In this document: positions 1 to 64,000 of the stretch, one piece after another
How the letters are laid out: each line of letters opens with the position of its first letter
Position numbering within the stretch: position 1 is the stretch's first letter
Origin: Nitrososphaeraceae archaeon
GTDB taxonomy: Archaea; Thermoproteota; Nitrososphaeria; Nitrososphaerales; Nitrososphaeraceae
NCBI GenBank assembly: GCA_035297365.1
Contig: DATGZA010000062.1
Coordinates: 1-64,000 of the forward strand
Reading direction: 5' to 3'
DNA: 64,000 bases
The notes under the pieces: model-generated
Seen by the model: the letters and a program-made list of their open reading frames with translations, nothing else
Database searches by the model: none
Told to the model about the DNA's origin: nothing
Position numbers and translations under genes: made by a program

Positions 1-379
1 AGAGGTATTGTTAGGAAAAAGGATAAAAAAGAATGAGAAAACAACATAAAGAACAATCCTTTGAAAATAAGATTTTTCCAACGTCAACAATAGTCTCACC
101 CACTCAAAACATTATATAAATTTGTTGGACGAATTTCACTATAATTTTGTTAGCTCCAAATAGAGTGAATTGAATGTCTTACCCCCTTAGAAGCAATTTT
201 TTTAACGTTTAATGTTGTTCCGTATAATTACAAGGCGCAGCGTAACCCTAATCCTCTGCATTACTATACGTTACTATATTTTCAAGATATATTACTTGAG
301 ATAAACAATGTGTGCTGATTCTAATGCGGTATTAACCAGTGTTAATTTATAAGATTTGGAAAACAAATGGGTTTACCAA

Positions 380-547
380 TTGCTAAACGAATAATTGCTA
401 AAAAGAGTTTTTGCAATGTTAGCAAAAAATGAAGATTTGCTAACACAATTTTCTAATAGTAAAGTAATTCTAGCAAAAGTTTGATAGCAGTTTTGCTACC
501 AAATTGTTAACTATTAATTACTTTTTTTACCTTTATTTGTTAGCAAA
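380..547. repeat. Cluster of TTGCTA/TAGCAA motifs in mixed orientation
   Basis: About 7 perfect and several near-perfect copies in about 170 bp. Includes a perfect 10-bp inverted repeat TGTTAGCAAA (417-426) / TTTGCTAACA (436-445) and a third TGTTAGCAAA at 538-547. Confidence 0.7.
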
Positions 548-719
548 TACTCTTTATACCTCCAACTGCACCCCTAGAGGCGATGCTTCTCATAAATACA
601 TCTGAACTTTCTATTATGTTACTTTGCATCCTTACTCTATCTCCCAATATAGCCCCACCGGTGATAGGACTAGTAGGATCTACAGCAATTATGGCAACCT
701 TGTATCCAAGGTTTTTTAT
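540..719 (-). pseudogene. meaB: Internal fragment of MeaB/ArgK-family GTPase (methylmalonyl-CoA mutase chaperone)
   Basis: Manual translation gives IKNLGYKVAIIAVDPTSPITGGAILGDRVRMQ...VFMRSIASRGAVGGI, matching the MeaB VDPxSPxxGGAILGDRxRM and RSxxxRG motifs. It is preceded by an in-frame TAG and has no start codon, P-loop or C-terminal half. Confidence 0.8.
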
Positions 720-760
720 CTAGAATCAAAGATTTCACGAAACCTTTCAATATACAAGAA

Positions 761-833
761 TGGACTGGGCGGGATTTGAACCCGCGACCTTTCGGATGCG
801 AACCGAACATTACTACCCCTGAACTACCAGCCC
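761..833 (-). tRNA. tRNA-Ala(CGC)
   Basis: Cloverleaf GGGCTGG...CCAGTCCA with G3:U70 pair. Anticodon arm is TTCGG-TTCGCAT-CCGAA and T-loop is GTTCAAATC. Confidence 0.96.
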
Positions 834-1046
834 TTGGATTCATTATTATTTTTTAAAGAATAATAAGTATTACCAGGGCTAAATAAAGTTTAAATAAAAG
901 TTCAATTTTATTTTATTTCGCAAAAAGATAGAATAAATATACACAATAAAAGAATCTTTATATTTTTTTTATAAATTCATTATGGAAAATAAAATCATTT
1001 TATTTATAGTTTATTTTTAGTGATGATTGATGAATAATAAAATCTG

Positions 1047-1062
1047 GGAAAAACATTATATA
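1047..1062 (+). promoter_or_regulatory. Putative BRE + TATA box of nirK
   Basis: Purine-rich GGAAAAAC followed by TTATATA (1056-1062), about 24-30 nt upstream of the ATG, consistent with a near-leaderless archaeal promoter. Confidence 0.5.
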
Positions 1063-1085
1063 GGAATAATTGACCTTGTCAAACA

Positions 1086-2699
1086 ATGAAACTACTCTTA
1101 ACCGGGATACTGATGGGTGTTCTAGTAGCTGGGCTTTTCATAGGTCCAATGTCTATAGGGATACCATTAGTTCAAAAAGTGATGGCTCAGGAAGATGAGG
1201 GACCAGTAAAACAAGTATTATTGGTTGCAAATGAACATCCACTGAAAATTGCTCCAGATAACATATTACATCCAGGCGGAATTGTATATGCCGCGATGAC
1301 GTTCAACGGAACAATTCCAGGACCAGTGATTGCTGGTGATGTAGGAGATATTCTAAATATTACTATTAGAAATGACGGTAAAGTTATTCATAGTCTAGAC
1401 TTTCATGCAGGAATAGGACCAAGCAACGTTTTGTCAGGAAATATTGCACCAGGTCAAACTAAACACGTAACCTTGCATGCCAATACTCCAGGTGCATTCA
1501 TGTACCATTGTGGTGCTGATGCATTGAATGGTGTGTGGGAACACATTGCTAACGGAATGTATGGTGCTGTAGTAATACATCCAGAGGAAGAAGAGCCAGC
1601 AAAAGAATTCTATGTGTCATTTGGTGAAAACTATAATTCCGCAGATCAAGGTTTATTTAAAGGAACTGGTGGAAAAGTTGGAACTTTTGACATTGGTAAA
1701 TTTGCCACTGAACAACCAGACCTTATATTAACAAACGGAATGGCTCACAAATATGTACCAAAAATAGGTGAATCAGCGAAAATAGTACTTAACGAAAATC
1801 CTGAAATATTTAAAGTCAAACCAGGAGATCTAACTAGATGGTATATCTTAAATCCAGGTCCAAATGGAGGCGTAGCTTTCCACTTTATAGCAGGTCAGAT
1901 GACTGTCAGAGATGGTCAAAATGAAGCAGGCGATAACTATGGAACACAAGATATAATGGATGAAACATGGTGGGTACCTCCAGGTTCTGCATCTGTATTT
2001 GAGGCAACATTCCCAGAAGCAGGTCTTTATGTCGCTGTTGATCACAACATGAATCATGTCGTAAGAGGTGGTGCATTTGCAGTCATGGCAGATGAAAATT
2101 CAACAGATACCGATCAACCAGTTGGAACAGCAGTTGCTCCAAAGGGAAGTGAGAGTGCAGTTGCATCGTGGAATCAACCATACGTAATGAAAGAAGCAGC
2201 AAAACTTACACAAGTTAGTACAACTGCTGAAGCAGCTAATGCAACAACAACCGCAGCAGCTACAGCAGCTAATACAACAACAACAACAACAACAGTTACA
2301 CAAAATGCAACACTAGTCCCAGAAGCATTTGCACAAGGTATGATGGGAAACGAGACTGGTATGATGGGAAATGATACTACAATGACGATGAATGCAACCC
2401 TTGCGTTTGCACAACAAGCAGTATCTATTGTCTCAGGTGCTTCTAACCCAAGCAATGCAGAATTCTTTTCTCCAAGCTCTGTAACGGTTAGTCCGGGAAC
2501 AGAAGTAACATGGACAAATGATGACGCAACTATTCATACTGTCGTACAAGGTAGTGCTGAGGCTCCAGTAGAAGCAGGATTCGATTCTTCAATCATAAAT
2601 GCAGGAGACTCTTGGGAACATACATTTGACACTGCAGGCACATTTGACTACTACTGTTCTTTACATCCCTTCATGAAGGGTACAGTAACAGTATCCTAA
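1086..2699 (+). CDS. nirK: Copper-containing nitrite reductase (AOA-type NirK) with C-terminal plastocyanin-like cupredoxin domain
   Basis: Signal peptide. HSLDFH, YHC...EHIANGM, AFHFIAG and VDHNM supply T1/T2 Cu ligands and the catalytic Asp/His. A Thr/Ala-rich linker leads to a C-terminal HTV...YYCSLHPFM blue-copper site. Confidence 0.92.
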   Translation: MKLLLTGILMGVLVAGLFIGPMSIGIPLVQKVMAQEDEGPVKQVLLVANEHPLKIAPDNILHPGGIVYAAMTFNGTIPGPVIAGDVGDILNITIRNDGKVIHSLDFHAGIGPSNVLSGNIAPGQTKHVTLHANTPGAFMYHCGADALNGVWEHIANGMYGAVVIHPEEEEPAKEFYVSFGENYNSADQGLFKGTGGKVGTFDIGKFATEQPDLILTNGMAHKYVPKIGESAKIVLNENPEIFKVKPGDLTRWYILNPGPNGGVAFHFIAGQMTVRDGQNEAGDNYGTQDIMDETWWVPPGSASVFEATFPEAGLYVAVDHNMNHVVRGGAFAVMADENSTDTDQPVGTAVAPKGSESAVASWNQPYVMKEAAKLTQVSTTAEAANATTTAAATAANTTTTTTTVTQNATLVPEAFAQGMMGNETGMMGNDTTMTMNATLAFAQQAVSIVSGASNPSNAEFFSPSSVTVSPGTEVTWTNDDATIHTVVQGSAEAPVEAGFDSSIINAGDSWEHTFDTAGTFDYYCSLHPFMKGTVTVS

Positions 2700-2700
2700 C

Positions 2701-2715
2701 TTTTTTCTTTTTTTT
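2701..2715 (+). terminator. Oligo-T archaeal terminator of nirK
   Basis: TTTTTTCTTTTTTTT directly after the stop codon. Confidence 0.6.
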
Positions 2716-2911
2716 AAAAATAAATAAAAATAAATAAAAAATAAAATAAATAACGTTTTCTAACAATAAACAAGATTTTTTGCCCTAAATAAATTTTCTA
2801 TTTAATATTAAAAGCATCGCAAAATTTATTCTTATTTCTTATCGTAATTTCAGTTAAAAAATAGTAACATAATTATTGTTATTTGAACCTCATGCATTTC
2901 ATAGATACTAA

Positions 2912-4414
2912 ATGCAAAATTCTTGTGATCTATTGGTAAAAAATGGTAATGTTGTTATACCAAAAGTTGGGGTTATTCAAACAAATATCCTTATTGAGAA
3001 TGGAAAGATAAAGAATCTTTCAAAAAGTATTGACAATATTTCTAGTGAAAAAATTCTGGACGCGTCAAAGAAATTCATACTTCCAGGATTGATAGACCCT
3101 CATGTCCATTACGGGGTTTACACGCCTATTGAAAATGCTGCAACAACTGAGTCAAGGTCAGCAGCAATAGGCGGAATTACTACTGTTATCAGGATGCTTA
3201 GATTAGATTCGCAATATCGACAGAGCATATCAGAACAGTTAGAAGCGAGTGCTAAAAGTCACTACATAGATTATACAGTACATCCCTCGATTCTAATGAC
3301 CTATCATCTTGATGATGTCTCGTATCTGTACAAAAAAGTTGGAATAAATTCCTTTAAATTATATATGAATCTGGGATCTGGTCTTAATCATATTCACATG
3401 GATTTAAATCCTAACGAAAAAATTGTTAGGAGTGGACACGTAAATATAACAGATGAATTTCTTGAGAGGATCGTGAAAACTACAACACATGATTTCAATG
3501 GAACTTTATTGGTGCATGCAGAAGATCCTCAGATGTGTTATGATTCGATAAAGAACAATATAGTCAATAAAAAACAGGATAGAAAGAAGAAGGAAACAAA
3601 AAATTATACTAACAAGACTAATAAAAATATAACTGGTAGTATAAAAGAAGACAATAAAAAACCAAATCTTCTTGAGATCTGGTCTAAATGTAGACCTTAT
3701 GAATCTGAGGTAAAAAGTATAAAAAAGATATCAAGACTTGCTAGGAAATATAAATCGAACATATATTTTGTTCATATTGGTTCCAGTACTGCAATCGATG
3801 CTATACTAGAAGAAAGAGAGTTAGGTGGCTGTAATCTCTACATCGAAACATGTCCTCATTATTTAACACATAGTTATGATTATGCCAATTTAAGGGGAAA
3901 GGTTGTACCGCCACTAAGATCCAAACATGACGTTCAAAGTATATGGTATGCATTAAGAAATGGAATTATAGACACAATAGGAACCGATCATGTTGCGAAC
4001 AGATTATCACTTAAAATTGTCGATGATGACTTGTTAAACTCGCTGGCGGGTTTCCCGGGAGTTGCTACAATGCTTCCTGTATTGTTAAGTGAAGGTGTAA
4101 ATAAGGGAAGAATTAATTTGGAAAGGGTTTGTGAAGTAACAAGCTATAATACCTCAAGAATCTTCAATATTTTTCCACAGAAAGGGTCAATTCAAGCGGG
4201 CTCTGATGCTGACCTTGTGATAGTTGATCTGGATCTAAGGAAGAAGGTTACTCCTGAACTGTTACAGTCATACTCTGACTATACAATATATGAGGGATGG
4301 GAATTTCAAGGATGGCCAGTAGCCACAATATGTAGAGGAAAAGTTATTGTAGAAAATTCTGTTGTGAATGATGAATATCATGGACATGGAAAGTTCCTAA
4401 CGCGTTTTATGTGA
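2912..4414 (+). CDS. Cyclic amidohydrolase (dihydroorotase / D-hydantoinase / allantoinase family)
   Basis: PGLIDPHVH, VHAED, ETCPHYL, PPLR, GTDH and GSDADLV motifs. The substrate cannot be resolved from sequence. Confidence 0.85.
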   Translation: MQNSCDLLVKNGNVVIPKVGVIQTNILIENGKIKNLSKSIDNISSEKILDASKKFILPGLIDPHVHYGVYTPIENAATTESRSAAIGGITTVIRMLRLDSQYRQSISEQLEASAKSHYIDYTVHPSILMTYHLDDVSYLYKKVGINSFKLYMNLGSGLNHIHMDLNPNEKIVRSGHVNITDEFLERIVKTTTHDFNGTLLVHAEDPQMCYDSIKNNIVNKKQDRKKKETKNYTNKTNKNITGSIKEDNKKPNLLEIWSKCRPYESEVKSIKKISRLARKYKSNIYFVHIGSSTAIDAILEERELGGCNLYIETCPHYLTHSYDYANLRGKVVPPLRSKHDVQSIWYALRNGIIDTIGTDHVANRLSLKIVDDDLLNSLAGFPGVATMLPVLLSEGVNKGRINLERVCEVTSYNTSRIFNIFPQKGSIQAGSDADLVIVDLDLRKKVTPELLQSYSDYTIYEGWEFQGWPVATICRGKVIVENSVVNDEYHGHGKFLTRFM

Positions 4415-4514
4415 CTGATTGTAAATTCTTTCAATAAATTTCTTTTGATAGTCTACTAATTTGATGTTCAATTTTTTTACTGTATCTTGTGCCAACACAT
4501 ATATTTATTCTGTT

Positions 4515-5396
4515 TCAACTTGAAATTTTAGTAAAAAAAGATCCATCAGAGTTTACACAGTAATAAGTAGTATTTTTAGTACTAGAAAATATTCCAACCT
4601 CAATCACTCCTGGGATACTCTTAATTTTAATTTCAAGTGCTGCAATATCAAATTTTTTTGTCAAATTATTAAATTCTGTGTCAAGGATAAAGTTTCCGTT
4701 TTCTGTGATGAACGGATATCCTTTTTTCAAAAACCTTATTTTGGGATATCCGCCAATCTGGTCAAGTTTTTTTGTAACCTCAACCCTCCCAAAGGGATGG
4801 ACCTCTATTGGTATTGGCAATGAAAAAGTGGAAACAAATTTCTGTGAATCTGCAAGTATTACTTTTTGCTTTGCAGAATACATTAGTATCTTTTCTTTAA
4901 ACAATGCCCCACCTCCACCCTTTATCATATTTAGTTTTTCATCTACCTGATCTGCGCCATCAATTACAAGGTCTATTTCATTGATTCTCGATTCATCTAA
5001 AAATCTTAAACCGCATTGTTCTGCAAGAATTTTTATTTGATAAGAAGTAGGTATGAATCCAAATACCTCTTTTCCTTCAAGTTTTGCTATCTTTTCAACA
5101 AGTAATGCTACCGTACTCCCGCTTCCTAAACCAATTATTATATCTTTATCGTTACGATCACCAATTTGGTAATTGTCTTTTTCTTTGGATTTGAGATTTT
5201 CATTTTGTTTTATCAAATTGATGAAAAACTTTTCAATGATATCATCTAGTACTAAATTATAGTAACTATTTTTGATATTGGTTTCCGTTTGACTGCTGTT
5301 TAAACGGTTAATATCGTTACCAGTATTGTCAATAGTACTACCCATATCACCCTCTTTATTGTTACCCCCTTTGATTTTCTCATAACTCTCTTTCAA
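4515..5396 (-). CDS. rpiA: Ribose-5-phosphate isomerase A
   Basis: GLGSGST, IDGADQVD, KGGGGALFKEK and TENGNFILD motifs. Long N/K-rich N-terminal extension, so the start is uncertain. Confidence 0.95.
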   Translation of the reverse strand: MKESYEKIKGGNNKEGDMGSTIDNTGNDINRLNSSQTETNIKNSYYNLVLDDIIEKFFINLIKQNENLKSKEKDNYQIGDRNDKDIIIGLGSGSTVALLVEKIAKLEGKEVFGFIPTSYQIKILAEQCGLRFLDESRINEIDLVIDGADQVDEKLNMIKGGGGALFKEKILMYSAKQKVILADSQKFVSTFSLPIPIEVHPFGRVEVTKKLDQIGGYPKIRFLKKGYPFITENGNFILDTEFNNLTKKFDIAALEIKIKSIPGVIEVGIFSSTKNTTYYCVNSDGSFFTKISS

Positions 5397-5533
5397 TATC
5401 TTTAAGATTCGCTAAATTACCATTAGATATATAACGTTTTATAGATTGTACATGTAATCTGATTTAAGTCGTTAATAGTCAAAATAATCGAATTCTTTTA
5501 ATAACTAACATTTTTATACTATTTTGTAAGTTA

Positions 5534-5947
5534 ATGTTCAGTAAAATCGGCTCTGTTATTTTATTGGTGGAAGACATGGAACGTTCTTTTGAATTCTATT
5601 CTAAAATACTGGGGTTAAAAACAAAGACAAAGTCCCCCGATTGGATCGAATTCTTTGATAAAGGAACTACTCTGGCTTTGCATCCAAGAAAAAGAAAGCT
5701 GGAAAAGGAAAATTATCAATATTCTAATATTAATATCTTGGTGGGATTTATGGTAGGTGACCTAGACAATCTGGTAGCAGATCTTCGTATAAAAAACGTC
5801 AAGTTTTTCAAAGAACCCAAACAAGAACCATTTGGTAAGCATACCATAATAACTGATCCTGACGGGCATTTGATTTCTATTGCCGAAATAACATCCAAAG
5901 AAACAACCGAAGAATTTGACTTGATAGGTTTCTTAGGTGCAGAATAA
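5534..5947 (+). CDS. VOC / glyoxalase-bleomycin resistance family protein
   Basis: V.DMERSxxFYxxILG, EPFG and DPDGH motifs. Confidence 0.85.
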   Translation: MFSKIGSVILLVEDMERSFEFYSKILGLKTKTKSPDWIEFFDKGTTLALHPRKRKLEKENYQYSNINILVGFMVGDLDNLVADLRIKNVKFFKEPKQEPFGKHTIITDPDGHLISIAEITSKETTEEFDLIGFLGAE

Positions 5948-6119
5948 TAAATAAATAAATAATAATAAATAATAAATAAGAAGTACACCACTCTTTTTCT
6001 ATTTAGACTAATAAGGTATTTACTAGTTATCTAATTTTTGTCATCTGATAGAACAAAAAGTTACATCTTATGTTCTCCTTTCTGTATTTTCCCTATATCT
6101 GATAGATTTTTTAAGAATA

Positions 6120-7376
6120 TTACTTTTCATGAAGAATTTTTAATATATTTCCCAATGGATTTCGGCTTTCTTTTATCTCTTTCTCTTTCTGTTTTATCTG
6201 TTGATTGATCTCGTTTTTCAATTCCTTTATACTTTCTGTCTCTCGTGTCGAGAAAAACGATCCTAAAGGAAATCTGTTTTTGCCACTATCTTTGTCTCCT
6301 TTATAGCCTTCACTATCCTGTCCATTTGTACTTAGCACGCCAGTTGATACTGTAGTATCTTGATTTTTGGTATTTTCATATACATCCAATAAAACCTCCT
6401 CATCATTTTTAGCCATCTTTAATCTGTTGACGTCAATATTGAACAATCCATAATGCTCTGTTTTCTGTTCGTGGATTTCTTGTCTGTTATTATTACTATT
6501 ATTGATCTTGGTATAAGATTCTATGTTATTATCCATTTCCTCTTCTATTGGTTTTGTATAATCAAGGCGATCTAAAGCAACCATTACTTTCTCTTTTATT
6601 TCCTCAATTCTTTTTTTGTCGTCAGAGTCTTCGATGTTGCTACCATCATATCTAGTTCTATTTGTTTGATCTGATTTGTAATCCACTAATTCTCTAGATG
6701 CTATTATACTGTCATCGATTCGGTCGCTTGGATATCTTGAATTTTGTGAGGTTTTGTCATCTTCGTTTATATTAGTTTTGTCAGTTGAAGTGCTGTAGTT
6801 GTTGTTATTTTTTGTGATGTTAAACTGGTTTTTTCCATCGATCTTTATACCAGGTACAGGTCCAATTTTTTTATTGATCTCTATTATCTTATCGTCTATC
6901 TGACCGATTTTTGTTTCTAACAAGTTCATAAAATCATTTCTCAGGTTGACTAATTTTGTTATGTCTATTTCCGATTGCATCCTTTCCATGTTTTCATTAA
7001 GTGATCTTAATTGATCTTTGTATTTTATAAGCAACCTATCTCTTTCAAAATGATCTATATTGTTCTCTCTAGATGAAACCAAAATATTTTCAATAGCGCG
7101 TGTAACAAGGTCTTTTTCAAACTGATACAATTTTACCTCATCTTCTAATACCTGTTCGCTCTTCTTCAATATGGTTTGCCCATCATTAGAATGATTTTCA
7201 AATTGTTGTAATTGCTTTTTGTTACCGAATGTATTACTAGTCTCAAAAACATGAATAAATGATCTAGAGGTTATCAATCTTTGTTTTATCTGGTTAAAAA
7301 AAATTCCAAAAACGATTCCAAAAATAATTGATACTCCAGCTATGATTATGAGATATAGATCATCTGCAATTAACAT
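6120..7376 (-). CDS. Hypothetical membrane-anchored coiled-coil protein
   Basis: 418-aa ORF with an N-terminal TM helix, a heptad-rich middle and a low-complexity C-terminal half. Confidence 0.75.
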   Translation of the reverse strand: MLIADDLYLIIIAGVSIIFGIVFGIFFNQIKQRLITSRSFIHVFETSNTFGNKKQLQQFENHSNDGQTILKKSEQVLEDEVKLYQFEKDLVTRAIENILVSSRENNIDHFERDRLLIKYKDQLRSLNENMERMQSEIDITKLVNLRNDFMNLLETKIGQIDDKIIEINKKIGPVPGIKIDGKNQFNITKNNNNYSTSTDKTNINEDDKTSQNSRYPSDRIDDSIIASRELVDYKSDQTNRTRYDGSNIEDSDDKKRIEEIKEKVMVALDRLDYTKPIEEEMDNNIESYTKINNSNNNRQEIHEQKTEHYGLFNIDVNRLKMAKNDEEVLLDVYENTKNQDTTVSTGVLSTNGQDSEGYKGDKDSGKNRFPLGSFFSTRETESIKELKNEINQQIKQKEKEIKESRNPLGNILKILHEK

Positions 7377-7500
7377 ACTACCGATACTACTCTTACAGAT
7401 CTATAATGATATGTTTATTTAAAATAATCCATTCGCTAGAGCATCTCTCTAATTCAAGTAATTACTGAAATTTATAGTTAAAACTAATAAAATGATTATA

Positions 7501-7671
7501 TTAAAGAACCTGTTTTTTAATCCAGTTATATTTTCTCATTTTTGGATCAGGATACCCACACTTTGAACATTCTTTTCCTCGTTTATGAAATGAGTTATGA
7601 CCGCATCTTCTACATCTGATATGGACTTTCTTTCGGGTATATTTTCCCATTGAAGTTGTTCCTTTTGTCAT
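7501..7671 (-). CDS. rpl37e: 50S ribosomal protein L37e
   Basis: Not in the ORF track. Manual translation [10 protein letters not shown]...[25 protein letters not shown]...RKYNW, located directly downstream of lsm. Confidence 0.96.
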
Positions 7672-7730
7672 TCCTTAATTTTACCCCCTTTATTCTTTAA
7701 AATATAATTTATATTATTTATACCACTCTA

Positions 7731-7961
7731 TTATGATGGTGGCGGAGAAATAATCACTACATTATCTCCTCTTACAACTATAGTACCTAAATCTGCCGAT
7801 TTTCCTTCGTCTAAAATCTCAACGGAGTCATCGAGCAACAAATTCATATGTTGATCGAATCCATGAAGGACTCCTCTAATAACCTTTCCTCCCTTTAATT
7901 TTATCAATACAATCTTTCCAAAACTTTCATCCAAAACCTTTACGGCCATATCAATTGACAA
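7731..7961 (-). CDS. Sm-like archaeal protein (Lsm/SmAP)
   Basis: Sm1 GFDQHMNLLL and Sm2 VRGDNVVIIS motifs, with the conserved linkage to rpl37e. Confidence 0.95.
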   Translation of the reverse strand: MSIDMAVKVLDESFGKIVLIKLKGGKVIRGVLHGFDQHMNLLLDDSVEILDEGKSADLGTIVVRGDNVVIISPPPS

Positions 7962-8108
7962 TACTAAATCTACCTGTTACTAAGGAATGAATCATAGTTA
8001 TATATTAAAATTTCACTAAGTTGCTTGTTACTTTAAATCAATCATGAAACCTTATTTTTTTCAAAAATAGTGAAATTCACAAGTAATATTATTTAGTTTA
8101 TAGCCAGA

Positions 8109-8924
8109 TTATACCTCTTTTTTAAAATCATTAATTGTTTCTTCTATCTTGAAAACGAGATCTCTCAATAGCTCTTTTCCTTTCTCGGCCGATGCCTTCG
8201 TGGGATCTCCCCACACACCATTTCCAGTTATTTTTAGAAAGGAACCTGGAGTATTAGTAATACTTGCATAAGCTATTTTTGATTTCTTTACGATTTTGTT
8301 TCCTTTTGCACTTATATTATTATTATTGTCGTTGCTACTGTGCACCTTACACGATAGCTTCGATCGTCGAGAAATAATATGACTATTCAAATGTACAAGA
8401 TCTGGATCTATAGCCATTATAAGCGATGTCTCTATCTCGCCTGCATGGTCCAATACTCGCATCAAATGCCAATAATTGATAAAATTTATTGATACATTCT
8501 CGGAAATATCTCTATCTTCTGAAAATTTACTAGCATGATTTATTTCATTGAAAACGTCTTGGGATACATAGTGAAGTGCACCCATATTTCCATGGTGCCC
8601 ATTCAATATTATGACGTCTTTTATTCCAAATTTTATCAATGAGATGCAGATCTCCTTAAGTACGCGTGAAAAAGTCTGATGTGTCAGTGAAACATTGAAC
8701 ATAGGCTCATGTTCAAAAGATATACCAAAAGATAAGACAGGAAGACATATTGCATGAATATTCTCTGATACATTTTGTGCAAGGTATTCTGCTATGATGG
8801 AATCAGTTGATACTGGAAGGTGGTCTCCATGCTGTTCAAGCGATCCTACAGGAATGATGGCAAATTTTGAATCCTTCTTAATTTTCTGCAAGTCGTGATT
8901 TGTCATGATATCGACTCTAATCAT
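8109..8924 (-). CDS. Creatininase-family amidohydrolase (possibly ArfB-like deformylase)
   Basis: PVGSLEQHGDHLP.TD, NGHHGN, HAGEIETS and GVWGDP motifs. Confidence 0.85.
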   Translation of the reverse strand: MIRVDIMTNHDLQKIKKDSKFAIIPVGSLEQHGDHLPVSTDSIIAEYLAQNVSENIHAICLPVLSFGISFEHEPMFNVSLTHQTFSRVLKEICISLIKFGIKDVIILNGHHGNMGALHYVSQDVFNEINHASKFSEDRDISENVSINFINYWHLMRVLDHAGEIETSLIMAIDPDLVHLNSHIISRRSKLSCKVHSSNDNNNNISAKGNKIVKKSKIAYASITNTPGSFLKITGNGVWGDPTKASAEKGKELLRDLVFKIEETINDFKKEV

Positions 8925-9090
8925 TTTTGTAATTGTTATCTGACATTTGTATTATTTAGATTTAGTATATTCTAAGCGAATAAAACTTCAAATATTTTCT
9001 TTTTTCCTTTTGTTAACTAACTCTGATATGCTATCTGTCATTAAAATCTAGAAATATGGTAATTTTCTTTTTATCTTTTTTGTGATTTTT

Positions 9091-10173
9091 CTATCTTTTT
9101 CCTTCCTTCTTGATGTGAACTTTTCCCCAATATACTTCCAGTTTCCCTTGAAGCGATAGCCTTAAAGCCTGTAAAAGTACGGAACTTTCTAGTCTTCTGC
9201 CTTTACTTTTGATAGAATCGATATCGTCATTTTCAAGAACTTTAAAAGAATTCTGACAGATTATTGGCCCTTGGTCTAGGTCTTCAGTGACGAAATGTGC
9301 AGTACATCCCACAATTTTTGCCCCTCTTTCATAAGCTTGTGTATAGGCAAATGCTCCAGGAAAAGCAGGTAATAGTGAAGGATGAATATTTATTATTTTG
9401 TTAGGATATCTCCAGACAAAATTTGGAGTCAAAATTCGCATATATCGAGCCAATATCACAAGGTCAATATTGTAATCTTCGAAAAGTTGAAGTATCGATC
9501 TTTCAGCTTCTGTTTGGTCTTTGTGTTCTATTAAGACAAATGGTATATTGTATTTTTTTCCAATAGATTCTAGAATTCCAGTACTTCCTATTATGATTGG
9601 AATCTTTGCCTTCAGTTCATTTTTCCTATATGATTCTAAAATTTTAAGTAAACAATGATCTTCATTGCTTACTAATATTGCAATGTTTGTGGGTCTATTT
9701 GGTTCTTGATAGTGAACTTTGATCTCCATCTTTAACTCTTTTGCAAGTGCCTGTAAACCAGAATTTAGTTTGTCTTGCATAAAATTATTAACAGAGGCCT
9801 CCATCTGCATACCAAAAAGACCCTTCACAACGTTCTGATTTATTTTTTCTATATTTGCACCATTTTTAAAGATAAAATTCGTAATCTCTGCAACTACTCC
9901 TTTTCTATCTTTTCCTACAACTGTGATTTCTATGATTGTTTTTTTGTTCCTTTTTTTACTTTTATGTAATTTGTTAAAAGCTAGACTTATCTTTTCAACG
10001 GATATTGGTGATGGTTTTGACTTTTTTTCATTCGAACTGTCAGGGGGAGAATGTATTCGCGAGACTTCATCATCTGATTTTGATGATGATGAAGATGGTA
10101 AGGAAGATGATGTTGGCGAGATATGTAAATCTATATTTACATCTTTACCGATCTTTTTTCTTTGGATATCCAA
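9091..10173 (-). CDS. purU: Formyltetrahydrofolate deformylase
   Basis: ACT domain (GKDRKGVVA), LARYMRIL, INIHPSLLPAFPGA and HFVTEDLDQGPII. Ser/Lys-rich N-terminal extension. Confidence 0.93.
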   Translation of the reverse strand: MDIQRKKIGKDVNIDLHISPTSSSLPSSSSSKSDDEVSRIHSPPDSSNEKKSKPSPISVEKISLAFNKLHKSKKRNKKTIIEITVVGKDRKGVVAEITNFIFKNGANIEKINQNVVKGLFGMQMEASVNNFMQDKLNSGLQALAKELKMEIKVHYQEPNRPTNIAILVSNEDHCLLKILESYRKNELKAKIPIIIGSTGILESIGKKYNIPFVLIEHKDQTEAERSILQLFEDYNIDLVILARYMRILTPNFVWRYPNKIINIHPSLLPAFPGAFAYTQAYERGAKIVGCTAHFVTEDLDQGPIICQNSFKVLENDDIDSIKSKGRRLESSVLLQALRLSLQGKLEVYWGKVHIKKEGKR

Positions 10174-10343
10174 ATTTATGAAATTTCAGTATCTCCCTAA
10201 ATTAAATTCTACCTTTAGATCTTGAGAGTTTAAAATTTTAAGATTTTCTGAAATTTTGAGGGTTACAAAGAAAGAATTATTATTATTACTGTTATTTTCC
10301 TTGTTTTATGCTCTGCCATTTTCCTGTATTTTCTTGCTCTTAT

Positions 10344-11777
10344 TTACAAAAAAGTTTCGATGATGCGAGTATATTCTCTTATCTTTGAATTCAGTAAAGT
10401 TTCTGAAGTTGACTCACCATACATTCTAACCAGTGGTTCAGTTCCACTAGGCCTTATCATTATCCATGTTTCTTCATCGATCCATAACTTTGCCCCGTCC
10501 AATGTATCAATTTTCATGGGATTTCCATGTTCTATACATCTGGTAACTATTTTATCTGCAACTTCCTTTGAGGCACAGTTGAACTTTGTTTTATATTGTG
10601 AAATATTTCTCAAAGAACCTATTAGATCAGAAAACGTTTTGAGATTTATTTTGCTGTTATTTTGTCCACCGCTACCATAGGTATTGGGTTGAGAATCGAA
10701 AGAATTATTGTTTGCTAACATCTCTAGAATCAATGTAGTTGTCATTGCGCCGTCTCTTACTTGATTCATTTTTCCGTACATGAAACCTCCATTTTCTTCC
10801 AATCCGATTATAGCATTTCTTTTTAACATCTCTCTTGATACCTCTACACTTCCAACCTTTGTGTATATAACTTTGGATCCGAGTTCTTCAGCTACAAAGG
10901 AAACATTCATTGAAGTATTTAATGGACAGACTATTTCTGCTCCTTGGTGCTTACTACTTAAAAGATATTTTACTAATATCGCAGCGGTTCTGTCACCAGG
11001 ATGAACGGTTCCTTTCTCATCGCAGAAGATACTTCTGTCTCCGTCACCATCATACGCCACTCCGAAGTCGGCATTTGTATCTCTTACCATATTCGATAGA
11101 TTACCTAGATTTTCAACTGTAGGTTCGGGACCTCTTCCTGGAAAATTTCCATCGATATCACTATGAATGGTAGTAACCTCACAGCCAAGGTTTTCCAAAA
11201 GATATGGCGCTACGAGAGACTGTACTCCATTTCCTAGGTCAAGAACAACTTTAAATGATCTAGATCGTATTTTTTCAGCATCAACCAATGCCAGAACTGC
11301 GTCCGTATACTCCTTTGTAACGTTATTGTCTATGTAAGTCTTATGTGTACCATTAATCTTTGCAAATTCTTTTGAATAAAAAATTTCTTCAACTTTTAAT
11401 TCATCCTCCCTTGATATTTCTACACCTTCTTTTGAACAGGGCTTAATCCCATTGTACTCTGCAGGATTGTGAGAAGCTGTAATCATTATTCCACCGTTAC
11501 AATTCTTGCTCTTTATGGCATATTGAAGACATGGGGTTGGAACCTGTCCTGCAAAGATGACATCTAAACCTCCTGAATTTAAAGTGGCCGTAACAATATT
11601 TGAAAGGATGTGGCCTGAATTTCTTCCATCATATCCAACTATTATTGGTCCCTTGGCAAAATAGGTCGCTAGTGCATATGTCAAATCCACTGCCAGTTCA
11701 AATGTCAGTTCTTTTCCGTAAATTCCTCTAACTCCATTTGTTCCAAATAGCCTTTTTCTAGGGACGTCTTCTGTCAA
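10344..11777 (-). CDS. glmM: Phosphoglucosamine mutase / phosphomannomutase
   Basis: LFGTNGVRG, ITASHNP, DGDGDR and RPSGTEP motifs. Confidence 0.88.
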   Translation of the reverse strand: MTEDVPRKRLFGTNGVRGIYGKELTFELAVDLTYALATYFAKGPIIVGYDGRNSGHILSNIVTATLNSGGLDVIFAGQVPTPCLQYAIKSKNCNGGIMITASHNPAEYNGIKPCSKEGVEISREDELKVEEIFYSKEFAKINGTHKTYIDNNVTKEYTDAVLALVDAEKIRSRSFKVVLDLGNGVQSLVAPYLLENLGCEVTTIHSDIDGNFPGRGPEPTVENLGNLSNMVRDTNADFGVAYDGDGDRSIFCDEKGTVHPGDRTAAILVKYLLSSKHQGAEIVCPLNTSMNVSFVAEELGSKVIYTKVGSVEVSREMLKRNAIIGLEENGGFMYGKMNQVRDGAMTTTLILEMLANNNSFDSQPNTYGSGGQNNSKINLKTFSDLIGSLRNISQYKTKFNCASKEVADKIVTRCIEHGNPMKIDTLDGAKLWIDEETWIMIRPSGTEPLVRMYGESTSETLLNSKIREYTRIIETFL

Positions 11778-11846
11778 TTGAATTCCAATATCTAATTAAT
11801 TTAAGAATAGATAAATTTGGCTGTTTTAAATTGAAATTTAATTGCT

Positions 11847-12005
11847 GCGGGGATTGCCAAGCCTGGCCAACGGCGCAGGTCTATCAATCGTCCTTCGATG
11901 GTTGATGGTGCGAAGCTTAGAATGAATTGGTCAGCCTATTATCAATGATCATATCCTATAACCCTGTTCCTCAGGGATTCGTGGGTTCAAATCCCACTCC
12001 CCGCA
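11847..12005 (+). tRNA. tRNA-Leu(TAG) with two introns (11880-11914 and about 11922-11960)
   Basis: Acceptor GCGGGGA/TCCCCGC plus A73 and a long variable arm. Removing both inserts restores CAGGG-CTTAGAA-CCCTG. The first intron has a clean BHB motif. Confidence 0.9.
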
Positions 12006-12224
12006 CTATTTTCGTGGATACACATGAACGGTTCATTATAATTCAGAATTAGACAAATTTCTGTATTTTGCATATTTTTCTTTCTTATATGTATTTTTTA
12101 GAACGGTATTAATTGACTGTGAGTAACACTGACTATGTATTAAGAAGCTAAATTAATTATGTTAAAAATAATTAGATAATAGTATGAATTTATGTTAGTT
12201 AGTATCTTATCTGGTTACTGGCAA

Positions 12225-13208
12225 TCATTTTGTAATTGTAAACGAATCAAATATTTTTCCATTGTTTTGAATAAATTTTGCTGTAAGAAGTTGACCACTG
12301 TTAGTTATGTCAATATTTATATGACCAAAAGTGGAGCTTTGTTGTTTTGCATTAAATGGTTGCTGACCAATAAGTTTATGAAAGTTAATACCTCCGGTAC
12401 CTACTATCATATATATTTCTCCCTCTGGGTTATTATATTTTGATGTATCTTTAGTAGTAACAATAGGATTAGTAACACTCTTAGAGTTGTATTTTAATGG
12501 AAATGATCTTTGATAATCATGTATGTGAGCTTCCAGTACCAAATCTATATCATATTGATTGAAAATCGGATGATATACATCTCTTAAACTTGCACTTCCC
12601 TGGCAGGATGTAATTTTGCAACTTGTAGGTGAAGTATAAAGAGGTTTATGCAAGAGTACAATTATCCACTCAGTATTTTTCCCATTAGTAGCCTTTGCTA
12701 GATCACTTTTTACAAATTTATATTGAGATGAGTGTGGAGAGTAGGATGTTTCGGTATTCATGACAATGAAATGAACATTCTGATAATCAAATGAATAATA
12801 TGCATTAGATGGAAAAGGGAATTTTTGCTTGTATTGATTAAATCCTAACTTGGTAGTACTTTCATGATTGCCAACAGCAATTTTCATGTTGTCATGAATA
12901 TTTCCTACTTTGGTCAACCAACAGCTGGCTGTAGGTTGATAGGAATAATCTCCCAAACCTAACACTAGTTCTGGAGAGCCTAGTTTGTTTTTGTTACTTT
13001 CACTTGCTATTCCCTTTGTGGTTGCATCAGTATTTGAATTACAACCCCAATCACCGACTGCTGCAAAGTTAAAGTCAGGTGTAACTGAATAAGCTTGAGG
13101 AATGTTTACCAAAATTCCAAAAATGAATAACAACGATGATGCCATTGTTATCATGATATTCCTTTCAATGATACATTTAAAATTTCTAACTTTCACTTTT
13201 CTAATCAT
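12225..13208 (-). CDS. Secreted metallophosphoesterase (purple acid phosphatase-like)
   Basis: Signal peptide; GDWG, GDYSY, GNHE, HKPLY and AHIHDYQR motifs. Confidence 0.88.
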   Translation of the reverse strand: MIRKVKVRNFKCIIERNIMITMASSLLFIFGILVNIPQAYSVTPDFNFAAVGDWGCNSNTDATTKGIASESNKNKLGSPELVLGLGDYSYQPTASCWLTKVGNIHDNMKIAVGNHESTTKLGFNQYKQKFPFPSNAYYSFDYQNVHFIVMNTETSYSPHSSQYKFVKSDLAKATNGKNTEWIIVLLHKPLYTSPTSCKITSCQGSASLRDVYHPIFNQYDIDLVLEAHIHDYQRSFPLKYNSKSVTNPIVTTKDTSKYNNPEGEIYMIVGTGGINFHKLIGQQPFNAKQQSSTFGHINIDITNSGQLLTAKFIQNNGKIFDSFTITK

Positions 13209-13232
13209 ATGTATTTATTATCTCCATTATAG

Positions 13233-13658
13233 TCAATTAACACATGGTATAGATAGATTTGTGAATATTGCTGTTCTTCCAGAATCAACTTTCTCATCAC
13301 TATTAATATCGTCGAAGAAATTTATTATATATTTTCCAGGTGGAAGGTCATCAGCAAAGGTAGGTTCTTCAAAACCTCCTGTGCTATTTGTTTTAAAATA
13401 TCCAGAAAGACCAGTAGAATTATCTTCCGCATTCATCAAATCCCAATGTACATTGCTATTAGGCAAAAATCCTCTGGTTTCCAAAAAAATATTAAAACCT
13501 TCTATCGGTCCACAATTAGGAGTAACAGTAGCATTAAGTTCTCCATATACAGGCACTTGTAAAGTAATCAAGAGGATATTACTAACTAAAATAATTAGCC
13601 AAAAAAATAGATTCAACGATCCCAGATTAATATTTGGCGTATTTAAATAAATCGCCAT
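13233..13658 (-). CDS. Hypothetical secreted protein
   Basis: Hydrophobic N-terminus followed by a small beta-rich domain with two Cys. Co-oriented with the phosphoesterase. Confidence 0.65.
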   Translation of the reverse strand: MAIYLNTPNINLGSLNLFFWLIILVSNILLITLQVPVYGELNATVTPNCGPIEGFNIFLETRGFLPNSNVHWDLMNAEDNSTGLSGYFKTNSTGGFEEPTFADDLPPGKYIINFFDDINSDEKVDSGRTAIFTNLSIPCVN

Positions 13659-13709
13659 GATATATTGTCAATATATACTTGATGTAGTTAGACTTGTGTT
13701 ATAAAATGC

Positions 13710-13904
13710 TTGGAGCCACAACAAACAACAACAAGAATTGTCTATGAACTGTTAAGAGATAGGATAGAAGAAACCAAACTTACTACTGTTGTTGGATTTG
13801 TTGGAGATAAAATGATCAATGCTCTGAAGAGGGGAGAAGTATTTACTTTTTACGGACAACAGTGTGGAAGATGTACCTATTTTACAGGTGTACAAAGATT
13901 TTGA
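13710..13904 (+). CDS. Small hypothetical protein
   Basis: 64-aa ORF with TTG start and one CxxC. No family recognised. Confidence 0.35.
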   Translation: MEPQQTTTRIVYELLRDRIEETKLTTVVGFVGDKMINALKRGEVFTFYGQQCGRCTYFTGVQRF

Positions 13905-14082
13905 TACATGTTTCTGGTGGCAGTAAATAGAATCAAACTAAGCCTGACCAAACATGAAATGTATTCATTAATCTGTGCGTTTATTTTCTGAAAGATGTTC
14001 TTTTATTGGTAATCATTTTCTTTAGCACAACTCTGCTAAATTACTATACAATATCTGACCTAAGTAATATTACAATTTCTCT

Positions 14083-14280
14083 CTATTTACATTGATTGTT
14101 ATCTTTGTGCGCTTGATAATGTTGACCACAATAATCTTTACCGCATTCATAACAATGCCAACCTGACAAAGTATAACAAACACTACATCTTCTAACTGGA
14201 TTGTTATGGTCGTAATCTTTTCTCCCTTTTTTTGGACTCGGCTTTAGTTTAGGGCTATGACCACCTGATCCACGTTTCAT
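14083..14280 (-). CDS. Small B-box-like zinc-finger protein
   Basis: C-x2-C-x7-C-x2-C-x4-C-x2-H-x3-H-x5-C, a basic N-terminus, and AAGGAG upstream of the ATG. Confidence 0.65.
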   Translation of the reverse strand: MKRGSGGHSPKLKPSPKKGRKDYDHNNPVRRCSVCYTLSGWHCYECGKDYCGQHYQAHKDNNQCK

Positions 14281-14742
14281 CTAAATCTTCTCCTTACTCA
14301 AAATGAATAACCGATTGTAGTTTCAAATAATACACATCCTTGTTTATACATGAGAATATTTCGAGGGTTTTCCATATTCTGGATACAACTTTAAAGTTTG
14401 CTTCAAATTTCTTTAAATATTAAACAATCTATTATATTAGTTTTAGCTTTAATGATCGCACACTACAAAAAAATATTGTTATTTTTATAATGTGAATTGA
14501 AATTTTATTTTAACTATATATCAATTTTGATCAGCAAATTATTATTTAGAATTAGTTTGTAAAAAAGGAATTAATGTCTGGAGCAAAAGAATCTGTTTTA
14601 TTGAAAAAGGAATGAATGATTTAAAAATTATCAAAACTTTTGTATCTATAAACAACTCTTCAAAAGAATTATGACTGAGGTAACGTTTTAATATGCTATA
14701 TTTTGTAGAAAGATGGATGATCCCAAAGGGTGATATTAACTA

Positions 14743-15141
14743 ATGAGTAAACCGTATTATGTTAAATTTCAAGTTCCAAAGGATTTAGTAACAGCTATTT
14801 ACGAGGCAGTTAGAGTTTCTAGAGAAAGTGGAAAAGTAAGAAAAGGAACAAATGAAACAACTAAAGCTATCGAACGTGGAGTAAGCAAATTGGCCGTCAT
14901 AGCAGAGGATGTCGAACCACCAGAAGTTGTTGCTCATCTTCCAATTATATGTGAAGAAAGAAACACACCTTATGTTTTTGTGCCGAGTAAACAGCAACTA
15001 GGCGAGTCTCTTGGAATTTCTGTAGGCTCGGCTGCAGCTACGATAATAGATGCGGGTGATTCTCAACACATTGTTGACGAAATAATTATCGCTTTAAAGA
15101 ATCAGAATCCCAAATCAGATAAACAACAGCAACAACAATAG
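14743..15141 (+). CDS. rpl7ae: 50S ribosomal protein L7Ae
   Basis: [13 protein letters not shown] and [15 protein letters not shown] motifs. Confidence 0.98.
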
Positions 15142-15166
15142 TAAGTTCTGAGGTGAAAAATGATCT

Positions 15167-15382
15167 ATGAGTAAGACTATGGAAGAAAAGATTGTTCCTG
15201 CCGAAGTTATTCAGATAGTTGGTAGGACTGGAATTGCTGGAGAGGTAATTCAGGTCAGAGTAAAGGTATTAGACGGAAAAGACAAGGGAAGGATACTGAC
15301 GAGAAATGTAAAAGGCGCAGTTCGCATGAATGATGTTCTTATACTCCGAGAAACCGAACGCGAGGCAAGAAAGATCAAGTAA
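15167..15382 (+). CDS. rps28e: 30S ribosomal protein S28e
   Basis: [14 protein letters not shown]...RNVKG...LRETEREAR. Confidence 0.98.
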
Positions 15383-15451
15383 TAAGAAAAGTGGTGGAAA
15401 CGTAACGTTATTAAATTATAACCAGCTACAATGTTTTTTAGGTAACTAAAA

Positions 15452-15667
15452 ATGAGTAGAACAGCTGCATCTTTACGTAATTGCTTCTTCTGTGGTGAAC
15501 GTATTCAGTCTGGAACTGGTATTATGCTAGTCAAAAATGATGGCTCGATTCAATGGACCTGTTCAAATAAATGTAAAAAAAATCTTAGAAACCTAAAAAG
15601 AGACCCTAGGAAATTCAAATGGACAAAGAAATACGTAAAAGGCGGGTTAAAAGCTGCTAAAGGATAA
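15452..15667 (+). CDS. rpl24e: 50S ribosomal protein L24e
   Basis: CFFCG...GTGIMLVKNDG...CSNKC...PRKFKWT. Confidence 0.98.
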   Translation: MSRTAASLRNCFFCGERIQSGTGIMLVKNDGSIQWTCSNKCKKNLRNLKRDPRKFKWTKKYVKGGLKAAKG

Positions 15668-15747
15668 CCGAATAGCTAAATAGATAACTATAATCTTTAA
15701 AGGAAAAATAAAGCTTAGTTTCAAAAAATAATAATCAAAATAGAGAG

Positions 15748-16173
15748 ATGAATTTGATGTCTGAACAAACATTAATTGTTATTAAACCAGATGCCTTTTC
15801 CAGAAAATTGACTGGAAAAATCCTGTCACGATTTGAAGATAAAGGTTTTATTATAAAGGAACTAAAAACTTTCAATTTTACAAAGGAGAGAGCAGAAGAG
15901 TTTTATTCTGCACATAAACATAAATCATTTTTCGGAGACCTTGTCGCTTTTATTTCATCATCCACGGTCGTATCTTGCATTTTGGAAGGTGAAAACGCTA
16001 TAAACACTGTTAGACTTATGATCGGTTCTACTAGATCTTTTGATGCCCAACCAGGTACTATTCGTGGTGATTATGGTCTGGGAGTAACTGATAATATTAT
16101 ACACGCGTCAGACTCTTATGAAAGCTTCATAAAAGAGTCGCAAGTGATTTTTGATAGTAGTATACCTAAGTGA
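15748..16173 (+). CDS. ndk: Nucleoside diphosphate kinase
   Basis: IKPDA, PGTIRGD and NIIHASDS motifs. Confidence 0.97.
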   Translation: MNLMSEQTLIVIKPDAFSRKLTGKILSRFEDKGFIIKELKTFNFTKERAEEFYSAHKHKSFFGDLVAFISSSTVVSCILEGENAINTVRLMIGSTRSFDAQPGTIRGDYGLGVTDNIIHASDSYESFIKESQVIFDSSIPK

Positions 16174-18023
16174 ATTTAAGACAGCCCGTTGTTGTAGTTT
16201 TGGGTCACGTAGACTCAGGAAAGACCTCATTGCTAGATAAGATTAGAGGAACGGGAGTGCAAGCTAGAGAGGCAGGTGGAATCACACAACACATTGGTGC
16301 CAGTTTTTTTCCAATTGAAACGATAAAAAAAATAACAGGAGTTCTATATGAGAAACTTGCCAAAGCCGATGAAAAGATTCCTGGTCTTTTATTTATCGAT
16401 ACTCCTGGACATGAGGTCTTTGCAAATCTTCGAACCAGGGGGGGTTCTGCTGCAGATATAGCTATTGTAGTAGCAGATGTCAATAAAGGTTTTGAACCTC
16501 AAACGCTGGAAAGTATTGAGATTTTAAAGAAAAGAAGAGTTCCGTTCGTTGTAGCGCTAAATAAAATCGACATGATCTCAGGATGGAAAGTATTAGGAGG
16601 ATTAGGAAAAAAAAGTTCAAAAAAAACAGCCGCTAGCGCCCGTTATAGTAATAAAGATATCAAATTACCATTCATTACTGAAGAGATAAAACATCAAGAC
16701 GCGAACATTCTTACACAACTAGATGAAAAAATTTACACAGTTGTAGGATCACTTTCGAGATTAGGATATACTTCTGAAGCATTCTGGAGAGTAAAAGAGT
16801 TTGATAAGGAACTTGCAATAGTTCCTATAAGTGCTGTTACTGGTGTTGGGATACCAGAACTCTTAACGGTATTGGTTGGACTAACCCAGCAATATATGAA
16901 AAAAAGATTAGAACGACGATCTGATCAAGTAAGGGGAATAGTTCTTGAAGTCAACGAGGAAACGGGCTTAGGACAATCTGCCAACATAATTCTGTTAGAT
17001 GGTACTTTAAGACAGGGTGACATGGTTATGGTTTCTAAACGAGATGAGATTATAGTAACAAAATTAAAAGCATTACTTCTTCCAAAACCACTCGATGAAA
17101 TGAGGGATCCCCGCGATAAATTTAGATCTGTCGACGAAGTTGTCTCTGCGGCAGGATTGAAAATTGTCTCTCCAGACCTTGATGGAGTTCTTGCAGGTAC
17201 TCCTATCTATGTTGTAAATAGTAAAAGCGAGGAGGAAACAATAAGATCATTAATAGAATCTGAGGTAAAAGGAACATTCATTAGCAATACAGACTCTAAC
17301 GGCGTGATTTTAAAATGCGATACACTTGGTTCTCTTGAAGCTATAATTGACATGCTTAAAAAGGAACATATTCCAATCCAGACTGCGGATATTGGTAATA
17401 TTACAAGGAGGGATGTTCTTGCATCCTATGCAGTCAAAGAAAAGGATCGATATCTCGGTGTGATCTTGGGGTTCAATGTTAAACTTCTGGAAGATGCTAG
17501 TAAGGAGGCTTTTGAAAGAAATGTTACCATTTTTAATGAAAATATAATATATAATCTGGTTAGATCGTATACTGACTGGGTTCAGTACCAACGAGATCAT
17601 GCTGATTCAATAATATTTAATGAAATACCTCCAATGTGTAAATTCCAGTTCATGAAAGGATTTGTATTCCGACGAAACGATCCTGCAGTATTTGGAGCCG
17701 AAATTCTTGTGGGAAAATTAAGACAAAAAATTAACGTTATAAACGAAGATGGTGCAAAAATCGGGACGATTCACCAAATTCAAGATAAGGGAAAGAATCT
17801 TGACGAAGCCACAAAGGGAATGCAGGTTGCCGTTTCGATTCGAGGACCTACCATAGGAAGACAGATAAACGAAGGTGAAATATTTTTAACTGATCTTTCA
17901 AGTAAACAGGCCAAACTTTTGTTAGAGAGGTTTGAACACAGATTGAACGAAGAAGAAAAGGAGATCTTTGAAACTATTCTTCGACTCAAAAGAGCAAAAG
18001 ATCAAGCTTTTGGTTATCTTTAA
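16170..18023 (+). CDS. infB: Translation initiation factor aIF5B (IF-2)
   Basis: LRQPVVVVLGHVDSGKT, EAGGITQHIGA, DTPGHE and NKID motifs. The GTG start overlaps the ndk stop. Confidence 0.98.
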   Translation: MNLRQPVVVVLGHVDSGKTSLLDKIRGTGVQAREAGGITQHIGASFFPIETIKKITGVLYEKLAKADEKIPGLLFIDTPGHEVFANLRTRGGSAADIAIVVADVNKGFEPQTLESIEILKKRRVPFVVALNKIDMISGWKVLGGLGKKSSKKTAASARYSNKDIKLPFITEEIKHQDANILTQLDEKIYTVVGSLSRLGYTSEAFWRVKEFDKELAIVPISAVTGVGIPELLTVLVGLTQQYMKKRLERRSDQVRGIVLEVNEETGLGQSANIILLDGTLRQGDMVMVSKRDEIIVTKLKALLLPKPLDEMRDPRDKFRSVDEVVSAAGLKIVSPDLDGVLAGTPIYVVNSKSEEETIRSLIESEVKGTFISNTDSNGVILKCDTLGSLEAIIDMLKKEHIPIQTADIGNITRRDVLASYAVKEKDRYLGVILGFNVKLLEDASKEAFERNVTIFNENIIYNLVRSYTDWVQYQRDHADSIIFNEIPPMCKFQFMKGFVFRRNDPAVFGAEILVGKLRQKINVINEDGAKIGTIHQIQDKGKNLDEATKGMQVAVSIRGPTIGRQINEGEIFLTDLSSKQAKLLLERFEHRLNEEEKEIFETILRLKRAKDQAFGYL

Positions 18024-19118
18024 TATAATGACCAACCCTACACAATATATTTAACTTCTGTAAATCCTATATTTATTTATTGTTTATATCAGTTAAATTG
18101 AATTTTATATAGCAGTAATATTCCTGATATCACTATTATTATCAATGTACAAATAAACATTAAAAGAAAGCAAGAAAGACATCATTTGGGGAATAGTCGA
18201 AGAAACAATAGATCCAGTAATCCACGAGAATCTTAAAAATTTAAATGTTATTGACAGGACTTGGAACAACCTGGAAATCCACCTGAGGATTAAATTTAAA
18301 ATTAGAATTATTAGTTATCTATTGATTCGTATGTTTTAAATGCATTTTATAAATATATTAGTTTCTTTAATTGATTGTCATGAAAACTATTGTGACGATT
18401 CAATTACAGCATGTTACTTTTGTACATTCTGTTATACCACGAAAATATCTAATCAAAGAAATTATTTTCCAAAATACAATCCAGCAAATAAGAACATTAT
18501 ATAACGATCAAGACTTGATATGTATTTGATATCTTATGGGTTACAAATTAGGAATTAGCGCATTACATGACTAACCGAATTCGATCATAAGTTATTACAG
18601 TAAGTAATAAATAATTATACGAAACAAAATTAATTCATGAAGATGTATAATGATTTATATGTTGAAATAATTCTAATCTTAAACGTAATTTTGATCCTAT
18701 CTTGATAGTTTCATATTTTGAGAGATAATGTGTAAAATCTAAATATATTTTATGCTCTTAAAATAAGAAAAATATTATTTATTATTCATTTTTTATCAAA
18801 TCGTAACATTATCTTTCTGTGAATAAGTTATTTTGTAAATAGATAAAATAAAAAAAATGACTATAAAAATATATTTTTTGTACGATGTTTATAGATACTT
18901 CGTGACCATTTTACTTTTAAGGTTGGTACCGAAATTGTAAAGCCAGCATTACTGAAGCTATAAAATAGATTCAACTAACCCAATATTTAGATCTACTTTT
19001 AGCCAATTTTTGGTATTATTTCATTATGTTATACCAGAAAATCAAATACCATTGGTATAATGGTATTTTGTTATTTTATTTACGCCCAGATGTTAATGTT
19101 AGATTTATGGGCACTCAA

Positions 19119-19328
19119 TTATTTAGACAACCTTCTAAGAATCTCATTATTTATTTCTTCCAATTTTATTTGTTCACCCTTTCTTCCTGGAGTTTTCATA
19201 ATTTGTTGTTTAACCCTTCTAAATTCTTCTTCTAATTTATCTTCATACAAAGAGTGTTTGCTACGTAGTTCGTTAATATACAATATTCTAAATTCTTCTT
19301 CTTTTATTTCGTCTAAATTGTCTGACAT
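19119..19328 (-). CDS. Small charged hypothetical protein
   Basis: 69-aa helical E/K/R-rich ORF with ATG start and an AT-rich TATA-like sequence upstream. Confidence 0.55.
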   Translation of the reverse strand: MSDNLDEIKEEEFRILYINELRSKHSLYEDKLEEEFRRVKQQIMKTPGRKGEQIKLEEINNEILRRLSK

Positions 19329-19933
19329 AATATATATATTATATTCGATACTATATTTAAAGTATCTATTTTTTAGAAATTTATTTATTTTAACATGTTT
19401 AATCTTATAATATTTACAAACGCAGTTATAAATAATTCAATCAATTTTAACTTTTGATTCGGTTCTTCTATAACTTTTTTTATTTTTATTTTACTTACCT
19501 GTATTATATTTCGCAATTGATTATAATCGAAGTAGTTATAAAAGTAATTATCTATATAGATCACAGCAGAGTTGTTACAATTTGTCTAGTAAATTATTAA
19601 TAATATGTCAAATTGGCATCCTGATACTATTAATATTATCAAGCCGTTCGACGAATATAATTTTTCTTTATATACGACCTAAATTGATTTTATGAGACAA
19701 GCAACAAATCTGCTGATTCGACCTTTTGGATATTATTACAGATGTATTTACTTAAGGGAATCTACTAACTAAATAAAAAATTCATTTAATATCGAGTAAT
19801 AAACATATTTAAAAAATAATATCTTGCCTATTAATTCAAAGTTAACATAGTAATTCCAAGGATATGATTAAAAATATAAATAGAAATTGAAATAAATACA
19901 GTAATATATATACAATGGAACAAATTATATATT

Positions 19934-20137
19934 ATGTCAAGTCTTATAATAGAATCATATCAAAATTCAACTGTGAACACAATTCTGGATGACATTGCTA
20001 AAAAATACACTATTGATACTTCGAAAGATCGACTAAGCAAAGATGCATCTATTCAAGAAATCAAATTTAAGTATAGGACCTACTCCGAATGTGTAAAAAT
20101 GTTGTATAAAAAAGTACAAGATCTGCAGGAGATTTAG
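19934..20137 (+). CDS. Small hypothetical protein
   Basis: 67-aa ORF with TATATATA about 25-30 nt upstream. Confidence 0.55.
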   Translation: MSSLIIESYQNSTVNTILDDIAKKYTIDTSKDRLSKDASIQEIKFKYRTYSECVKMLYKKVQDLQEI

Positions 20138-20292
20138 GTTCGTACCTTCATTAGTTCAATGTCACCTGATGTACAGTTTTGTGAACCCCCGATGTGAGCA
20201 TGTAAAAGTTCCTTTGCTTTTTCCTTCGATAGCTTTTCCATAGAAATATGGCCACATTTTTTACACGTAATGATATAACTCCACTTAATCAA
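20134..20292 (-). CDS. Small putative zinc-binding protein
   Basis: TCKKCG...HAH...C. A TTG start at 20292 is preferred over the ORF-track start because a TATA-like element lies about 30 nt upstream. Confidence 0.55.
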   Translation of the reverse strand: MIKWSYIITCKKCGHISMEKLSKEKAKELLHAHIGGSQNCTSGDIELMKVRT

Positions 20293-21424
20293 ATGTCTAA
20301 CACTAAGATTGTTTTGTATTATCCTTATAACTGTTATAGAAATAATTGAATACCAGAAAAGATAATTATCTGTGAACATATGAAAACCTATCTGTATAAT
20401 GTTACTTTCATTTCCGTTTAGCCTTCTTTAGCTATATAGTCCCCTGCAACACCGTTCTTTACAACATTTACAACAGGGTCAACTAGAAACCATTATCAGT
20501 AGTCTTCCTGACGATTTGATATTGTTTGTTATCTACTAATATTGTTTGTTATATATGCATCATCTTTCGAAATTCAATCTCTGCTTCCTTGTTCTTGTTT
20601 ATTGTTATCCTGACTGGAACCTGGCAGTATTATCTTAAAACATTCCGTAAATTACTGCTTGCAATTATGGGATTCGTCTGGATTGAGTTTGTATTTTCTG
20701 CAAGGTTCAATAATTGTAATATTTATAAAGTCATTTAGTCACAATCCTTTTCTTGTCTTCTGCTGCTTGTACAACTCACTATAATTGCAGTAACAGTAGT
20801 GAAAACAACCTATCTCAAAGAGTTCTAATTAAAAGGATTCATACCCAGGTAACATCGTGTTGGTATCAATCATTATCTACTCTTAAAATGTTCCTTATAA
20901 AATAAATATTAAATAATTCTCTACCTTTGAGGAATTGAAGCAGATAGAAAGTATATTTATATTGATAGACAATTTGTTATTTATAGGAAGTAATGCGATA
21001 TGAATTTTACATACCTGTCATATGCTATTTATTTTGTTATATAGTGAACTTATTCCTTTACAGTCATCGAATATGGAAAAATAAGAGATGATATTCTAAA
21101 CCAGTATGGTTTATAATCTAGAATAAGAATCATGTATAGCATTTGAAACGACCTTTACTCATGAATTCAATCCTCTTATTTAATCTAAAAAATTCATTTT
21201 TGGAATATTATTTTAATTAAACAAACCAGAAAATATATCGAGAAAAATGTTCTTCTAGCAGTCAGGTGTAACTATTGAGCACATTCTATCAGAAAACATG
21301 GTTAATGATGCATTTATTTAAATTCAGTTCTAGTGTATTTAATTTCCTATTCTCAGGTAATTTATCTTGATATAAGTATAATAATGTGGAACACCTATTA
21401 TAACGTATAGGATAGTGAAAAAAA

Positions 21425-21601
21425 ATGCCGATGCTTATGTTAAAATGTAAAACCTGTGGCCAGGTTTTTCCAGGACTTTATGTCCCTGAAGGTAGTACTG
21501 ATTCTTACAAATCAGCTAATACAAATACTGATACTCTTTATACCTGTTCAAGGGGACATCAGAATAAATATAATTCCCCCGATTATACGGATTTGTCATA
21601 A
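21425..21601 (+). CDS. Small zinc-ribbon-like protein
   Basis: Not in the ORF track. Manual translation MPMLMLKCKTCGQVFPG...YTCSRGHQN...(58 aa), ending 3 nt before hflX. Confidence 0.7.
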   Translation: MPMLMLKCKTCGQVFPGLYVPEGSTDSYKSANTNTDTLYTCSRGHQNKYNSPDYTDLS

Positions 21602-21604
21602 TTT

Positions 21605-22684
21605 TTGAGCCTTACCAAAGTAGTATTAGTATCGTATCCAGATAATTTTAGATTACAAGAAGCTAAAAGTCTAATAGAATCATCATTTGCAGAAAAAAAA
21701 TATAAAATTGTGAAAGTGGTTACTCATAAATTTTTAAACCACTCTAAATTTGGTCTGGGTTCTGGTAAAGCAGATGAAATTAAAAATTTAGTAAAAGAAT
21801 CCGGAGCGGATCAAATAATTGTTGATGAGCGATTGACTTCTAAACAGACATACAATCTAGAGGATCATACGAATACAAATGTAATCGATAGAGAACGATT
21901 AATACTTAACATATTTTATTCTAAAGCTACTACGAATGAATCTAAATTGCAGATTCAACTTGCTGAAATTAAATACGAAATGCCTCGAGTCCGAGAAAGC
22001 GCAAGGATTTCTTCAGGAACTGAACGAGCGGGAAAAGGCGGAATGGGTGAGTACGTAGTCGATGTAAAGTTTAGAGATCTAAAAAGACGGGCTTCTTTTA
22101 TCAAAGAAAAATTAGATAATGCACAACGAAAAAGAGAACTTTATCATCAACAAAGATTGAAAAGTAAAATGCCAGTTATTTCGCTGGTAGGATATACAAG
22201 TTCTGGAAAAACTTCGTTATTCAATCTCTTAACAGATCAAAACAAGGAAATATCAAATAATTTATTCACAACACTAACAACAACGACCAGATCATTTAAA
22301 ATAAACGATAAAGCACTGTTGCTTACAGACACAATTGGCTTTATTAGCAGGTTACCTCATTATATGATCGACGCGTTTAAATCAACATTAGAAGAATCCA
22401 TCGCCGCGGACTTGATTTTACTTTTAATTGATTCGTCAGAGAAAATAGAAGATATCAGAATAAAGTATAATAGCTGTCGTGAAGTTCTAAATGAGCTAAA
22501 TGTGGATAAATCAAAAGTTCTAATACTATTAACTAAATTAGACAGGGTTAATTCAGATAAAATTGAGGAGATTATAAAAGATTTAAGAATTTCAAATCCA
22601 ATAGCAATATCTTCGCTGAGTGGATATGGGATACATAAATTAAAGACAATAATAGACACGTATTCAAATAACCATGGAAAGTAA
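21605..22684 (+). CDS. hflX: GTPase HflX
   Basis: GSGKADEI, IDRERLIL.IF, LVGYTSSGKTSLFN, DTIGFI and AFKSTLEE motifs. Confidence 0.95.
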   Translation: MSLTKVVLVSYPDNFRLQEAKSLIESSFAEKKYKIVKVVTHKFLNHSKFGLGSGKADEIKNLVKESGADQIIVDERLTSKQTYNLEDHTNTNVIDRERLILNIFYSKATTNESKLQIQLAEIKYEMPRVRESARISSGTERAGKGGMGEYVVDVKFRDLKRRASFIKEKLDNAQRKRELYHQQRLKSKMPVISLVGYTSSGKTSLFNLLTDQNKEISNNLFTTLTTTTRSFKINDKALLLTDTIGFISRLPHYMIDAFKSTLEESIAADLILLLIDSSEKIEDIRIKYNSCREVLNELNVDKSKVLILLTKLDRVNSDKIEEIIKDLRISNPIAISSLSGYGIHKLKTIIDTYSNNHGK

Positions 22685-23168
22685 CAATATTGATATTAAT
22701 TCTTAATATTTAGATTTTTAAAATATACTTTTAAAAAAAGTATTAGAAGAATTTGTAGGAATCTGATTTCATGAGAATTGAGTCCTCGCATTCTTGGCAA
22801 GGTTTTAGAATCAGAACTTGAAGAAACTCTCTAAATTGGTAAGTCGATTGAAGTTAAATATAATGTAATTGGTCATGCATTAAAAACTGGGTTTGAATCT
22901 GTTTCTGATAAAATCGTTGTAAGGAAAAATACCAACAAGAAAGTATTATCAATAATCACAAAAATCAAAATTATTCCCCATCAACTATCTTTTCCTTTCA
23001 ATAATCGTTATCTAGTATTAAACTCTACCAACTTGATAGGACCAGTATAGAATGTTAATATATTTGATTGAATAATATATAAACGTAGTAATTAGAAATA
23101 GAAAAATTCCAAATAACTGTAATTAATTTATTGCTTGTTACCTATAATATTAATGAAGTGAAGAAAAA

Positions 23169-24383
23169 ATGAAAAACGAAAATAATTTAAAAGTACTGAT
23201 GGTTTCCACCGAATATCCTCCGATGCAAGGGGGAATAGGAAGATATACAAATAATTTAGTGAACGCCCTAAGAAATATTGACATTGATGTCTATGTGTGT
23301 TCTGGAAGTGAAGGAAATGGAGAATACAAAGGACTATCTCCACACAATACAAATAATTCTCAATTTTTACTTAAAGTTGTAGATCAATTGCACCCAGATA
23401 TTGTACATATTCAAATGGAACATGGATTATATGGATTAAAACTTAATTCTTTGCTACCAGGTCCGATAACTACTTCGCTAGATCATTTTTATTCCAAATG
23501 TGTGCAGCCCATAATTACTACTTTCCATTCTTCATATGACTTTAAACAATGGTTAAATTTAGTGTCTATTAACCAACATAAATTCAATATTAAAAAAATA
23601 ACTGAATATTGGCAACGAATTATAAACTATAAAGCATTTCATGATTTAAATAAGCGAATTTTCCGTCAAAGTAGGGCCAATATAGTATGTTCTGATTATT
23701 TATCAAAGTTGATACCAGGATGTAAAGTGATATATCATGGTGCAAATTCGTATTTGTCTCAAAATGTTTCTAAACAAGAAGCAAGGACAAAATTGTCTTT
23801 ACCAACCAGTTCAAAAATCGCTTTAGCGCAAGGATTTTTTACTTCTACTAAGGGATGGGATATTATTAACAAGATGAAAATTCCTGATGATTGGGTGATA
23901 GTTTTAAATCATTCAAAAAATCATTATAGTCAACAGAATTTTGATATAGATATCGTTAACACTAAAAATAAGAACAGAATAATCAATCTTGACAAAAAGT
24001 ATCTTTCTGAATCTGAACTATCATTACTATTCTATTCATCAGATGTTGTAATTTTGCCGTATATAGTATGTTCTGGTTCAGGAGTAATGTTTGATGCATT
24101 AGCACATGGAACGCCTTTTATTGCATCTGACTTGGATTTTTTTAAAGAATTCAAAGAAATGAACTTGGGAATAGTAGTAAAAAGAAAACCAGATGAATTT
24201 GTAAAAGCATTAAAACAGATGGATGAAAATTATTTATCTTATAGGGCCACTATAGAGAAATTTAAAATGAGATTAGATTGGAATAGTATTGCCAATCAAC
24301 ATATGAAAATATATGTTGATACAATAATGAGAACACATTCACCTATTGGAGAAAAAGACGAACAGGTAATAATTCAGAGATAG
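23169..24383 (+). CDS. Glycosyltransferase, GT-B fold (GT4-like)
   Basis: STEYPPMQGGIGRY N-terminus and SDVVILPY...SGV...A..GTP.IASD motif. Confidence 0.88.
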   Translation: MKNENNLKVLMVSTEYPPMQGGIGRYTNNLVNALRNIDIDVYVCSGSEGNGEYKGLSPHNTNNSQFLLKVVDQLHPDIVHIQMEHGLYGLKLNSLLPGPITTSLDHFYSKCVQPIITTFHSSYDFKQWLNLVSINQHKFNIKKITEYWQRIINYKAFHDLNKRIFRQSRANIVCSDYLSKLIPGCKVIYHGANSYLSQNVSKQEARTKLSLPTSSKIALAQGFFTSTKGWDIINKMKIPDDWVIVLNHSKNHYSQQNFDIDIVNTKNKNRIINLDKKYLSESELSLLFYSSDVVILPYIVCSGSGVMFDALAHGTPFIASDLDFFKEFKEMNLGIVVKRKPDEFVKALKQMDENYLSYRATIEKFKMRLDWNSIANQHMKIYVDTIMRTHSPIGEKDEQVIIQR

Positions 24384-25374
24384 GTTCTTAATTGATATGC
24401 TGAATAAAACAGAGATAATTTAAAAAATTAGTAAAAAATATCTTTCTTAAATTTTAGTAAAATAATTGTTATTTCAGTATTTTTATATAAAAGATTTTTG
24501 ATGTCAATGAACTGTCTATTCACAAGCTGCTCTTTTTTCTAGGCTGCATGAAATATTATTATCTTCTATTTTAGAAAATTATTGAAAATCTTTATTTTAA
24601 AATATTTGATATAATAAGGAACAAATCTAGCCAGTTAGTAAAGTAATATGCCGGAACGATATGACCTTCAATTCATATCTAAGCTAACAGATTGGAAAAT
24701 ACAATAAAATTGTTCTTGTAACTATTTTCCTTCTTCAAATGAATCTATCATCTTTTTCACGACAGGTATGTAATTAGAAAGTATAGCATCTTGAGCTGTA
24801 AATCTGATCAAATATACTTTACTTTTAAATATTGTATATACTTGCATCTTTTGATCAATTCATCTTTTCCTGCTGTAGTAGAAGAAACCAAGGTATAAGT
24901 AGATTGATTTTCTTTTAACATATAGGGTTCAGATTCGTTTATTAGAAAATATTCCAACAATTTATAAAAAGGAATATCAAAAAATGATACTGCAATTATG
25001 ATATATAAAACAACAAACCACAAAATCACTAATCCATTAAATTTATAAAGGACTATGAAGAATACACAAAAGACGTTGGAGTAATAATTCCTAGAGGATA
25101 AGCATTTTCCAATGATATAAAGAAGATAATCCCTCCACTTAATCAATCTAGGGTAACAATCGGTTTGAAAGATATAGATCATAGTCTGTTTGAGAATGTC
25201 TTGGATTGAATCGCCATCATAGTAAATCCTCTCCAGGGCTCAATGAATTTGTCCACTTTACCAGTACCAGCAAGTATAAAACTCATAGTAGGAAAAACTG
25301 TTTGCTATATTAAATTGGACACTACATGAAATAATTTAAACATTTTTATATTAAATATCTAACCTAATTTTTTA

Positions 25375-26862
25375 ATGACTGACTTTATGCAAAATATTAA
25401 GATCGGATCTCTTATTATTTTTCTATCTCTTTCTCTACTGGCTCCATCTACTGTCTTTTTCTCACAAAAGGTAAATGCTCAAGCCCAAACCACTGCTTTA
25501 TCGCAAGAACAACTATATACAGCCATGGCAAATATATCAAACTCTGACAAACCAAAAGACATTGCTACACTAGCTTATCTCTGGGGATATTCACCAATAA
25601 CTGCACATCGGAGCTTTGACTATTTTACCAATCCTAATACTCCTCACGTAACGGGACAAGGTCCTGCAAACGAAATAAACTGCGCAAGCCAACTTGTAAA
25701 TGCAAGTTTTACAGATGTAGTAACCCCTAACGATGATACACTATACTGTCAATCTTGGATGGATCTAGCAAAAGAACCACTCGTTCTCGAAGTTCCGTCA
25801 GTGCAAGACAGATATATTACATTCGAGTTCTTGGATGCCTTTACTAATGATTATACATATCTTGGGACACGTGCATCAGGTGCCTCAGAAGGTACTTACC
25901 TTATCACAGGTCCAGACTGGGATGGAAAGGTTCCAGCAGATATGACAAAGATATGGTCTCCAACAAATATTGCATGGCTTCTTAACCGGATTCTGGTTAA
26001 AGGTGATTCAGACGTGCAAAATGTTTATTCTATCCAAGATAAGATCAGTTTGACTCCACTTTCAGTATTTGAAGGAAATACAACAAAAACGCATGGAGCA
26101 GATGAAATAGTGGTTTCTAACCAAGTTCCGATTAAACCCCAGCCCGCTAACATACCATCAAGTGGTATCAAACTATATGATGAACTAGGACAAGCAATGA
26201 TGGATAATCCACTTAATCCTCCAGACCTAGACCTCGTAGCCAAGCTTGCAAGCATAGGTATTGGACCAGGAAAAACACCATCAGTTGAGACAAATGACAC
26301 AATAAAGACTGCACTGGAAACAGGAATACAAGAAGGTGAGAAGATGATAGAAGCAAGAATAGCAAATATTGGAACTGTTGTGAATGGATGGTCATTTAAT
26401 ACTGAAACAGGAATTTATGGAAATGACTATCTCACTCGAGCTGCTATTACTAAATTGGGATTTGGTGCCAATATTCCTCAGGAAGCTATCTATCCAACCA
26501 CGTTTACAGACATCCAAGGGAAACCATATAATGGTGAAAACAAGTACGAAATTCACTTTGAACCTGGACAGACTCCACCAGTATATGGTTTCTGGTCTAT
26601 CACAATGTATAACGAGGAGAAATATTTCTATGACAATCCGCTTAATCGTTATTCTATAGGAGGGTACACAAATGGATTAAAGACTAACCCAGATGGTTCA
26701 CTTGATATCTATATACAGAATCAAAGTCCTGGCGCGGATAAAGAGTCAAATTGGCTTCCATCTCCTGCCGACGGTTTCTTCATGATCTTGCGTATGTATT
26801 TGCCGGCAGAACAGGTTCTGAATGGAACCTGGACACCCCCACCAGTACAGACAACAGGATGA
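25375..26862 (+). CDS. Secreted DUF1254/DUF1214 domain protein
   Basis: Signal peptide; VVTPNDDTLY, DL..EP.VL.VP, FWSITMY, NRYSI, DGSLDIYIQ, NWLPSP and RMYLP motifs. Confidence 0.9.
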   Translation: MTDFMQNIKIGSLIIFLSLSLLAPSTVFFSQKVNAQAQTTALSQEQLYTAMANISNSDKPKDIATLAYLWGYSPITAHRSFDYFTNPNTPHVTGQGPANEINCASQLVNASFTDVVTPNDDTLYCQSWMDLAKEPLVLEVPSVQDRYITFEFLDAFTNDYTYLGTRASGASEGTYLITGPDWDGKVPADMTKIWSPTNIAWLLNRILVKGDSDVQNVYSIQDKISLTPLSVFEGNTTKTHGADEIVVSNQVPIKPQPANIPSSGIKLYDELGQAMMDNPLNPPDLDLVAKLASIGIGPGKTPSVETNDTIKTALETGIQEGEKMIEARIANIGTVVNGWSFNTETGIYGNDYLTRAAITKLGFGANIPQEAIYPTTFTDIQGKPYNGENKYEIHFEPGQTPPVYGFWSITMYNEEKYFYDNPLNRYSIGGYTNGLKTNPDGSLDIYIQNQSPGADKESNWLPSPADGFFMILRMYLPAEQVLNGTWTPPPVQTTG

Positions 26863-27774
26863 AAATAGAAGAAAATAATTAGGATATATGAAATTTTAGA
26901 GAAGGTAATCTAAAAAACCTTCTTTTTTTTAGCTTGGTATATGTCCAATTTGTGTTACATATGATAGCAAAATGTTTTTTAATTGCATCAAAGTCTACAA
27001 AAATAATACATTACTTGAGTAAAAATTTTACATGTTGGTAAGTAATTGTGTCATGATACTTGTCGTAATTATTTGTCTATAAATTTAGTTAAATTATGTT
27101 TATTTTGCATTATGAAAACATTTTATATAAAATATTATTCAAATTTTACAATTCCATCTATTAGTCATCAATAATAATGGAATACTGAATTTTATTCTAT
27201 TTTATATATATTCTTCAAATCCCGAGATAGTTTATACAACTTCATCGTTATAATTTTTTTTATAGATTATGTTGAGTTAATATGAATATTAAAACTGTCA
27301 TCTTTATTGGAATGTTTTCGGTTTGAAAAAAATATATATTAATTATACTAACAAGCATTGTCATCATTGAAGTCATAATCCATATAATTTTGTCACTGAC
27401 CTTTTGCTAATTGGTAAAGATCTTGCGAGTGAATACTAAGATATTCCAGAAAATATGATATCTTACCCAGAACATAAAACAAAATTAAAGGATTGGTTAC
27501 AAAATGGAACAAACCTTCTTTTGTATTTTTGAGATTTGGGGGAATATTTTATTATACGTAAAAATCCATACATGTTTTTAATTTTTGTAAATCTTTAAAA
27601 AACAACGGGATTCATCTTTTTGGAAATATTACCTTTGCAGACTAACGCCCTATTGGAAACGACAGTTTAAATAAATACCGTTTTTTGTTTAGAACATTTC
27701 CAATATAAAATATTTTTTTTATTGGTAAGCAATATATGATAGTACAGTGGTACTAAGGATAAGAATCATTTATC

Positions 27775-28068
27775 ATGTCTTCACTTAAAGTATACAAAAG
27801 AAATTCGAATTTCGTAGATTTATCTGATCTGGTTGCAGATATTAGTAGTCTTGGTCTAAGTAGTGCCCTTGAAAAGTATTACGATAAACCACTTGAAAAA
27901 GAAGCCAAAAGTATAGTAGCAGGTCCTAGTTTTTTAATGTTCTTGAACAAATTATTTCATATTCATATAACTACTGGCGATATAATAAAATTGGAATGTG
28001 GAAATGAAAGCAAATACTATATGCTATCCTTAACTGGGACGTGGGATGAGATAATCAAATTACAATAA
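27775..28068 (+). CDS. Hypothetical protein
   Basis: 97-aa ORF with protein-like composition. No family recognised. Confidence 0.6.
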   Translation: MSSLKVYKRNSNFVDLSDLVADISSLGLSSALEKYYDKPLEKEAKSIVAGPSFLMFLNKLFHIHITTGDIIKLECGNESKYYMLSLTGTWDEIIKLQ

Positions 28069-28477
28069 TTCTAATCGGAATGAGTGAATTCATAGCAAAC
28101 ATAATCACTTTATAAAATTCTGATCTATTGAAAAGATCATCTCATAATTAACAGGGATTTAAAACCCTCCACAGATGTGACTACGTTCAATTATAAAAAT
28201 TAAATTAAATTAAAATTGTAAGTCCGATATTTTCAGTTTTTATCCTATCTTTTATAACTTTTGATCTTGTTGAAGTATCGAATTAAAGTAGAAATTGTGT
28301 AGAGGTTATATCAAAAAACTGTCCATTTGTCAAAAGAACAAAATTACCTATTGAAGTATTGCTATGATGTATTATTTGAAGACAATAGAACAGTAATATA
28401 CTATAAGATATGAACATTACAACATAAATTATTTGAAATGAATTATTGAATACTGAACTTATTGAAACAGTTCATCA

Positions 28478-28666
28478 TTATTTTAATTCCTTCCATCCTT
28501 CTTCTTTAGTCATCATTTCAAAATCTGGAACGATAAGTACATCCTCATCCAACAACTGATCTCCATCTTTTTTATAAAATCTTACAAAATCTCCCTCATA
28601 TATTGCTAAGATTTCGTTCTTTCCATCTTTATCTTCATATGTTTTCTCTGTTTTTTCTCTATACAT
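28478..28666 (-). CDS. Small acidic hypothetical protein
   Basis: 62-aa ORF with ATG start and a TATA-like element upstream. Confidence 0.55.
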   Translation of the reverse strand: MYREKTEKTYEDKDGKNEILAIYEGDFVRFYKKDGDQLLDEDVLIVPDFEMMTKEEGWKELK

Positions 28667-28989
28667 AGTATATATAATACATTGCCTTTAATCTATATGT
28701 TTCTATGGGTTTGGTGAATAATTAGATAATACACTGAATAACCAAGAATATCTCCCGAAAATAGATGGGGATATAGCTATTTGGTTTCTTTATCATAGTC
28801 ATAATTGAATCACAACAATAAGACAAGAGGAGATGTTAGAACAATTATGCATATGCGAGATGATCTGTGTAATGACATTAAAAATTTTTTAGCCTTGAGC
28901 AACTAGAAAACATATTACGCACCAAAGTCGTTCTTTGTGGACTAGTCACTAAAGATATCATTTTGATTTGAGAACTGGACGTCGGTAGA

Positions 28990-29160
28990 AATGATATCAG
29001 GCTGATATGGATCTAGTTCCAGCTTCATTTCATAGAAGGTTTCCCGAATCAGGACAATCAGATAAGCAGAAAAGAAAAGAAGGAATCTCGGAAGAAACAT
29101 CATGCAGGAAAAAGTTTGGTTAGAAAGAGAACACATTCATGGCCAGAATTCACTATCCTA
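28990..29160 (+). mobile_element. Possible degraded IS5-family transposase C-terminal fragment
   Basis: Broken frames read ...RKKHHAGK...RTHSWPEF, resembling the IS5 RWVVERTxSW motif. No terminal repeats found. Confidence 0.3.
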
Positions 29161-29176
29161 ATGTAAATCAACTTTA

Positions 29177-30151
29177 TTACTTTTGAAGACCGTTGATTCC
29201 TTGGGCAACTAGGATGGAATAACAACCAAGACCGCATTTTTCGCATATAGGTTTTAATCCTTTATTATCTGCACTTCCTATACAACAAGGCTGTTTGACT
29301 CTTCCCATGTGATCTAGAGAAATAATAGCCCATGAAGGACATTGAACAGGGGTGGTTTCGACCCCTCCCCAGTTACCTTTCATCAAAGATATTTGTTTCT
29401 CAGAATTCACTATATAATCAGGATATATTCGTTTCATTGATATAATTTCATCTACGACACTATCACGAATGTCCCCAAAAGACAACCAAAGAGGATCATC
29501 TTTTATAAATGGAGTATGAAATTGAAATCCTATTTTGTTTACTTTTCCCCTCCATTCTTGTGCTAAAGGAATTGCGGTTGTATAATTAAGAGAATTGATG
29601 GTCATAGTAATCCATATATCCTTCCAAGCAGGTTTTCCTTTCCTGACTCCTACTTTTTCGATATATTCTAATATGTTGTTTCTTGTCTTTGAATAGGATC
29701 CTTTTCCCCTGATACTGTCATGAACTTCTTCTGTTCCATCAAGTGAGACCCAATAAAAATATAGATTCTCAAACTTCTTTAAAGGAAACGTACCATTCGT
29801 GACCACACAAACCCTTCTAGGCATTTCATTACAGAACAATTGTATGATATCAGGCCTTAACAATGGTTCACCGCCAACGAGGGTAACCACAAAGATATTT
29901 TGCTTTTTAAATGTATTATCAATTATCTTTTTCCAATCCTCAACACCTAGATCATGTTCCTCCTTTCTATTAAGCCACCAGTAGCAATGAGAACAATGTA
30001 AATTGCAAACATTATTGATATCTACCGAACCATATAATGCCTGTTTAGAATGAAATACCTTTATTCCTATAATTTTTTTTATGAAATTAAGATGAAATGG
30101 CATCTCGTGTATTAAATCAGTTATTCCACGGCCATAGATTAGATCTACCAT
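29177..30151 (-). CDS. Radical SAM protein with Cys-rich C-terminal (SPASM/twitch-like) region
   Basis: CNLHCSHC, GGEPLLR, TNG and SLDG..HD.IRG motifs; C-terminal C...CC...CxxCxxxC. Confidence 0.92.
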   Translation of the reverse strand: MVDLIYGRGITDLIHEMPFHLNFIKKIIGIKVFHSKQALYGSVDINNVCNLHCSHCYWWLNRKEEHDLGVEDWKKIIDNTFKKQNIFVVTLVGGEPLLRPDIIQLFCNEMPRRVCVVTNGTFPLKKFENLYFYWVSLDGTEEVHDSIRGKGSYSKTRNNILEYIEKVGVRKGKPAWKDIWITMTINSLNYTTAIPLAQEWRGKVNKIGFQFHTPFIKDDPLWLSFGDIRDSVVDEIISMKRIYPDYIVNSEKQISLMKGNWGGVETTPVQCPSWAIISLDHMGRVKQPCCIGSADNKGLKPICEKCGLGCYSILVAQGINGLQK

Positions 30152-30561
30152 AAATTTATTAGAATATACAAATAAATAAATATATTTATAAAGAAAATAG
30201 ATAACTATTAAGTTAGATTTTAATGATCAATTTAGTTCTAGTAATAAAATAAAGAATTAGAAAATCATTATAATCTTATAATATTAAGTGTTGAATATTC
30301 TTATTTTATTTTCTAAATATTAGTATATTATATGGAATTTGATATCTTATTCATTATTAGCCTCGTTAATTTAAAGAAAAAACCTAGATCCCTATTTTCA
30401 TTTCAAAATCCATGTTCAATTTTGGTCAAATTTGATTATTAAATAATGTATTTTTTTGAAAAATAAGGCATTCATGACTTTAATGACTTTAACTTTGAAA
30501 AATTTAGATCATTATATATATCAGTTTAGCGTATAATATATTACTAGATTTAGGATAAAAA

Positions 30562-30870
30562 ATGTCATTTTTTCCGCTTAGAGATTGGCATCTCAAACAT
30601 ATGGAAAATACAGTAGTCAAATTTGTAAAGGGACTATCTGAAAACTCCACTAATTACGAAAGAAGAATGCATAGAAAATATGGTACTATTTATAATATTC
30701 GAAGACAAATAAGTCATGATATTGTACACGGTGTAACAAATCATGAAGTTATTTCATTTTTGCAAAAAATTGAAGGAGATCCGACATTTTCTGATTTATT
30801 AAAAAGTAATGGTGCCGTTGACAGAGTATGCGAAATAAAGAAATATTTTGGATTAAATAACGAAATTTAG
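30562..30870 (+). CDS. Hypothetical protein
   Basis: 102-aa ORF with an AT-rich upstream promoter-like sequence and a downstream T-tract. Confidence 0.65.
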   Translation: MSFFPLRDWHLKHMENTVVKFVKGLSENSTNYERRMHRKYGTIYNIRRQISHDIVHGVTNHEVISFLQKIEGDPTFSDLLKSNGAVDRVCEIKKYFGLNNEI

Positions 30871-31118
30871 CTTTAATACCTTCTCTTTTTTTAACCGTGG
30901 TTAGTAATCTCTTCTGTGTAGTTAAAATTTATTCTAACATGAACTATATAGAATTTGATACCCATTATAATAGAAAATGAAGATCGCTAAAATCGTGATA
31001 TCTAAATAACAATGCAAGTAACTTCTATTGTATCTTGCGACTCTAATTATAATAGATAAATTTCATTTTCCAGAATATGAAGTATGAGTTTCTAACGTCT
31101 TTCAATCTCTAATTCTCT

Positions 31119-31493
31119 TTATTTGTATTTTTCTAGGATTCCTTCTAATCCTTTTTCACCAACTGCACCTACGGCCCTTTCGGCAACTTCTCCATTTAAA
31201 AATACAATGAAAGTTGGAATCGCATATACATCATATTTTACAGCAATTGATTGGTGATCATCCACATTGAGCCTTCCAAAACTTATTTTATCTGAATATT
31301 TACTCGAGAGCTTATCAAATACAGGCAGCATAAATTTACATGGACCGCACCACGTAGCCCAAAAGTCAACTAATAAAGGCTTAGTACTTTTTATTGCATA
31401 ATCAAAATTTTTTTCGGATAACTCTATAATGTTAGCTTTGCTTGCATCCGTATCATTAGGATAATTTCCAATATCTTCATTCCCTTCATACAT
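31119..31493 (-). CDS. trxA: Thioredoxin
   Basis: VDFWATWCGPC and cis-Pro IPT motifs. Confidence 0.95.
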   Translation of the reverse strand: MYEGNEDIGNYPNDTDASKANIIELSEKNFDYAIKSTKPLLVDFWATWCGPCKFMLPVFDKLSSKYSDKISFGRLNVDDHQSIAVKYDVYAIPTFIVFLNGEVAERAVGAVGEKGLEGILEKYK

Positions 31494-31964
31494 AGATTCT
31501 TTTTTAAAAAATGATATTTAAAATTTATTGTAGAAAAACAGTAACTCAATCAAATACATTTAAAACCAACATTGATCTAAAAATAAAAGAAATAATGATA
31601 TAAAAGCATTTAATGGATAAAAAATTCTACAAAAAGTATTTAAATACCATTTATGAAAAGTACATCTAAGAAAAGTGGATAATAGTTTGACTAAACATAT
31701 ATTTTATGGAATATTTTAAAGGTCACTAAAGATAGTAGATTCGATAAGCGATAAAAATAAAATATTTTTCATAATCTTTCCCTAAAAAATTGAAGATAAT
31801 AAACCGCAATTTGTTATTAAGGTAGAGAAAATGAAATAAAATAATTCGAATATCTCTCAACATATTTGGTGTAACTTGGTATTTTTAAAAATCAAGATTT
31901 TTACGCTTCATTTATCTAGCGAAAAATATTTGTAACATTCAGTAAATAATGCCGAGATTTCAAA

Positions 31965-32705
31965 TTAAAGGTCAAGCAAAAATTTTACTCTATATTTCTT
32001 TGTATTTTCATCATAATCAATTTCCATCTCATGGTAGGTAACCGACTTTATTTCCAATTTATAATTGTGTTTAGAAATATCAGGAGATTCTCCCGAACCT
32101 ACACATTCAATTTCATAGGCGACAGATCCTATTCGTCCCACATCTATTTTTTTTTCTTCAAGAATTAAATTCATTTCTGCTTTATCTTCGTTTATATGAT
32201 TGTTCTTAAAAGTAGAAACAATCTGACTCTTGATTCTGTTACCGTTATCATCTTTTATGACTATACGGAGTTCGAAATATTCAAAGTCATTTATGATTAT
32301 TTTACCAATATAAATTGCCAAGAGTATCTTTTCTATCCAATCGTATAACAAACTTTTCAGATCATGCCCTTGTGCCACTATTTTTGTGGTGATTTTTGAT
32401 TCAACCTTTTCTACATCAAACATAGAGTTCAATGTACCCGTTGCTGCATTGAGAAAAGTTTCTGTTAGAGTATTGCCGTGTGCTTCCACTATCAAATCAG
32501 TCATATGATCCAGATATCTATATCCTCTTTTCTCAACCGAATCTTCTTCTTTTTCTCTTTCATTCTCAAATTTGCTCCCATTATTTTTACCATTAAGGTA
32601 TTGGCTTTCATTGATGCCCTTTTCCTTTTCATTTTTGAATTCACTCCTGAAAAAATTACTGCTATTGTTATTGTCTGATGATCCTTGATAACTTTCTCCC
32701 AGCAT
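31965..32705 (-). CDS. Archease (RtcB activator) with N-terminal extension and internal insertion
   Basis: YRYLDHMTD, LxxLLYDW and EIKSVTYH...LDL C-terminus. Confidence 0.9.
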   Translation of the reverse strand: MLGESYQGSSDNNNSSNFFRSEFKNEKEKGINESQYLNGKNNGSKFENEREKEEDSVEKRGYRYLDHMTDLIVEAHGNTLTETFLNAATGTLNSMFDVEKVESKITTKIVAQGHDLKSLLYDWIEKILLAIYIGKIIINDFEYFELRIVIKDDNGNRIKSQIVSTFKNNHINEDKAEMNLILEEKKIDVGRIGSVAYEIECVGSGESPDISKHNYKLEIKSVTYHEMEIDYDENTKKYRVKFLLDL

Positions 32706-32800
32706 TATGTCAAATACCAGAAAAAGATACCATATATTCTATATAATATTTTAATAAATCGGAAAATCTAAATCCCAACCTTTTCATCCCTTATCATACT

Positions 32801-34090
32801 TTGAAAGTAGATCTTCCAAGAGGAATGAGAGATTTAACCAGTAACGATTCATACTATATTGATTATATAAAGAGAAAATTTTTTGAAGTTGTATCAACTT
32901 ACAATTTTCAGATATTAGAACCATCTCCACTGGAACTTTTGTCTACACTCGAGGTAAAGAGTGGCGCTTCAATAATAAACGAGATTTATGGATTTACGGA
33001 TAAAGGCGGAAGAAGTATAGCACTTCGATATGACCTTACAGTTGGAATGACAAGGTTTGCAACCTCAAGACGTGATATGCGTCTTCCAATAAAGCTAGCA
33101 TCCTTTGGTGGAGTCTGGAGATATGACGAACCTCAGGCAGGGCGATATAGATATTTCCATCAATGGGATATCGAGCTTTATGATAGCTTCGACATCGATT
33201 CAGATGCAGAAATCATAGAATTTGTTTCCAATTTCTTTGACAAACTTGGTATTGGTAATAGCATTATAATAGAGGTAAGTGATAGAAGGATACTTGAAGA
33301 ATATATTAAATTAAACTTCAAGCTGGAAAATGAGAGTCTATTATCTGAAATCTTTAGAGCTATAGATAAAGTACCCAAAAAGGGCATACAAGATGTCTGT
33401 CGGGAATACAAAGAAGTAATAGATGAAAATTTATTAAAGGATCTTTTACAAGTTTTCTCATTTAAAGGAGATCTGGAAGATTTAAAATCCAATCCAAAAA
33501 TAAATAATCTAGAATGTATAAAATACCTTGAGGAACTGCTTGTATCCTTAAAATATAGAAATGTTCCAAACGTTAGAATAAATTTGGGAATAGTTAGAGG
33601 TTTGGACTATTATTCTGGAATGGTATTCGAAGTATTTGATACCAAATCTGATGTAGGCTCTCTAGTTGGAGGAGGTCGTTACGACAAACTTACAAGCGTA
33701 TTTGGAAGATCGGATATTGGAGCAGCTGGTGCTGCTGGAGGAGTAGAAAGGATCATTTTAGCATTACAATCTCGCGAAAATTTCCTACCGTCTGAGGAAA
33801 AAAATATAATTTATCTTGCAAATTCAGGAGAGGAGGTTCGAAATCATTTATTACGTCTGGTGAATTTTCTGAGAAAAAAAGGGTTTATTATAGAATATGA
33901 TATCTCCAATAGGACACTAAAAAAGCAACTAAGTGATGCCTCATCAAAAAAGGCAAAAATTGCGATTATAGTGGGCCCAGAAGAAATAAGCCGTCAAAAG
34001 TTAAAGTTACGCAATATGAAAACAGGTTCAGAATCAATGGAGAAAATAAACGGAATAGAAAAAAGGATAGCTGAACTTCTTTTATTATAG
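32801..34090 (+). CDS. hisS: Histidine--tRNA ligase
   Basis: PRGMRD, LRYDLTV, RYDEPQAGRYRYFHQ, RGLDYYSG and GGGRYD motifs. Confidence 0.97.
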   Translation: MKVDLPRGMRDLTSNDSYYIDYIKRKFFEVVSTYNFQILEPSPLELLSTLEVKSGASIINEIYGFTDKGGRSIALRYDLTVGMTRFATSRRDMRLPIKLASFGGVWRYDEPQAGRYRYFHQWDIELYDSFDIDSDAEIIEFVSNFFDKLGIGNSIIIEVSDRRILEEYIKLNFKLENESLLSEIFRAIDKVPKKGIQDVCREYKEVIDENLLKDLLQVFSFKGDLEDLKSNPKINNLECIKYLEELLVSLKYRNVPNVRINLGIVRGLDYYSGMVFEVFDTKSDVGSLVGGGRYDKLTSVFGRSDIGAAGAAGGVERIILALQSRENFLPSEEKNIIYLANSGEEVRNHLLRLVNFLRKKGFIIEYDISNRTLKKQLSDASSKKAKIAIIVGPEEISRQKLKLRNMKTGSESMEKINGIEKRIAELLLL

Positions 34091-34357
34091 TTTTAACATT
34101 TGAATACTTTTCATTTTTATTATTCCACTTCGTTTTTTCTCGTATACATTTCTGATAACAAGATCAGGTGGGTCATAACTTATGAATAAATCTCCTTCCT
34201 CTAATTCATTGGTATTATAGCTAATCAGGATATCATCCTTATCAATGCCATTGTAGACAAGTAAATTTTTGGCCTTTAGTATTATTTCTTCATCGGATGT
34301 GTTTGGAGCTAGAAAGACTCTCTTTGAGTAATTTATTACCATAATTATTAACAACAA
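34085..34357 (-). CDS. Hypothetical protein
   Basis: About 85-90-aa ORF convergent with hisS; start uncertain. Confidence 0.55.
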   Translation of the reverse strand: MLLIIMVINYSKRVFLAPNTSDEEIILKAKNLLVYNGIDKDDILISYNTNELEEGDLFISYDPPDLVIRNVYEKKRSGIIKMKSIQMLKL

Positions 34358-34703
34358 GATACTTGAATAACCAATAATTAAATGTAAAAAATAATACTAT
34401 AGTTTTATGCATTTGGTTGTTTTTTCTTGAAATTACTAAAATCAAATTTTGGTGACTTATCGTGACGGTCTGATCTGTTTTATTCATTCCATCTATTTCT
34501 TCTTATAGATCATTTCTCTTCTTGGATTCCACTTGATTCTTCGAATAAATGATTTTATCCTTATATGTTACAAACTAACCTCCCTCATACTTAGCTGCAA
34601 ATTTTTTTTATAATTTGTCATTACAAGAACTAAAAATACGTACCAATCAAGCAAAAGGTATATTTGTATTACCTATCTATTCGTTTTTGGGATAATATTT
34701 ACT

Positions 34704-36431
34704 GTGACAGATTCGATTCATCATGATGTTGTTATAATAGGTTCGGGGTTAGCAGGTCTTCGAGCTGCTATAGCTGCTGCGTCTACAGGAAAAAACAAGA
34801 CTAGCATCGGTGTCTTCTCCAAGGTACAGGTCATGCGATCACACTCAGTTTCTGCGGAGGGAGGTACTGCAGCAGTGATCTTTGAAGATGAAGGAGATAA
34901 CCAAGAGTCTCATATTTACGATACAATAAAAGGAAGTGACTTTCTTGCAGATCAAGACGTTGCTGAAAGACTAGCAAGCAATATCCCTCATGAAATATAT
35001 CAACTTGATCATTGGGGTATGCCTTGGTCTAGGCGAGAAGATGGTAGAATAGGACAAAGGAAATTTGGAGGATATTCTTTTCCGAGAGCAACATTTGCCC
35101 AAGACAAGGTTGGATTCTACCTGATGCAAACTCTATACGATACCTGTCTTAAGTTTGATAATATTCATTTTTACAATGAATGGTTCTGTACAAGTATTTT
35201 AAAAGACAACAGTAAATTCAGAGGTCTTACTGCAATAGAGCTGAAAAACGGTAACTTTATCACTGTGAAATCACCAGCAGGAATTATCTGTACTGGAGGA
35301 GCGGGTCGAATCTACAGTTTCTCGACTTATGCATATTCTTCTACGCCTGATGGAATTGATATAGCATTTAGAGCTGGACTTGCTTTGAAGGATATGGAAT
35401 TTGTTCAGTTCCACCCTACCGGTATCCTTCCTTCAGGTATTTTAATAACAGAAGGAGCTAGAGGAGAGGGCGGTTATTTGATAAATAATACTGGAGAAAG
35501 ATTCATGAAAAATTATGCTCCAGAAAAATTGGAACTCGCGCCGAGAGATGTGGTCTCTAGATCGATGATAAAGGAGATAGAGGCTGGTCGTGGATTCAAA
35601 CATGAATCTGGTTACGATTGTTTAAAATTGGATTTAACGCATCTTGGAGATGAAAAGATAAAAGAACGATTAGCAGGAATAAGAGAAATTGGAATCAAAT
35701 TTTCTGGTGTAGATGTAATAGATGAACCAATAGAGATAAGACCTGTCTGTCACTACATGATGGGAGGAATTCATACTGATGTCGACGGTAGGACAGAATT
35801 GGCTGGTTTGTGGGCGGCTGGTGAGGCCGCATGTAACAGCACACACGGTGCCAATCGTCTGGGGGCAAATTCTACCTCCGAATGTATCGTATGGGGACGA
35901 ATAACTGGCGAATTTGCTGCCAGTTTTGCACTGTCGAGCAAAGAAAAAAATAGAACTCATGATTCTTCAACAGAACAGGTTCAGACAGAGGAAAAAAGGA
36001 TCTATGATGGCATTTTCAGAGGAAAAGGAGACGTAAATCCATACCAGGCCAGAAAAGAACTAACTGATACCATGGATGCTAAATCCTATGTATTTAGAAA
36101 TGAAGAGTCTCTTGTTGAAGGATTGAAAAAAATAAGAGAATTAAAGAGTCAAACATGGAAGCACGTAGATGATAAATCAAAAGAATATAATACTAATTTT
36201 GTAAACGTCATGGAGATTGATGCAATGATGAGAACTGCAGAAGTAGTGTTATTAGGCGCAATAAATAGAAGAGAATCTAGAGGAGCTCATTCCAGATTAG
36301 ATTTTCCTAATCGTGATGATGTTAACTTTTTAAAACATACTCTTGCCTATTACAGTGCAGATGGGGAACCTAAAATGACGTGGCACCCTGTGATAATTAC
36401 TAGATATGCCCCCGTGGAGAGGAGATACTGA
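34704..36431 (+). CDS. sdhA: Succinate dehydrogenase flavoprotein subunit
   Basis: GSGLAG, flavinylation motif RSHSVSAEGG, QFHPTG, ELAPRD, HGANRLGANS and ESRGAH. Confidence 0.97.
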   Translation: MTDSIHHDVVIIGSGLAGLRAAIAAASTGKNKTSIGVFSKVQVMRSHSVSAEGGTAAVIFEDEGDNQESHIYDTIKGSDFLADQDVAERLASNIPHEIYQLDHWGMPWSRREDGRIGQRKFGGYSFPRATFAQDKVGFYLMQTLYDTCLKFDNIHFYNEWFCTSILKDNSKFRGLTAIELKNGNFITVKSPAGIICTGGAGRIYSFSTYAYSSTPDGIDIAFRAGLALKDMEFVQFHPTGILPSGILITEGARGEGGYLINNTGERFMKNYAPEKLELAPRDVVSRSMIKEIEAGRGFKHESGYDCLKLDLTHLGDEKIKERLAGIREIGIKFSGVDVIDEPIEIRPVCHYMMGGIHTDVDGRTELAGLWAAGEAACNSTHGANRLGANSTSECIVWGRITGEFAASFALSSKEKNRTHDSSTEQVQTEEKRIYDGIFRGKGDVNPYQARKELTDTMDAKSYVFRNEESLVEGLKKIRELKSQTWKHVDDKSKEYNTNFVNVMEIDAMMRTAEVVLLGAINRRESRGAHSRLDFPNRDDVNFLKHTLAYYSADGEPKMTWHPVIITRYAPVERRY

Positions 36432-36932
36432 ATGACTGTGTCTGAGAATTTAGATTCATCATCCTCTGACTCTAATGTGAACAAAAAGAGCATTGAAGCA
36501 AATCTTAGAACAAATAGGGAGGGGTTGAAAGGATGGCTAAACCCTTCACGATATGGATGGGAAAGAGTATCATATTGGTTGCAGCGTCTGACAGGCGTAT
36601 TTCTTTTAGTGTACTTTGTGGGACACGTTTATGAAACTAGCTCTCTTGTTAGTGGTCCTGATGCATGGGCTACAATGCTCGAAATGACCCAGACAATATG
36701 GGGACATCTCTTCTTGATGACTGTGATAGGTGCAAGTACCTTTCATACTATAAACGGTATACGACTGATCTTTACACACGTGGGAATGGGTTTAGGCAAA
36801 CCCGGTAGACCAGATTATCCATACGATCCTACTTCTATCAATACAAAAGAGCGTTCTGGAATATGGATAGCTCTTGTATTGGCAGCTGTAGCCATGCTTT
36901 ATGGTGCAAGTGTCTTGTTTGGAGGCGAATAA
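36432..36932 (+). CDS. sdhC: Succinate dehydrogenase cytochrome b subunit
   Basis: QRLTG, H..NGIR and three TM helices, located between sdhA and sdhB. Confidence 0.9.
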   Translation: MTVSENLDSSSSDSNVNKKSIEANLRTNREGLKGWLNPSRYGWERVSYWLQRLTGVFLLVYFVGHVYETSSLVSGPDAWATMLEMTQTIWGHLFLMTVIGASTFHTINGIRLIFTHVGMGLGKPGRPDYPYDPTSINTKERSGIWIALVLAAVAMLYGASVLFGGE

Positions 36933-36935
36933 AAA

Positions 36936-37325
36936 TTGAAGAACGATTCACGAAGAACCGGAATTAGCACATCTCTTCTAAAAGAAAGCCAAATTATGAA
37001 GATCCATTATATCACTGGAGTTTGTGCACTAGTTGTTGTAGCAATACATATCATGATGCGTTTAATAATGCCATACAACATGTCGTTGGAATTTGAAAAT
37101 GTTATTTTAAACTACAAGAACATATTTTATGCTATTTTGCTAGAAACAATTTTAGTACTTATTGCTATACATGGGTTTAACGGTCTCAGGATTATATTAT
37201 TGGAGTTTAGACAGAATGAACTATGGGAGAAGAGTGTAAACATTTTTGTAATAATTGCGATGATAGGAATAATTGCCTTTGGAACTAGAACTATAATAGT
37301 TGCAAATGGCTTATCTTTAGGTTAA
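36936..37325 (+). CDS. sdhD: Succinate dehydrogenase membrane anchor subunit
   Basis: HYITG, HGFNGLRIILLE and three TM helices. Confidence 0.88.
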   Translation: MKNDSRRTGISTSLLKESQIMKIHYITGVCALVVVAIHIMMRLIMPYNMSLEFENVILNYKNIFYAILLETILVLIAIHGFNGLRIILLEFRQNELWEKSVNIFVIIAMIGIIAFGTRTIIVANGLSLG

Positions 37326-37353
37326 AAGAATGGGAAACATGAAGTGAAATAGA

Positions 37354-38268
37354 ATGGAAAATAATAAAAACAAAAAAAGTTTTAATAATGAGAACAAAAG
37401 TAAAATTGAAAAGGAAATCAGTTTCGAGAATAAAAAAGAAAATATGAAAAATGAAGGGAATGGCAATGAACATTTTAAAGAAAGCATCAAGCTTAAAGTA
37501 TTCAGGATGAATGCTGTCAGAGAGACAAAGAAGGATTCACCACATTACGATGAATTCCAAGTACCTGTTAAAAGATGGACAACTGTACTTGACGCTTTAT
37601 TGCATGCAAAAAGCTATCAAGATAGTAGTATTGGTATAAGATATTCATGTAGGATGGCTACATGTGGATCCTGTGGAATGAAAATAAATGGAAAACCAAG
37701 ACTGGCATGTTACACTAAAATATCTGAATTAGAAGGAGATACTATTACTTGTGAACCCTTGGCAAACTTTCCCTATATCAGAGACCTTGTTACTGATTTT
37801 TCACAGTTCTTTCAACACCACAAGAATATCATGCCTTACATACAGAATGAAAATGCAGACATGAAAGATAATAGTGAACTATCTGAATATTTGCAGACTC
37901 CTGAAGATGTAGACAAATTCCTACAATTCTCATATTGTATTAAATGTGGATTGTGTTATTCGGCATGTCCAACAGTTGCAACAGACACAAAATTTCCTGG
38001 ACCCCAAGCACTATCACAGGCATATAGGTATTTTTCCGATTCGAGGGATTCAGATAAAACCAATCGACTGAATGTCCTTGATGATAGGCATGGTATATGG
38101 AGGTGTCATTTTGCAGGATCCTGCAGTCATGTCTGTCCAAAGGGAGTTGATCCAGCTTTGGGAATACAACTACTAAGAAACCATTTGCTAGGATTCTCAA
38201 AAAATGAAAAAAAGATATCTTCCTTGCAAGATAGATCATCTAAAGACAAAACAGAAAACGATATATAA
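37354..38268 (+). CDS. sdhB: Succinate dehydrogenase iron-sulfur subunit
   Basis: SCRMATCGSC, CIKCGLCYSACP and CHFAGSCSHVCPKG motifs. Confidence 0.97.
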   Translation: MENNKNKKSFNNENKSKIEKEISFENKKENMKNEGNGNEHFKESIKLKVFRMNAVRETKKDSPHYDEFQVPVKRWTTVLDALLHAKSYQDSSIGIRYSCRMATCGSCGMKINGKPRLACYTKISELEGDTITCEPLANFPYIRDLVTDFSQFFQHHKNIMPYIQNENADMKDNSELSEYLQTPEDVDKFLQFSYCIKCGLCYSACPTVATDTKFPGPQALSQAYRYFSDSRDSDKTNRLNVLDDRHGIWRCHFAGSCSHVCPKGVDPALGIQLLRNHLLGFSKNEKKISSLQDRSSKDKTENDI

Positions 38269-38604
38269 AATAGAATTAATGATATTTTATTCTTTTAATC
38301 TTTTGTTATCGAAATTTTTAATCTACCTCCTTGTTTAAACTATATGATTTACTTTTTGCGTTTCTTTCAATATTGTATAATAATACTACACATTTTCTGT
38401 ACACGGCGGTTGATTTTAGATTGTCTTCAGGATAGATCTCAAATCTGTGGAATCAGTATCACAATGAGGATACACCGTCTCCTCCTTAAATCTTGTACAT
38501 GATATAAAATAAAAAATAAGTCTTACAAAGATATTCTATTTAGAACATATTTTTCTTTTAACAAGTTGATTTATATCACTTGAATAAGGTTTGAATTTAC
38601 TATC

Positions 38605-38964
38605 TTACTTTTCTTCTGCTTTGTCCTTTTCAGGAAATTTACTTTCGTTTACCTGTTTGTTTATTGCCTCTGCCATAAAGTGATTACTCACATTTACCTT
38701 TACTTGTTCGATGTTTCCTATCTTGTAAATGTTATCTCTGACATCCTGAGCAATTTTAAAACCAAATACTGCTGGACAAAACGGACTTGTTAAATGTAAA
38801 TCAACGTTTACTTGATTATCATTAATATCCACCTTATCAACCAATTCCAATTCCATTATCGAGACTCCGATTTCCGGATCTACTATTTTCGACAATTCAT
38901 CAAAGATTAACCTACGGGTTTGTTGAATATCCTCAGACATCATACAAATTTTATCAAAAACCAT
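38605..38964 (-). CDS. DUF59 / SufT-like metal-sulfur cluster assembly factor
   Basis: IVDPEIGVSIMELELV and LTSPFCP motifs. The true start is probably 38943 or 38940. Confidence 0.88.
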   Translation of the reverse strand: MVFDKICMMSEDIQQTRRLIFDELSKIVDPEIGVSIMELELVDKVDINDNQVNVDLHLTSPFCPAVFGFKIAQDVRDNIYKIGNIEQVKVNVSNHFMAEAINKQVNESKFPEKDKAEEK

Positions 38965-39114
38965 ATTTAATGATTGATGTGGATTAAAGATGTTCCAATA
39001 TAATAACAGATTATTTACTGAATTGAGTTTAGATTACTAATGGAATAATATGCCATCTTTTGAGAATAGATAAATATATTATATTGAAATCCTGTTTAAT
39101 ATTGATAAATATTC

Positions 39115-40623
39115 TTGTATAGATCTAGACAGACCGAAAATCTAGATAAAAATGTTCTTGATTATCTTTCTTCCCTAGATGATGATATTAACTTATTTTA
39201 TTATGATATTGTTGGAACTCAAGCACATTGTATGATGTTAAACAAAATTGGAATTTTAGACCATCAAGAATTATCAAGACTTCTATCTTCTTTAAGTGAA
39301 CTAAAGGATAATTGCATTGATCAGGCGAAGGTTAGAAAGATACTATCATCAGATTCCTCTGAAGATATTCATGAACAGATTGAAGCCCTAGTAACGCAAA
39401 GTATAGGTTTAGAAGTGGGTGGTAAGATGCATACAGGACGTTCCAGAAATGATCAGGTAGCATTAGATATTATTATGAAAGCAAGGGATGACCTCCTAGT
39501 TATATCCAACCTCATAACTAACCTACTAAGATCCTTGATAACAAGATCAAAAGAATATCAAACAACGATTGTCTCTCTATACACTCATTTACAACAGGCA
39601 CAAATAGGCACCTTTTCTCACTATCTACTATCATATTCTTACAGTCTATTAAGAGATCTCGAACGCTTTAATATGATCTTTGATAGGATAAATAAATCTC
39701 CGTTGGGTGCATGTGCAATTGGTGGTACTAGCATACCCATAGATAGAAAGTACACCGCTTCTCTGCTAGGATTTGATGGACTGGTAGAAAATTCTATTGA
39801 TGCTACTAGTTCTAGAGATGTAATTATCGAATTTTTATCTTCACACGCAATCTTAATGACTTCCTTAAGCCGAATTGCCGAAGATTTTATTATCTGGTCA
39901 ACTTCAGAATTTAATTATATCGAACTTGCAGACAAATATAGTTCAACATCGAGTGTAATGCCACAAAAGAAAAATCCAGATCCCTTAGAAATTTTGCGTT
40001 CACATTCATCTATTGTTACAGGCAATCTCCTTTCAGCATTGACAATAATAAAGAGCCTTCCAACCGGTTATAGTAGAGACCTGCAAAATATCAAGCCCTT
40101 ATTGTGGAAATCTACTGCTATAGTAACAAATTCTTTGATAATAATGGTAGGAATAATAGATACATTTAAAGTGAACAAAAACATCGCATTAGAGCAAGCT
40201 AATAAGAGCTATGCAGTCTCTTTAGATATTGCTGAACAGTTGGTGATCAAATACAATATCCCATTTCGGCAAGCTCACAAATTGGTAGGACGTCTTGTAC
40301 AATATGCGATAAAAAATAACGACAGTATTAGTTTAAAGGACATTCCAAAGGAAGAACTTTCAAAGAGTCTTGATTCTATTAATATACATATAGATATAGA
40401 TGATTTACATACAATTGTTAGAGACACAATTTCAGAAAATTCTATATACTTAAGAAAATCAACAGGTTCTCCGAATCCGAATGAACAGAAAAAAATGCTG
40501 GAATCAATAGAAAATTTACTTATAGATACAGAAAATATCTTATCTAAAAGAACTAATATGGTAGATCAGGCTTTTAAAAATCTTCAACAACTGGTAATTG
40601 AAAAATGTAAATTAGATAAATAA
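39115..40623 (+). CDS. argH: Argininosuccinate lyase
   Basis: EDIHE, HTGRSRNDQV, YTHLQQAQ and SSVMPQKKNPD motifs. Confidence 0.97.
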   Translation: MYRSRQTENLDKNVLDYLSSLDDDINLFYYDIVGTQAHCMMLNKIGILDHQELSRLLSSLSELKDNCIDQAKVRKILSSDSSEDIHEQIEALVTQSIGLEVGGKMHTGRSRNDQVALDIIMKARDDLLVISNLITNLLRSLITRSKEYQTTIVSLYTHLQQAQIGTFSHYLLSYSYSLLRDLERFNMIFDRINKSPLGACAIGGTSIPIDRKYTASLLGFDGLVENSIDATSSRDVIIEFLSSHAILMTSLSRIAEDFIIWSTSEFNYIELADKYSSTSSVMPQKKNPDPLEILRSHSSIVTGNLLSALTIIKSLPTGYSRDLQNIKPLLWKSTAIVTNSLIIMVGIIDTFKVNKNIALEQANKSYAVSLDIAEQLVIKYNIPFRQAHKLVGRLVQYAIKNNDSISLKDIPKEELSKSLDSINIHIDIDDLHTIVRDTISENSIYLRKSTGSPNPNEQKKMLESIENLLIDTENILSKRTNMVDQAFKNLQQLVIEKCKLDK

Positions 40624-40743
40624 TATTTTTTATTAATAGTGACTTTGAAATGATAAAGAAATATTTTTTTAGGTTTTATTAATATTAAGTCATTCAGATA
40701 TTAGTTCTAAATGAACGGAAACATTAATTGCAATACATAAAAG

Positions 40744-40842
40744 TAGCCCGGCCCAGATTCGAACTGGGGTCAAAGGCTCCAAAGGCCTTTATGCTTGGCC
40801 GCTACACTCGGCGGAAAAATATATTTTTCCCTCCACCGGGCT
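40744..40842 (-). tRNA. tRNA-Gln(TTG) with a 26-nt non-canonical intron at position 10/11 (40807-40832)
   Basis: Acceptor AGCCCGG/CCGGGCT, anticodon arm AAGGC-CTTTGGA-GCCTT, T-loop GTTCGAATC. The insert AGGGAAAAATATATTTTTCCGCCGAG forms a BHB-type structure. Confidence 0.92.
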
Positions 40843-40890
40843 TCCGGGCATTATTTCGTATTAATAACTTGAATTATAATGTTATGAATT

Positions 40891-42045
40891 TCAAATAAAT
40901 TTCTTAAATTGTACTATTGGGTCTTCCATACTATCTATAAATTTCAAAGATTTTTCACACAATCTTTTTTGAAATCCCGATACTTTGTATTTTTTTAGTT
41001 TATCATTATTTTTAAAATCTTTTTTCTCGTTTTTAATTTTAGAGAAAATGTTGTGTGTATATCTAGTTAACTCTTTTTCATTTCTTATTTTCTTTACAAA
41101 TCCGCATCTTATAAGAAAGTTTTCCACGTAAAAGCTAATAGGTGCAATAGAAATGACTGGTTTACCAAGCAATGCTGCCTCCGCGCTCATAGTACCTCCA
41201 GCACCAATAAACAGATCTATCTCTCTTAATAACGAGGTTCCATCCACCACATTTTCGAGTATTTGAACTTTATTTTCATATCTCTGTTTGAAAAAATCTA
41301 TTTGATCTTGGTATCTTCCAAGAAGTAATACCTTAGAGTAAAGGGAAAAATTTTTAACAATACTATCAATCAACGCTACAGAATTTTTCAGATTTTTGTT
41401 ATCTGTTATATAGGATGCCTTTGCTTCTTCCGGCCTAATTAAGATAGTGAATTGGTTTTTTTTATTTTTTTTCGATATTGTATTTGACCATCCTCCACAC
41501 TCTTTAATTTTTTCCCTCTCTCTTTTTACCCAAACAACAGGGTCAATTGCTCTATATCTGGTAATTTTTTCTCTATTGATTCCTAGATTTAACCATGCTT
41601 TATATGGTATAATCCATGGACAGAAAAGCCGGTCACAAATTGGGACACTTAGTTTCGCTACAGCCAATGCATGTGGAGAATCATTGAAGATATAGTGTTT
41701 TACACCTAATCCAAACGATACTCTTGAAGCTTCTGGGGAGGAAAAGGAGACAGTTAGATCAGGTTCAAAGGAGTTAATAATGTCTGCAAGTTTTCGAATT
41801 CTTTCACTGCTAGCTACTAATTTTTCATATCTGTCCTTTCCTCCATGTTTGCCAACTATTTTTATTCTTACTTTTTTTATTTTTGCTAACTCTATTGCCT
41901 CTCTGTAGTCTCGTCCAGTACAGAATATTTCATGTCCAGATTCTTCCAGATCTTCAACGAAATATTTGAAGAACATTATCTGTTTGGGGGTAAGAATATC
42001 GAACCAGATTCTCAAGTTATTGTGATAGTTACCATTACTTATCAA
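40891..42045 (-). CDS. DUF354 family protein (GT-B-like)
   Basis: IWFDILTPKQ..FF, GKHGG, RPEE..ASY and GAGGTM..EAALLG.P motifs. Confidence 0.85.
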   Translation of the reverse strand: MISNGNYHNNLRIWFDILTPKQIMFFKYFVEDLEESGHEIFCTGRDYREAIELAKIKKVRIKIVGKHGGKDRYEKLVASSERIRKLADIINSFEPDLTVSFSSPEASRVSFGLGVKHYIFNDSPHALAVAKLSVPICDRLFCPWIIPYKAWLNLGINREKITRYRAIDPVVWVKREREKIKECGGWSNTISKKNKKNQFTILIRPEEAKASYITDNKNLKNSVALIDSIVKNFSLYSKVLLLGRYQDQIDFFKQRYENKVQILENVVDGTSLLREIDLFIGAGGTMSAEAALLGKPVISIAPISFYVENFLIRCGFVKKIRNEKELTRYTHNIFSKIKNEKKDFKNNDKLKKYKVSGFQKRLCEKSLKFIDSMEDPIVQFKKFI

Positions 42046-42180
42046 TGAATACTTTTCTCTTTATCTTGAGAATAAGAAGATAAATCTGAATGAAAATTAG
42101 TTTATCCATTCATCGTCTGCTATAAAAAAATTAGGGAAAAAAAATAAATAACTTTACTAAGGAGGAAATTTCATATTTTA

Positions 42181-43362
42181 TTGTCAAAATTGCCCTCGTC
42201 TCCAGAATTAGCTATATTCGGATTAAGTACCGAGGGCTATAATTTTGCTACATCGCTTGTCAGTGCTGGATATAAAGTTTCTATTATAGATGAAGCATCG
42301 AAGATGGGGATAACCTTAAACAATGATATTGCAAGAACCTATGCTACCGTATGTGATCTTATAGAAGACGAGCCGTTACTTCCTATTCAACCTTCAAACG
42401 ATATCATTGGTAATGCTTCTTACCTATTCTTTTCACCAAAAATAAGGAAAATAGGTCAAGATGTAAAAATCGATATTTCTTCTAAATTTATAGATGCCAT
42501 TAGATCGATCGATAGAGATACCTCAATTATTTATACACTTCCAACTGGTATTGGTGGAAATGATGAAAATATCGATATATTGGAACATACTACCGGAATG
42601 ATGGTCGGAGAGAATATCCCTTATTATTACATGCCAATTAACTCTGGACCGATTCTCTCATCTAATACAGTAGTAGGAGGTTTTAATACAAGAAAGGATC
42701 CATTCCTTGAAAAGATACTCCAGATTATTAACAATCAACCGATATATCTGACCAATATTGTATCTGCCGAATTGACTTATGTTTCCAGGATACTAAGACA
42801 TTATTCTGGTATTGCCAGCGTATTGGAAGTTTGTAAATATGCAAGTGGCTACGAGGGTGATAACCAAATAGTCGATAATTTCTACAAAGATCTATATCTA
42901 GATGATATTACAAACGGGTTACATGATCTAAGGATAATTCAACATTCCTTGCAAGGTAATAATCCATTGATATATCTGGTTAATGGCACTATCAAGAGCA
43001 TAGAAAGCTACCTGAAAAATTTGATAGATAAAATCCGTTATTTGCTAAAAAAGAAGGAATTGAAAGCAAGTAAAACAAGAATTTCAATTTTTTGGGCATT
43101 AGATCTTTTTGAAATGCGAGGTGATAAAATCGATATATCTTTATTATTAGAATCTCGACTAAGAGATTATATAGGTGAGGTGGAGCATGGCGGAGGGAAT
43201 AGTCTTGACAATTATCCCAGTGATAAGACTACAATCTTTATTGCCTGCTCTAAAACGGATTATCATCTCATAACTAAAGCCAATAATGTCGATTCAATAG
43301 TTATAAAGGCTAATCCCATTTGTGAGGTTAATTCTGATCTAATAAATGTCGAGAGATATTGA
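42181..43362 (+). CDS. Divergent UDP-sugar dehydrogenase-like protein
   Basis: Rossmann-like start LAIFGLSTEG, a SAEL helix and overall length resemble the UDP-glucose/UDP-GlcNAc dehydrogenase family. The catalytic GGxC motif is not seen. Confidence 0.55.
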   Translation: MSKLPSSPELAIFGLSTEGYNFATSLVSAGYKVSIIDEASKMGITLNNDIARTYATVCDLIEDEPLLPIQPSNDIIGNASYLFFSPKIRKIGQDVKIDISSKFIDAIRSIDRDTSIIYTLPTGIGGNDENIDILEHTTGMMVGENIPYYYMPINSGPILSSNTVVGGFNTRKDPFLEKILQIINNQPIYLTNIVSAELTYVSRILRHYSGIASVLEVCKYASGYEGDNQIVDNFYKDLYLDDITNGLHDLRIIQHSLQGNNPLIYLVNGTIKSIESYLKNLIDKIRYLLKKKELKASKTRISIFWALDLFEMRGDKIDISLLLESRLRDYIGEVEHGGGNSLDNYPSDKTTIFIACSKTDYHLITKANNVDSIVIKANPICEVNSDLINVERY

Positions 43363-43496
43363 ATATTATCTGAACCATTCAAGTGTGCTAAAAAATTAAC
43401 AACAAGAGATCTTGTAATTTTTCAAAAAGAATATATCAATATATGATAAAATCCATTGTGATGTTTTTGTTTGATACTCTTTAGTTTTCTTTTTAT

Positions 43497-44099
43497 TTAC
43501 TTCTTTGATTCCCATTCTGACTTTTTCTTATCATATTCTTTTCTTGAATAAACAACTTTAGCGGGATGTCCTATCACCACAGTTTCTTCAGGTACGTCTT
43601 TGGTAACAACAGAACCCATTCCTACAACAGAATTTTTTCCTATTAGGATTCCCGGTTTTATTACTGCTCTCGCAGCAATTATTGCCCCATCATTCACTAC
43701 GGTTCCAATCATCTTAGGACTCATTGGATAAGGATCATTAGTAAATGTAGCTCCAGGACCTATGAATACATTCTTTCCTATGACAGTCAGTGGAGGAATA
43801 TACACAGACCCTTCAATCCTAGTATTATCGCCTATTTTTACATTGTAATCTATATGTGCAAGAGAACCAATCATAACATTCTTTCCAATTTCTGTATTAT
43901 CTCCAACATATGCATAATGCCAAATCTTTACATTTTTTCCAATCTTTGCTGTATCAGAAATGTAATGAGTAACAAATCTTTTTTCATCTCGAGATATTTT
44001 TTGCTTCTTTTTTCTATTTTTTTCGGTAATATTTTCTGAGATACTATCTTTCTTCTTCGATTCTATTTTCTTTTCCTTTTCTTTATTATTCCTGCTCAT
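43497..44099 (-). CDS. Hexapeptide-repeat N-acetyltransferase (WbpD-like)
   Basis: Left-handed beta-helix repeats; KIWHY, FTNDPYP and GSVVTKDVP..G.PAK motifs. Confidence 0.88.
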   Translation of the reverse strand: MSRNNKEKEKKIESKKKDSISENITEKNRKKKQKISRDEKRFVTHYISDTAKIGKNVKIWHYAYVGDNTEIGKNVMIGSLAHIDYNVKIGDNTRIEGSVYIPPLTVIGKNVFIGPGATFTNDPYPMSPKMIGTVVNDGAIIAARAVIKPGILIGKNSVVGMGSVVTKDVPEETVVIGHPAKVVYSRKEYDKKKSEWESKK

Positions 44100-44169
44100 T
44101 TTTAATATTTCATCTCTACCCTTCTTTCTTCGTACATATTAGGTAAGTCTTATTATTTTTATATCTTTA

Positions 44170-44577
44170 TTATAGGTGCCAAGGATTTGCATGTTTTAGA
44201 ATCTTTTCAGGTATATTGTCTTTCCATTTTGCCAGAAATTCCAAATCTTTTCCTTTTTCTCTTAACTCATCGGGTAACATAATAGGTATCTCGTCTATGA
44301 TAGGATAGAAACGGACACATTTATTACAGTATAAAATACCATCAACAATTACAATAACCTTGTCTTGACGGGTGTACTCCTCAGATAATCGACTATCTCT
44401 GAAAGCAATATCATTGTTATTATTATTTTTTTGAATATTTTTTTCATCGTTTTCTTTTCCTTTTTTCTTATTTTCTCTAAGTTCATTAATTTCTTCTTTA
44501 GTATCCAACTCTATCAATTCAAGAGGATAATGTTTATCGATTGGACATGCCAAGATATCTAAGATGTTTCTTTTCAT
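44170..44577 (-). CDS. Trm112-family methyltransferase activator
   Basis: LDILACPIDK...GILYCNKCVRFYPIIDEIPIMLPDELR, with a long N/K-rich insertion. Confidence 0.9.
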   Translation of the reverse strand: MKRNILDILACPIDKHYPLELIELDTKEEINELRENKKKGKENDEKNIQKNNNNNDIAFRDSRLSEEYTRQDKVIVIVDGILYCNKCVRFYPIIDEIPIMLPDELREKGKDLEFLAKWKDNIPEKILKHANPWHL

Positions 44578-45587
44578 CTGTTTCTCCCATTCTTCAAATT
44601 CAAATATATTGGTGCTCCAGTTTTACTGGATAAAATTGCAGCTTCAGCTATTTTTGTTACGTTTGCTGCTTCCATTGGAGAAACCTCAGGCTCATTTTTC
44701 CTTCCCTCTATTACATTAACAAAACTATTTAATTCCAATGAAAGAGGTTCAACAAGATTTAATCTTCTTGGGGTAATGGAGGATCTTTCGTCTTCTATTG
44801 TTATCTCCTGTTTTATGAAATCGCCATTAATTATAGCATCAGTGCAAACAGCACTAAATTTTCTAACTTTTTTGGGTGTAATCCAGTTAGATGATATTAC
44901 TGCAACTTTATCAATCCCAAAGCCAAGAATTATTGTTGAGAAGTCCTCAAATGAATGAAATATTTTTCCAGAACGAGCAAAGACAACATGCGGTTTCATT
45001 CCAAAAAGGTATATTGCAGTATCGATGTCATGTACTGCTGTATCATAGATTATCCCTACATCCTTGATATGTAATGGCATTCTGTTTTCCCTATGAAATT
45101 CCATCATTATTAAATCACCATAAGTTTTTTCTATCAGTATTTTTTTCACGTCTTGTACTGCGGGATTGAATCTTTCAATATATCCGCAGGTCAGAATGAC
45201 CTGATTTTTTTTTGCGGTTTCTATCATCTCTTCACATTCCTTAAACGAGTAGGAAAGGGGTTTTTCAACGAATACATTTATCTTATTCTCCATTAACTTT
45301 TTTGAAACAATATGATGTGTTTTTGTGGGTGTGCAAACAAGACATCCATCCAATTTTTCAGAATTTATCATATCTTCGACTGAGTCAAAGTAATTCACAT
45401 CATATTTTTCAGCAAGAAGCTTTGCTCTATTAATATCGGTATCACAAATACTTCTTAGTACTCCGATATCATGAAGGACTCTAACATGGTTTTTCCCCCA
45501 TCCTCCAACTCCTATAATTGCTATCCTTGATTTCTCTTCTGTCTTTTTCTTTGGTAAACGTATTGATTTTTCCTCTGTGAGTGTCAT
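44574..45587 (-). CDS. Gfo/Idh/MocA oxidoreductase (WbpB-like)
   Basis: IGVGGWG, VEKP, ERFNPA and DTAVHDID motifs. Confidence 0.9.
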   Translation of the reverse strand: MTLTEEKSIRLPKKKTEEKSRIAIIGVGGWGKNHVRVLHDIGVLRSICDTDINRAKLLAEKYDVNYFDSVEDMINSEKLDGCLVCTPTKTHHIVSKKLMENKINVFVEKPLSYSFKECEEMIETAKKNQVILTCGYIERFNPAVQDVKKILIEKTYGDLIMMEFHRENRMPLHIKDVGIIYDTAVHDIDTAIYLFGMKPHVVFARSGKIFHSFEDFSTIILGFGIDKVAVISSNWITPKKVRKFSAVCTDAIINGDFIKQEITIEDERSSITPRRLNLVEPLSLELNSFVNVIEGRKNEPEVSPMEAANVTKIAEAAILSSKTGAPIYLNLKNGRNR

Positions 45588-45656
45588 TATGGTATCTATT
45601 TTTTTATTTTTCTGAAATATGTTTTCTTGCTTTTATCTTGTTATTTGTAAATCTTA

Positions 45657-46580
45657 TTACCATACTGGTGTGACCCATTGGCGGTACTTTTCGTTTGGAC
45701 TACTTGCTGAAACTATCTTTTGGTATAAATCCCGTATCGACCTTGTTATCTTTCCTTCTTTACCTTTGCTAATTTCTTTCCCATCTACGCTTATTACGGC
45801 TACTATCTCTGCCGCTGTTCCTGTGAGAAAGATTTCATCTGCAATATATAGTTCAGTACGAGATATAGGTCTTTGTACTATTTCATAACCTAGATCTCTT
45901 GCTAGTGTTATGACAGTATCCCTCGTTATGCCTTCCAAAATTGATGAAGACATATCAGGGGTATGGATGACGTTGTTTCTAAGAATAAATATATTCTCCC
46001 CAGGAGCCTCGCTTACATTTCCTTCTCTATCCAACATTATTGCTTCATCATATCCATTTCTCTTGCATTCTTGTGTTGCCAATACCGAATTCAGATAATT
46101 TCCTCCTGCCTTTGCTATCGGTGGTGTGGAGCAATCGTGGATTCTTCTCCAAGAAGAAATTCCTACTTTAATCCCTTCAGCACTGAAGTATTTATCAAAT
46201 GGAAAAACTATGATTACAGTATGAGTCGGAGATCTCACGCTTACATTAAGATCTATACCATGTGTTCCTACAAATGTAATTGGTCTAATATAACAAGATT
46301 GTCTCATGTTACATTTTTGCAGTAATTCTACTATTCCATTCATTAAATCTTCTATAGAATGATTAATAGTCATTGAATAGATTGAAGCAGACTGAAATAC
46401 CCTTTCAACATGTTCTCTTAATTTAAAAATATATAGATTATCCTTAGAACTATAAGCTCTAATCCCCTCAAAAACGGAAGTTCCATAATGTAATGCATGA
46501 GTTGTTATTGGAACTTGGGCCTTATCCCATTCAACAAACTCTCCATTAAGCCACACATACTGAGCTCCTTTAGTTTTCAT
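45657..46580 (-). CDS. ilvE: Branched-chain amino acid aminotransferase
   Basis: HALHYG.SVFEGIRAY, AKAGGNY, E.PGENIF, LEGITR and GTAAE motifs. Confidence 0.96.
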   Translation of the reverse strand: MKTKGAQYVWLNGEFVEWDKAQVPITTHALHYGTSVFEGIRAYSSKDNLYIFKLREHVERVFQSASIYSMTINHSIEDLMNGIVELLQKCNMRQSCYIRPITFVGTHGIDLNVSVRSPTHTVIIVFPFDKYFSAEGIKVGISSWRRIHDCSTPPIAKAGGNYLNSVLATQECKRNGYDEAIMLDREGNVSEAPGENIFILRNNVIHTPDMSSSILEGITRDTVITLARDLGYEIVQRPISRTELYIADEIFLTGTAAEIVAVISVDGKEISKGKEGKITRSIRDLYQKIVSASSPNEKYRQWVTPVW

Positions 46581-46628
46581 ATTTAAGAAACGTAAATTAG
46601 AGAATTAATAAAAGTTTTCTTTAGTACG

Positions 46629-47291
46629 CTAAAAAAAACCTCTCCTCGGAAATTTTACTCCTAATATTTTTATTGTTTCATCTTGTGCAGTTGCATACTT
46701 GTCGATAACACTCCAATTTTCTTTGATTATCTTCACTGCCTTAGTTGGTACTTTATCTTCCCACATTTCACCTTCTTTTAAACTTTCTCTTTTTCTGCTT
46801 TCAGTATTCTTGTTTCTGGATCTGACATCTGTAGCTTCTTTATAGATTAGCTCCTTGATATGGCTTGCAGAAATAGGGAGCCTCTTTGCTTTGATTGGAT
46901 TGAATCTATATATTTTAAGTATATATCGTTCCATAGGGTCACCTGTATATGAGATAAACTTCTTTTCTGAGATTGTATTTATGACTTGTTCCCTTATCTT
47001 CCATGAATACGGTGAAAAAATTGGTGGAAAATATCTAATAAATGGTGAGTAAAACGCATAATTTGGAGATATAACAATATTATTATCATTAGGAAATACC
47101 TCCCTGATCATCAATTTTCTTAACTCATACGAAAAAGGAAAACTTCTAGTGCTGATTTCTTTCCCATTTAATAAAAATCTCACGGGGAAGATATATACCG
47201 TGTATTTTTTTTTAAGCCTGTTTATTATTTCCTCATGAGCTTTTGTAAAGGGGTTAAGATGCGCAAGGTACAGTGCTGCAATTTTATTCAT
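46629..47291 (-). CDS. Cytidylyltransferase-like (HIGH-superfamily) nucleotidyltransferase with atypical motif
   Basis: LAHLNPFTKAH in place of GxFxPxHxGH; PFS...R; ISASHIK. Confidence 0.7.
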   Translation of the reverse strand: MNKIAALYLAHLNPFTKAHEEIINRLKKKYTVYIFPVRFLLNGKEISTRSFPFSYELRKLMIREVFPNDNNIVISPNYAFYSPFIRYFPPIFSPYSWKIREQVINTISEKKFISYTGDPMERYILKIYRFNPIKAKRLPISASHIKELIYKEATDVRSRNKNTESRKRESLKEGEMWEDKVPTKAVKIIKENWSVIDKYATAQDETIKILGVKFPRRGFF

Positions 47292-47398
47292 TTAAATCAT
47301 TTTCAAATTACAAAAAATACTGATAAGATATAAAGACTGATCCAAAATCCAAAAATTGATGTTAGTTTTATTAACTAACTAACTAACTATTGATTATC

Positions 47399-47722
47399 TT
47401 ATGTCCTTTTGACTTCTATTTCTATGGTTGAAACATTTCTAGTTCTTCCGTCTTCAGATTGTACGGTTTCAGAACCAATCTTCACATCTCCTATCACATA
47501 GCCAGCATTTTCCATTCTCTTCAGTATGATTTGAGATACGTCTACTGCTCTTCCTATACTCAATCCTCTTGCCTTTATTGTTACTGTAGGTTGGTTCGCG
47601 AGTTGAATTAATGTTGATGTAACGTATGCCATTAATGGTTTTTTACCAATGTATATTGCATCTCTCAATTGAACTTGGTTGGGTTGTGTTTCCGTAACAT
47701 TTTCATGTGCTTCTTCAGACAT
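47399..47722 (-). CDS. albA: DNA/RNA-binding protein Alba
   Basis: IYIGKKPLMAYV, IKARG.SI.RAVDV and NVSTIEI motifs. Start reassigned to ATG 47722 (MSEEAHE). Confidence 0.95.
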   Translation of the reverse strand: MSEEAHENVTETQPNQVQLRDAIYIGKKPLMAYVTSTLIQLANQPTVTIKARGLSIGRAVDVSQIILKRMENAGYVIGDVKIGSETVQSEDGRTRNVSTIEIEVKRT

Positions 47723-47830
47723 ACTAGATGTATTTGAAAAGGATAATTTAAATCTAAAAGTCACTACCCGGTATTTTTCTAAATAAAATAATCTCTTAAT
47801 TAAAATAGCGTTGTACCAAAAATGTAACTT

Positions 47831-48619
47831 ATGAAAAAAGAGAGAAACAAACAACGAAATCGAGAAGATTCTTTTAAAATTTTTTTAATATCAAAATTAC
47901 GTAGATCGAATTTATTTCAAGCTGGTGAGTTACGATTTTTTTTCAGCATTTTGGTTGCGATTTCTATCTCATTTACACTTTTTTTCCTACCAGATATCGA
48001 AACAGGAGGTTATGATCAAAAATATGCGAAAGGTTATACTGATTTCTTTAGATTGGTATTCGCTGAAGAGATAAACGGAACAGAGAACGCAGATAATATT
48101 ACTGGTACCATTAATCAAGATACTATTAAAGGACTTGGAGGAAATGATACTCTTTATGGAGGTGAAGCAGGAGACGATCTAAGTGGTGGAAATGGATCTG
48201 ATGTGATTTATGGCGGAGATGGAAGAGATTTCTTACGTGGAAAAACTGGTGACGATCAACTAGATGGTGGAAAAGGAAATGATAGATTATTTGGAGACAA
48301 GGGTAATGACGTATTAGTAGGTGGCAGCGGTAACGATACATTGATTGGAGGGCCAGGACAAGATATATTTATTTGCAATAATGGAAAAGACACAATCATT
48401 GATTTTAATCAGACAGAAGGTGATGTCATCCCCAATAAGGATTGTGAAATCATAAACAATTCTAATAATTATCCGACAAAAGATACAAAACCATCAAATC
48501 AACAAAAGATCTCTGGATTAGTAAATCAAAAGATTGATGAAGTATCTAAACAAGAAAGGCAAGATAGTATTGCTCAAACAAAAGATCCTTCTTCTAACAT
48601 ATTCGGGTTCTTTAAATGA
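47831..48619 (+). CDS. Secreted/membrane-anchored RTX-type calcium-binding repeat protein
   Basis: TM or signal segment followed by about 10 GGxGxDxL-type nonapeptides and DTIIDF. Confidence 0.88.
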
Positions 48620-49795
48620 TCACATATAAAAAGAAACAAAATTTTGATTTTTTTTATACGGAATTTAACAAGGTCAGCCAAAGGTTTGATCCAATTCAAA
48701 AAAAATTAAGATAAATTAAAATGGATTATAGTTCCAATCTTTATAAAGTATTTATTCAAAAAATATGTAATTTTTCAGATGAAGATCATTCATACACTCA
48801 ACTAACTGTTCTCGATTATCTGCTGTCACTCTTTACTTATCAGCATTTTGTATCATGGCAACTAGTGCCTGATATGGCAAATCATCGATTTATTAATTTC
48901 TTTGACACAAGTAACTTGAGATAAATAATATAAAAGATATATAGATAATTTGGTGATCTGGGGGATTAGGTGTTAGACGGTATTAAAGAGAAAATCAATA
49001 TTGATGCCTATGACGGATCAGATAAAGACGATATATTTGAAGCAATTAGAAACCTGTATAGAAGAGGATCTTGATTTTTATTCAATTTTGTATTTAGAAT
49101 CTGTATACTAAAAATATCAAATTTTGCTGGAATAACAATATTGTTAATTTTTAGTTATATCTATTTTGGACATTCACATAATATCAGATAGTTCTTTACG
49201 ACGTACCGTAATAATATATGCAATTGTAATTATTTATCTTTTGTGTTATTGTCCTTTCTGTTAGTCACATTATTGAAATTATTGCAGAATAATATTATCT
49301 TTTTTTGTTGTTGAATTATTGAGTCAAGTATTTTGAGTATGTTTTAGTGTGTATCTTTAAGTGTTTTATCTTCAACAGATAACGCTTTGTCGTATTTTAT
49401 CCCTGCCTGAAATAAAAAGGATTGTTCTCGTTACATCCTGCAGCTTTTTCAAATCCTATGTGTCCAGACGTGGTTACCATTTAAAAATAATTCTAAACCA
49501 AAACACGGAAAAGACCTATCTTCTTTTCTAAATCTATACGATATTAGTTTTTTTCATCACCACACCTACATCTGTCATTATCCAACGGATGTGTAAAATT
49601 CTGCTGACTAGATGCGATATCCTTCTAAATGTCTTAGACTTAAGAATTAGCCTTTCTCTAATTATACTTGATATCATTTTGTCGAACCTATTCTTTTTTT
49701 ATTGTGGGTAGACGACCTATTTTTTTAGTTTTGTTCTGAATAATTCTATAGTCTTCATAACACATAAATATAAATATTTAAAAAAGATAATTAGA

Positions 49796-51082
49796 ATGAA
49801 TATTAAAATTTTGTTAATAGGTATATCTATTACTTTTCTAATTAGTGTATTATCATTTCTAGAACCTTTTTCTTATTATGGACTAATATCGGGTCAAGAA
49901 ATATCAGATTCAATTGAAAAATCTAAAAGTGACTCGAATTTAAGTCTAGAAGATATATTTAATCGTACATCCAACTCTGTTGTTCAAATTACAATTATAG
50001 ATCCATCATCCGGTTTAGAAAAAGGCTTAGGTTCTGGTTTCGTTTTCGATAAAAACGGGTATATAATAACAAACAATCATGTAGTTCCTATTGATCAAAA
50101 ATTGGCTCAATATATAGTAACTTTCCCAAACGGAAATACATATGATGCAGAAATTGTAGGAAAGGATCAATTTAGCGACCTAGCTGTGGTAAAAATCTCC
50201 CATTTTTCATCTTCTGATTTGATCCCACTTCCGTTAGGAAATTCATCGACTCTTAAAGTTGGAAATACTGTAGTTGCGATTGGAAATCCATTTGGACTTT
50301 CTGGTTCCCTGACTGTAGGTGTAGTAAGCGGCTTGGGCAGATTGCTCCCATCATCAGAAGAAAATAGTGATGGTCCTCGTTTTGGACCATCAACTGCAAT
50401 GACCTTCAATATTCCTGATGTCATACAAACAGATGCTGCCATAAATCCTGGTAATTCCGGGGGACCTCTTTTGAATTTAAAGGGCGAAGTTATCGGAGTC
50501 AACTCTGCAATATTTTCAAATACAGGTTTATATTCAGGAATAGGATTTGCAGTTCCGTCCGATATTGTGAAGAAAGTCGCTCCGTCCATAATTGCAACTG
50601 GAAAGTATTCTCATCCTTACCTTGGAGTGGTAGGGATGGACGTCACCCCTGCGCTAGCAAAACTATTTGGATTAGAAAAGACAGCAGGATTTTTGGTGAC
50701 TGACATAACTGAGGGTAGTCCAGCAGCAAAGTCAGGTCTGCGGGAGGGTACAATATCTTACAACAACAGAGGAGAGTTTATAGATGCACAAGGGGATATA
50801 ATTGTTGGAATAGATGGAACTCCTGTTAGAAAAATAGATGATATACTTACTCATTTAGAAAAAGAGAAAAAAGTGGGCGATACAGTCATTTTAACTTTGA
50901 TTCGCGACAAGAAATTTGTAAATGTAGAATTAAAGTTGGCAGAAAGACCTACTCACTCTGATATTTCTAGATCTTCTGGGACAGAATTGTTTGATGATTC
51001 ACAATCCCAATCTCCCAACGGTGGTATGTATTCAGAATGTTTAAAGATTATGCCAAAAAGTTTGTGCGATCTACTTCGATGA
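49796..51082 (+). CDS. htrA: HtrA/DegP-family serine protease with one PDZ domain
   Basis: GSGF, TNNHVV, DLAV, IQTDAAINPGNSGGPL and a PDZ domain (GSPAAKSGL, GDII). Confidence 0.95.
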   Translation: MNIKILLIGISITFLISVLSFLEPFSYYGLISGQEISDSIEKSKSDSNLSLEDIFNRTSNSVVQITIIDPSSGLEKGLGSGFVFDKNGYIITNNHVVPIDQKLAQYIVTFPNGNTYDAEIVGKDQFSDLAVVKISHFSSSDLIPLPLGNSSTLKVGNTVVAIGNPFGLSGSLTVGVVSGLGRLLPSSEENSDGPRFGPSTAMTFNIPDVIQTDAAINPGNSGGPLLNLKGEVIGVNSAIFSNTGLYSGIGFAVPSDIVKKVAPSIIATGKYSHPYLGVVGMDVTPALAKLFGLEKTAGFLVTDITEGSPAAKSGLREGTISYNNRGEFIDAQGDIIVGIDGTPVRKIDDILTHLEKEKKVGDTVILTLIRDKKFVNVELKLAERPTHSDISRSSGTELFDDSQSQSPNGGMYSECLKIMPKSLCDLLR

Positions 51083-51673
51083 TTTACACTATTTAATAGT
51101 ACGAATAAGTTTTTAACTCAATAGATTTCACTTTTTGCCAAATTTTCTACCAACGGAGGCACATAACAAAATACGGTCTAAATAATAAATGAAATTCATG
51201 GATTGGTCGTGAATATTTTCACAAAAAAAAACATAAAGATTAGTATTCTATTTCAATGATATGTTATGGATTCGCAACCATACTATTCGATTACTCGCTA
51301 TTTGTAGTCTTTGGTCAGATTCAATTAGTATTATTTAATTGATAGATTCAACATAAGTTAAAATCATATAAATAGGAGGTAAAAATTTTTAATTTTTACT
51401 TTTATCTAAAGATTTTTTTCTGTATGTCTCCAATTTCCATCGAATTAAAACAGAAAACCCCCTAATATCTCACTTTCAACTCCGATTTTGGAGAATTTAT
51501 CAAAATATGGAGATCGATAAGAATGCTATTAAAGCTGAACATTTGGGAATATTCTGGATACAATATTTCATGAAAAAGACAAAGGTAACTATTATGAAGA
51601 TTCTTTTTGTGTTGCCAGAAATCCAGTTAATAGAAAGATAAGTTCACATAGGACAAACGATAAACCACAAGCA

Positions 51674-52384
51674 ATGAATTTTTTCCGTAATGTAAGGGTA
51701 TTTTTTACGAAATTGGTAAAAAGCAATTCAAATTTTTATGATTCTACCGAAAATAAAATCAGTAACTCATACATAGATAGTGAATTTATCTCATCCCTAT
51801 CTTCCGCATCTCTAAAGTTAGAGAGTAATCTGGGAATAAAAAGTACAGGAAGGTGTGGAATATGTGTTAAAGATGTAAATTTAGAATCGTTTAATGACAT
51901 GAAGAAATATGTTGAAAATTTTCTAGGGATAGCTTCCGATGAAAAAAAAAATGAAAATCTATCCTTTTCCTTTAATTCCTTTCTTGATGAATATAATTAT
52001 CTTTGGTTTATATTAAATGGACAAAAAATTGAAGATGTAGTGGCTGGAATTAATGCGGTTGGAGATACTATTCACGAAAAGGGATTCTCTCGACAATTGC
52101 TTGCTGCTGTTTTTGAGTTTACAAGTGGATATGAAAATCGTAACGAAGAGACAAGGAATTTTGTTGAAGGTATGCAAGTTAATAATAAAGCCAGTCAATA
52201 CCTTATCTATAATTATAAGCGTGACAATTTCTATCCTTTTGTTCCAACCGGTACTATATCGCAGAATGGAAAAAGAAAAAGAGATAACCAAATGGAAGTA
52301 AAAATAATGAAGGAGATTTCAAATGAAATACCCTTTGAAGAGGACCTTTCTCGATGGTATCCCATTTGGAATATACCATTTTAA
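51674..52384 (+). CDS. PspA-associated protein PspAB-like
   Basis: DEYNYLW, GF..QLLAAVF, YLIYNYKR.NFYPFVP, RDN..E and EEDLSRWYPIW match the family recalled as PspAB; adjacent to pspA. Confidence 0.8.
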   Translation: MNFFRNVRVFFTKLVKSNSNFYDSTENKISNSYIDSEFISSLSSASLKLESNLGIKSTGRCGICVKDVNLESFNDMKKYVENFLGIASDEKKNENLSFSFNSFLDEYNYLWFILNGQKIEDVVAGINAVGDTIHEKGFSRQLLAAVFEFTSGYENRNEETRNFVEGMQVNNKASQYLIYNYKRDNFYPFVPTGTISQNGKRKRDNQMEVKIMKEISNEIPFEEDLSRWYPIWNIPF

Positions 52385-52547
52385 AATAGAAATACATTTA
52401 GCAGAATTTCAATTATGTAAATCTAGACAAGAAAATATGAATGACGACATTCTGACTAAGATAAAAACACAAAATGAAACGTTCAGAAATCGAATTGATA
52501 AAAAAATAGATCTAATAAAAATATAAAAATTTCCTTATTGATTGTTT

Positions 52548-52889
52548 TTAACTATCTGGAATTAAACCTTCTTCCTTGAAGATTTTTTTTAGGTCAGTCA
52601 GAGCGAGATCCTGGTTCGGTATAATAATATCGGATGAGGTGATCTCAGAATTCTTAAGTTTTTCACCTTTTGAAGTAACTAGATCATTCATTTCTTCAAT
52701 CTTTTCATGTATCTTCTTTTCGTTATCGATATGATATTCAGCATCGGAGCTACTATTTTTTTTGACCAAGTCTACTATCTCATTATCTAATGTATTGACT
52801 TGATTAACTATTTCGCTACTTACTCTAAATTGACCTTTACCTGTTATTCTGACTATTTGAACTTGGTTTTCATAAGACATTAGTATCAC
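52548..52889 (-). CDS. PspA-associated protein PspAA-like
   Basis: IVRITGKGQFRV, N.LD, SDIIIP..D and EGLIPD motifs; immediately downstream of pspA. Confidence 0.82.
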   Translation of the reverse strand: MILMSYENQVQIVRITGKGQFRVSSEIVNQVNTLDNEIVDLVKKNSSSDAEYHIDNEKKIHEKIEEMNDLVTSKGEKLKNSEITSSDIIIPNQDLALTDLKKIFKEEGLIPDS

Positions 52890-52900
52890 CAGTCTGAAAT

Positions 52901-53614
52901 TTATGGATTATTTGTTTCAGCCTTCATTTTCGCTAGTTCTTCTTCAACTGCGCTATCTAGTGATACTTTCTTGAGTTCTTTTTCGATATCTGTGTCATTT
53001 GGCTCATAGCTTTGTGTATAATCTGTAAGTACTCCGGACTCCATCATTTCGTCAAGAGCTTCTGCTTTAGCCTTCATCCTGTCCGTCTTTTCTTCAACTC
53101 TGTTAAGAATCATCCCAATGTCTCCCATCTCTTCAGAGATTCCGGAAAGATTTTCTTTTATCTTGACCTGTGCTTCTGCGGCGGAATATTCTGCTTTTAT
53201 CATCTCTTTTCTGGTTTTAAATTCATCAATTTTTGTCGTAAGACGTCGTTCAGCATCCTCTAACTTTTCTTGGTCTCTTTGTATTCCTTCTATCTGTTTA
53301 TCTAGGTTGTTTATCTGAATTGTGATAATATTCTTTCTCTCTAGTGCTAGTTTTGCCAGGTCCTCTCTGTTGGATTTCAGTGAGCGACGCGCCTGATCTT
53401 CCAAAGTCGCGATGTTAGCCGCAAGTTTTGCTCGTTGCATCTCAAGTCGTTTCTTTGAAGTTACAACTTTAGTAATATCTTGTCTTAACTTGTTTATCAG
53501 CTCTTGCTGTTTCTCAAAAGAATAATTTAAAAGTTCTTCAGGATCTTCAAATTTTTCAGCAATATTGTGAGCTTTTGCCTTAAAAATTGATGTAAATCTT
53601 TCTAATAAACCCAT
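52901..53614 (-). CDS. pspA: PspA/IM30 (Vipp1, ESCRT-III superfamily) protein
   Basis: Amphipathic MGLLERFTSIFKAK, EDPE, long coiled coil, REDLAKLAL, A.AEA and C-terminal VEEELAKMKAE. Confidence 0.93.
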   Translation of the reverse strand: MGLLERFTSIFKAKAHNIAEKFEDPEELLNYSFEKQQELINKLRQDITKVVTSKKRLEMQRAKLAANIATLEDQARRSLKSNREDLAKLALERKNIITIQINNLDKQIEGIQRDQEKLEDAERRLTTKIDEFKTRKEMIKAEYSAAEAQVKIKENLSGISEEMGDIGMILNRVEEKTDRMKAKAEALDEMMESGVLTDYTQSYEPNDTDIEKELKKVSLDSAVEEELAKMKAETNNP

Positions 53615-53890
53615 CTTAGTTAATAAAATACGTGAAGATTATATTAATGTTTATTGGTTCATATATTAGACAAGAATTGTTTTAGGTTTTTGAATGATGT
53701 GTTAGTATCTAACAACTTAATACATAATAATTCTTGAGATTTGATATCGTTTTCAATTTTTTTCCAGTTTATTTTTTAATTTAATAATTATACTATAATT
53801 TTATATTGGAAAAGATACGCTATAAAATATGTATTCAAATCAATAATAATATTTTTCAAAACTACGTGAATTAAATTCGTATATAAAAAT

Positions 53891-54337
53891 ATGATAAATC
53901 AAGTGTTTATATCCTGTATGCATCATAAAGAGATAAATATCGTTATCTTTTTTAGAAAATTATTGACGTTCAAGATTGTTATTCTAGGAATTATTATGAT
54001 ATTGATTTTTCATGCCCCTGCTATTTTTGCTGTACCGTATGGAAGCTATCAAAGCGAGAATTTTAAAATAACAAATATGACAGCAATATACAAGGGTAAA
54101 TACATAGAAGACAATTATGAAATTCTTGGGATAATTGAAAATATAGGAAATGAAACTTCCAGTGAAATCCATTTAATAGCAACTATCTTTGATAAAAACA
54201 ATAATTTGATTGGAGTTTATGAAACAATTCCTATTTTGGATATAAGTAAAAAAGGTAATGATTCACCATTTAGAATTGATATTTCTACTAACAGTTCATT
54301 GTTTGATCATTTTAATATAGAGATTGGTGGTAAATAA
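53891..54337 (+). CDS. Secreted FxLYD-type (Ig-like) domain protein
   Basis: Signal-like segment; GIIENIG...ATIFDKNNNLIG...SPF.I pattern. Confidence 0.7.
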   Translation: MINQVFISCMHHKEINIVIFFRKLLTFKIVILGIIMILIFHAPAIFAVPYGSYQSENFKITNMTAIYKGKYIEDNYEILGIIENIGNETSSEIHLIATIFDKNNNLIGVYETIPILDISKKGNDSPFRIDISTNSSLFDHFNIEIGGK

Positions 54338-54779
54338 TACCTTTTACGGTATATCCTGAAACCAAGAACATATTTTATCCCTCGAAAAGACATTTATCGA
54401 TATTAACTACGTAGAGTACTTCCCTTGTAGCATAACAATTTTTATTTTTTATCACAATTTTTTTCCCGGACACCATATCTTTAACTTTGTTCTTCTTTTT
54501 TTGTTATTATTCCTTTTATTGTAATAGTCATCGAAGATGCGTTTCTATTTTGGATATAATAATTATGATTGTTTAACTATTCTATTAAGTGAATTGCTGG
54601 TTTTAATTGACAGATGGTCTTTTATTCTGTGGAAGATTTTGTACTATTACTTAGAAAAATATTTTGATATTTCATAACATTGTGAATTGTGCTACATTTT
54701 GTTTTTCTTGTTTCCTTAAATAATTATAGGGTTAAGGAATAATTTAATATTGGCAAGGTGTTGACTTAAAATATCTATC

Positions 54780-55175
54780 TTGTTTCGATCTTCGCCAAAA
54801 AGAATAATAGTTTTAGGAACTCTTGTTATTCTTCTTGTAGTTGTAACCCTTGTAGTTATTGGCTTGATGTCAGGAGGTAATTATGTTCAATACAATCCTC
54901 TACAAACACCATATCCAAATTCTCCCTATCCGGTCCCTGTTCCTGCACCTTATCCCTATGGCTCGCCATTTCCAATTCCTTTTCCTCCTCCTATTCCATA
55001 TGGAGGAGATGGTTTTGATTTTGATTTTCCTAGGGAAGAAGAACATCCACTTACGCCAGAAGATGACCTGCGTTCTTTTGATTCTCCATTCGAACGAGAC
55101 GTTCCTTCATTTGATGACCAGTCTCCACTTATCCCAGAAGATGACCTAAGATTCGCAGATGATCTCTATAGATAG
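54780..55175 (+). CDS. Membrane-anchored Pro-rich / acidic low-complexity protein
   Basis: N-terminal TM helix, PYP/PxP tract and two PL.PEDDLR repeats. Confidence 0.6.
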   Translation: MFRSSPKRIIVLGTLVILLVVVTLVVIGLMSGGNYVQYNPLQTPYPNSPYPVPVPAPYPYGSPFPIPFPPPIPYGGDGFDFDFPREEEHPLTPEDDLRSFDSPFERDVPSFDDQSPLIPEDDLRFADDLYR

Positions 55176-55241
55176 ATATTATTTATCAAACCGTATTTTC
55201 TTTCTATAGATAGATATTATTTATCAAACCGTATTTTCTTT
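55166..55241. repeat. Perfect 38-bp tandem duplication
   Basis: CTATAGATAGATATTATTTATCAAACCGTATTTTCTTT at 55166-55203 and 55204-55241. Confidence 0.95.
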
Positions 55242-55406
55242 TTGGTTTTAAAATAGTCTGACGCACAAATTTTTGACCTCAGTTTGGGCAACTGTTAACT
55301 ATGATTATACCTATAGAATATTATTCACCATTTTATTAGATGATTATTTGTAGAATATTCAGTAAAAACCAAATTTTATAAATGGATTAAAAATAATCAT
55401 AAGATA

Positions 55407-55577
55407 ATGTCAGGAATAAAAAAAATGGTCAATATCAAGGACATAATTATCATAATAATCTTGATTATTGTTGCTGCGATAATAATAAAAGTGTTCAGCT
55501 CGTTAATAATTATTTTAATTATTGCAATAGTTGGTTATTTTATATATAAGTGGTACATGCGTTATAAAGGCAGGTAA
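55407..55577 (+). CDS. Small membrane protein (56 aa)
   Basis: Not in the ORF track. Translation MSGIKKMVNIKDIIIIIILIIVAAIIIKVFSSLIIILIIAIVGYFIYKWYMRYKGR, with TTTATAAA about 25-30 nt upstream. Confidence 0.7.
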   Translation: MSGIKKMVNIKDIIIIIILIIVAAIIIKVFSSLIIILIIAIVGYFIYKWYMRYKGR

Positions 55578-56251
55578 TTTATCTCAGGTTGCTTATTACA
55601 AAGAGACTTAATATGAATCTCTTTGAAACAACTTAAAGTCAATTTGCTAAATTCTATAATATCGAAAAAACTATTGGTTGTCCGATAAATTACGGTATTA
55701 TACTGGCTAACTAAATTCTCTATTTTCTATAAAGATACAAAATAAAAGTTTTCAAGCACATTAAAATCTTTATCCAAGAGAATAAATGAATTGTTGTTAA
55801 TCTGTCTAAAATTATATAAAATTCCTTAAATTTAAGGAAATGGAGCCTAAATAAATTATGAGCTGTAAACAATATCATTCATAAAGCAATAAAACCAGAA
55901 AAAATACACTTATTACAAATCAAAACTAGCAAGTGTTTTTAATTTTAGTTTCCTGCACAGATACCTTGAATTCTCTTTTTTATAAACTCTTTAGGATAGT
56001 TAATCGCTGAGAATTGGCCAGAAATGCAAATAATTCCTCGGCTTCCTCTAACTCTGAATTATCATGATTTTTTTATCCGATGCTCTTTAGCTTATAAACG
56101 GATGCACCATCAAAAAATATCATCTTACTCTATAATTATTTAAGATTGTCTAATTATATCGACGTACGTGAAATTTTTACTGGAAATGTCTTATTTTACT
56201 GGATTTCTTTAAGCTGTATTAAGTAACTATTGAAATTATAATATTCGCATA

Positions 56252-56802
56252 ATGACAACAGGAAAATATTTCAATCGAAATGTCTTAGATATAGATACTC
56301 CTTATGTGGGACATGTAGTAAGAGAAAAGCCCGATGAAATATTAGTTTTTGGGGAAAAAATATAAAATATGATATACAAATTTTTAGAATAAAATCTGTA
56401 GGCAGAAACGTATTGATTAACATGACTTTCGATGATATTGAAAAATTTTCTTCGGTCAACAGAAATGCACCATTGCCTTCAAATAGTAGGCAATATGCAT
56501 CTTGGAATGGAATCACTAGCGTGAATCTTGCTTCATATGAAGGAAAGTATCCTAAATGTCTATTTAACAAAGGGGTAAGACTTGAAAATGAGGATCATGA
56601 AGGACATGTAATAAGAGAAACTGAGGATAAAATATTGATATTTGGGCACGAAAATTTTAAAAATGATGTGCCTAAATCAAAAATAGCTACTATGGATCGA
56701 AATGTCATACTCGGGTTCGGTTCGATCTGGCTCTCAGTATACAAGGTTGGTATGTCTTCTCCTTTACCTCTCAATTCTCCTTCACTTCTAAGAGAAAATT
56801 AA
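56252..56802 (+). pseudogene. Frameshifted paralog of the downstream two-repeat protein
   Basis: ATG 56252 reads MTTGKYFNR...GHVVREKPDEILVFGEK then stops. Adding one A to the A6 run (56355-56360) joins it to ORF 56413-56802 and makes it colinear with 56844-57443. Confidence 0.75.
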
Positions 56803-56843
56803 TTCGTTTATGATAATTTTTAAATTCATGTTTTGTAGTATAA

Positions 56844-57443
56844 ATGATTGATCATATGGTATCGGGAAAATATTTCAACAGGGGAGTTAAAGCGTTAGAT
56901 TCACCAGACATTGGACGTGTAGTAAGAGAAACTCCTGATAAAATAGTAGTTTTTGGGGACAAAAATACAAGGTACGATATTCCAATCTCTGAGATTAATC
57001 AAGTGGGTGCAAACGTGCTTATTAATCTCAATCTGGCAGAAATCGAAGAAAAATATAGTGTAAATCGTGAGGAACCACTTCCAACTAGCCGTAGAGACCC
57101 TTGGGGATCAGAAGATAATCAAGTGGATTTAGGTTCATATGAAGGGAAATATCCGAATTCTCTATTTAATAAAGGTGTAAGAACCGCAAATGAAGATTAT
57201 GTAGGACATGTAATGAAAGAAACTCCTGACAAAATCGTAGTTTTCGGAATAGGGAACGATAGATTCGACATTCCAAAATCAGAAATAATAGCAGTAGGAA
57301 GAAATGTTATTGTTCAAAAGAATTTTCCAGAATTGGATGTCTACAAGGTGGATAGGAATTCGCCATTGCCAACCGGAGAACCCATAGAAAAATTGAATGA
57401 AGAAGCATATCCAGAATATTATCATGGACCCAAAGATACTTAA
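56844..57443 (+). CDS. Protein of two tandem PRC-barrel-like repeats
   Basis: Repeat FNxGV...GxVxxETPDKIVVFG...R.DIP.SEI..VG.NV...V.R..PLP occurs twice. The PRC-barrel assignment is a pattern-based guess. Confidence 0.75.
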   Translation: MIDHMVSGKYFNRGVKALDSPDIGRVVRETPDKIVVFGDKNTRYDIPISEINQVGANVLINLNLAEIEEKYSVNREEPLPTSRRDPWGSEDNQVDLGSYEGKYPNSLFNKGVRTANEDYVGHVMKETPDKIVVFGIGNDRFDIPKSEIIAVGRNVIVQKNFPELDVYKVDRNSPLPTGEPIEKLNEEAYPEYYHGPKDT

Positions 57444-57636
57444 AAATGGATCTGACGGATTCATGAAAAAATAATCTAAATTGTTTATTGAATCTTTGAT
57501 TTCCTTGGTAAATAACCTTAATTTTTTTTTGGCTTGAAGATAGCTATATTCATCATAATTTTTAGAAATTTTTAAATCGACTCTGCTAATTCAGGCGATA
57601 CACTTCGCATAGAATTTTGTGAATCATATTCTTAGC

Positions 57637-58119
57637 TTAATTGAATAGTTTTTTCCTTCTTGCCATGATATTTGCTATAATCACATAAAAAATCCAAGCA
57701 AATAACGTTGTAATTATTGAGATTATAAAAGCATCAAGGATAACGAATTCGAAAATTAAGTAAGTTGAAAGAAATTTAGCAAAAAGATAAGATATCTCTG
57801 CGAACCCAATTACAGTAATTATTTTTCCAAGACTGTATCTTAATTTCTGTATATTTTTTCTACGATCAAAATTTTGAGATCTACCGGTATTATCTATAAA
57901 ATATAAAATTATAAATGAAGCATTATAAATTGAAAAATCTGCTGCTAAAGAAACTGATGATATCAACACATAATTTGTAGTAAATACAAGTGCAGCATGA
58001 TTTACTATGAAAATATCCAATATCGCAGTTATTATTGCTGCTACAAAGATATTCTTGTTAAAGAGAATTATATATTTATGTTTCTTGTAAAAATTTTTAA
58101 TTGAGTAATCATCCATCAA
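57637..58119 (-). CDS. Hypothetical 4-TM membrane protein (GtrA-like topology)
   Basis: Four hydrophobic segments in 160 aa. Confidence 0.65.
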   Translation of the reverse strand: MMDDYSIKNFYKKHKYIILFNKNIFVAAIITAILDIFIVNHAALVFTTNYVLISSVSLAADFSIYNASFIILYFIDNTGRSQNFDRRKNIQKLRYSLGKIITVIGFAEISYLFAKFLSTYLIFEFVILDAFIISIITTLFAWIFYVIIANIMARRKKLFN

Positions 58120-58224
58120 AGTTCATCTTTAAAACCGTTTATAAATATATCTTATAATCAGAATCACCTTCATCAAGATATAACAAATTCTAAAATTACA
58201 GAAAGAGTATTTTTATATAATATT

Positions 58225-58751
58225 ATGAAACCTGCAGTAAAAAAAGCAAAACCCATTACTTTTAGGATAGAAAACAACATTTTAGAAACAATTAGAAAGA
58301 AAGGAGAAAGAGAACAACTAACTAATAGTAATCTCATTAATAAAATTCTGGAAAGGTATGTTGAATGGGATGTGTACGAATCTAAAGTAGGCATGATGCC
58401 GATTCCAAAAGTTCTTTTAGACAACCTTTTAATGGTCGAATCAAAGAAGAAGTTGTCGAGTTAGCTACTAAAGTTGGGAGATATGAACTAGAAGATGCTT
58501 CTTTATTTATGAATAAAAAGAATGATTGGGAATCATTTCTGAGATGTTTGAAAAGAGAATGCAGAATACATCCATTGAAATTAATGATAAAAAAAGACAA
58601 TAAAAAACATACTTTCATAATAAAACACAATATTAGAGAGAATTGGTCACTTTATCATAAAACGATCTTTGAATTACTTGTTAAAGAAAATTATAAAAAA
58701 CACGTGGAAATTAGATATAATAATCGACTCATTTCGGGCCTGTTAACTTAA
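58225..58751 (+). pseudogene. Frameshifted ribbon-helix-helix-fused putative regulator
   Basis: N-terminal ITFRI...NLINKILERYVEWD is RHH-like. One missing T near 58426-58429 would join ORFs 58225 and 58509 (KH..ENWSLY). The 3' end runs into an IS terminal repeat. Confidence 0.65.
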
Positions 58752-59054
58752 GGTAAAGTAATAGTCATATTATATAATTCTATTAAGTTCTGAGCTGTTC
58801 TGTGGTCACTTTAAGATTTTTTCAATTCTATTCTTCTTTTTTCCTTAACTTAACAGGGCAGAATTGGATGCAGTATTTCAAAGACAGAACTGAATGTTTT
58901 GATGATTACTATCCTTGTACAAAGAATAGTATAAAATGTGATCTATCACATGGAGACAATTGGATCAAATTATTCATATATCTACATAACACCAAAATCA
59001 GAAAGACAAGAATATTCAATATAGCATGTGAAATAGCCTTAACTTAACAGGACC
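58736..59054 (+). mobile_element. Non-autonomous IS6-family remnant / MITE-like element
   Basis: Left IR GGGCCTGTTAACTTAAGG (58736-58753) and right IR CCTTAACTTAACAGGACC (59037-59054) match at 16/18. An extra right-IR copy lies at 58843-58859. Contains the transposase-like C-terminal peptide MQYFKDRTECFDDYYPC. Confidence 0.8.
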
Positions 59055-59511
59055 TCCAATTCTTTTTGTTATCTTTAAATTCAATATATTCTGTATCTTT
59101 TATTTTACAACTCGGTTGTGTATTGTGTGGTCTCCAGTCTTTATTTTGTTAATAACATATTCTATTTTCAAAATACTTGTCCTTCCAATTGTAGAACTTT
59201 TTCAGGATATGTAATATCCATTACAAATACCAGTACAGCATCTCTTGTGTAATCTTTCTTATGAATTAAAATAAATTTTGTTTGTTAGTCTATTTATTAT
59301 ACGCTTCATAGCTGATCAGACACGTTAACTATCTCAATAAATGAAATTTTGATCTATATTGGAAAGTACAACAAATAGAATAGCACATCAGAAATTTTTC
59401 TAAATTCCGTGATTAATACAATTTTAGCAAGGAGAACAGGATTTATTTGTCTCTTAGGCACTAGTTATACTTTATATATATGTTTTAATACTATAAATAC
59501 AAAATTAAGAT

Positions 59512-59922
59512 ATGCCAAAAACATTTGCCAATGGTCCAACACTGATGATTTCTGGTTCTTGTATTAATTTTAACAAAGAAAGAATTAGAATAATTGAGCA
59601 TATAAACGAATTAGAATTGATATCACACACAAAAACTGATTACGAAGTGTCATCAGAGGGCTCTTCTTTAGGATGGGACTTTTTTCGGATTTATTTTGAG
59701 CAAAATTTTGTCGAACGAATATCCGAAATTTTTCCAGAGATGCAAAAAGAAGTAGGAGTTACTTTAGAACAACGCTTCGTAATTTGGTTATCCAAGAGAT
59801 TTAAAAAAAGAAAATTAGATTATTATTTGAAACTAGAAGAGATACCTTATGAAAAAACATTAGGTTTTAGACTTGATCCAGAAAACTATCGTAATGAAGA
59901 AGATCTGGTGGATTTACGCTAG
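59512..59922 (+). CDS. Hypothetical protein
   Basis: 136-aa ORF with a TATA-like element upstream. Confidence 0.7.
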   Translation: MPKTFANGPTLMISGSCINFNKERIRIIEHINELELISHTKTDYEVSSEGSSLGWDFFRIYFEQNFVERISEIFPEMQKEVGVTLEQRFVIWLSKRFKKRKLDYYLKLEEIPYEKTLGFRLDPENYRNEEDLVDLR

Positions 59923-60039
59923 CTTTACTTTCTATTAGCTTTATTTTATTTGTAATTTTCATTATTTTCCACATTTATTGGTTAGGCACTATGAATAATC
60001 TGTCATATACTTTATAGGACAAGTAACATATTCAAGATT

Positions 60040-60354
60040 ATGAGTTATGGATACGAGATAGGTCCCGGCGATAATCAGGGCATATCAAATAAACAACTTG
60101 CATTGATATTTGGACTAGGTATAACAGGGATTTTTCTAGTATTTGCTATTTTTATTTTTCCAATACAAAATCTTTTTCGCGAATCAGTTAGTGAGCAAGT
60201 TGTAATAGTTAGTAAAAGTGATGGTGAATGTGTTGTAAATAGTCAAGATCACCCAAGAAGCATTCCTAACTGCAATTATGATGTGGGTGATAAAGTACAA
60301 ATCACATACAAATATGGCACTGCTATGGTTGAGGATCATAAAAAAATAAATTGA
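60040..60354 (+). CDS. Small membrane-anchored protein with two-Cys beta domain
   Basis: TM helix followed by an OB-like pattern (CVV...C.Y.VGDKV.I.Y). Confidence 0.7.
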   Translation: MSYGYEIGPGDNQGISNKQLALIFGLGITGIFLVFAIFIFPIQNLFRESVSEQVVIVSKSDGECVVNSQDHPRSIPNCNYDVGDKVQITYKYGTAMVEDHKKIN

Positions 60355-60457
60355 GGCTGTGATGTGATTTTTTTCTACACTCTCTTTAAAAATCTAAATT
60401 TACCTCATGATGAAAATATAAGATAACATTAAATCTTTGAACAAGCAATAATTTGAT

Positions 60458-60754
60458 ATGGTATTAGAAGATGAATTAACCAGAAAGTTACTGGATAAAA
60501 TAATCCAGAATGTTATTTCATGTTTGCCCATGATAGAAAGAATATCTAAAGTACAAAATGAAAGAATCAAAGAAGAGATAGGAGTCGTTAACCAAAGAGA
60601 CTTTATCATAGGGGCTATATGGTGTACGATATTAGAGAAATTCCTCGTTTCTTCATATCTTTATACTGGAAAAACTATTACCTATGAACAAGGTTTAGAA
60701 ATAAGTGAATATACATTAGATAGAATTTCAGAGTTATCACCTGAGATCAAATAA
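60458..60754 (+). CDS. Hypothetical protein
   Basis: 98-aa helical ORF containing DFIIGAIW. Confidence 0.6.
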   Translation: MVLEDELTRKLLDKIIQNVISCLPMIERISKVQNERIKEEIGVVNQRDFIIGAIWCTILEKFLVSSYLYTGKTITYEQGLEISEYTLDRISELSPEIK

Positions 60755-60899
60755 ATAGATAATTATTAAATGTGACAGTACGGTAATACTTTATATCATG
60801 AGGTTCACAGAATTTATATTAAAAAAACCCAGATATTGTCTTAAATTAAGAATTAAAATTATGAAACCGAATTACCAAGCCAATAACAAATTTAGTGAC

Positions 60900-61802
60900 C
60901 TATAAACCACTCATAATTTGATTTATTAGTTTTAGTGCATTTTTAGCGCTTTTTTCTTTATCTTTTATCTCCAACATGATATCTAAATCAACAGAAGTAA
61001 TTGCGAGAACAAATTCCTTGAATTGTTTCATATCCAAAGTAGTAGAATGTTTTCCTTTTCTTTCATTTGGCTCCTGATTACTATAATCAATCATTATTAT
61101 TCCATCTCTATGATTATACCATGTATCGCTAGCCCTTTGCAAGGCATCAATTAATGACAAATTATCTCCAAAACACTGATGATGAAATGTGTCAAAAAGA
61201 ATTGGTATGTCTGTATTCGATTGAATTTCTATACAATCATTCAAATTATAAAGATGATCGTCGTTTTCGATTACCAACCTTTTTTTTACTTTTTCAGAAA
61301 GCAAATTCTTGTAATTTGATATGAATTTTTTCTTTGAATCTTCTCTGTCTCCATAAACTCCTCCAACATGAATTTGAACTTTTGCAGAGGTATCAAGTCT
61401 CATTAAATCCAGAACGTCTGTATGATACTCTAGTTCTTTAATACTATTATTCACAATATCTGGGTTTTTTGAATTTATGAGAACGAATTGGTCTGGATGC
61501 ATAGATATTCTCATATCATTTTCTTTTATCAATCTGCCAATTTTTATAAAATCAGATCTAAAAGATTCTTTCCAGTCGAATTTACATATTGAATGAGATG
61601 CGAATGGAATTATATCTGAACTTATTCTAAAAAACATGAGATTGTTTTCTATATTATACTTTAATATTTCAACAAGAGTGTCAAGATTATATTTTATGGA
61701 TTGAATCAATCTTTCTTCAGTGTAAGAAGATAATCGAAATGTTGATACAGTTTTTTTTCCAATTGAATGATTTATACATGGATAACCGATCTTCATAAGC
61801 AA
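60900..61802 (-). CDS. uvsE: UV DNA damage endonuclease
   Basis: IGYPC, FFRISSD..PFASH, R.SMHPDQF, IHVGGVYG, IENDD, D.FHH and DIMLEIK.KE motifs. Confidence 0.95.
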   Translation of the reverse strand: MLMKIGYPCINHSIGKKTVSTFRLSSYTEERLIQSIKYNLDTLVEILKYNIENNLMFFRISSDIIPFASHSICKFDWKESFRSDFIKIGRLIKENDMRISMHPDQFVLINSKNPDIVNNSIKELEYHTDVLDLMRLDTSAKVQIHVGGVYGDREDSKKKFISNYKNLLSEKVKKRLVIENDDHLYNLNDCIEIQSNTDIPILFDTFHHQCFGDNLSLIDALQRASDTWYNHRDGIIMIDYSNQEPNERKGKHSTTLDMKQFKEFVLAITSVDLDIMLEIKDKEKSAKNALKLINQIMSGL

Positions 61803-62065
61803 TTATTTAATACCATCGAGAAAATTAAGATTTTTTTACTTATTGAAAGACTCAATTTATTGTAAATTAAAAATATCAGTTTTGATAAAAATGTAGACAA
61901 ATTTACGCGGCTTTTTTTCTTCTGAATTTGTGAATCATGTTATAATTAATCGACTTTTTTTCTTAGTTGAGTACGAAAATTTTGGTGATTGTATTTTCTA
62001 ACAAGTTGGCACTATGTTAATTTTTTTTATCTCTAGTCTTTATATAAATAGGAAAAAGATATGAT

Positions 62066-62635
62066 ATGTTAAAACAAAAAGGTTGCAATATGGTGATTTT
62101 TTATTGTACCGTTGCTGGCTTCATTTCAGCTTGGGCAATATCTGGATTACTTGTAATTGTAGATATTGTTTCAAATACTCCTACAGGTACATTTTTTTCG
62201 GTCATAGGAGTATCAATTGGAATAGAAGATCCTGTTGTGGCTCTGTATATTGGTTTTAGATTACATGTGCTAACTGGAACTGCGGCTGGAAATATTTTTG
62301 GACAAGTCGCATCTTTTTGGAATAAAGTATTTTCCAACTGGCATCAGACGGGGGATACCGTTTGGAGTAATTCAGGGAATAGCATTGTGGATTATAATGT
62401 TCGTTCCTTTAGTTACTCTGGCAATACAAGCCAAACTTGAATCTCTTGTGACCATGGCTACAAATGAGAATTTCAAAAACATTGCATTTCATTTTATTTT
62501 GAAGGATTGTATCCAGTGATCATAGGTGGATCATTGATAGTTCATATAGTGTAGGGAGTTTTACTGGGATTTATTGTTGGGAGAATGTCAGAACTTGATT
62601 TGTTTGTTCACGTGACTTTCAATAAAAATGTATGA
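62066..62635 (+). pseudogene. Disrupted multi-TM membrane protein with intramembrane His residues
   Basis: Three overlapping hydrophobic frames (…LHVLTG…; …GIALWIIMFVP…; …GGSLIVHIV*GVLLGF…) need two frameshifts and read-through of an in-frame TAG. Confidence 0.65.
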
Positions 62636-62859
62636 TGTCTTTGACGAAATTACATACAATAAGATAGTAAATATGATAGCCATATCAAAAATAAGTACAT
62701 TCAATAAAAAGTGATCCAAAAATGGATACATTAACAAAGTCATATACAGATGATCAGTATAAAAGTGGATTCATTTTTTGTTACTAAGGATTAAAAAATA
62801 TATATAAAATATCTATTTGAAAATATTATATAGTGTTCAACTATTGGAGAGAAAAATAA

Positions 62860-64000
62860 TTGAAAAATAATCAAAATCAAGAGAAAAAATTACGTATTTT
62901 AGTAACAGGAGCAACTGGATTTATAGGTTCAAGGCTTACTAGAAGATTAATTGCCTTGGGAAAATATCATATTCGTTGCATGACTAGAAATCCAGATGAA
63001 ATATACCAAAAGATATTTGGGTTAAGTAAGAATATTATTGAGATAGTAAGGGTAGATGCTACCAAATATGAAGAAGTATTAAAAGCCTTAGAAGATGTTG
63101 ATGTAGTTTTTTATTTAATTCATTCAATGGAAGGTACATCTTTAAAATGGAAAGAATTCTCGTACAAAGATAGATTAATAGCTGAAAATTTTGCTAAAGC
63201 TGCCTCAGAAAAAAGAGTAAAAAGGATAATATATTTAGGAGGTCTAATTAATGAAATTAATAATCTTTCCGAACATATGCGAAGCAGGAAGGAAGTTGGA
63301 GAAATTCTCAAAAAATCTACGGCCAAAGTTACAGTATTCCGTGCCGCAATAATTTTAGGAGCAGGAGGTGGATCATTTCAAATGCTAAAATATCTAGTAG
63401 AAAGACTTCCGATTATGGTGTGTCCCAAGTGGGTTCAGACCAGATCACAGCCAATAGCAGTTGATGATGTTGTAAACTATCTTGTGACTTGTTTGGAGGT
63501 TTCAGAAACACAAGGAAAAGACTTTGATATTGGAGGGCCAGAAATAGTCACCTATTTTGAGTTAATGAAAAGATATGCAAGCACGTTCAATAAATCATTA
63601 AGAATACTAGTTATACCTTTTTTAACTCCGAGATTATCTTCTTACTGGATAGACCTTGTCACGCCAGTTCAGGCATCTTTAGCAAGACCATTGATTGATA
63701 GTTTGAAACATGAAGCCACAGTTAAGGATGAACAAATTAGAAAATTAATACAATTTGATCTTTCTACTATTGAGCAAGCCATAAATACGTCTAAAAAAGA
63801 ATCGGAAATCAAATCAAAAATTCTAAAAATAAATGAAAAAAGTTCCATTTCATTGAACAACAAAATACTAATTATATCACTTTTATTGTTGGCAGCAATT
63901 GGTTCAACATATTATTTTTTAGATACACGACAAGATGTTTTTCGGCCATATTGGATCGTTTTAAGTTGTTTATGGTATTTTGGAATATTCTTTTCTATTT
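62860..64000 (+). CDS. NAD(P)-binding atypical SDR (YbjT/NmrA-like), truncated by window end
   Basis: Manual translation shows ILVTGATGFIGS, YLIHSM, IIYLGG, SEHMRSR.EVG and QPIAVDDV, then hydrophobic segments. Open to the window end. Confidence 0.9.
   Translation, partial: MKNNQNQEKKLRILVTGATGFIGSRLTRRLIALGKYHIRCMTRNPDEIYQKIFGLSKNIIEIVRVDATKYEEVLKALEDVDVVFYLIHSMEGTSLKWKEFSYKDRLIAENFAKAASEKRVKRIIYLGGLINEINNLSEHMRSRKEVGEILKKSTAKVTVFRAAIILGAGGGSFQMLKYLVERLPIMVCPKWVQTRSQPIAVDDVVNYLVTCLEVSETQGKDFDIGGPEIVTYFELMKRYASTFNKSLRILVIPFLTPRLSSYWIDLVTPVQASLARPLIDSLKHEATVKDEQIRKLIQFDLSTIEQAINTSKKESEIKSKILKINEKSSISLNNKILIISLLLLAAIGSTYYFLDTRQDVFRPYWIVLSCLWYFGIFFSI

Follow-up and report, generated by a model that had tools for sequence, protein, structure and literature searches.

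A conserved leader copy of the acceptor-stem 5' strand accompanies acceptor-proximal introns in archaeal tRNA-Gln genes and may act as a surrogate strand for splicing

Non-canonical BHB introns, which lie away from position 37/38 of the tRNA, are known from Crenarchaeota and Thaumarchaeota with an (alpha-beta)2 splicing endonuclease, and the available part of PMC8450103 reports many of them in Thaumarchaeota. The removal of nested or multiple introns can be ordered, one BHB forming only after another intron has left (Sugahara 2007; Tocchini-Valentini 2009). In the split and permuted tRNAs of Nanoarchaeum, Caldivirga, Thermofilum and red algae, pairing between leader and trailer makes the endonuclease substrate, according to the available parts of PMC4090602 and PMC4033280; the BHB is built there from the leader and the trailer, which EndA then removes. 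The intron of the tRNA-Gln(UUG) gene analyzed here belongs to the first of these groups, as judged by its 3-nt bulges, 4-bp helix, inner hairpin, location away from 37/38 and the two EndA-domain genes of the genome, whereas the new part lies outside the intron, in a leader element that is predicted to take the 3' acceptor strand. As in the ordered removal of nested introns, the outcome would depend on which of two mutually exclusive precursor folds is adopted (PMC3978253, available part); the switch there is the excision of another intron, whereas the switch proposed for tRNA-Gln is a leader strand. As in the split and permuted tRNAs (as far as the available parts of the same sources describe them), sequence outside the mature tRNA would pair to create a splicing substrate. 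The tRNA-Gln leader, however, would form a plain helix of 6-8 bp with the mature 3' strand, without bulges and not at the splice site, and its removal by RNase P is proposed. No BHB of the leader-trailer kind was found at this locus, where the pairing of the leader with mature nt 66-73 is uninterrupted.

A competing strand also decides which helix forms in attenuators and riboswitches (anti-terminator logic), and leader-trailer pairing hinders RNase P in bacteria and yeast. The logic of the putative tRNA-Gln decoy is similar to that of attenuators and riboswitches, but it does not belong to the same family, as it has no ligand, ribosome or terminator and its competing strand duplicates a segment of the mature RNA. 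Replacement of the acceptor 5' strand by a leader strand was not described in the full-text literature searched, including the available parts of PMC4090602, PMC8450103, PMC3978253, PMC12397907, PMC4033280, PMC3218864 and bioRxiv 10.64898/2026.10.13.758758, and novelty is limited to that scope.

The gene is located on the minus strand of a 64,000-nt stretch of DNA from a Nitrososphaeraceae archaeon (the window), and its parts are listed in Table 1. Reading of the minus strand confirmed the original prediction that a GCCCGG hexamer identical to tRNA nt 2-7 sits 1 nt ahead of the tRNA. The TATA-like TTATAAT of that prediction is also present, but had been placed one base off, at 40874-40880 instead of 40879-40873; it ends 24 nt before the hexamer, and the intervening 23 bases are A+T-rich. 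Among relatives, the spacer between leader copy and tRNA nt 1 is 0-8 nt long. Because of the 10/11 intron, the true 5' end of the tRNA was missed by both ARAGORN, which wrongly put it at 40816, and the Rfam tRNA model, whose match covers model positions 9-63 only. The tRNA is flanked by a gene for a DUF354 protein upstream and by a gene for argininosuccinate lyase downstream, the latter convergent on the tRNA. The DUF354 gene (40891-42045, minus) is directly upstream and syntenic in most families of the order (loci L001-L223), and its protein has a conserved MEDP motif at the C-terminus. A sub-threshold match to a CRISPR repeat family of Rfam (23.4 bits, cut-off 35) inside the end of this gene, at 40923-40949 on the plus strand, was taken as chance. 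Elsewhere in the window, at 11846-12005 (plus), there is a long-arm tRNA with large inserts and the acceptor strands GCGGGGA and TCCCCGC, which ARAGORN mislabelled as tRNA-Tyr(ata) with a 76-nt intron.

Table 1. Parts of the tRNA-Gln(UUG) locus, in window coordinates
Feature	Coordinates	Strand	Basis
TATA-like box TTATAAT, tRNA-Gln(UUG) promoter	40879-40873	-	sequence reading
Putative leader surrogate strand GCCCGG; same as tRNA nt 2-7, complementary to nt 66-71	40849-40844	-	
Spacer, 1 nt (A), between surrogate and tRNA nt 1	40843	-	
Exon 1, tRNA-Gln(UUG) nt 1-10 (AGCCCGGTGG)	40842-40833	-	read by hand
tRNA nt 5-8 (CGGU), one strand of the BHB central helix	40838-40835	-	
BHB intron at 10/11, 26 nt	40832-40807	-	
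Intron GCCG, partner of nt 5-8, after the inner hairpin	40812-40809	-	
Exon 2, tRNA nt 11-73	40806-40744	-	
3' acceptor strand, nt 66-72	40751-40745	-	
CTTTT after the discriminator; likely T-run terminator (inferred role)	40743-40739	-	

The BHB of tRNA-Gln(UUG), as read by hand, has a central 4-bp helix (H) between nt 5-8 and GCCG of the intron, the bulges GG/A and AG/U (the slash marks the predicted cut, behind the second bulge nucleotide of each strand), and an A/U-rich inner hairpin beyond the 5' bulge; it thus contains the two 3-nt bulges and the 4-bp helix that are required of an archaeal BHB intron. The outer helix of a strict hBHBh' motif was not found beside the 3' bulge, where a single pair (G12-C4) is possible, so that the motif is of the relaxed form. 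In 94 of the 99 insert-bearing Gln genes analyzed, H is paired at all four positions, and the bulge sequences are conserved. Pairs were counted on 52 UUG sequences out of 63, after exclusion of the 11 that have additional introns (the covarying sequences among them); H was 99% paired, and compensatory changes were present at 6/6 pairs of the inner helix. When the insert was removed in silico, ARAGORN called a tRNA-Gln of nt 1-73 in 53/63 UUG genes, compared with 0/63 before removal; the other 10 UUG genes and all 36 CUG genes carry further introns. The genome has two genes with EndA domains (PF01974 matches in open frames of 188 and 132 aa), which by sequence are consistent with alpha and beta subunits of a splicing endonuclease, and an archaeal RNase P RNA (165.7 bits). 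Since H takes acceptor nt 5-8, of which nt 5-7 are needed by both structures, BHB and acceptor stem are mutually exclusive.

Within the genome, whose G+C content is 30.5%, GCCCGG occurs 39 times on both strands of 2.52 Mb, and at this locus alone do two copies lie within 10 nt. In the 30 other full-length tRNA genes, no leader contains a G+C-containing 6-mer able to pair with nt 66-71 of the same gene, and one leader has a weak U/G-rich match. A search by T arms gave about 45 tRNA genes, of which only the two for tRNA-Gln carry an intron before nt 15, and these two alone have such a leader. A chance origin of the leader copy is very unlikely. The second gene, for tRNA-Gln(CUG), lies outside the window on contig C14 (~20160-20340, minus; L051/L052) and was missed by ARAGORN and by the full-length Rfam search. 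Three introns interrupt it, one in the D loop, one at 37/38 and one at 10/11 that has the same central helix as that of the UUG gene. Its leader contains UAGCUCG, which pairs with A73 to C67 via one G.U. The motif is kept in 30/30 family genomes compared, where the variants UAGUCCG and UAGCUUGG still pair. CUG leaders pair in a shifted register, and A73 is paired by the putative decoy in 34 of the 36 CUG genes.

A more extensive comparison was based on 61 relatives, searched with each of the two Gln genes, on 20 regions from other families of the order, on 31 relatives from one divergent family, and on a pattern scan of public genomes that gave at least 119 tRNA-Gln loci from many archaeal groups. 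The resulting 202 distinct tRNA-Gln gene sequences were classified by whether the D arm follows directly after nt 10, and a leader copy was defined as a 6-mer within 12 nt that pairs with any 6-nt window of nt 66-73. According to the original prediction, the leader duplicate should co-occur with the 10/11 intron, and intron-bearing orthologs lacking it would speak against the idea. The expected association was found: a leader copy is present in 98/99 sequences with a 10/11 insert (63 UUG and 36 CUG), the exception (L026) having a copy broken by one extra U, versus 13/103 sequences without insert under this lax rule. Nine of these 13 need two to four G.U pairs, and only four of the 103 (L097, L132, L171 and L175, from G+C-rich genomes) pair with at most one. 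The element was found in none of eight Gln genes whose introns lie only 3' of nt 15, and in no other intron-bearing tRNA of this genome. Two side observations concern intron-less tRNA-Gln genes: in the G+C-rich Nitrososphaerales record L095, an exact GCCCGG stands 14 nt upstream, which may be chance or a relic, and L116, a Haloferax chromosome record, has a 13-nt copy of the tRNA-Gln start ~60 nt upstream, which may be an integration relic.

Intron and element occur together in families f1, f4, f6, f8, f9, f11, f14 and f15 and also, as judged by eye, in f19, and both are missing from f5, f7, f10, f12, f13, f16, f17 and f18. L104 shares a homologous promoter and an identical aligned exon with L094 and L122, but its intron has been lost precisely and its leader copy has an internal 5-nt deletion, which on sequence comparison points to a recent joint loss of intron and copy. 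On a maximum-likelihood tree of the syntenic upstream protein (24 rows, a single gene with long branches and a midpoint root), the joint state changes three times, at least two of the changes being forced by well-supported branches. As the sequences are related, the co-occurrence counts overstate independence, and the independent events appear to be few: about 2-3 changes, L104 and two covariation events.

The original prediction also held that the leader should covary with the tRNA, and such changes were found in one family of the order. In genera g27 and g36 of f15 (four species), pair 6:67 is C:G, compared with G:C in other lineages; the leader there is GCCCCG and the intron partner is GCGG, and the tRNA-Gln(CUG) gene of one g27/g36 genome has the same 6:67 C:G, leader and intron change. 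In four tRNA-Gln(CUG) genes of genus g35, also of f15, U6 stands opposite G67 and the intron partner tracks U6 (GCAG), whereas the leader retains C opposite G67 and is fully complementary to nt 66-73. These sequences indicate that the leader tracks the 3' strand and not the intron; nor does it copy the 5' strand, and gene conversion is therefore disfavored. Because the acceptor stem is almost invariant, such covariation tests are clean but few in number. The remaining variants of the leader all have U in place of C, which still pairs with G, and no G-to-A change was seen. Counts of pairs in the leader copies follow in part from the detection rule, which itself demands pairing. In the 52 UUG sequences, the leader helix is 92.6% paired and slid controls are 23-53% paired; the unpaired cells of the leader helix belong to rows of differing spacer length, which MAFFT left ungapped.

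Energy models point in the same direction. In the minimum free energy structure given by RNAfold for the tRNA-Gln(UUG) precursor, the hexamer is paired to nt 66-71, and the intron to nt 5-8. Partition-function probabilities are 0.995 for the BHB helix and 0.003 for the acceptor stem when the native leader is present, compared with 0.01 and 0.98, respectively, when it is absent or replaced by an A/U leader. A/U-only leaders are the cleaner control, since the outcome with shuffled G+C hexamers was mixed, many of these finding another register in which to pair with the 3' strand. The original claim that the leader pairs with the 3' acceptor strand and thereby frees nt 5-8 for the BHB is thus supported by co-occurrence, covariation and these folds. 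Among all 99 Gln genes, the BHB helix exceeds a probability of 0.5 in none without a leader or with an all-A leader and in 49 with the native leader (46/63 UUG and 3/36 CUG); the median in CUG genes is 0.034 with the native leader versus 0.001. Constrained folds of unspliced precursors favor decoy plus BHB in 51/62 UUG genes (median -3.3 kcal/mol) and 5/36 CUG genes. The modelled leader always moves the balance in the predicted direction, but is not always dominant at equilibrium. A further part of the prediction, that the true acceptor stem re-forms after splicing, was not reproduced by the two-dimensional energy model: after in-silico splicing, the decoy helix is still preferred in 51/62 UUG genes and the true stem in 11/62, so that return to the true stem would need tertiary structure or irreversible capture by RNase P.

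With regard to the transcription start, the usual distance from the centre of an archaeal TATA box to the start site is ~26-27 nt. In 48/52 UUG and 22/23 CUG genes with a match to the motif list, the first base of a TATA-like hexamer lies 29-31 nt ahead of the leader G opposite C71; the list was ad hoc and gave no match in 20/95 genes. Given the usual spacing, this distance puts the predicted start at or just before the decoy hexamer, and we infer from sequence that the transcript begins there.

A second tRNA family was found when five other genomes were screened for truncated tRNA matches and ten matches were examined. The tRNA-Ser(UGA) genes concerned (L243-L253) have an intron at 8/9, whose central helix uses acceptor nt 3-6. 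All 11 intron-bearing sequences, from three genera of f9 and one genome of f12, have a leader copy of their own 5' strand 2-7 nt before nt 1; the copies are CGCCGG, GCUGGGA or UGCCGGGA, and the intron sequences are widely different. The leader copy is absent from three intron-less Ser(UGA) orthologues, and in a fourth, L261 of a G+C-rich genome, a 6-mer that pairs with one G.U is located 5 nt upstream. In the models, the acceptor stem has a probability of at least 0.97 in 11/11 sequences without the leader and of at most 0.005 in six with it, and the BHB helix rises to 0.2-0.79 in 7/11 with the leader.

Two related oddities were also observed. Read by hand only, L233 (G050 contig C1, ~707000-707170) has an apparent intron within the acceptor stem, at 4/5, and its BHB helix would be formed by leader nt -2 and -1 plus tRNA nt 1-2 with GCCG at the intron's 3' end, this GCCG being a copy of nt 1-4. 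The tRNA-Arg(CCU) gene on contig C14 of the present genome (~29864-29960, plus) has a D-loop intron that holds a second copy of a D-stem strand (GCGC), and a similar gene is present in L239; the position of the copy implies that the intron, and not the leader, supplies the BHB pairing partner in that case.

Comparison and modelling together show that the element is under selection, that it is tied to acceptor-proximal introns and that it tracks the 3' strand. On the same basis, it is probable that the leader element is a selected RNA strand whose pairing with the 3' acceptor strand permits the BHB. The hexamer would then be a cis-encoded surrogate, or decoy, for the 5' strand of the acceptor stem, a G+C-rich stem of 7 bp that would otherwise block the pairing of nt 5-8 with the intron needed for the BHB. 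Transcription would probably start at the hexamer or immediately upstream of it. Before splicing, the hexamer of the precursor would pair with nt 66-71 to form a pseudo-acceptor helix atop the T arm, and nt 5-8, left free, would form the BHB, to be cut by a splicing endonuclease of the heterotetramer type. After ligation, the decoy would be displaced by the true 5' strand and RNase P would trim the 7-8-nt leader, 5' maturation thus following splicing. A kinetic version is also plausible, in which the BHB would form before the 3' strand is transcribed and the free decoy would then capture this strand and stop it from invading the BHB. We are less certain that the element determines the order in which splicing and RNase P cleavage take place than that it has this pairing role.

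Several other explanations should be weighed against this one. Covariation with the 3' strand would suit any function that needs the leader helix, and the helix might therefore be a quality-control lock that does not serve the BHB and instead blocks premature RNase P cleavage, CCA addition or aminoacylation, or shields the 3' end from exonucleases. The frequent extension of the decoy to the discriminator, seen in the pairing of A73 in most CUG genes, agrees with such a role, as does the modelling of Gln(CUG) and some Ser(UGA) precursors, in which the BHB is not dominant even with the leader. A lock would, however, be expected also where introns lie 3' of nt 15, yet neither the eight Gln genes of that kind nor any other intron-bearing tRNA here has the element, which accompanies introns at 8/9 and 10/11, where BHB and acceptor stem are in competition. 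We consider a lock of this kind rather unlikely as the explanation, although lock and BHB functions are compatible with each other. As for the motif acting at the level of DNA or protein, as an initiator element or factor binding site for example, instead of as an RNA pairing partner, its position at the predicted transcription start, 29-31 nt from the start of the TATA-like hexamer, is what would be expected. But GCCCGG, GCCCCG, AGCUCG and CGCCGG differ in exactly such a way that complementarity to the 3' strand of each tRNA is maintained, the distance to nt 1 varies within 0-8 nt, and the motif is absent from the leaders of the 30 other tRNA genes of the genome, all of which makes a signal of this type highly improbable.

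Replication slippage can create direct repeats such as the two copies, which are 8 nt apart, and the loss of 5 nt from the copy in L104 would fit slippage as well. A small tandem duplication that simply persisted as a neutral relic is nevertheless very unlikely: the copy has been kept in nine families, in which the other leader positions, the flanks of the promoter and the intron are no longer recognizably similar, and the substitutions seen in it are all compatible with pairing. In two genes its change accompanied that of nt 67, and where the 5' strand has U6 the copy departs from it. The copy also goes missing with the intron (only the lax look-alikes described above, four of them with at most one G.U, remain among intron-less sequences), and an unrelated tRNA, that for Ser, has its own matching copy. 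Three further readings were rejected. The upstream copy is not the real 5' strand, as the base preceding it varies (T, C, A or G) and would fail to pair with U72, and as the copy lacks a following U8-N9; nor is the repeat a target-site duplication of the intron, as both copies lie on the same side of it; and pairing of the leader with the intron is excluded by genus g35.

Non-canonical tRNA introns have been catalogued by their BHB motif, and how the BHB beats overlapping stable cloverleaf helices has rarely been asked. The proposed decoy would be a concrete, sequence-encoded answer for acceptor-proximal introns. Gene finders could also use the leader copy as a new signal of where a disrupted tRNA gene truly starts, and it would offer a simple design rule for engineered BHB substrates. 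If the proposal is true, it would give these precursors a defined processing order with a defined intermediate, a spliced tRNA that still has its leader. By a small measure, we lean towards the wider view that archaeal pre-tRNA leaders encode a strand surrogate that acts as an intramolecular RNA chaperone, with splicing first and RNase P second as a by-product, and that this is a general rule in Nitrososphaerales for BHB introns that compete with the acceptor stem (to date those of Gln UUG, Gln CUG and Ser UGA). Such surrogates may be what lets introns settle close to the acceptor stem.
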